Part shown: positions 1 through 32,000 of the stretch, piece after piece
How positions within the stretch are numbered: the first letter of the stretch is position 1
Layout: each line of letters starts with the position of its first letter
Assembly (NCBI RefSeq): GCF_000020025.1
Contig: NC_010628.1
Span: 1,230,001-1,262,000 of the forward strand
Direction of reading: 5' to 3'
Source of the DNA: Nostoc punctiforme PCC 73102
Lineage (GTDB): Bacteria > Cyanobacteriota > Cyanobacteriia > Cyanobacteriales > Nostocaceae
Length of the DNA stretch: 32,000 nt
Translations under genes and position numbers: made by a program
The notes under the pieces: model-generated
The model's input: the letters and a program-made list of their open reading frames with translations, nothing else
Told to the model about the DNA's origin: nothing
The model's database searches: none

Positions 1-445
<445 letters not shown>

Positions 446-1776
446 CTACAATGATTTAATTGATGGGTCGGAAGCTCGATATGAGATATTCACCCTTGGA
501 ACGTAGGGAAGTAGAGCCTGTTGGCGTTAACGTGTAGCAACTTGTCGCTAGACATTGCACCCCGACAAAAACAGTCAAAATCAGAATATATTTACCCACA
601 AAGCGATAGCTCAAGTGATAGAAAATCTCTATCTCCTAATAACGAAGTCTTTAAAACTTTGACTTCAGCATTGTCAGTTGTTGTAACAGAATTCCAAATG
701 GTTGCTCAAGCCTCAAGAGTGGTTGCAGCAGGAATTCAAACGAACGCAGATTTGTTCCCTGAACCACACAACCAACCAAATTGCAATCCACTCTAAATGG
801 TCACTGCAACTTTTTTGATTTTGCTGATGTCAAGTCGCCAAAAACTTCAATAGCGCTTATCATTTCGTGATTGATGCAGCAAGATAAATTTCAGCCTAAA
901 AGTGGTAGCTATAGGTGCAATACTATAATGTTTGCACATGCAATCTCTAACACTTTGGCTTAGACAATATCTAAGTGACTTTTGACAGTATGGTTATGGC
1001 ACCATTCTGCTTAGAGTTTTCATTGCAAAAGTCATCAACTGCTTCAACTTAGTTCGCGGTTGAAAATGTTTGCTCCCACAAAACTAAGTTTGTAAATATT
1101 CTGTATTTCTATGGATTTGTCAGGCTGTACTAAGAGTCTTTCTTCCCAGACTCCAAGAGTAATTGCCTGTGGCGGGTAATGTTCTAGCTAGGTTAGCCAA
1201 CTCTTATTGACTCATACCCAGATAAATTTTGATTGACTTCAAGTTGTTACAAAGGCTACTATCCTACTCAATCTAGTTTTAGATTTTTGTTACAAAAAGA
1301 TGTAGCGAATTGAAGTGGACTTACCAGAGCAAAAAAACTTTCTTGAGCTTGCCTCAAAATTATCTTGAAGTCTTTTTGTACTTTCACTCGTTTTGATTCC
1401 TATAAAAACCATAACATACATCTCACTAATTTATTTGCCGAATCTCAAATTATTTATTTACTGGATAGAAGATTATCCTTAGAATCTTTAATAGTCATAA
1501 GTTACACGCTCAAAGATTGCCAATTATTGAAATTGTTGTTCATAGTCAATATGTACAGTTAGATACTTTTGCTTATTTGATAAAAGTATTTAAAACTAAT
1601 GTTTTATAACGAAAAAATAATTTGTTATTTTTCACTTCAAAATTTTGTCATGAAAGTAGATTCAATTAAGGTAAAAGCTAATAAGCTTTTAAAGATTGGC
1701 TCTTGCATCTCGTTTCCAGTAGAGGCTGGAAACGAGGTTTTAAAGGGAGTTTTAGCTGAAGTTGATACCTGTGTAA

Positions 1777-2838
1777 TTAGCGCTTGTGATGATTTCGCAT
1801 GGCTTTATGAATCTTTTTCCAGCGTTCTTTCTCGGCTAGTTGCATCCTCTGGTCTTGTTTGCGTGTAAGGTAATCGAGTTCTTTTTGCAACTTTTGGTAG
1901 CTGAGAAACCTGGAATAATCAAGTTCTCCTTCAGCCAAAGCCTGCTGCACTCCACAACCGGGTTCGTTATTATGCTGACAATTGCGAAAATGGCATTTTT
2001 GCGCCAAGGTTTCTATATCTGTAAAAGTTTCTTGCAAACCTTCGTCACCTGCCCAAATTTGGATTTCCCGCATTCCTGGCGTATCAATAATTAATCCACC
2101 AGTAGAGAGCAAAATTAATTCACGATGAGTTGTTGTGTGTCTACCTCGGTCATCACCTCGCCGTACTGGTTATACCATTTGCACAGATGTGCCTTGTAGT
2201 TGGTTAGTGATGGTGGATTTACCAACACCAGAAGACCCCAACAAAGCAACTGTTTGTCCTGGTTGCAGGTAAGGTTTTAAAGCATCTAATCCTTGATGAT
2301 TGGTGGCACTTAAAACTACAATTGGTACACCCAAAGCAACTGCTTCTACTTGTGTTAAGTACTCTTCTAGAGAGTTGCACAAATCTGCTTTGTTTAACAC
2401 CACTACTGGATTTGCACCACTTTCCCAAGCCAGAATTAGATAACGTTCAACTCTTCTAGGGTTAAAATCGCCATCTAGCCCTGAGACTAAGAAAATTGTA
2501 TCAATATTAGCTGCAACAATTTGTTCTTCTGTTTTACTACCCACCGTCTTGCGGGAGAATTTGCTTTTCCTGGGTAAAATCTCGTTGATGGTGGCTCGTC
2601 TTTCAGATTCTCTTACACTAATAACAACCCAATCTCCCACTGCTGGAAAATCTTGTGGTTGGGAAGCCCGATGCCGCAATTTGCCTGCAACTTCTGCTGA
2701 AAGTTCTCCCTCTTCACTATAAAGGGTGTAAGTATTTCTGTATTCAATGGCAACCCTACCAACACTAAATCCTTGTAAGCGATAGGGTTTAAAGCTGCGA
2801 GCAAAAAAGTCACTCCAGCCTAAATAATCCAAATTCAT
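1777..2838 (-). pseudogene. rsgA: Ribosome small-subunit-dependent GTPase A (RsgA/YjeQ) interrupted by one in-frame TAA at 2170..2172
   Basis: Track ORFs 2170..2922 and 1777..2112 are in the same frame (2172-2112=60). The circularly permuted GTPase motif order is NKADL (G4), GSSGVGKST (G1), then after the stop [17 protein letters not shown] (G3) and the Zn finger [14 protein letters not shown]. Read-through of the gap gives [18 protein letters not shown]. The likely true start is ATG 2838..2836 (MNLDYLGW), preceded by GAGGA. Confidence 0.8.
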
Positions 2839-2944
2839 TGATGTTTCCTCGATGTGTACTACTTGTTTTGCACAAGGTTCCACAGAGGAGGACATTTCTA
2901 TGCAGGGAAGCCCCCAGCACAATAATGTCTGTAAATTCTAGTTT

Positions 2945-3043
2945 TCATTCCTGTAGTAAAGAGGAGTGAACAAGAATCTCTGCGCCTTGTGTCCGTTGGG
3001 TTGGGATGGTCACATTAACCCGGACTGCTAGCAACTCAGTCAT
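2945..3043 (-). CDS. Candidate 32-aa small protein (MTELLAVRVNVTIPTQRTQGAEILVHSSLLQE), unknown function
   Basis: A consensus Shine-Dalgarno AAGGAGG lies 7 nt upstream of the ATG at 3043..3041, on the same strand as rsgA and about 100 nt upstream of it. It is below the ORF-track size cutoff and I recognise no family. Confidence 0.25.
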   Translation of the reverse strand: MTELLAVRVNVTIPTQRTQGAEILVHSSLLQE

Positions 3044-3146
3044 AGTTCGTCCTCCTTATGTACTACAGTAAATAATCTACATTACTACATTAGCCTATTC
3101 CAGAAAATTCGTTTAATTGATTTCTGTTCGCGCAGTGCAAGCGCGA

Positions 3147-3232
3147 TAGGAAGGCAACAGGAAATAGGCAACAGTTAAAAAGCCTATTTGAGCTATACTG
3201 ATTTTTTCAAAAATCAAATATGAGTCCTATAT
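3147..3232 (+). repeat. Dispersed ~85-bp repeat, copy 1 (GGCAAYA heptamers followed by ...TTTGAGYTRTACTGA..TTTTTCARAAATCAAATATGAGTCCTATA)
   Basis: Near-identical 3' half to 30413..30497, with the last 21 nt identical. The heptamer part recurs inverted at about 31513..31535. Confidence 0.7.
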
Positions 3233-3271
3233 TAAGCTTGCTTTGCTCTTAACTCCTAACTTCTGTCTTTT

Positions 3272-3712
3272 TCAAATAGCTCTTTGTCGCACCTGTGGCC
3301 CATCAAGTCCTTGTTTAATCCAACTCAGGCATTCGTATTCGGATTTGAATAATTTTGGAGCGGCAATATTATTCAATAACTCTGGTGGATAATGGTCATA
3401 AAAGCATTTGTCTCCTTCTTGGAAGATAATAATCAAATGGTTACGGTAAATATAGCGAGACTTAAAATAATCTCTCTGGTTAACAAAGTCTGAATTTTGA
3501 TCGATATGTTCTTTTGCAATGTCAATGATGTTACTAACGCCATTTCCATATATTCCTGCTGGGTTTTCTGCTTTATGGAATTGGCTTCTGCGACCAATTT
3601 CACAAAGCAATTTATAAGAATAAATCTCGTAATTATAAACTTTCGCAAAAACGAATGGAATGATGAGATATCCTTTGTGTGAGACTGAACTTTCATAAAG
3701 AAGACGACTCAT
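3272..3712 (-). CDS. Hypothetical protein (146 aa from MSRLLYESS...)
   Basis: Open frame 3272..3742. The internal ATG at 3712..3710 is preceded by AAGGAGG, so I prefer that start. It sits in an AT-rich stretch and I recognise no domain. Confidence 0.5.
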   Translation of the reverse strand: MSRLLYESSVSHKGYLIIPFVFAKVYNYEIYSYKLLCEIGRRSQFHKAENPAGIYGNGVSNIIDIAKEHIDQNSDFVNQRDYFKSRYIYRNHLIIIFQEGDKCFYDHYPPELLNNIAAPKLFKSEYECLSWIKQGLDGPQVRQRAI

Positions 3713-3998
3713 CTTAACCTCCTTTGGCGTAACTGCTTTCAAAAAAATGCTTAAATTACATACTAAAAATCAATACTTTTCTTTTTAGATATATTTATGT
3801 ATCACCTAAAGCCTCATAATCATTTAACAAAAACGTTAATAGCCGTTTTTGTCAAGAATAAAGAAATATCAAGCATTAACAGAAAAGTACTGAAACACTA
3901 ATTATCGCTCTTTTTTTATCACTAAACATTAGATATATTATAAAAGTTATAAATTTCATTCTGTGGGACTATTTCCTTTGATCCTTACGCCTTGCCTT

Positions 3999-4913
3999 TC
4001 AAGACCATAAACTCAGTTGATTGGGTGGATGCTCAAGGTTATTCCAAGGTAAGGGTGGAACTGGTGTATCACTCTGTTCTAATAGCTGTTGGAAATGACG
4101 CGCTATGTTAGGCGATCGCGCTTCTATTGGACAATGAACAAAGAAATAAATTCGCACTCCCGCCTGTAACCATTGCTGAATCTGCCTTACCCACTCTTCC
4201 ATAAACGGCTGATTCACTGATAAATTTGGATGGGAAATAAACCGAATCAGAGTAAAAGGTGCTGTCACACTCAATTGCAACGGTAATTTAGGTTTACGTC
4301 GTTCTGATTGTAACTGGGGGTCATCATCTCCAGTGTAAATGGGGCGCGAGTCTAAAAGTACCCGTCCTACACCTAGCTTTTGTAAAAGCGCTGTCAAATT
4401 ACTAGCATGGGGTTCTCTGAACCAATCGGGATGACGAACTTCCAGGGCTAGGGGTGCATCTGTGCGCGGCCAAGCTTCCAGAAAGTTGGTCAAATCGTCA
4501 AACAATGCAGGTGCATAACTAGGTGGTAACTGGGCAAATATTGGGCCAAGATGCTTACCTAAAGGGCGCATCCCTTCCAGAAATTTTAAAGCCGCCGGAA
4601 TATAAGGTTGTAGCAACCCTTGATGGGTAATATCTCGCGGTAATTTTAGACAAAATTCAAAACCTGCTGGGGTTTCGGCAGCCCAACGGGTTACAGTTTC
4701 TTGATTAGGCACAGCATAAAAGGTGGTGTTACCTTCTACAGTGGTGAAGCGACGACTGTAGAGATGGAGAAAATCGGCGGTGCGAGTACCTTGGGGGTAA
4801 AGTTCGCCCACCCAACCTTTATATGCCCAAACAGCACAACCAATAAAAAAGTTCACAACGCCTAAAAGCCTTGATGTATCATATTCAATTTTACAGGTTG
4901 GTTGTAAATTCAT
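3999..4913 (-). CDS. DUF72 family protein (YecE-like)
   Basis: The N-terminal pattern IGCAVWAYKGWVGELYP...FLHLYSRRFTTVEGNTTFYAVP, and the overall length of about 300 aa, are typical of DUF72. Confidence 0.8.
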   Translation of the reverse strand: MNLQPTCKIEYDTSRLLGVVNFFIGCAVWAYKGWVGELYPQGTRTADFLHLYSRRFTTVEGNTTFYAVPNQETVTRWAAETPAGFEFCLKLPRDITHQGLLQPYIPAALKFLEGMRPLGKHLGPIFAQLPPSYAPALFDDLTNFLEAWPRTDAPLALEVRHPDWFREPHASNLTALLQKLGVGRVLLDSRPIYTGDDDPQLQSERRKPKLPLQLSVTAPFTLIRFISHPNLSVNQPFMEEWVRQIQQWLQAGVRIYFFVHCPIEARSPNIARHFQQLLEQSDTPVPPLPWNNLEHPPNQLSLWS

Positions 4914-4950
4914 GACTTTTCAAGGCATCTGGAAAACCTCTCTCTAAATT

Positions 4951-5164
4951 TCTCTCCTACAAGGCTACGGTGTACACACAAGTCGGAAATAGTAGTCTGT
5001 CAAGGAATAATTGACGAGTACATTCTTTGTAGAGACGGCGATTTATCGTGTCAGTCTTTTAGACGCGATAAATCGCGTCTCTACATGAGGGCTTTCTGGC
5101 TTATCCCAAGCGTATTGGGATAAAACTGGTGACTTGTGTGTACACCGTAGCCTAGAAGGAGAGA
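4951..5164. mobile_element. MITE-like element with ~34-bp terminal inverted repeats
   Basis: Left end TCTCTCCTACAAGGCTACGGTGTACACACAAGTC (4951..4984) versus the reverse complement of the right end (5131..5164). There is a 22-bp perfect core, GGCTACGGTGTACACACAAGTC. The interior holds the palindromic TAGAGACGCGATAAATCGCGTCTCTA-type motif that recurs at 6843..6870. There is no ORF. Confidence 0.7.
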
Positions 5165-5363
5165 GACTTTGAATTTTCCCCCTTCCCGCGTCGGTAAGGG
5201 GTTTAGTTTTTTGGTGGACTTTTCCACATAACGTGAAAAATCAGCCATAATTCAAGGTGCGTTACGCTCTGCTAACGCACCCTACAATTTAAAGTTCTGA
5301 ACATAGTTATAAATATCCGCACTTACCTACTTAAAACAGTCAAAAGCAGTAAGCTTTAAGTGC

Positions 5364-5460
5364 AAAAAAGGGCTTTGTTGGGTTGATGTAAGAAAACCTA
5401 ACATCGATACAGAGTGTTAGGTTCCGTGTTGCTCAAACCAACAAAGCCTTAGATTTTTTT
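5364..5460. terminator. Compound hairpin flanked by T-runs on both strands (bidirectional intrinsic terminator, serves 5498..6103)
   Basis: GGCTTTGTTGG (5371..5381) pairs with CCAACAAAGCC (5438..5448), with an inner stem CCTAACA/TGTTAGG. On the minus strand it is followed by TTTTTT (reverse complement of 5364..5369). On the plus strand TTTTTTT follows at 5454..5460. Confidence 0.7.
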
Positions 5461-5497
5461 AAAGCTAAAAGTTTGTGGCTCTCGGCTTTGAAAAGAC

Positions 5498-6103
5498 TTA
5501 ACGACACTGGCGATATTTGACGTGATAAACCAACCCTCGGTGGGCGAGGTCAAAAGAGTCAACAGTTGCCATACCTTGACCACTGGCGGTCATCGCAGCA
5601 TTTACCCGCATATTTACACTGTCGCCACAGCGTGACCAAACATCAGCTACAGTCACTAATTGATCGCGAACGTTGTAATCACTTTCGCCGTTAAATGTCC
5701 GAGAAAAAACAGGGCCACGCTGACCAGCAAAAAAGTACTCTGCTCTTAGTCTGCCAATTGTGCTAGGAGCAACATAGCCCCGATAATCAGCATCGTAGAG
5801 GGAAATTTGAAAGCCTTGGGGGACTTTGATCGGAATACTTAAGTTACAGTTTTTGCGTCTTTCTTCTGCTTTATTCCCTACAGCTATAAACTTATCAAAT
5901 AGAATACTTAGCTCTTGACCATCGGGGCTGACACTTACACTAGCAGATCCTTCAGGGCAGCCATTACCACCATATTCTGCACCTACAATTTCTACTTTGT
6001 CGTTAGCAAAAGCAGGGCCGACGGAAGCTGTTATCAGTGTAGCCGCAGCTAGAAAAGATTTGATAAAGTTGATAGATGTTGTCTTGAAATTTTGATTATT
6101 CAT
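5498..6103 (-). CDS. Secreted DUF4360-like protein
   Basis: Signal peptide (FLAAATLITASVGPAFA), then GGNGCPEGSASVSVSPDG...RRKNCNLSIPIKVPQGF...DADYRGY...YFFAGQ...SRCGD...YHVKYRQC. This matches my recollection of the conserved Cys/DYRG pattern of DUF4360 secreted proteins. Confidence 0.7.
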   Translation of the reverse strand: MNNQNFKTTSINFIKSFLAAATLITASVGPAFANDKVEIVGAEYGGNGCPEGSASVSVSPDGQELSILFDKFIAVGNKAEERRKNCNLSIPIKVPQGFQISLYDADYRGYVAPSTIGRLRAEYFFAGQRGPVFSRTFNGESDYNVRDQLVTVADVWSRCGDSVNMRVNAAMTASGQGMATVDSFDLAHRGLVYHVKYRQCR

Positions 6104-6892
6104 AACTCACCTGTTTTGAGTATTTGGATAGTGTTAGCTCCAAATTCGTTGCGGCTGATTCCGGAAACCCGATCGTTAAAAAAATCAGTATCAACCATAT
6201 TTAAATGGGAGGAGAAACCCATGTATAACTTATGGCAAACTGATAGATTCTTGATATATAAAGAATCTAAAACAAACTTATTTCCGGTGAAATAATCAAC
6301 ACATTAATAGGCCAAGTAGAAATTCGCGAACTAGACGAATCTGCTCAAAAAAGCCAAAATATAGACTATTTAAGCCATAATAGACATCTCAAAACTATCG
6401 AAAAGTTAGCTATCTAACTTACCGAAGCTACATCTGCATATTGAGATTTAAGTAACTAGAATTAAACTGAATTACTTGTAGAAGTATCTAAATTAAATTC
6501 AGTATTTTTATTTAGAGGAAATATGTAATTGATGTATGACTGCTGAATAAAAGTCAACAGCTTTCCTCACTAAATAAAATATTTAGCAATCTACAATTAG
6601 CGATATTTTTTCTCTAATTAATTCTAGTTTTTGACTTCTAACTTCTTAGTTAAACCTTGGATATTTAACCTGTACTTGCTTAATGACTAAAGATTTTATA
6701 TTGTGTTCCCGTAAAATTGACTAGGCGATCGCAATTAATGATTTAACCGCAAAGCAAGGACACAGCATTACTTACGCGTGTCAACTTAAGTACTTCTACT
6801 CATACGCTTAGGTAAGGGCTACTGGCAAAAATTTTGGGTTTTTGAGACGCGATAAATCGCCGTCTCTACAGGTGTTTTGGTCTTTTGTACTC

Positions 6893-6923
6893 AAAAAAAT
6901 TAGGTAGCACACCTGTGCTACCT
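6893..6923 (-). terminator. Intrinsic terminator downstream of the J-domain gene
   Basis: AGGTAGCACA (6902..6911) pairs with TGTGCTACCT (6914..6923). On the minus strand it is followed by a 7-T run (plus-strand A-run 6893..6899). Confidence 0.6.
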
Positions 6924-6949
6924 GACTCTGTGTCGTAGTGCAACATCGG

Positions 6950-7621
6950 TTATTGATAAATTTCCCCATCAGGCATAATTGCCCCAGCTAAGTTAGCACC
7001 AATTAATTTAACCAAGAGGCGCTCACCAGAACGAATCCGCGCTCCTGTTAAGTCGGCTCCTCGTAAGTCGGTTCCACTGAGATCCGCACCAATTAAATTA
7101 GCACCACGTAAATTCGCCTCCCTGAGATCCGCTAAAAGGAGGTTTGCCCGAAATAAATTTGCTTCAGATAAATTCGCCCCTCTAAGGTTGACTTTGTGCA
7201 TAAAAGTGTCGCTGAGATTAGCACCACTCAAGTTTGCATAACTTAGATTTCTGCCAGATAAGTCTTTGTTGCTCAAATTTGCCCGACTGTAGTCTTTGCC
7301 ACTCAAGTCTGAGTTTTGCTTCGGTGGTGGCTGGGTTTTTTGAGATGGTGTTTGCTGTTGATATGACGGTGAAGGTGAAGATGAAGGTGAAGGTGAATTA
7401 GATATAGTTTGATGTTTGGTTTTTAGAGAGCGCAATTTTTCACGAGCTTCATTTATGGCTTTCAGCTTATCTTGTGCTTTCTGCTGTAAACGGAGATTGT
7501 CTTTGGGAATGCGATCGGGATGCCAAACAAAGACTAAATCTTTGTAAGCCTGGTTCACTTCTTCAAGTGTTGCTCCAGGCTCTAATTCCAAAATTCTATA
7601 GTACCGCTCCAGATCGCTCAT
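6950..7621 (-). CDS. J-domain protein with C-terminal pentapeptide repeats
   Basis: N-terminal DnaJ signature YYRILELEPGATLEEVNQAYKDLVFVWHPDR (HPD motif), a Ser/Pro/Gln linker, then A(N/D)LxG-type pentapeptide repeats (ANLSGANLSD...ANLRGANLIGADLSGTDLRGADLTGA). Confidence 0.85.
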   Translation of the reverse strand: MSDLERYYRILELEPGATLEEVNQAYKDLVFVWHPDRIPKDNLRLQQKAQDKLKAINEAREKLRSLKTKHQTISNSPSPSSSPSPSYQQQTPSQKTQPPPKQNSDLSGKDYSRANLSNKDLSGRNLSYANLSGANLSDTFMHKVNLRGANLSEANLFRANLLLADLREANLRGANLIGADLSGTDLRGADLTGARIRSGERLLVKLIGANLAGAIMPDGEIYQ

Positions 7622-7703
7622 ACGATATTTTGGTGGACAATCAACTTAATTATCAGTGATGGAGCCATGTATTCGCTGCATCTTTTGCCACTCAGCTGCT
7701 TCC

Positions 7704-8198
7704 TCATCTCTCCATCCCCCGATTTCTCCATCGAGCGATCGCTCTTAAATATGCTGCAACTGGAATCTGATAAATTTCAATAACAATCCAAACAATAATT
7801 GATAAATGTGATAAAAAAGTCAATACTGTCCAAATATATGGTGTCCAGGTAATGGGTTCCTTGAGGTCAGCAGGAAAATAGTAAGCTACTATGCCAATTA
7901 AAGTAGTGGGAAGAATTACAAAAACTGCTGCCGCTAGTCCATAACCCCAACCTAACTCCACACCTTCTAACTGGCCTTCTGTCCAACTAAACCCATTCCA
8001 ACGCCAAGTTAATGGTGGTTGTCTAGAAGGCATCTTGATTTGCTGTATTTCTAAGTTGACTGTAAAAATCTCTTGACAAAAGTCACAAGCCATAGCTTCC
8101 ATCAATGGCATGTGAGAAATCTTACCTATTCGACAGACTGGGCAGGGGTAAACTCCATAATAGTCGAAAGATTGGGCTAAGATTTTGGAACTGGGCAT
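7704..8198 (-). CDS. Membrane protein with an N-terminal Cys4 zinc ribbon; conserved hypothetical
   Basis: CPVC...CDFC pairs, followed by two long hydrophobic segments. It lies 82 bp upstream of the J-domain gene on the same strand, so they are probably an operon. Confidence 0.6.
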   Translation of the reverse strand: MPSSKILAQSFDYYGVYPCPVCRIGKISHMPLMEAMACDFCQEIFTVNLEIQQIKMPSRQPPLTWRWNGFSWTEGQLEGVELGWGYGLAAAVFVILPTTLIGIVAYYFPADLKEPITWTPYIWTVLTFLSHLSIIVWIVIEIYQIPVAAYLRAIARWRNRGMER

Positions 8199-8362
8199 AA
8201 TGAAACTGATGATCCTAAAAAGTTAATCTGGTCAATGAGGGCTTGGGTCAGAATAATGTATGGCGATCGTCAATTGTCTGCAATCAGCTTTCGCAAGGTG
8301 AAATGATAAGTCAGAAGAATTACAGATGTTTTCTTTTGCATGAAGTACAAAGCTACGGGTTT

Positions 8363-8402
8363 GGAGGCAGGGGGCAGAGGGCAGGGGGCAGGGGACAGGA
8401 GA
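8363..8402. repeat. G-rich short tandem repeat (GCAGGGG-type heptamers)
   Basis: GGAGGCAGGGGGCAGAGGGCAGGGGGCAGGGGACAGGAG. The same repeat type occurs at 11667..11726, 13466..13530, 15788..15810 (reverse complement) and 17025..17050 (reverse complement). Confidence 0.8.
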
Positions 8403-8653
8403 TAGAAACTCTTTGTATCTGGTTTTGAGCCCTTTATTTTGTACCCCATTTAAAAAGCAAACTGGTGTATATGTTTTTAGGAGTTACGCATTCACAGGAA
8501 AGACCAAATATAGATTATTTGAAAAACTACATCTGTCTTAGGGGCAATTGATATAGATGTAAAGCGGCTTAAGGCAGGTTATTTCCCTAGAATGCGGGTC
8601 TTTACTCCTACGGTTGTACTGAGTCTATCGCTTTTTTGTGGTTTATTGGGGTC

Positions 8654-8682
8654 TTGACACTGCCTATTCTTCCTGTTAATGT
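8654..8682 (+). promoter_or_regulatory. Sigma-70-type promoter candidate for the aroF leader
   Basis: TTGACA (8654..8659), 17-nt spacer, TAATGT (8677..8682). This predicts a transcription start near 8689..8691, about 40 nt before leader ORF 1. Confidence 0.4.
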
Positions 8683-8730
8683 TAGCTTAAATAGGTATAT
8701 TTATTAAATTTTCCAGCAAAAGCCCCGCAA

Positions 8731-8787
8731 ATGCTTAAAACAAGTTCCTACTTTTATTTTTGGTTTAAGGTGGTTCACCGGGAGTGA
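8731..8787 (+). CDS. Leader peptide 1, MLKTSSYFYFWFKVVHRE (18 aa, six consecutive aromatic codons)
   Basis: ATG 8731, TGA 8785..8787. Codons 8749..8766 are TAC TTT TAT TTT TGG TTT. The 3' end of the ORF overlaps the 5' arm of an 11-bp stem (8772..8782 with 8811..8821), which abuts and overlaps terminator 1. Confidence 0.5.
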   Translation: MLKTSSYFYFWFKVVHRE

Positions 8788-8817
8788 ATGTAGTTTCCTA
8801 ATGGAAACCGCCCGGTG

Positions 8818-8844
8818 AACCGCAGAGCAAACTCTGCGGTTTTT
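8818..8844 (+). terminator. Intrinsic terminator 1 in the aroF leader
   Basis: AACCGCAGAG (8818..8827), loop CAAA, CTCTGCGGTT (8832..8841), with a T-run at 8840..8844. Its 5' arm shares 4 nt with the 3' arm of the upstream 11-bp stem. Confidence 0.65.
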
Positions 8845-8870
8845 GTTGTTTTAAGGAGAATTTCATCGTC

Positions 8871-8933
8871 ATGACTTATTTAAGTAGCTGGTTTTATGGC
8901 TTTTACTTTTGGCCCAGATTAAATTCCGGGTAA
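8871..8933 (+). CDS. Leader peptide 2, MTYLSSWFYGFYFWPRLNSG (20 aa, 8 aromatic residues)
   Basis: AAGGAG (8853..8858) lies 12 nt upstream of ATG 8871. Codons 8889..8912 are TGG TTT TAT GGC TTT TAC TTT TGG. Stop TAA is at 8931..8933, directly after TTCCGGG (8924..8930), which is complementary to the 5' arm of terminator 2. Confidence 0.6.
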   Translation: MTYLSSWFYGFYFWPRLNSG

Positions 8934-8961
8934 GTAGCGTCATGTCGATGAATCAGAACGC

Positions 8962-8994
8962 GCCCGGAACTCTTCAAAGGTTCCGGGCTTTTTT
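8962..8994 (+). terminator. Intrinsic terminator 2 in the aroF leader
   Basis: GCCCGGAAC (8962..8970), 9-nt loop, GTTCCGGGC (8980..8988), then TTTTTT (8989..8994). It lies 78 nt upstream of the aroF ATG. Confidence 0.75.
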
Positions 8995-9072
8995 GTTATC
9001 ACTGGCGACTGGAAAAGAACTCTTACCTTAATACCTAATACTCAATCCATAACTTTTTAGGAAAATGAAACC

Positions 9073-9945
9073 ATGATTAATGCTAAACTTGCCGCACAAT
9101 CTCATCCGAATCACCAGACAATCGTTAAAATCTCAGAAAAAGTCGCTTTCGGAGGCGAAGAACTGGTAATTATCGGCGGCCCCTGTACCGTTGAAAGCTT
9201 AGAACAAATGGAGATTGTCGCCCAAAAGCTATCTACTGCATCGATACAGGGGTTGCGTGGCGGTGTCTACAAACCTCGCACATCTCCCTACGCTTTCCAG
9301 GGTATGGGTGAGGAAGGATTGAGGATTTTGGCAAGGGTGCGATCGCATTACAATATGCCAGTTGTCACTGAGGTGATGTCAATTTCTCAAATTGAAGTAG
9401 TCGCCGCCCATGCTGATATGCTTCAAGTTGGCAGTCGTAATATGCAAAACTTCGACTTGCTCAAAGCTTTGGGACAAGCTGGTAAACCAATATTACTCAA
9501 ACGTGGTTTAGCAGCGACTATTGAAGAATTTGTCATGGCTGCTGAATATATTCTTAGCCACGGGAATCCTGATGTGGTGTTGTGCGAAAGAGGTATCCGC
9601 AGCTTCGATGATTACACCCGCAATGTCCTAGATTTAGCAGCAGTGGCAGCACTCAAGCAAATAACTCACCTGCCTGTGATTGTAGATCCTTCCCATGCTG
9701 TCGGTAAACGGGAACTGGTAGCACCTGTGGCTAGGGCTGCGATCGCTTGCGGTGCTGATGGATTAATTATTGAATGTCACCCACAACCAGAAAAATCTGT
9801 TTCTGATGCCCGTCAAGCACTCTCTTTAGAAGATATGGTGCGTTTAGTTGATAGTTTAAAGCCTGTAGCAAAAGCCGTTGGGCGCAATATATCATCAAAT
9901 GTCGGGGCGGGTTTATCACCTGCCCCAATTTTTTATGCTGCTTAA
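9073..9945 (+). CDS. aroF: 3-deoxy-7-phosphoheptulonate (DAHP) synthase, type I-beta
   Basis: LVIIGGPCTVES, GGVYKPRTSPYAFQG, LQVGSRNMQNF, LLKRG and VDPSHA motifs are typical of Bacillus/Thermotoga-type DAHP synthases (KDO8P-synthase-like fold). Length is 290 aa. Confidence 0.85.
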   Translation: MINAKLAAQSHPNHQTIVKISEKVAFGGEELVIIGGPCTVESLEQMEIVAQKLSTASIQGLRGGVYKPRTSPYAFQGMGEEGLRILARVRSHYNMPVVTEVMSISQIEVVAAHADMLQVGSRNMQNFDLLKALGQAGKPILLKRGLAATIEEFVMAAEYILSHGNPDVVLCERGIRSFDDYTRNVLDLAAVAALKQITHLPVIVDPSHAVGKRELVAPVARAAIACGADGLIIECHPQPEKSVSDARQALSLEDMVRLVDSLKPVAKAVGRNISSNVGAGLSPAPIFYAA

Positions 9946-10277
9946 ATTTCAGTTGAGGGCGATTGCTTAAATGTCTGAGTCAAAATATTTATTTTGGCTG
10001 AACGACAAACTGCGATGCCTACGGCGGTAAACTACGCCTTCGTAAAATAAAATTGTTGCTTAGACTATTCCACTTATTCTCAAATAATTTTTGCAACACA
10101 ACCCTAAATATATATAAATAAAGTCACAACAATTTATTTCTAAAAGGGGTAGGCGAAAAAAGCAATTATTAGTACACTAATGTTTAGCTTGACTAACATT
10201 CTGCTTATCTAATTAGAATTAATCGCAACCAACCATTTTGCAAAAAATGCGATGTCTAACGACAAGCTAGTACGTGT

Positions 10278-11729
10278 ATGTGCTTCCCCTTTCCCCAAAT
10301 TGTTAATATGCGCCGTTTAGTTTCTATTCAGACGATAAAGTCTTCGTCCTTGACTGCTCAAACTATTTTTAGCTTTCATAACGTTATTCAAAGAGGACGG
10401 TTTTCATTACTTGTATTAGGTCTAACTTACTTATGTGCTGCCTGTAATGCTTCCGAAGCCCAATCAAGTGGAAAAGAAGCAGGAAAAAAGCGAGCCGTGC
10501 CAGTGGTGGTTGCCACTGCGGCTCAAAAAACTATTCCAGTACAGTTATCGGCTACGGGGACAGTTGAAGCATATTCTACAGTATCTGTCAAATCTCAAGT
10601 TGGTGGGCAACTGACTGGAGTCTATTTTCAGCAAGGACAGAACGTTAAGAAAGGAGACTTGTTATTTAAAATTGATTCTCGCCCTCTACAAGCTGCGCTG
10701 ATGCAAGCTAATGCTGCCAAGGCAAAAGATTTGGCTCAGGTAAAACAGGCACAGGCTAATGTGCTAAAAGCGATCGCTCAAGTGAACCAGGCAAAAGCGA
10801 ATGTCGTGAAGGATAAGTCCCAGGCAACAAATGCAAATGTGCAAGCTCAACGTTATAGTAGTTTGCTCAAGCAAGGGGCAATCAGTAAAGAACAGTCGGA
10901 ACAGTATCAGACTACTGCTGCTGCTCAACAAGCAACGGTAAAGGCAGATCAAGAGGGAGTGGCAAATGCTCAGGCTGCGGTGGCAGCAGCTCAAGCAGAT
11001 GTACAAAATGCTCAGGCGGTGGTACTAGCAGATGAAGCTGCGATCGATAATGCTAAAGTTCAGCTTTCTTATACTTCCATCTACTCACCAATTGCTGGAC
11101 GCACGGGTAGTCTGAAGCTAAATCAAGGCAACTTGGTAGAGGCGAATGCTACCGATCCGCTAATTACAATCAGTCAAATTCACCCGATTTACGTCAACTT
11201 TTCCATTGCCCAGCGATTACTGCCAGATATCAAAAAATACAGTGCTAATAACGGCAAGTTAGAAGTCGATGCTTTACCTCCTAAAGACGCAGGGCGGCCA
11301 GTACGAGGCGAACTTACCTTTGTCGATAGTGGAGTCAATACCCAAACAGGTACGATTCAACTTAAGGGTACTTTTGCCAACAATGACGATCGCCTGTTTC
11401 CGGGACAGTTTGTTAATGTAGTCCTCAAACTGAGCGAAGAACCAAATGCCATTACTGTTCCTTCCCAGGCGGTACAGAGTGGGCAAAAGGGACAATTTGT
11501 GTATGTGGTCAAACCCGACAAAACAGCAGAAATGCGGACAATTACCGTCGGCGACACCGTTGAGAACGAAACGGTAATTAAACAAGGGTTGAAACCAGGT
11601 GAGCAAGTAGTTATTGATGGACAATTCAACCTAGTGCCTGGTGCCACAGTCCAAGTGAAACCGGAGGTAGGAAGCAGGGGGGCAGGGGGCAGAGGGGCAG
11701 GGGGAGGAGGAGCAGGGGGAGAAAGGTAA
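10278..11729 (+). CDS. RND efflux periplasmic adaptor (membrane fusion protein)
   Basis: Lipoyl-like GQNVKKGDLLFKID, a long Ala/Gln coiled-coil hairpin, and SPIAGRTG. It lies immediately upstream of an RND pump. The start is ambiguous (ATG 10278 or 10308). The C-terminal GSRGAGGRGAGGGGAGGER is encoded by a G-rich repeat. Confidence 0.85.
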   Translation: MCFPFPQIVNMRRLVSIQTIKSSSLTAQTIFSFHNVIQRGRFSLLVLGLTYLCAACNASEAQSSGKEAGKKRAVPVVVATAAQKTIPVQLSATGTVEAYSTVSVKSQVGGQLTGVYFQQGQNVKKGDLLFKIDSRPLQAALMQANAAKAKDLAQVKQAQANVLKAIAQVNQAKANVVKDKSQATNANVQAQRYSSLLKQGAISKEQSEQYQTTAAAQQATVKADQEGVANAQAAVAAAQADVQNAQAVVLADEAAIDNAKVQLSYTSIYSPIAGRTGSLKLNQGNLVEANATDPLITISQIHPIYVNFSIAQRLLPDIKKYSANNGKLEVDALPPKDAGRPVRGELTFVDSGVNTQTGTIQLKGTFANNDDRLFPGQFVNVVLKLSEEPNAITVPSQAVQSGQKGQFVYVVKPDKTAEMRTITVGDTVENETVIKQGLKPGEQVVIDGQFNLVPGATVQVKPEVGSRGAGGRGAGGGGAGGER

Positions 11730-11852
11730 ACTCCTCACTCAGCACGGGTAAACGCTCGGCTACTGCTAACAGCACTCATTACTTTTCAATCAGCGCTGGC
11801 TCAACGCCCATCTACCGCTAACAGCAATCTTTATTCCTTACTTAGCACTCAG

Positions 11853-14800
11853 ATGAACATTTCCGAGCTATTTATCCGGCGACCAATCATGACGACTCTA
11901 GTTATGGTTGGCATTTTGATATTTGGACTGATCAGTTACCAACAGCTACCTGTTAGCGACTTACCCAATGTAGATTATCCAACACTCCAGGTAACAGCTA
12001 ATCTACCCGGAGCTAGCCCAGAAACGATGGCTGCCTCAGTCGCAACTCCTTTAGAGCAGCAGTTTTCGAGCATCGCGGGATTGAGTTCGATGAACTCTAC
12101 CAGTTCTTTGGGTACTACACAGCTGACGCTGCAATTTGACCTGAATCGGGATATTGACGGTGCGGCACAAGATGTCCAGTCTGCGATCGCTAAGGGAGCA
12201 AAACAGTTACCGACAAATATGCCTAATCCGCCATCTTACCGAAAGGTAAATCCGGCGGATCAGCCAGTCCTTTATATCTCCCTCAATTCGTCTATTCTGC
12301 CCCTCTCAACTGTAGATAAGTACGCTGAAACATTGCTGGCACAACGCCTGTCAATGGTGGATGGAGTAGCACAAGTGCAGGTGTTTGGTTCCCAAAAGTA
12401 CGCGGTACGAATTCAGCTTGACCCGGAAGCGCTGAGTGTCAAAGGCATAGGAATCGATGAAGTCGCTGATGCGATCGCTAACGGAAATGTCAATCTGCCT
12501 ACGGGGACACTTTACGGTAAGCAGCAAAATTCTACAATTCAAGCAAACGGTCAACTCAACGATGCCGCCAGCTATCGCTCTCTAAGTGTGGCTTATCAGA
12601 ACGGCGCACCAGTGCAGCTAGGAGAACTAGGTCAAGTTCTGGACAGCGTGGAAAATGACAAGATTGCGAGTTGGTATTTTCCTGTTAAGAAAGAGAGCAG
12701 GGAAGCAGGGGAGAAGTCCCAATCTAAAAATTCTGGGGTGCGGGCGATCGTTTTGGCAATTCAGCGTCAACCGGGAACTAATACTGTTCAAGTAGTAGAT
12801 GCAATCAAGAAACTGTTACCTACCTTTCGGACACAGATTCCGGCGGCTGTGAACATGGATATTCTCTATGATCGCTCCCAATCAATTCGGGAGTCGGTAG
12901 ATGATGTACAATTCACGCTGTTGCTCACCATCGCTCTGGTGGTGCTGGTTATCTTTCTATTTCTCCGCAATATCTCTGCTACTGTTATTCCCAGTTTGGC
13001 AGTACCGCTTTCGATAGTAGCAACCTTTGGAGTCATGGTACTACTGGGTTTCTCCCTCGATAACCTATCACTGATGGCGTTGACCCTTTCAGTAGGTTTC
13101 GTGGTAGATGATGCGGTAGTCATGCTAGAGAATATTGTCCGCCACATGGAAATGGGCGAAAGCCGGATGGAAGCAGCCCTAAATGGTTCTAGAGAGATTG
13201 GTTTCACAATTTTATCTATGACCATCTCTCTGGTAGCAGTATTCATCCCAATCCTTTTCATGGAAGGCATTTTGGGGCGACTGTTTCGGGAGTTTGCCGT
13301 TACTATTAGCGTTGCAATCTTGGTATCTGGCGTAATTTCCCTCAGCTTGACACCAATGCTGTGTTCCAGATTCTTGAGTCCACCTCATCATGAGCAGGAG
13401 AGTGAGGGGGATGAGGAGCATACTTCTCTACGAGAGGCTGTGCCAACGACTACGCTCAGTAACCGGGGGAGCAGGGGAGCAGGGGAGCAGGGGAGTAGGG
13501 GAGATGAGGAGCAGGGGAGAGAGGGAGAAATTCTTAACTCCGAGTCCCATTCGACTACGCTCACGGCAAGCCCAGCACCTAGTCTCCAGTCCCGAATCAA
13601 AAACTTTAACCGTCGTCTCTACAACTTTTCGGAAAACGTTTTTAATGTGATATTGGGCGGATACGATTGGAGTTTGAAGAAATCACTCAAGTATCACCGC
13701 ACGACGATGGTGATTTCGGGAGCGATTCTTGTAGCGACAGTGTATCTATTTATCATTGTGCCTAAAGGATTTGTTCCCAACGCAGATGTTGGACAAATTA
13801 CGGCAACAACTCAGGCATCAGAGGATATATCCTTTGATGAGATGGTAAAACATCAACAAGCTGTAGCTGCGATCGCTTATCGCGATCCTAATGTTGATTC
13901 CATCAACTCCAGTGTTGGGGCTGGTGGCCCAAATGCTTCCGCCAACGCGGGACGGCTTTTAATTGAACTCAAGCCCCGCGATGAGCGCCGTCTCAGTGCT
14001 GATGAAGTTGTCCAGGAACTCCGGCCTAAGCTGTCAGGTGTACCCGGAATCAAGGTTTTCTTGCAAAATCCCCCAGCGATTAATGTGGGTGGACAACAGA
14101 CAAAAGCACAGTATCAATTTACTCTGCAAAGTCCTAATATTCAGGAACTTTACCAATACGCTCCAGCTTTAGAAGAGAAATTGCGATCGCTCTCAGATTT
14201 ACAAGATGTTAACAGCGATTTGCAAATCAAGAATCCGCAAGTAAAAGTAGACATCAACCGCGACCAAGCTTCAGCTCTAGGTTTGACCGCCAATCAAATC
14301 GAAACTGCTTTGAGTAATGCTTATGGTACTCGCCAAGTTTCTACCATCTACGCCCCCGATAGCCAATACCAAGTAATTATGGGCGTGGAACCAAAATATC
14401 AGCAAAATGCCAACGCCCTAGATTTACTCTCAGTTCGTGCCCCTAGTGGACAACTTGTACCTCTCAATGCCGTAGCAACCTTGAGCAAAGATGTAGGCCC
14501 CTTAACTATCAACCATAAAGGGCAACTGGCATCTGTCACCTTCTCCTTTAACCTGAAGCCAGGGGTGTCACTAGGTAACGTCACTGGGAAAATTGAGGAA
14601 CTTGCCCGCCAAACACTGCCACCTACTATTAGTACAGGCTTCCAAGGTTCAGCGCAAGCATTTCAATCTTCAATTCAGGGTTTAGGACTGCTACTGCTGG
14701 TTGCCATCTTGGTGATTTATATCGTGTTGGGAATTCTCTACGAGAACTTCATTCACCCGTTAACAATCCTTTCTAGCTTACCTTCTGCTGGATTTGGAGC

Positions 14801-15200
14801 AATACTGACCCTGTTGCTGTTTCAAGTTGACTTGAATATTTACGCTTTCGTCGGCATCATTCTGCTAGTTGGCATTGTGAAGAAAAACGGAATTATGATG
14901 GTTGACTTTGCGATCGTTGCCCGTCACAACGGCAAAACCCCTTATGATGCTATCTATGAAGCCTGCTTGGTGAGATTTCGTCCAATTATGATGACGACAA
15001 TGGCAGCACTCATGGGAACTTTACCAATTGCCCTCGGTTTGGGAGCCGGAGCAGATACACGTCGTCCCCTTGGTTTAGCAGTAGTTGGGGGGTTAGTATT
15101 CTCGCAGTTCCTCACACTTTATTTAACACCCGTTTTCTACACCTACATGGAGTCTTGGCAAACCAAGATGAAAAAACGTAACTGGCGCAAACAGCCTTGA
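11853..15200 (+). CDS. RND efflux permease (AcrB/MdtB/MdtC-like)
   Basis: 1115 aa with 12-TM RND architecture. N-terminal MNISELFIRRPIMTT and the TM4 proton-relay GFVVDDAVVMLENI. It contains an extra acidic/Gly-rich segment of about 55 aa after TM6, encoded by a dispersed repeat. Confidence 0.9.
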   Translation: MNISELFIRRPIMTTLVMVGILIFGLISYQQLPVSDLPNVDYPTLQVTANLPGASPETMAASVATPLEQQFSSIAGLSSMNSTSSLGTTQLTLQFDLNRDIDGAAQDVQSAIAKGAKQLPTNMPNPPSYRKVNPADQPVLYISLNSSILPLSTVDKYAETLLAQRLSMVDGVAQVQVFGSQKYAVRIQLDPEALSVKGIGIDEVADAIANGNVNLPTGTLYGKQQNSTIQANGQLNDAASYRSLSVAYQNGAPVQLGELGQVLDSVENDKIASWYFPVKKESREAGEKSQSKNSGVRAIVLAIQRQPGTNTVQVVDAIKKLLPTFRTQIPAAVNMDILYDRSQSIRESVDDVQFTLLLTIALVVLVIFLFLRNISATVIPSLAVPLSIVATFGVMVLLGFSLDNLSLMALTLSVGFVVDDAVVMLENIVRHMEMGESRMEAALNGSREIGFTILSMTISLVAVFIPILFMEGILGRLFREFAVTISVAILVSGVISLSLTPMLCSRFLSPPHHEQESEGDEEHTSLREAVPTTTLSNRGSRGAGEQGSRGDEEQGREGEILNSESHSTTLTASPAPSLQSRIKNFNRRLYNFSENVFNVILGGYDWSLKKSLKYHRTTMVISGAILVATVYLFIIVPKGFVPNADVGQITATTQASEDISFDEMVKHQQAVAAIAYRDPNVDSINSSVGAGGPNASANAGRLLIELKPRDERRLSADEVVQELRPKLSGVPGIKVFLQNPPAINVGGQQTKAQYQFTLQSPNIQELYQYAPALEEKLRSLSDLQDVNSDLQIKNPQVKVDINRDQASALGLTANQIETALSNAYGTRQVSTIYAPDSQYQVIMGVEPKYQQNANALDLLSVRAPSGQLVPLNAVATLSKDVGPLTINHKGQLASVTFSFNLKPGVSLGNVTGKIEELARQTLPPTISTGFQGSAQAFQSSIQGLGLLLLVAILVIYIVLGILYENFIHPLTILSSLPSAGFGAILTLLLFQVDLNIYAFVGIILLVGIVKKNGIMMVDFAIVARHNGKTPYDAIYEACLVRFRPIMMTTMAALMGTLPIALGLGAGADTRRPLGLAVVGGLVFSQFLTLYLTPVFYTYMESWQTKMKKRNWRKQP
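13393..13590 (+). repeat. Dispersed repeat element embedded in-frame in the RND pump gene (approximate borders)
   Basis: GGAGCATACTTCTCTACGAGAGGCTG (13415..13440) and ACGACTACGCTCAGTAACCGGGGGAGCAGGGGA (13446..13478), followed by 8-nt G-rich repeats. They match the reverse complement of 17021..17146. Confidence 0.75.
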
Positions 15201-15260
15201 CACTCACCCGACTGAACAAATAACGCTTGGTTGATTTGTTCTTTATAATCACTAACTCTT

Positions 15261-15291
15261 GACTCCCTTCATTTTAGAGGGGAGTTTTTTA
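15261..15291 (+). terminator. Intrinsic terminator after the RND pump gene
   Basis: ACTCCC (15262..15267) pairs with GGGAGT (15280..15285), followed by a T-run to 15290. Confidence 0.55.
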
Positions 15292-15431
15292 TGTATCATA
15301 GTTATTTTTGCTAGTCAACCTTGATTAACTTTCCCATAATTGCGATCGCAAATCCCCAGCCTCCAAACATCGAAGAGCCGTAGTATGGCACTTGAGATTG
15401 AAGGAAGTATAATATTCCATACAAGAGCTAG

Positions 15432-15741
15432 GTTAATGAGTATCAAAGGTGGATTCATCCAGTTCAAACACTCGTTGACGGAGATAAAAGGTGGATTCAT
15501 CCAGTTCAAACACTCGTTGACGGAGATAAAAGGTGGATTCATCCAGTTCAAACACTCATTGACGGAGATAAAAGGTGGATTCATCCAGTTCAAACACTCG
15601 TTGATGGAGATAAAAGGTGGATTCATCCAGTTCAAATACTCGTTGACGGAGATAAAAGGTGGATTCATCCAGTTCAAATACTCGTTGACGGAGATAAAAG
15701 GTGGATTCATCCAGTTCAAATACTCGTTGACGGAGATAAAA
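15432..15741. repeat. Tandem array: 7 full copies of a 42-bp unit plus a degenerate leading copy
   Basis: The unit is GGTGGATTCATCCAGTTCAAACACTCGTTGACGGAGATAAAA, with copies starting at 15448, 15490, 15532, 15574, 15616, 15658 and 15700. Variants: AAACACTCG (units 1, 2, 4), AAACACTCA (unit 3), GATGG (unit 4), AAATACTCG (units 5-7). Units are contiguous with no spacers. Confidence 0.95.
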
Positions 15742-16018
15742 GGCTGAACAAGCCTTTGAATTGCAATATGCTTAGAATAAGTTTTTTCTCCCTCTGCTCC
15801 CCTTGCCCCTGACCTACGGTGTACACACAAGTTATCGAATCACTAGCAGTCCTCGAATTACCCCACCCTAACCCTCCCCTTTACAAGGGGAGGGAACAAG
15901 ATTCTTTTAAATTCACAGCGTCTATTAAAATTAGATTAGAATTCAGGAATCAAGAGTCAGAATTGAGAAGTTAGAAGGCAACCCACGCGCAACTATTCAC
16001 GCCGACCTACTTAAAATT

Positions 16019-16963
16019 ATGTCTGACGCAATTATTCAATCTGAATTATTGGATAACAAAGCTGATAAAGAGCAAAACCTCTGTCAGATTCTCAGTGTAC
16101 AGGAGTTAAGTGTTCTAAACGATCGCTCCAACTCCAAAGGGCTAGTTCAACTGGCTTTGCACCTCACAGTCATGGTTTGCAGTGGCTATCTGTGGGGAAC
16201 AAACTTTGGCAATTGGTCACTGGCTATACCAGCACTGGTAATTTATGGCTTCAGTCTGGCTTCCATGTTTGCACCGATGCACGAATGCGTTCACAGAACG
16301 GCTTTTGCCAACAATCGATTAAATGAAGCTGTAGCTTGGTTTTCCGGCTTGCTCTCATTTTACAACAGCACATTCTTTCGTCGTTATCATAAATGGCATC
16401 ATCGCTACACTCGCGTTCCTGACAAAGATCCCGAACTAACCGATCTCAAACCGAGTAATCTGGGTAAATACTTGTTGATAATTAGCGGTTTACCGTGGTG
16501 GCAGGGTAAATTAAGCGGGCATTTTCAGGTTGCAACAGGTCAATTTGACGATTTTCCATTTGTGCCAGAAGCCGCACGAGCCGAAGTTATTCGCTCTACT
16601 CGATGGCAATTAGGTATTTATGTAAGTGCGATCGCAATCTCAATTCTATTTGGTCAACCTTGGTTTTTCCTGTATTGGCTGCTACCCCTGCTTATCGGTC
16701 AGCCGATTCTCCGTTTCATTCTGCTAGCAGAACATACAGGTTGCACTCTTGACGCTAATCTGCTCACAAATACGCGCACAACCCTAACCCTTTGGCCTGT
16801 AAGATTTTTCATGTGGAATATGCCATATCATGCAGAGCATCATTTGTACGCATCAATTCCTTTTCACGCTCTGCCAAAAGCACATCAGCAATTGAGCCAA
16901 CACTTTACCCACATTGAACCTGGCTATGTGAAAGTCAACTGGGATATCATAACTAATTCGTAA
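16019..16963 (+). CDS. Membrane fatty-acid-desaturase-family protein (di-iron, three His boxes)
   Basis: HECVH, HKWHHRY and HAEHH boxes with intervening hydrophobic segments. Substrate cannot be determined from the sequence. Confidence 0.75.
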   Translation: MSDAIIQSELLDNKADKEQNLCQILSVQELSVLNDRSNSKGLVQLALHLTVMVCSGYLWGTNFGNWSLAIPALVIYGFSLASMFAPMHECVHRTAFANNRLNEAVAWFSGLLSFYNSTFFRRYHKWHHRYTRVPDKDPELTDLKPSNLGKYLLIISGLPWWQGKLSGHFQVATGQFDDFPFVPEAARAEVIRSTRWQLGIYVSAIAISILFGQPWFFLYWLLPLLIGQPILRFILLAEHTGCTLDANLLTNTRTTLTLWPVRFFMWNMPYHAEHHLYASIPFHALPKAHQQLSQHFTHIEPGYVKVNWDIITNS

Positions 16964-17020
16964 TTCGTAATATTTCGACTGCGCTCAATACAAGTTCGTA
17001 ATTCGTAATTGGGCATTGCT

Positions 17021-17146
17021 TATTTCTCCCTCTGCCTCCCCTGCTCCCCCGGTTACTGAGCGTAGTCGTAAAGCCTGCGGCATAGCTACGCTTAGGGCGC
17101 AGCCTCTCGTAGAGAAGTATGCTCCCATTCCCCACTCCCATTCCCT
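17021..17146 (-). repeat. Intergenic copy of the element found inside the RND pump gene
   Basis: Its reverse complement reads GGAGCATACTTCTCTACGAGAGGCTGCGCC...ACGACTACGCTCAGTAACCGGGGGAGCAGGGGAGGCAGAGGGAG. It has about 25 extra internal nt relative to the 13.4-kb copy. It explains track ORF 16953..17141. Confidence 0.75.
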
Positions 17147-17231
17147 TTGATTTTAATTTGCTCTAGACTCGACCTTAACGCACCTTTGTCAGATCATGAA
17201 GAATGATTAATAAAAACGAGTATAGACAAAT

Positions 17232-18500
17232 ATGATAAAAATGCTAGCTGAAAACTTGATGGGAATTGAGGCAAGATTACAAATTAATTGGGTTTGGCTA
17301 AATGCCGGCTTAGAGTTTGCTAGTTGGGGACTTTTTTCACTTTTGCTTGCTGAGGTCTTGAGAGACACCTACCATGCTTTGTGTCACCAAGTCAATTGGC
17401 TTGCTAAATGGCACAACAAACACCACATGGCTTATCGCCGCGATTTATCGATAGTTTCCATGAGAATTTACCAAGAATCGCAACTCTATCACGACATTTT
17501 AGAATCGAGTCTACTGCTGGTGGTGTTGGTAGCCGTTGCCTTAATTGTCCAACAATGGGGGTTATGGCTGGGAGTAGCTTATGGTTCCACCTTCTTGTAT
17601 GGCGCGTCTGTACGATATTTTCAGGGAAAAATTGATACAGACTACAACCACCTACCCGGTCCTCTAGAGACAATTCCATCGATTTGGTGGGTGAATCGGT
17701 CTTACCATTGGCGGCATCATTTTGATGATGTCAACGCTTACTACAGTGGTGTCTTTCCCTTAGTGGATAAAATTCTTGGTACAGGGCTGTCTCTCAAGGG
17801 TAAAACCATCGCTTTAACCGGAGCATCAGGAGCGTTAGGGCAAGCTTTGGCGGCTGAACTGGTAAGGAACAATGCTAAAGTCGTGGCATTAACTACTAAT
17901 CCAGAAAAATTAGTAGAGCAAGTTGGGGTGAAGGTGATTCCTTGGCAATTAGGTAATGAAGCCGAACTAAGGAATAGTTTAGAGAAAGTAGATATTTTAA
18001 TTATCAACCACGGAATCAATGTCTACGCCAGGCGCACATCGGAGGCTATCAACTCTTCTTATGAGGTGAATACCTTTTCAGCATTGCGGTTGATGGATAT
18101 ATTTTCGACAACTGTAACAGGGCCACAAGCAAAAGCAACTAAGGAAATCTGGGTAAACACTTCTGAGGCTGAGGTTTCTCCAGCGCTGAGTCCACTTTAT
18201 GAACTCAGCAAGCGATCGCTAGGTGATATTGTTACTCTCAAGCGTTTAGATGGGGATTGTGTAATTCGCAAGTTAATTCTTGGCCCATTCAAGAGTCAAC
18301 TCAATCCCTATGGAGTGATGTCTGCACAGCAAGTTGCTCGTGCGGTCTTATTTTTCGCTCGGCGAGACTTCCGAAATATTATTGTGGCAATAAATCCTCT
18401 CACCTATCTGCTGTTTCCCTTAAAAGAAACTAGTACATCGCTATACTATCGAGTCTTCAGTCGAACAGCGAAAAGTGAGCAGGACTTACGCAAACAATAG
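17232..18500 (+). CDS. Fusion protein: membrane fatty-acid-hydroxylase/sterol-desaturase-like domain plus C-terminal short-chain dehydrogenase/reductase
   Basis: N-terminal His motifs (HALCH, HNKHH, HWRHH) within hydrophobic segments. The C-terminal Rossmann motif is LTGASGALGQALAAEL. This matches the architecture commonly annotated as bifunctional sterol desaturase/short chain dehydrogenase. Confidence 0.75.
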   Translation: MIKMLAENLMGIEARLQINWVWLNAGLEFASWGLFSLLLAEVLRDTYHALCHQVNWLAKWHNKHHMAYRRDLSIVSMRIYQESQLYHDILESSLLLVVLVAVALIVQQWGLWLGVAYGSTFLYGASVRYFQGKIDTDYNHLPGPLETIPSIWWVNRSYHWRHHFDDVNAYYSGVFPLVDKILGTGLSLKGKTIALTGASGALGQALAAELVRNNAKVVALTTNPEKLVEQVGVKVIPWQLGNEAELRNSLEKVDILIINHGINVYARRTSEAINSSYEVNTFSALRLMDIFSTTVTGPQAKATKEIWVNTSEAEVSPALSPLYELSKRSLGDIVTLKRLDGDCVIRKLILGPFKSQLNPYGVMSAQQVARAVLFFARRDFRNIIVAINPLTYLLFPLKETSTSLYYRVFSRTAKSEQDLRKQ

Positions 18501-18544
18501 CCAAAACTCTGATTTTCAGGTAGGGGCAATTCATGAATTGCCCC
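18482..18544 (+). repeat. Short dispersed repeat (GGACTTACGCAAACAAT... ending in the 22-bp palindrome GGGGCAATTCATGAATTGCCCC)
   Basis: Its 5' part matches the left end of the element at 25599..25741. The perfect palindrome lies at 18523..18544. It overlaps the last codons and the stop of the preceding CDS. Confidence 0.65.
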
Positions 18545-18672
18545 TTAGTGCGTGTATTTTTGCATAAAAATAGCGCACCGCAGCCATTGCTCCGAGTGAG
18601 TGCTGATTATTTAATGTTGAAAAAAGCATACTCTTATGCACTTTTAAAATGTAAAGGCTGTTCTATTCTGTT

Positions 18673-18912
18673 TCATTTCCCTTCAAAACTATTCAAAATA
18701 TCTTCAGGTAAGGGACTATCAAAATCATCTGGAACAATGAACTCGCCAGCACATAAGCCATAAGGTCTAATTTGTCGAAAGGTGGCTGAAACTGGTTTAA
18801 TTTCTGCAATAGCTTTACCTGCTTGCATGATAATAATACTTTCCCCTGCTGCTACTTGTTGAAGGTAGCTAGTTAGATTTCGCTGGATTTCATCAATTGT
18901 TACGGTTAGCAT
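18673..18912 (-). CDS. Phd/YefM-like type II antitoxin (79 aa)
   Basis: MLTVTIDEIQRNLTSYLQQVAAGESIIIMQAGKAIAEI resembles the Phd/YefM-type N-terminal fold. The acidic C-terminal DDFDSPLPEDILNSFEG is common in cyanobacterial antitoxins. No toxin ORF lies downstream. Confidence 0.55.
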   Translation of the reverse strand: MLTVTIDEIQRNLTSYLQQVAAGESIIIMQAGKAIAEIKPVSATFRQIRPYGLCAGEFIVPDDFDSPLPEDILNSFEGK

Positions 18913-19008
18913 GATATGTGTATGTAGGAATATTTCTGGTATATCAAGTTGATAGTTTTAAGTTATAGCCACTAATATTCCAGGTTTAGCAGTAGCTTTT
19001 AGATTTAA

Positions 19009-19344
19009 TTAAGTAACTGCAAATTCAGTATACTGTCTGATATCGGCTGGTTGGAAGGCGAGAACAATTTGATTTTTAGGAATACCAGCGTTAACAAGTT
19101 CGTTGGCTATACCGTATTCTATACCGTCTCTTTGAATCCAGATTTTATCGTTGATAATGTCAATATGGACTAAGCAACCATGCACACGTTGATTATTTTC
19201 CCAGCCTAGTGTTAGTAGCAGGTAATGGTTAGCGGTTTTGTCTATAATTAGTTGTCTTTCTAGTTCTCCATAAGCATAGGTAAGCTGGGCATATTCGGTT
19301 AATATCTTTTGAATGATTTGGCGATAATTATCTAAGGTATCCAT
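19009..19344 (-). CDS. xisI: XisI family protein
   Basis: MDTLDNYRQIIQKILTEYA...HYLLLTLGWENNQRVHGCLVHIDIINDKIWIQRDGIEYGIANELVNAGIPKNQIVLAF matches the XisI (fdxN-element excision factor) family pattern as I recall it. Confidence 0.85.
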   Translation of the reverse strand: MDTLDNYRQIIQKILTEYAQLTYAYGELERQLIIDKTANHYLLLTLGWENNQRVHGCLVHIDIINDKIWIQRDGIEYGIANELVNAGIPKNQIVLAFQPADIRQYTEFAVT

Positions 19345-19474
19345 TGCATTATATTTTTTGTAAAAATTTATTAAGAAATAATAATTAATCTAAATTTTGT
19401 GAAACCATTATAAAATACAAACTTGTTAAGTTATATTTCTGAAATCCCACATGCTTTAAATTATTACATAAATC

Positions 19475-20971
19475 ATGAAATCTAGTTTTAAACAGTTAAA
19501 CTTATTTGAAGCAGAACTGACTCATACAAATCCTCAAACAATAGTATTACCAAAAGGCTACAAAGGATTAGCTGCTTTTCATAAATATTGGGGGAAGAAA
19601 CCAATTGAACCCCTAGCATTTCTAATTGAAAATTTAACAAAAAAAGGTGACATAGTTTTAGATCCTTTTTTAGGATCAGGTTTAGTAGCTCGTGAAGCAG
19701 CAATTAGGCAAAGACGGTTTATAGGTATTGATATTAATCCTATAGCAATAGAATTATCGAATTTACTAATTGGTTTACCAAGTCCAAATATTTTAAAAGA
19801 AGCAATTGATGAATTAGAAAGAAGTGTTAAGTCAGAAATTTATAAAACTTACTTACTAGAAGATGGAAAATTTGCAACTCACTATTTATGGAATGGGAAT
19901 AAACTAAATTCAGTCTGGCAGTTATCACAAAAAATGAATAAAAATGATAAAAGGTTGCCAACTAACTATGACTATCAACTATTGAAAGAATTTGAAGCAT
20001 ATCAACCTCAAATACCTCGTCCAATTAAGTTTTTTAAAAATAGCCGAATAAATACAAATGATTCTTTAACACTGAAAGATTTATTCACTGGTCGCGCATT
20101 ACATAATATAGATTTACTACTTGATGCAATTCATAAACAACCAGATACAATCAAATCTGCATTATTGCTCTCATTAACATCTGCTTCAGGTCAAATGTCT
20201 AATATGGTTTTTGCAATTACAGGAAGAGGTAAAACAAAATCTCAGCCAACAAATAAAATAGAAGTTGGTAGTTGGGTTATAGGATATTGGAGACCAACAC
20301 TACATTTTGAAATCAATGTTTGGAATTGTTTTATTAAACGTGCAAATAGATTATTAAAATCCATTCAAGAAGATGAATTTGAAAAATGTTATCAGGTATC
20401 TAAAAGAGTAGAAGATGTTATTTATAACAAAGCTGAAGTAGCGATTATTCAAGGTGATAATCGAAAAATTCTCAATAATTGCCCTGATGGAACTATTTCA
20501 CTTGTATTAACCGATCCTCCACATAGTGATAGGATTCCATACTTAGAATTGAGTGAAATGTGGAATTCTTTAATAGATAAAAAGTCAGATTTTTCTCATG
20601 AAATTGTAGTCTCTAATGCCCGTATTCGATTAAAGGATAAAAAACTTTATCTTCATGAAATGACTGAATTTATGCAGACTGCTACGCGTATACTTAAGCC
20701 TAGTGGGATATTAGCTCTATTTTTTAATGCTAGAGATGCTGCTAGTTGGAAGTTTTTACAAGAAGTAATACCATCTTCAGATAAATTGCAATTTCAGGGA
20801 TTATTCCCAATGAATTATTCAGCAAATTCAGTAGTGCAAGATAACAGAAAAGGAGGTTTAAAAAATGATTTTGTTTTAATATATCAAAAACCTGGAAATG
20901 AAGATAAAATAAAATTGGAATTTTTAAAAAATTTACCTAATTGGTCTAAAGAAATACCTAATATTAGCTAA
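19475..20971 (+). CDS. DNA methyltransferase (N6-adenine or N4-cytosine type)
   Basis: HKYWGKKP, then 19 residues, then the AdoMet motif I DPFLGSG (19661..19681) and RRFIGIDINP. The catalytic motif IV LVLTDPPH is at 20513..20524. The gene is very AT-rich. Confidence 0.8.
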   Translation: MKSSFKQLNLFEAELTHTNPQTIVLPKGYKGLAAFHKYWGKKPIEPLAFLIENLTKKGDIVLDPFLGSGLVAREAAIRQRRFIGIDINPIAIELSNLLIGLPSPNILKEAIDELERSVKSEIYKTYLLEDGKFATHYLWNGNKLNSVWQLSQKMNKNDKRLPTNYDYQLLKEFEAYQPQIPRPIKFFKNSRINTNDSLTLKDLFTGRALHNIDLLLDAIHKQPDTIKSALLLSLTSASGQMSNMVFAITGRGKTKSQPTNKIEVGSWVIGYWRPTLHFEINVWNCFIKRANRLLKSIQEDEFEKCYQVSKRVEDVIYNKAEVAIIQGDNRKILNNCPDGTISLVLTDPPHSDRIPYLELSEMWNSLIDKKSDFSHEIVVSNARIRLKDKKLYLHEMTEFMQTATRILKPSGILALFFNARDAASWKFLQEVIPSSDKLQFQGLFPMNYSANSVVQDNRKGGLKNDFVLIYQKPGNEDKIKLEFLKNLPNWSKEIPNIS

Positions 20972-20996
20972 AAATAATATTGGAACTGCAAAATAA

Positions 20997-22091
20997 ATGA
21001 GTTATACATTTTCTCAACTTTCTCGCTTATACAATGAAAATAAGTTCTTTGAATTAACATCATCTCCAGAAGGATTATATTTTTTAAAATTACGTTCTTT
21101 GGCTCGAAAAGATTATTACTTACATTTATTTCAAAAAGCACAAATATCTTCAGATAACTTAGGGGTAAAGCAGTATCTTGAAATCCTTTTTAATTCTAAT
21201 ATTTCTTCAAAAACTATTCATGATTCTATTAATCAAATATATGAAGCCGAGAGGGGAAAACGTCGTGCAAACGAACAAAATTTACTAAGAGAATTATATA
21301 AGTTAAGAGTTTTTGACTGGGGTGGTATCCATGAGAATGATATTAATAAGTATTTAGTTGATAATTACATAAAAAAGATTACTAATTATAATAATTTAAT
21401 AGAAAAAGTAGAGAATGAAATTTTACATAGTTTGAAAAGTTTTGTTTTGTGTTCCTGGTATAATAATTGGACATCAATTATAATCGAGGATATTTTTAAA
21501 GACCATCACCGTATTTTACCAACTGTGGGGCAAATTAAATAAGTTGATTTTTTTATTGACGATATACCTTTTGACCTAAAAGTAACTTATTTTCCTAAAG
21601 GTTTCATGGAAAATAAAAGAAGGGCAAGACAGTTAAAAATAAAAGAAATATCTGATTTAAAAGAGGGAGCGAAAAAATTTAGTATTCCTTTTGATAAAAC
21701 TCGAAATGAGAATGATCTATTAATTGATTTAATTACAGCTTTTACGGAAAGCTCAAATCAAGATATACAAGATTTTTATAATAATTTTGTTAAAATAAGA
21801 AAAGATATTATAAATGAAACAGTACAACAACCTCATGAGCTTTTACGTTGGCTATATGAACAACAAGGTAGTCAAAGATTTGATGCAAGTAATCGCTTAT
21901 TTTTAATTGTTGTCGATACTAATTCTTTAGAAGATAGTTGGAAGCTCAAAAGAGATTATACTCTGTTAAAAGATAAAATAGAGGAATATTTAAATACACG
22001 CTCTTTTAATAAAGATGAACTCTTATTAACTTGGTCATTTAATAACAATAAATACCAAAGTTATGCTGATGTTTTGTTTCTACTAAAGTAA
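20997..22091 (+). pseudogene. Putative type II restriction endonuclease, interrupted by one in-frame TAA at 21540..21542
   Basis: Track ORFs 20997..21542 and 21606..22091 share a frame. The 63-nt gap has no further stop and reads VDFFIDDIPFDLKVTYFPKGF, a plausible PD-(D/E)XK core (VD, then 8 residues, then DLK). It lies directly downstream of the methyltransferase. The alternative reading is two separate small genes. Confidence 0.5.
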
Positions 22092-22107
22092 CACTAAAAT
22101 AAGTTAT

Positions 22108-22139
22108 AAAAAAAGGGATAAGCCCAAAAGCCTATCCCC
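22108..22139 (-). terminator. Intrinsic terminator downstream of ahcY
   Basis: GGGATAAGC (22115..22123) pairs with GCCTATCCC (22130..22138) with one mismatch. On the minus strand it is followed by a 7-T run (plus-strand A-run 22108..22114). Confidence 0.55.
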
Positions 22140-22162
22140 TAAAAAATCAACTAATCAATGTA

Positions 22163-23446
<1,284 letters not shown>

Positions 23447-23832
23447 TTACCTCAAAAAATTAAAAAAGCTACGTAAATTTTACGCACTCTACTAGGTTAT
23501 TGTACAACTTGCGATTTTTGCTTGAAAGAAAGCAAATCACTTGTCAATAGTCCTCAAAACTAGCTTGACGTTTGATTACCCTAATGTCAACTTCATCGCC
23601 AGGTTCTTCCCTTTTGTTTTATCTTTGGTAAGAGTAAGACTCTTCTAAGCTTTGATTGCTGATTTTAAGTACATTGTCAACTGTCTAAAGATAGAGGAAT
23701 AATAAAACAACATCGAAGTTTCATTATCTAAAGAGAAAACCTCGACTTTAGATAAGTACATTTACTCAATGTAATTGCGGAGGATGGTTATAGAAGTAGT
23801 CAATAGTCAATTGTTTTCAAGGAGGTGTTTGA

Positions 23833-25506
23833 GTGCGTTTTCAATTTTTGGCGTTGGCTTTGCCCGCCGTAGGCATCGCCAGTTCAATGGCTATAGCCGT
23901 TGTACCTGTAGCAAAAGCCACAGCCCAGATTCCATTGTTACCTCAATTACAAACTCCCAGCAGTGTCAGTAGTGATTCAAACGATCGGCTTGTCACAGGC
24001 TGGATTTATTTAGATGGTCGGCGGTTATTTCAGATCGCAGCATCAAAAGCCAACTTTCCTGAGCGTTCAGAAGATATCCAAAAGAAGTTGGAGAAAATAA
24101 GCCAAAACTACATTCAGTCACCAGCAAAAACAGCAGTCAAGGTAGAAGTTCGTAAAGTAAACGACTTACCAGTAATTTATGTCAACGATCAATACCTGAT
24201 GACGATCACTTCTGAGGATGCTGGATTGCGAGAGGTAGATATATCGACATCGGCAAATCAAATCGCGGAATCGTTACAAGAAGACTTGCAACAAGCAAAG
24301 CAAGAAAGACAAACTCAATTTTTAATCAACCAAGGTAAAATTGCTGCGGGCACAGGACTAGCAATGATTATCATGAGTTGGGGGATATATAGTTGGCAGC
24401 GCCGTTCCAAAAAAGATTCAGTACAACCCATTGCCTCTCAACCTCTTAGATGGCCCCTAAACGCCCCAATTTCACCAGCAGCAGCCCAACCAATTACAAC
24501 ACAACTAAATCAACAGCAACATCGGCATATCCAAGAAGTCAAAAGACGATTGTTTCAGCTAACTCAAGCTGGAATTTGGGGTGGTGGAAGTTTCTTTATC
24601 TTGGGTCTATTTCCCTACACACGACCATTTCAGCTAGGGATTCTCACAGCTGCCCAATTTCCTTTGCGATTAGGTGTTGTGTTGCTGGTAACTTACGTAG
24701 CGATCCGTCTCATCTACGCCCTTATTGATCGCTTCACCACCACTCTAATTAGCAGTGGTGCTTTACTGACTCCAGAAAGTTCTGAACGGCTGCAACTGCG
24801 AGTTTCCACATTTTCTGGCGTGACTAAAAGCATCGCTACTGGTCTCTGCGTAGGAGTAGGCTTTTTGCTAGCGCTGGTGTCATTGGGGATAGATATCGTT
24901 CCCTTGCTAGCGGGTGCGAGTTTGGTTGGTGTTGCCGTGTCTTTAGCTTCGCAAAACCTAATTAAAGATGCGATTAATGGTTTCCTGATTATTCTAGAAG
25001 ACCAGTATGCTTTAGGCGATGTGATTAATGTGGGAGACGTAGGAGGCTTAGTAGAAAATCTGAATTTGCGGATGACCCAACTGCGGGATTCTGAAGGGCG
25101 CTTGATCACGATTCCCAATAGTGAAATTAAAGTTGTTGCCAATCTTTCTAGTCGTTGGTCACGAGCCGATTTAACGATTCCCATTGCCTACCAAGCCGAT
25201 ACAGAACACGCTTTGAAGTTGATTGAAACAGTTGCTTTCGAGATGAATCAAGAAATGCAATGGCAGCGTCAAATTTTGGAACCGCCCCAAGTTTTGGGAA
25301 TAGATCAATTTGGTGATCGCGGTTTGATTATTCGTGTATGGTTTAAAACACAGCCCCTGAAGCAATGGGATGTAGCACGGGAGTTCCGCCGTCGCCTGAA
25401 AGTCGCCCTAGACAAAGCCGGAATTTCTATTTCTGTACCTCAACAAGCGATTTGGGTCAATGACGATCAGTTGTTAAATTTTCAAGGTAATGGCAAATCT
25501 CATTAG
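23833..25506 (+). CDS. Mechanosensitive ion channel family protein (MscS-like)
   Basis: GTG start 7 nt after AAGGAGG. Several TM segments are followed by the MscS core LIKDAINGFLIILEDQYALGDVINVGDVGGLVENLNLRMTQLRDSEGRLITIPNSEI. Confidence 0.85.
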   Translation: MRFQFLALALPAVGIASSMAIAVVPVAKATAQIPLLPQLQTPSSVSSDSNDRLVTGWIYLDGRRLFQIAASKANFPERSEDIQKKLEKISQNYIQSPAKTAVKVEVRKVNDLPVIYVNDQYLMTITSEDAGLREVDISTSANQIAESLQEDLQQAKQERQTQFLINQGKIAAGTGLAMIIMSWGIYSWQRRSKKDSVQPIASQPLRWPLNAPISPAAAQPITTQLNQQQHRHIQEVKRRLFQLTQAGIWGGGSFFILGLFPYTRPFQLGILTAAQFPLRLGVVLLVTYVAIRLIYALIDRFTTTLISSGALLTPESSERLQLRVSTFSGVTKSIATGLCVGVGFLLALVSLGIDIVPLLAGASLVGVAVSLASQNLIKDAINGFLIILEDQYALGDVINVGDVGGLVENLNLRMTQLRDSEGRLITIPNSEIKVVANLSSRWSRADLTIPIAYQADTEHALKLIETVAFEMNQEMQWQRQILEPPQVLGIDQFGDRGLIIRVWFKTQPLKQWDVAREFRRRLKVALDKAGISISVPQQAIWVNDDQLLNFQGNGKSH

Positions 25507-25598
25507 AAATTTGGATTCATTACCGCATTTTTCAGTTGATTAGACCAAATTGTGTCCTATTGCCCCTTACAAAGGGGCTATGGTGTACCCACAAGTCC

Positions 25599-25741
25599 GG
25601 GACTTACGCAAACAATCGCTGAAAAGAAAGATTTTCTTCTTACGGCAATTCATGTAGACGCAAAGCAGCTATTCTACGAGTTCTCCAATGGAGTACCCGC
25701 AAAGTATTGCCCCTGAACGCTTGTAGTTTGACGTAAGTCCC
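25599..25741. mobile_element. MITE-like element (~143 bp) with GGGACTTACG... terminal inverted repeats
   Basis: Left end GGGACTTACGCAAAC versus the reverse complement of the right end, GGGACTTACGTCAAAC. The internal GGCAATTCATG is related to the 18482..18544 repeat. There is no ORF. Confidence 0.6.
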
Positions 25742-25903
25742 AAATTGAAAAAGCTTGATTTCCCTTGTAGTTAGCAGCCCAGACCTATGTATTCCCATAC
25801 GGAGTATGGGAAGGAGAAAATATTTAACATGAAGACTTGATAAATCCTTATATTAATAAAAAGCCACTCTGTCCGTAACCAGAATTAAACTGTTCCTGGA
25901 TTT

Positions 25904-28900
25904 ATGTTTGTCAACACCTTTATCAAACGTCCAGTCTTAACTACAGTCTGTACGTTTATCATCTTGCTGCTGGGAAGCATTTGTATTCCCATCCTGCCAA
26001 TTTCTCAGCTACCGGATCTCGCTCCGGTGCAAATCACCGTTAGCTCTAACAATATTGGTGCGGATGCTCAAACAACAGAAAACACTGTCACCAACATTAT
26101 CGAGCGACAAATTAATGGTGTTAAAGATGTATCTTATATATCTTCTAACACGGGTAATGATGGTTCTAGCAATATAACTGTCTCCTTCCCAACTAATGTT
26201 AATAGCGATATTGCTCAAGTAAACGTTCAAAATAAAGAAGCACTTGCTTCACCTCAATTGCCAGATACTGTTCAAAGAACAGGTGTCACCGTTGAAACGG
26301 CATCAAGCAGTCTCCTTCTGGTTTATGGGTTTTACTCAGAAAATAATGAGTATGACAACATTTTTATCAGTAATTATGTCGATCTGTATATTCTCGATCA
26401 GATCAAACGACTTCCTGGTGTAGGAAGTGCCAGGGTTTTTGGGGAACGCAAATATGCCATGCGTCTTTGGCTCGATCCCAACAAGCTTGCCCAACATCAA
26501 CTAACTCCTCAAGATGTGACAACTGCCCTGCAACAACAAAATATTCAGGTGGGTGCAGGGGCGATTGGTAAGGAACCAGCACCAGATAATCAAAGCTTTG
26601 AATTTGCTTTACGGGCAACCAGTCGATTTAAAGATGCGGCTGAATTTGAAGATATGGTGCTGAAGGTGAGTCAAGGTGGCACTAATAGTACTAGCAATAG
26701 CGCTACGAATAGCACCCTAGTTAAAGTCAGAGATGTCGGTCGAGTTGAACTAGGAGCAGAAAACTATCTTGCTGATGCCAAATTTACCATCCCAGGAAAT
26801 GCTCCCAAGGCAGCCGTGGGTTTGGGGATATATCAACTTCCGGGTAGTAATGCCTTAGACGTTGCTCATGCTGTTGAAGAGCGGATCGTAGCGCTGGAGA
26901 AGAGTTTTCCACCTGGACTAAAAGCACAGTTGGCATTTGATACCACGCCATTTGTGGAAATTTCTTTAGAAGAAGTTCTGCACACTTTGGTTGAGGCGAT
27001 TATCCTGGTGGTCTTGGTAATTTTCGTCTTTCTGCAAGATTGGCGTACCACGATCATTCCCACTGTGGCGATTCCCGTTTCGCTGATTGGGACATGCGCG
27101 GCTCTCTTGGTTTTAGGATTTCAGATTAATACACTGACCTTATTTGGTTTCGTTTTAGCGATCGGGATCGTTGTTGATGATGCCATTATTGTAGTGGAGG
27201 CAGTTGCAGTCAAACTGGAGCAGGGCATGAGGCCCTTTGAGGCGGCTGTCGAAGCGATGAAGGAGTTGACTGGGGCAATCATTGCCACTTCACTTGTACT
27301 CATGGCGGTATTCATTCCTGTTGCATTCATTCCAGGCACTACAGGGATTGTCTACAAACAATTTGCGTTAACCGTTGCTTGCTCCATTGCCATTTCCACC
27401 TTCAATGCTTTAACATTCTCTCCAAGTATGGCAGCTATCCTGATGCGCCCTGCTCAGACTGCACGGGGCCCTTTGGGTTGGTTCTTTACGCAATTTAATC
27501 GGGGATTTTCTTGGTTCACACGGCGATATGTTGGGTTTGTTAGCTACCTTACCCATGTCAAGCCGATTGTAGTTGGAGTCTTCATCACTGGTTTAGTAGC
27601 AACGGTTTTAATGTACAGAGCAGTTCCTACTGGGTTTATTCCAGAGGAAGATCAGGGTTATTTCTTTGTAATTGTCCAAGGGCCAGATGGGGTTTCTTTG
27701 AAGTACACCGAATCTGTTATGGATCGGGTTGTCAAAGAAGTAACATCAGCTCCCGAAGTTAGAGCTAGTTTTATGATCAGTGGCTTTGGTTTCGATGGTA
27801 ATGCTTCTAATTTGGGCATTGCCTTTGCTAACCTGAAACCCTGGAAAGAAAGAGCTAAAGAATCTCAATCTGTTTATGGGATACTTCAGAGGCTGAACAA
27901 AAAGCTCTCAGCAATTACAGAAGCTAGAGCGATCGCAGTGAATGCTCCTCCGGTTAGAGGGTTAAGTAGTACAGGTGGTTTTGAGTTTATCATTCAAGAC
28001 CGAACTGGAAGTGCGCCAATTGAAACCCTAGTTGAGACTGCTAAAAAATTTATTGCAGCCGCAAATAAAAAGCCTGTTTTACAACGAGTTTTCACTCAGT
28101 TCACCGCAGACACTCCCCAATTTGACATTCAGGTAAACCGCAACCAAGCCAAAGCTCTCAATGTGGAGATTAACGACATCTTTGGAGCGTTGCAAACTTA
28201 CTTGGGGTCGCAATATGTAAATAACTTTGTCCAAGGACAGCGACAGTATCGAGTATATGTCCAAGCAGATGGGGTTTTCCGCTCTAATCCAGATGATATT
28301 GGCAAACTCTATGTTCGCTCTGCAAACGGGGCGATGATTCCGTTGAGCAGTTTGGTGAAAGTTACTCCCTTTGTGGGTCCAAAAACCATCTCCCATTACA
28401 ACTTGTACCGATCAATCAAAGTCCAGGGCGCTCCTGCTCCCGGTGCTAGTTCAGGAGAGGCGATTAAAGCAATGGAGCAAGTAGCAGCAGAAATGTTACC
28501 TCAAGGATTTGGTTATGAGTGGACAGGGACTTATCTCCAGGAGAAGACATCAGGGGGAGCTACAGGCTTAATTTTTGCTTTAGCGATCGTTATTGTCTTT
28601 CTGGTGTTGGCGGCTCAGTATGAAAGCTATGTTGACCCAATCATTATTTTGCTGACAGTTCCCCTAGCTGTTTTGGGAGCGATGACGGCGATTTGGCTAC
28701 GTTCCAATATTTTTATGGCAGGTAGTCTCTTCCCCAAAGTAGTGGATGATATCTATTGCCAAGTGGGTCTAGTAACTTTGATTGGTCTAGCTGCAAAAAA
28801 CGCGATTTTAGTTGTGGAATTTGCTAATCAGCTGCATGAGCAAGGCATGAGCTACACACGCGCGGCGGTGAAAGCGGGACAAGAGCGTCTGCGACCCATC

Positions 28901-29221
28901 TTAATGACTTCTTTTGCAGCGCTGTTAGGATTTTTGCCCTTGGTGATCTCTCAAGGGGCTGGAGCCAGCAGCCGTTGGTCTTTAGGAACAGCGCTCTTTG
29001 GAGGGTTGCTGCTTTCAACATTCTTGAGTTTGTTCTTGGTGCCAATTTTGTATATCCTAGTCAAGACCCTAGCTCAGGCTATATTTTCTCGGAAGCGATC
29101 GGGTGGCTCAAAACCTCCAGATTATCCTAATAAAGCTTCGGGATCTGAACATGGGGCTTTACCTGCTGGCTTAACTAAGCCAGAGACACAACTTAGGTCT
29201 CAGCAGGACGGGATAACCTGA
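25904..29221 (+). CDS. RND efflux permease (HAE1/AcrB-like), no adjacent adaptor gene
   Basis: 1105 aa. MFVNTFIKRPVLTT N-terminus, TM4 GIVVDDAIIVVEAV, and a 12-TM layout with two large periplasmic loops. Confidence 0.9.
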   Translation: MFVNTFIKRPVLTTVCTFIILLLGSICIPILPISQLPDLAPVQITVSSNNIGADAQTTENTVTNIIERQINGVKDVSYISSNTGNDGSSNITVSFPTNVNSDIAQVNVQNKEALASPQLPDTVQRTGVTVETASSSLLLVYGFYSENNEYDNIFISNYVDLYILDQIKRLPGVGSARVFGERKYAMRLWLDPNKLAQHQLTPQDVTTALQQQNIQVGAGAIGKEPAPDNQSFEFALRATSRFKDAAEFEDMVLKVSQGGTNSTSNSATNSTLVKVRDVGRVELGAENYLADAKFTIPGNAPKAAVGLGIYQLPGSNALDVAHAVEERIVALEKSFPPGLKAQLAFDTTPFVEISLEEVLHTLVEAIILVVLVIFVFLQDWRTTIIPTVAIPVSLIGTCAALLVLGFQINTLTLFGFVLAIGIVVDDAIIVVEAVAVKLEQGMRPFEAAVEAMKELTGAIIATSLVLMAVFIPVAFIPGTTGIVYKQFALTVACSIAISTFNALTFSPSMAAILMRPAQTARGPLGWFFTQFNRGFSWFTRRYVGFVSYLTHVKPIVVGVFITGLVATVLMYRAVPTGFIPEEDQGYFFVIVQGPDGVSLKYTESVMDRVVKEVTSAPEVRASFMISGFGFDGNASNLGIAFANLKPWKERAKESQSVYGILQRLNKKLSAITEARAIAVNAPPVRGLSSTGGFEFIIQDRTGSAPIETLVETAKKFIAAANKKPVLQRVFTQFTADTPQFDIQVNRNQAKALNVEINDIFGALQTYLGSQYVNNFVQGQRQYRVYVQADGVFRSNPDDIGKLYVRSANGAMIPLSSLVKVTPFVGPKTISHYNLYRSIKVQGAPAPGASSGEAIKAMEQVAAEMLPQGFGYEWTGTYLQEKTSGGATGLIFALAIVIVFLVLAAQYESYVDPIIILLTVPLAVLGAMTAIWLRSNIFMAGSLFPKVVDDIYCQVGLVTLIGLAAKNAILVVEFANQLHEQGMSYTRAAVKAGQERLRPILMTSFAALLGFLPLVISQGAGASSRWSLGTALFGGLLLSTFLSLFLVPILYILVKTLAQAIFSRKRSGGSKPPDYPNKASGSEHGALPAGLTKPETQLRSQQDGIT

Positions 29222-29473
29222 TTTTTACCATACTGTTCCTTTTCTCTCAACTCTACCGTGTAAACACAAGGCTTGCTCTAATTCCCTCCTTTTTAAGGAG
29301 GGTTAGAGAGAATCAAGCCTTAACTCAAGCATATTGCACTATGGACAAAGCCTTAAGTAGTGAAAAAGTGATGTTCATAACATCCTCTAACTCTGATACC
29401 ATTTTTTGTAATTTCCTGCTTGCTAAAAAAGTTAGTCGAATAGAAATTAAGTACTGAGATAAGGAAAAGTGAA

Positions 29474-29911
29474 ATGGGACTTAGCGAAGGACTTTTGAAC
29501 CCGACCAAAAAAGCTATGGTCGTAGATGAATGTTGCAACATGATAGAAGTACAGCTTGCATCCAAGTCAGGTATGAGCGGCATCGCTTTGAAAACTGCCT
29601 TCGCTGCTCTCAAAGGAGTCAAGCCAGGGTATATCCACTACGTAGTTGAGCAGATCCTGCCGCAGTGCTTCACCGCACTTGATCCCATCTGGAGTGAAGG
29701 TGTACAGAAAGGCGATCCAATTGCACACCTGAGTGCAAATCGCTCTCATACGGCAGATGCGCTACTGAGTGTCACTGATGCTAGAGCCAAGAATGCCAAG
29801 CGCCAAATCGTGCGAGGAACCTATGAAAAACTTCGCGGTTCAGCCAAAAAGCATGTAGAAGAAGCTATTCCAGACTTAGCCAAAGTAATCGATAATTACA
29901 CTAAGGTTTGA
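29474..29911 (+). CDS. Conserved hypothetical protein (145 aa)
   Basis: The clean ORF MGLSEGLLNPTKKAMVVDECCNMIEVQLASKSGMSGIALKTAF...LLSVTDARA...KHVEEAIPDLAKVI resembles a small soluble family seen in cyanobacteria and actinobacteria. I cannot name the family. Confidence 0.6.
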   Translation: MGLSEGLLNPTKKAMVVDECCNMIEVQLASKSGMSGIALKTAFAALKGVKPGYIHYVVEQILPQCFTALDPIWSEGVQKGDPIAHLSANRSHTADALLSVTDARAKNAKRQIVRGTYEKLRGSAKKHVEEAIPDLAKVIDNYTKV

Positions 29912-30412
29912 GGCAGAAGGCAGATCGCGCAGCGTGTCGCAGACAAGGCAGGAGCAATATTACTTATAAGATTCGACCCCTCCTAAATTGAAGCCACTGA
30001 ACCTCGTAAGAAAGCAAAAAGCTGACACAACATTGGGGATCTCAACCCCAAGACTCTAGCAATTGATAAACGTATGCCGCCGTTCGATGCGCCGATGGCT
30101 GGCATACGGGCAGATATTATACATCTCCGAAATATGAATGTAGAGACGTAGCACTGCTAAGTCTCTACAAGGGTTCTGGATAAAACATATTTGATTTTCT
30201 GGAATGTTTATTATACTTTTAGCACGGAAGTGTCTGGCTAAGGTCTTAAAAATAACATATCTGCTAAACTTCCTGATATTTTCCGAGTTAGCTTGAAACA
30301 GCAAATAATCAGAAACTATAGCAATCCGATAGCGAAGCGGTAGCGAGTCAGACGCTCCTGCGTCGCTAACGCTGCGCTATCGAGCGTCTTTGATTTCTAA
30401 ACTTATTTGTGT

Positions 30413-30497
30413 AGGAGGCAATAGGCAATAGGTAATAGGCAAAAAGGCTCTTTGAGTTGTACTGAATTTTTTCAGAAATCAAATATGAGTCCTATAT
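30413..30497 (+). repeat. Dispersed ~85-bp repeat, copy 2
   Basis: GGCAATAGGCAATAGGTAATAGGC then AAAAAGGCTCTTTGAGTTGTACTGAATTTTTTCAGAAATCAAATATGAGTCCTATA. This is a homologue of 3147..3232 and ends 30 nt before the M23 peptidase ATG. Confidence 0.7.
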
Positions 30498-30527
30498 CTG
30501 AATTATTGTTTTAATAGGCTTGCAATT

Positions 30528-31439
30528 ATGAAAAAACTTACCGTTTTTCGATACCGCACTTATGGACTAATTGGGTTAATATCTTTAACCGCCGTATTAA
30601 GTACAACTACATCTGCCCTAACACAGTTAGCAAGCGATTCCCCAATTGGGCAAACTCCTATCCCTGCTTCTAACTTAATCTGGCCGACTCAAGGGTTTAT
30701 TTCTCAAGGCTTTCGCAAATATCAACATGAAGGAATTGATATTGCAGGGGCATCTGGAACTCCAGTTGTTGCTGCTGCATCGGGTACTGTTGTAAAAGCA
30801 GGTTGGGATAATTGGGGGTTAGGCAATGCCATAACTATTAAGCATCTTGACGGTAGCACTACTGTTTATGGTCATAATCGCCGTTTGCTGGTGAGCAAAA
30901 ATCAACAGGTCATTCAAGGTCAAATTATTGCTGAGATGGGATCTACAGGCAATAGTACAGCACCTCATCTCCATTTTGAAGTTCATCCAAATGGTCGAAT
31001 AGCAGTTGATCCCCTTCGTCTATTGACATCTTTAACTGCAAGTGTTTCCCCTGCTTCTAAAATTCAGCAAGTGGATAATCCGAACCGCCCAGTCTCGACA
31101 ACCTCTGTAGCAAAGCAAGTTTCACCTTCATTGCCTCCAATAGGTTTTGCACCTATAAGCAGTGATACTAAGTGCAATGGAGTTACTATTATTGATGGTG
31201 AGACTGCAAATATTCGTGTAAAGGTGTGTGAAGAAAATGGTCAGTTATTTTATATTGGGCAGTTGAAGCAAGACCCAAGCAAGCCTATAAAAATAGCAGC
31301 TTTGAATATTGGTAAAGGCAGATATCGAGCAGATAATGGTAGTTTTTATTATTTAGTCAGCCCTGAAAGAGTGGAAGTTTGGCGAAATGGCACTCAAATG
31401 CGTTCTGACAAATTTTATACTTTAACAAAATCACCATAA
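30528..31439 (+). CDS. M23 family (LytM-type) metallopeptidase with signal peptide
   Basis: HEGIDIAG (HxxxD) and APHLHFEVH (HxH) zinc ligand motifs, and GSTGNSTAPHLH. The N-terminus is hydrophobic. Confidence 0.88.
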   Translation: MKKLTVFRYRTYGLIGLISLTAVLSTTTSALTQLASDSPIGQTPIPASNLIWPTQGFISQGFRKYQHEGIDIAGASGTPVVAAASGTVVKAGWDNWGLGNAITIKHLDGSTTVYGHNRRLLVSKNQQVIQGQIIAEMGSTGNSTAPHLHFEVHPNGRIAVDPLRLLTSLTASVSPASKIQQVDNPNRPVSTTSVAKQVSPSLPPIGFAPISSDTKCNGVTIIDGETANIRVKVCEENGQLFYIGQLKQDPSKPIKIAALNIGKGRYRADNGSFYYLVSPERVEVWRNGTQMRSDKFYTLTKSP

Positions 31440-32000
31440 AGTTAGGAAGTAAGTTGGCACAATAAAATCAAACTATATAAAGAAAAATGAAGGAGGCTAA
31501 AACCCTTATACCTATTGCCTGTTGCCTATTGCCTTATCTCAACGACAATTATTTACGCCCACTTACTTATTTAATGTTTGACTATGACTTGAGTTGATTA
31601 ATTTGCTCAGTGATTCCATAGCTATCTATATATTGCTGTAGACATTATCACTTGTGATGCGATCGCAGGAGTTAATCTTCATTTGGGCTTGATTTTTGTT
31701 TAAGTCCCGTTAAAAGAGATAAGATAACCAGGGCGTAGGAAGTCACTTATGCAGATGACAGGGATATGTTCAACTTAACCAGATTTACGTTTGATAAGTA
31801 TCAATTGTATTTGGTTACAAGTAATTTCCTCTCGCTTTGTTGCTTTTTTGGCGGTGAAGTTTCGCCAAAAGTATAAAAGTAAAGGGCTTTTCAAGCCTAT
31901 AACAATCATTACTCTTTTGCTGTATGAATGGACACAATTTTTGCTAACTTTTAAATTTTTTCAAGCCTGATATAACACCAACTCGCAATGCTCGTTAAAA

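What the first reader, a model, noticed from the sequence alone, without database searches (positions are those of the whole stretch)
8654..9072. Two tandem aromatic-codon leader peptides with terminators upstream of DAHP synthase: candidate ribosome-mediated attenuators
Between a good promoter candidate (TTGACA, 17 nt, TAATGT) and aroF there are two short ORFs. Neither is in the ORF track.

The ORFs:
- 8731..8787 encodes MLKTSSYFYFWFKVVHRE.
- 8871..8933 encodes MTYLSSWFYGFYFWPRLNSG and has an AAGGAG Shine-Dalgarno.
- Each carries a dense run mixing Tyr, Phe and Trp codons. These are the three end products of the pathway whose first enzyme is encoded immediately downstream.
- Each is followed by a canonical hairpin plus U-run terminator (8818..8844 and 8962..8994).

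Unit 2 has textbook attenuator logic:
- TTCCGGG (8924..8930) ends directly at the stop codon. It is identical to part of the 3' terminator arm (8981..8987), and both are complementary to CCCGGAA (8963..8969).
- A ribosome that reaches the stop would mask segment 2 and let the terminator form.
- A ribosome stalled on the aromatic codons would leave segment 2 free to form an antiterminator.

Unit 1 is less clean:
- The end of the ORF overlaps the 5' arm of an 11-bp perfect stem (8772..8782 with 8811..8821).
- The 3' arm of that stem shares 4 nt with the terminator stem, so mutual exclusivity is only partial.

Context: mixed-codon leaders resemble the multivalent thr and ilv attenuators of enterobacteria. 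Tandem units resemble tandem riboswitches. As far as I know, leader-peptide attenuation is documented mainly in Proteobacteria and some Actinobacteria, and I am not aware of a described case at cyanobacterial aroF. That claim needs a literature and Rfam check.
Basis: partly seen in the sequence, partly recalled or inferred. Interest (0 to 1): 0.85.

Follow-up and report, generated by a model that had tools for sequence, protein, structure and literature searches.

The report
Tandem aromatic leader-peptide attenuators before aroF
Two short Tyr/Phe/Trp-rich reading frames, each followed by a terminator and a competing hairpin, lie ahead of the first gene of aromatic amino acid synthesis in many cyanobacteria; they look like classic ribosome-sensing attenuators, a mechanism I found no report of in this phylum.

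Summary

- **Anatomy.** Both sORFs, both hairpin-plus-U terminators and the competing pairings are at the stated coordinates. They lie upstream of a type I-beta DAHP synthase gene.
- **Conservation.** The same two-unit leader sits upstream of that gene in essentially every related locus with enough upstream sequence: 78 of 80 genome loci plus 5 more. These span Nostocales, Microcoleus, Coleofasciculaceae, Floridaenema, Leptolyngbyaceae and Waterburya.
- **Coding signal.** Aromatic positions change only synonymously or to another aromatic codon. The Trp codon is fixed 8 (unit 1) or 7 (unit 2) codons before the stop.
- **Structure support.**
  - The unit 1 antiterminator is 13 bp and shares 7 nt with its terminator. 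It shows compensatory changes.
  - Unit 2 has a covarying pairing between its start region and the post-stop spacer. This gives it a trp-like four-segment layout.
  - The unit 2 antiterminator itself is almost invariant, so covariation cannot test it.
- **Modelling.** A ribosome at the stop abolishes each antiterminator in every locus. A ribosome stalled on most upstream aromatic codons allows it.
- **Novelty.** There is no Rfam, Pfam or NCBIfam match, and I found no report from cyanobacteria. The closest precedent is the Corynebacterium glutamicum aroR-aroF attenuator.

Verdict: a new, tandem member of the leader-peptide attenuator kind, not yet tested experimentally.

The parts
8654..8682 (+). 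Promoter candidate: -35 TTGACA (8654..8659), 17-nt spacer, extended -10 TGT-TAATGT (8674..8682). The inferred transcription start is near 8689..8691.
   Evidence: Read from the sequence. A TTGAC[A/G/T] box, a 16-18 nt spacer (17 or 18 nt in the loci listed) and TAnnnT lie about 77 nt before the sORF1 start in 74 of 78 loci. The consensus scan did not call it. The transcription start is inferred, not shown.
8731..8787 (+). Leader ORF 1 (18 codons plus TGA), MLKTSSYFYFWFKVVHRE. Regulatory codons Tyr-Phe-Tyr-Phe-Trp-Phe lie at 8749..8766.
   Evidence: Present in 78 loci. The aromatic positions change only synonymously or to another aromatic codon, and Trp is fixed 8 codons before the stop in 53 of 55 distinct sequences.
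8770..8823 (+). Antiterminator 1: 13-bp stem 8770..8782 with 8811..8823, enclosing the hairpin 8793..8798 with 8803..8808. The 5' arm is the last five sense codons of sORF1.
   Evidence: It is the MFE structure at -30.9 kcal/mol. Cells are 92.8% paired, 4 pairs show compensatory changes, and 0 of 500 shuffles reach the observed covariation score.
8817..8849 (+). Intrinsic terminator 1: stem 8817..8827 with 8832..8842, then a U-rich tract to 8849. It shares 8817..8823 with antiterminator 1.
   Evidence: 96% paired; an A-U to G-C double change in 5 loci; -17.2 kcal/mol.
8853..8858 (+). Shine-Dalgarno AAGGAG of leader ORF 2. It follows the U tract of terminator 1 almost directly, leaving no room for a separate promoter between terminator 1 and sORF2.
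   Evidence: It is conserved in most Nostocales rows of alignment A2.
8871..8933 (+). Leader ORF 2 (20 codons plus TAA), MTYLSSWFYGFYFWPRLNSG. Regulatory codons Trp-Phe-Tyr-Gly-Phe-Tyr-Phe-Trp lie at 8889..8912.
   Evidence: The start is ATG or GTG across loci. Trp is fixed 7 codons before the stop in 65 of 70 distinct sequences.
8862..8952 (+). Long-range pairing in unit 2: the start region 8862..8881 (includes the AUG) pairs with the post-stop spacer 8932..8952. It crosses antiterminator 2, so the two exclude each other. It acts as an anti-antiterminator, like the trp 1:2 pairing.
   Evidence: MFE structure. On the alignment, 81 cells have changes on both sides against 42 in shuffles, and 0 of 500 shuffles reach that. 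Without an alignment, the cognate duplex averages -16.3 kcal/mol against -8.0 for a shuffled spacer. Nostoc and Microcoleus each prefer their own partner: -17.8 and -18.1 against -7.8 and -9.7.
8924..8969 (+). Antiterminator 2: 8924..8931 (TTCCGGGT, the last two sense codons plus the first base of the stop) pairs with 8962..8969.
   Evidence: Sequence. It is 95% paired across 77 loci but nearly invariant. The only double change is in L066, where the matching change also appears in the terminator's 3' arm. With its inner structure it scores -17.3 kcal/mol.
8962..8994 (+). Intrinsic terminator 2: stem 8962..8971 with 8979..8988, then TTTTTT.
   Evidence: 95.7% paired; the closing pair switches G-C to A-U in 28 loci; 0 of 500 shuffles reach the score; -17.5 kcal/mol.
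9073..9945 (+). Regulated gene: type I-beta 3-deoxy-7-phosphoheptulonate (DAHP) synthase, 290 aa.
   Evidence: NCBIfam NF006421 at 404 bits (cut-off 335) and TIGR01361 at 364 bits.

Best explanation
This is a pair of ribosome-mediated (leader-peptide) transcription attenuators in series. Together they set how many transcripts started at one promoter near 8654..8682 reach the DAHP synthase gene.

Unit 1.
- When charged aromatic tRNAs are plentiful, the ribosome translating sORF1 runs to the UGA stop.
- There it covers 8770..8782, the 5' arm of antiterminator 1.
- Terminator 1 (8817..8842) then folds and RNA polymerase stops at the U tract.
- When Tyr- or Phe-tRNA is scarce, the ribosome stalls on the Tyr-Phe-Tyr-Phe codons and leaves 8770..8782 free.
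- The 13-bp antiterminator forms, takes 7 nt of the terminator's 5' arm, and polymerase reads on.

Unit 2 repeats the decision with four segments.
- Segment 1 is the start region.
- Segment 2 is TTCCGGG plus the post-stop spacer.
- Segment 3 is CCCGGAAC.
- Segment 4 is GTTCCGGG followed by the U tract.
- Without translation, segments 1 and 2 pair and the terminator forms.
- A ribosome at the stop masks TTCCGGG and the terminator forms.
- A ribosome stalled on the Trp/Phe/Tyr codons frees TTCCGGG to pair with segment 3, and polymerase reads through.

Expression of the gene is therefore the product of two read-through probabilities. It rises when any of the pathway's three amino acid end products runs short.

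Shown here: the anatomy, its conservation, the coding signal, covariation in antiterminator 1, both terminators and the unit 2 long-range pairing, and the thermodynamic plausibility of the switch.

Inferred: the transcription start, that the sORFs are translated, that polymerase terminates at these sites, and the response to amino acid supply.
For: 1. Position and conservation.
- Both units lie upstream of the DAHP synthase orthologue on the same strand in 78 of 80 genome loci. The other two lack upstream sequence.
- They are also present in the PCC 7120-type locus L081 and in four more distant loci, including Waterburya.

2. Coding signal.
- Aromatic positions vary only TAC/TAT, TTT/TTC or Phe/Tyr.
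- TGG is fixed 8 or 7 codons before the stop.
- The N-terminal parts vary freely.
- The indels seen inside the ORFs are multiples of 3.

3. The conserved C-terminal residues (VVHRE, SSG) are the 5' arms of the antiterminators. In unit 1 they covary with their 3' partners: A-U to G-C in 13 loci, G-C to C-G in 13, C-G to U-A in 3.

4. Terminators are called by the scan and are 96% paired, with double changes.

5. A base shared by antiterminator 1 and terminator 1 (alignment column 108) changes A to G in 5 loci. It then forms U-G in one structure and G-C in the other.

6. The unit 2 long-range pairing covaries between clades.

7. Footprint-constrained folding of the transcript just before the terminator's 3' arm emerges.
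- Antiterminator 1 has probability 0 with a ribosome at the stop.
- It is about 1.0 with a stall at each of the first three aromatic codons, and 0.77 at the fourth (medians over 77 loci).
- Antiterminator 2 has probability 0 at the stop in all 76 loci.
- Its median is 0.9 to 1.0 for stalls.

8. Geometry.
- The distance from the stop to the terminator's 5' arm is 29-31 nt in 75 of 78 loci and 27-31 nt in 70 of 77.
- The distance to the DAHP synthase start ranges from 72 to 661 nt. That fits transcriptional rather than translational control.

9. The Shine-Dalgarno of unit 2 follows the U tract of terminator 1 almost directly. Unit 2 can therefore only be transcribed by read-through of unit 1.

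10. A precedent exists for the logic: the C. glutamicum aroR leader (Phe-Tyr-Phe) attenuates aroF (PMC11802643).
Against: - There are no experimental data of any kind.
- Antiterminator 2 is almost invariant, so covariation neither supports nor refutes it. Only one lineage, L066, shows a double change.
- At equilibrium, with the whole unit 2 transcript present, terminator 2 wins whatever the ribosome position. The switch has to be kinetic, as it is for trp.
- In the window itself, modelled stalls at some unit 2 codons (2nd, 3rd, 6th, 7th) do not give the antiterminator.
- In unit 1 the best-conserved codon, Trp, and the Phe after it lie so close to the antiterminator arm that a ribosome stalled there should mask it (probabilities 0.38 and 0). 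Its conservation is not explained by the model.
- sORF1 has no Shine-Dalgarno.
- Untranslated unit 1 RNA is predicted to read through, not terminate.
- Two Calothrix loci (L079, L080) lack the usual sORF2 stop, and the ORF runs into terminator 2.
- The PCC 7120-type locus L081 and L034 have no ATG for sORF1 and one mismatch in antiterminator 1.
- One comparative paper found no reliable evidence of attenuation in cyanobacteria as of 2016 (PMC4833913). I know of no evidence on whether transcription and translation are coupled in this phylum.
Confidence: 0.8

Rival explanations
1. The sORFs encode nascent arrest peptides that sense free aromatic amino acids or a pathway intermediate in the ribosome exit tunnel, as TnaC does. 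Stalling at or near the stop codon, rather than tRNA-limited stalling at aromatic codons, would control the terminators.
For: The tails are strongly conserved: FYFWPR..SSG-stop and FWF.VVHRE-stop. The Trp sits at a fixed distance from the stop. The model of the main explanation does not account for the conserved Trp of unit 1.
Against: - RNA pairing explains the conserved tails. Their nucleotides covary with the 3' arm.
- Pro-Arg in unit 2 is replaced by Pro-Asn-Lys or Pro-His in Microcoleus.
- A ribosome arrested at the stop would mask the antiterminator and cause termination. That is the same output as normal termination, so nothing would be gained.
- TnaC acts through Rho (my own recollection), which cyanobacteria lack (PMC12642595).
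Confidence: 0.06
2. The region is an RNA-only sensor (a riboswitch or protein-binding leader). The terminators respond to a ligand or a protein, and the aromatic codons are incidental or serve only to load ribosomes.
For: The structure is highly conserved with alternative pairings. There is no Shine-Dalgarno before sORF1.
Against: - Substitutions at the aromatic positions preserve the amino acid class, not the nucleotides.
- The start and stop codons are conserved in position, and the indels seen inside the ORFs keep the frame.
- There is no conserved unpaired pocket or junction of the kind ligand-binding domains have.
- No Rfam family matched, including the T-box.
Confidence: 0.04
3. The two units are independent small genes that happen to sit next to aroF. 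They would be either small hydrophobic peptides with a function of their own or small RNAs ending at their own terminators.
For: Terminated leader transcripts of about 155 and 305 nt would look like small RNAs. A study of heterocystous cyanobacteria predicted many conserved terminator-ended small RNAs, one with a conserved small peptide (PMC4734099).
Against: - Linkage to the DAHP synthase gene, on the same strand, is invariant across several orders.
- There is no room for a promoter between terminator 1 and the unit 2 Shine-Dalgarno.
- The peptides are conserved only in the aromatic run and the RNA-constrained tail.
- The peptide-coding small RNA of that study (ncl0160) is a different locus. 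Its probe primers are absent from the PCC 7120-type locus L081.
- A secondary trans-acting role of the terminated leaders is not excluded.
Confidence: 0.05
4. It is a translation-dependent attenuator that reports general translation capacity or transcription-translation coupling, not aromatic amino acid supply specifically.
For: Any slowing of the leading ribosome would favour the antiterminators.
Against: In both units and all lineages, the run consists of codons for exactly the three end products of the pathway this gene opens. Substitutions stay within the aromatic class. Chance expectation for such sORFs is low.
Confidence: 0.05

Closest known systems
Corynebacterium glutamicum aroR-aroF attenuator (Neshat et al. 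2014, as summarised in PMC11802643)
   Same: A leader peptide with mixed aromatic codons (Phe-Tyr-Phe) lies upstream of the operon containing the DAHP synthase gene. Transcription increases when the ribosome stalls at those codons.
   Different: - That system is in a different phylum (Actinobacteria).
- Only one leader peptide gene (aroR) is described there.
- The cyanobacterial leaders carry 6 to 8 aromatic codons each, including Trp, and come as two units in series.
- I did not have the C. glutamicum sequence, so homology was not tested. Independent origin is likely.
Enterobacterial trp, pheA, pheST, his, thr and ilv leader-peptide attenuators (Rfam Trp_leader, Phe_leader, His_leader, Thr_leader, Leu_leader)
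   Same: - A short ORF is rich in codons for the end product.
- A terminator competes with an antiterminator.
- The antiterminator's 5' arm lies at the ORF's end.
- Unit 2 also has a 1:2-type pairing that gives default termination.
- Mixed codons resemble the multivalent thr and ilv leaders.
   Different: - No sequence or structure match to any Rfam family.
- In E. coli the DAHP synthase genes are controlled by repressors that bind upstream of them together with aromatic amino acids, not by attenuation.
- Two attenuators in series.
- Unit 1 lacks a 1:2 pairing and is predicted to read through when untranslated.
uORFC-13-1 motif upstream of aroF in Acholeplasma (PMC8632094)
   Same: It is a predicted uORF with Phe codons followed by an intrinsic terminator, upstream of the DAHP synthase gene. 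It is a comparative prediction without experiments.
   Different: It is found only in Acholeplasma and environmental sequences. It has a run of U coding at least one Phe, not mixed aromatic codons, and is a single unit. Sequence similarity was not tested.
Tandem riboswitches and tandem T-boxes (from my own knowledge, e.g. the Bacillus thrZ leader)
   Same: Cis-regulatory terminator switches are arranged in series, so total read-through is the product of the individual decisions.
   Different: Those sense ligands or uncharged tRNA directly through RNA. Here the sensor is the translating ribosome. I know of no described tandem leader-peptide attenuator. This rests on memory and was not checked exhaustively.

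Membership tests
Ribosome-mediated (leader-peptide) transcription attenuators | A short ORF with a start codon in the 5' leader of a biosynthetic gene, on the same strand | tested here: met
   sORF1 is 8731..8787 and sORF2 is 8871..8933, upstream of the DAHP synthase gene at 9073. Both are conserved with ATG or GTG starts in 78 of 80 loci.
Ribosome-mediated (leader-peptide) transcription attenuators | The ORF is enriched in codons for the pathway's end-product amino acid(s), and selection acts on codon identity | tested here: met
   There are 6 of 8 and 7 of 8 aromatic codons. The window has 3 such sORFs against 0.32 expected. Substitutions are synonymous or aromatic-to-aromatic.
Ribosome-mediated (leader-peptide) transcription attenuators | An intrinsic terminator between the leader ORF and the structural gene | tested here: met
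   Sites at 8817..8842 and 8962..8988, each with a T run. They are 96% paired across loci, with double changes.
Ribosome-mediated (leader-peptide) transcription attenuators | An antiterminator that excludes the terminator, with its 5' arm placed so that a ribosome at the stop masks it and a ribosome at the regulatory codons does not | tested here: met
   Unit 1 has a 13-bp stem sharing 7 nt with the terminator, with compensatory changes. Unit 2 has a pairing of 8-9 bp (7 Watson-Crick pairs plus a G-U in the window) that is conserved but nearly invariant. Footprint-constrained folding gives antiterminator probability 0 at the stop in all loci and a high probability for upstream stalls.
Ribosome-mediated (leader-peptide) transcription attenuators | Read-through depends on translation of the leader and on the supply of the cognate charged tRNA | not testable with these tools
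   This needs reporter fusions, 3'-end mapping and starvation experiments.
Rfam leader families (Trp_leader, Phe_leader, His_leader, Thr_leader, Leu_leader) | A match to the family covariance model | tested here: not met
   cmscan of 8200..9300 at E up to 10 returned only two chance matches, ctRNA_p42d and C0719.
T-box leaders | A specifier loop and the conserved T-box antiterminator sequence (Rfam T-box model) | tested here: not met
   No T-box match in the same scan.
TnaC-type arrest-peptide control | A peptide sequence conserved independently of RNA structure, and Rho-dependent termination downstream | tested here: not met
   RNA pairing with covariation accounts for the conservation of the tails. 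The terminators are intrinsic. Cyanobacteria lack Rho (PMC12642595). That TnaC acts through Rho is my own recollection.
C. glutamicum aroR-type leader | Sequence homology to the aroR leader | not tested
Only the functional description was read.
Annotated leader-peptide protein families (NCBIfam, Pfam) | A match to a curated leader-peptide model | tested here: not met
   No family at E up to 10 for five variants of the peptides. Nine peptide variants are absent from a collection of 15 billion proteins.

The most novel reading that the evidence does not exclude
The two units are not redundant copies but a two-stage device with different defaults and specificities.

- Unit 1 has no 1:2 pairing, and its antiterminator is far more stable than its terminator. 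It would read through unless a ribosome reaches the stop, and would respond mainly to Tyr and Phe.
- Unit 2 is trp-like and off by default. It would add the Trp response and shut off untranslated transcripts.

If so, this is a composite attenuator architecture not described before. Its conservation across several cyanobacterial orders would show that the leading ribosome closely follows RNA polymerase in a phylum that lacks Rho. The abundant terminated leaders of about 155 and 305 nt might also act in trans.
Probability: 0.25. Interest if true: 0.8.

Novelty: new member of a known kind. Interest (0 to 1): 0.66.

Why it matters
- **First case in the phylum.** It would be the first leader-peptide attenuator documented in cyanobacteria. 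A comparative study stated that there were no reliable data for attenuation there (PMC4833913).
- **Coupling becomes testable.** This mechanism works only if a ribosome follows RNA polymerase within a few tens of nucleotides. The element therefore offers a direct, natural test of transcription-translation coupling in a Rho-less phylum whose termination mechanisms are poorly understood (PMC12642595).
- **Pathway control.** It gives a concrete proposal for how entry into the shikimate pathway is controlled at the level of gene expression in cyanobacteria.
- **A compact part.** It is a small (about 300 nt) aromatic-amino-acid-responsive element that could be used in engineered strains.
- **Annotation.** It explains a conserved unannotated region. 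It may also account for small RNAs seen in transcriptomes upstream of this gene.

Tried and rejected
- **Rfam.** A permissive scan found nothing relevant.
- **Promoter scan.** Conservation rescued it.
- **RNAalifold.** On the MAFFT alignments it returned only the terminators and small local hairpins, not the antiterminators. I therefore named the structures myself and counted pairs.
- **Equilibrium folding of complete units with ribosome footprints.**
  - For unit 2 the terminator always wins.
  - For unit 1 the measure saturates near 0.5, because only the lower half of the stem competes.
  - I replaced this with folding of the transcript truncated before the terminator's 3' arm.
- **ncl0160.** I considered that the element might be the conserved peptide-coding small RNA ncl0160 of Brenes-Alvarez et al. 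2016. I rejected this because its Northern primers match none of the 80 genome loci nor the PCC 7120-type locus L081, and its peptide is 23-25 aa.
- **Small RNA table.** I could not map the PCC 7120 chromosome coordinates, so I could not check that paper's table of predicted small RNAs for this leader.
- **Protein families.** Pfam, NCBIfam and exact look-ups of the peptides gave nothing.
- **Relationship of the two units.** A pairwise alignment gives only weak collinear similarity (z = 3.3). An ancient duplication is plausible but not shown.
- **Not done.** I did not build a covariance model.
Full report
**What is in the window.**

The region 8199..9072 lies between a leftward gene (7704..8198, a 164-aa protein with no family match) and a rightward gene (9073..9945). 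The rightward gene is a type I-beta DAHP synthase: NCBIfam NF006421 at 404 bits against a cut-off of 335, and TIGR01361 at 364 bits.

- TTGACA lies at 8654..8659, then 17 nt, then TAATGT at 8677..8682. The hexamer is preceded by TGT, which makes it an extended -10.
- sORF1 is 8731..8787 (MLKTSSYFYFWFKVVHRE).
- AAGGAG lies at 8853..8858.
- sORF2 is 8871..8933 (MTYLSSWFYGFYFWPRLNSG).
- The terminator scan calls hairpin-plus-T-run sites at 8817..8842 and 8962..8988.

The stretch folds much better than shuffles: z = -4.2, -6.1 and -5.2 for unit 1, unit 2 and the whole leader.

Aromatic sORFs of this density are rare. There are three in 64 kb of both strands against 0.32 expected, and two of them are these.

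**Conservation.**

A scan of one genome per species with the DAHP synthase protein returned 80 loci at 77-99% protein identity. They come from Nostoc, other Nostocales, Microcoleus, Coleofasciculus, Floridaenema, Aerosakkonema, Potamolinea and Leptolyngbyaceae.
- In 78 of them both sORFs are found upstream of the gene. The other two have less than 105 nt of upstream sequence.
- The consensus peptides are M-x4-5-S-Y-F-Y-F-W-F-[RK]-V-V-H-R-E and M-T-x-F-x-S-W-F-Y-G-F-Y-F-W-P-R-x-S-S-G.
- Where sORF2 has no ATG, a GTG lies in the same place.
- Five further loci, fetched through more distant DAHP synthase proteins, also carry both units. They include the PCC 7120-type locus and a Waterburya genome.
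- A -35 box TTGAC[A/G/T], a 16-18 nt spacer (17 or 18 nt in the loci listed) and TAnnnT sit about 77 nt before the sORF1 start in 74 of 78 loci.
- The Shine-Dalgarno of unit 2 follows the U tract of terminator 1 almost directly, so unit 2 can only be reached by read-through of unit 1.

**Evidence that the sORFs are read as codons.**
- At the aromatic positions, variation is TAC/TAT, TTT/TTC or Phe/Tyr.
- TGG is present in 53 of 55 (unit 1) and 65 of 70 (unit 2) distinct sequences.
- The Trp codon sits exactly 8 and 7 codons before the stop.
- The N-terminal parts vary in sequence and length.
- The indels seen inside the ORFs are multiples of three, for example in L027, L039, L042 and L049.
- The position after Trp in unit 1 is the least conserved aromatic position: Phe 32, Tyr 9, Arg 6, His 4.

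**Alternative RNA structures.**

Unit 1:
- The last five sense codons (GTG GTT CAC CGG GAG) are the 5' arm of a 13-bp stem, 8770..8782 with 8811..8823. The stem encloses a 6-bp hairpin.
- Its 3' arm shares 8817..8823 with the 5' arm of terminator 1.
- The antiterminator scores -30.9 kcal/mol and the terminator -17.2. What remains of the terminator when the antiterminator is formed scores -1.6.
- On the 78-sequence alignment the 13-bp stem is 92.8% paired. Four pairs show changes on both sides: A-U to G-C in 13 loci, G-C to C-G in 13, C-G to U-A in 3, G-C to A-U in 2. None of 500 column shuffles reaches the observed covariation score, and slid registers drop to 25-50% paired.
- One base belongs to both structures. 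It changes A to G in five loci, giving U-G in the antiterminator and G-C in the terminator, together with a U-to-C change on the terminator's 3' arm.

Unit 2:
- TTCCGGGT (8924..8931), the last two sense codons plus the first base of the stop, pairs with 8962..8969. That segment is the 5' arm of terminator 2.
- This pairing is 95% intact but almost invariant, so covariation says nothing about it.
- The only double change, in L066, is matched by the corresponding change in the terminator's 3' arm.
- Terminator 2 is well supported. Its closing pair switches G-C to A-U in 28 loci.

- The start region 8862..8881, including the AUG, pairs with the spacer just after the stop, 8932..8952.
- This pairing crosses antiterminator 2, so the two exclude each other.
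- It covaries. 81 cells have changes on both sides against 42 in shuffles.
- Without relying on an alignment, the cognate duplex averages -16.3 kcal/mol against -8.0 with a shuffled spacer.
- Nostoc and Microcoleus start regions prefer their own spacers (-17.8 and -18.1) over each other's (-7.8 and -9.7), although the sequences are quite different.
- Unit 2 therefore has the four-segment layout of the trp attenuator.

**Does ribosome position flip the structures?**

I folded each unit with a 28-nt stretch held unpaired, from 15 nt before to 12 nt after the first base of the A-site codon.

With the complete transcript at equilibrium the test is uninformative.
- In unit 2 the terminator always wins.
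- In unit 1 only the lower half of the stem competes.

With the transcript cut just before the terminator's 3' arm emerges, which is the moment of decision, the result is clear.

| Ribosome position | Antiterminator 1 (outer 7 bp), median of 77 loci | Antiterminator 2, median of 76 loci |
|---|---|---|
| No ribosome | 0.99 | 0.42 (window 0.00) |
| At the stop codon | 0 | 0 (in every locus) |
| Stalled at aromatic codons | Tyr 1.0, Phe 1.0, Tyr 1.0, Phe 0.77, Trp 0.38, Phe 0 | 0.9 to 1.0 |

- In the window, the long-range pairing wins when no ribosome is present on unit 2.
- In the window, individual unit 2 codons vary from 0 to 0.88.

Geometry is conserved inside the units and free outside them.
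- The distance from the stop to the terminator's 5' arm is 29-31 nt in 75 of 78 loci (unit 1) and 27-31 nt in 70 of 77 loci (unit 2).
- The distance from the sORF2 stop to the DAHP synthase start ranges from 72 to 661 nt.
- This argues for control of transcription, not of translation initiation of the gene.

**Most likely mechanism.**

These are two leader-peptide attenuators in series.
- With ample charged Tyr-, Phe- and Trp-tRNA, the ribosome reaches each stop, masks the 5' arm of the antiterminator, and the terminator forms.
- When one of these tRNAs is scarce, the ribosome stalls upstream and the antiterminator forms. Polymerase then continues.
- Read-through to the DAHP synthase gene is the product of the two decisions.

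I put this at 0.8. The transcription start, translation of the sORFs, termination at the two sites and the response to amino acids are all inferred.

Points that do not fit neatly:
- The conserved Trp codon of unit 1 lies too close to the antiterminator arm to work in the model.
- sORF1 has no Shine-Dalgarno.
- Untranslated unit 1 is predicted to read through.
- Two Calothrix loci have an sORF2 that runs into terminator 2.
- The PCC 7120-type locus L081 and L034 lack an ATG for sORF1 and have one mismatch in antiterminator 1.

**Rivals.**

None of the following explains the whole pattern as well. The reasons are given under the rival explanations.
- A TnaC-like arrest peptide.
- An RNA-only sensor.
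- Independent small genes.
- A general sensor of translation.

**Comparison with what is known.**
- No Rfam family matches.
- No Pfam or NCBIfam model matches the peptides, and the peptides are absent from a 15-billion-protein collection.
- The closest functional precedent is the C. glutamicum aroR leader (Phe-Tyr-Phe) before aroF (PMC11802643).
- A predicted Phe uORF before aroF exists in Acholeplasma (PMC8632094).
- For cyanobacteria, seven full-text searches found no description of leader-peptide attenuation or of these peptides.
- A 2016 comparative paper states that there are no reliable data on attenuation in cyanobacteria (PMC4833913).
- The conserved peptide-coding small RNA ncl0160 of heterocystous cyanobacteria is a different locus.
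- The library does not hold most subscription journals, so an earlier report cannot be excluded.

**Verdict.**

It is a new, tandem member of a well-known kind of regulator, in a phylum where I found no report of that kind. It has a useful implication for transcription-translation coupling. Interest 0.66.

Noticed in passing
window 8366..8399, 11674..11719, 13466..13529: There are short tandem G-rich repeats with periods of 7-8 nt (GGCAGGG, GGGGGCA, GGGGAGCA). One lies in the intergenic region upstream of the leader. Two lie inside ORFs: the 3' end of the 483-aa ORF at 10278..11729, and the 1115-aa ORF at 11853..15200. In the ORFs they encode Gly/Arg/Ala/Glu-rich stretches. From memory, they resemble the short tandemly repeated sequences of heterocystous cyanobacteria.
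   Followed up: partly
window 9904..9926: A terminator-like hairpin (GGGGCGGG...CCTGCCCC, followed by a T-rich tail, AATTTTTTAT) lies inside the last 40 nt of the DAHP synthase ORF. The gene's likely terminator therefore overlaps its C-terminal codons, and the gene looks monocistronic.
   Followed up: no
L079:2810-2960 and L080:2795-2960: In two Calothrix genomes, sORF2 lacks the usual stop after TCC GGG. In L079 the ORF ends at a TAG in the loop of terminator 2; in L080 it runs on through the terminator into the U tract. A ribosome finishing these ORFs should melt the terminator rather than allow it. This is either a variant logic or decay of unit 2.
   Followed up: partly
L081:2590-2720 (PCC 7120-type locus) and L034: sORF1 has no ATG in these loci. 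In L081 a GTG is in frame. Antiterminator 1 carries one mismatch (CACGGGG or CACAGGG opposite CCCAGTG). Unit 1 may be weakened in this lineage, while unit 2 is intact.
   Followed up: partly
L036, L061, L055, L052, L053 (between the units); L045 and others (between unit 2 and the gene): The spacing between the two stop codons is 142-150 nt in most Nostocales and 170 nt in Microcoleus. It is 199-380 nt in a few loci. The spacer between unit 2 and the DAHP synthase start reaches 661 nt. This suggests insertions that leave the units themselves untouched.
   Followed up: no
window 8772..8790: A local hairpin, GGTTCAC with GTGAAT(G), spans the end of sORF1 and its TGA stop. RNAalifold picks it as conserved. 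It competes with the 5' arm of antiterminator 1 and could be a pause or anti-antiterminator element, but it is much weaker than the antiterminator.
   Followed up: partly
window 7704..8198 (- strand): The divergently transcribed 164-aa ORF has CxxC motifs and hydrophobic stretches and matches no NCBIfam family. A 164-aa gene sits in the same position in the PCC 7120-type locus L081.
   Followed up: no
window about 19830..19961 (- strand): This is the only other aromatic-rich sORF in the window (44 aa, TTG start, 6 of 8 aromatic). It lies antisense to a 498-aa ORF and is probably a chance ORF.
   Followed up: no
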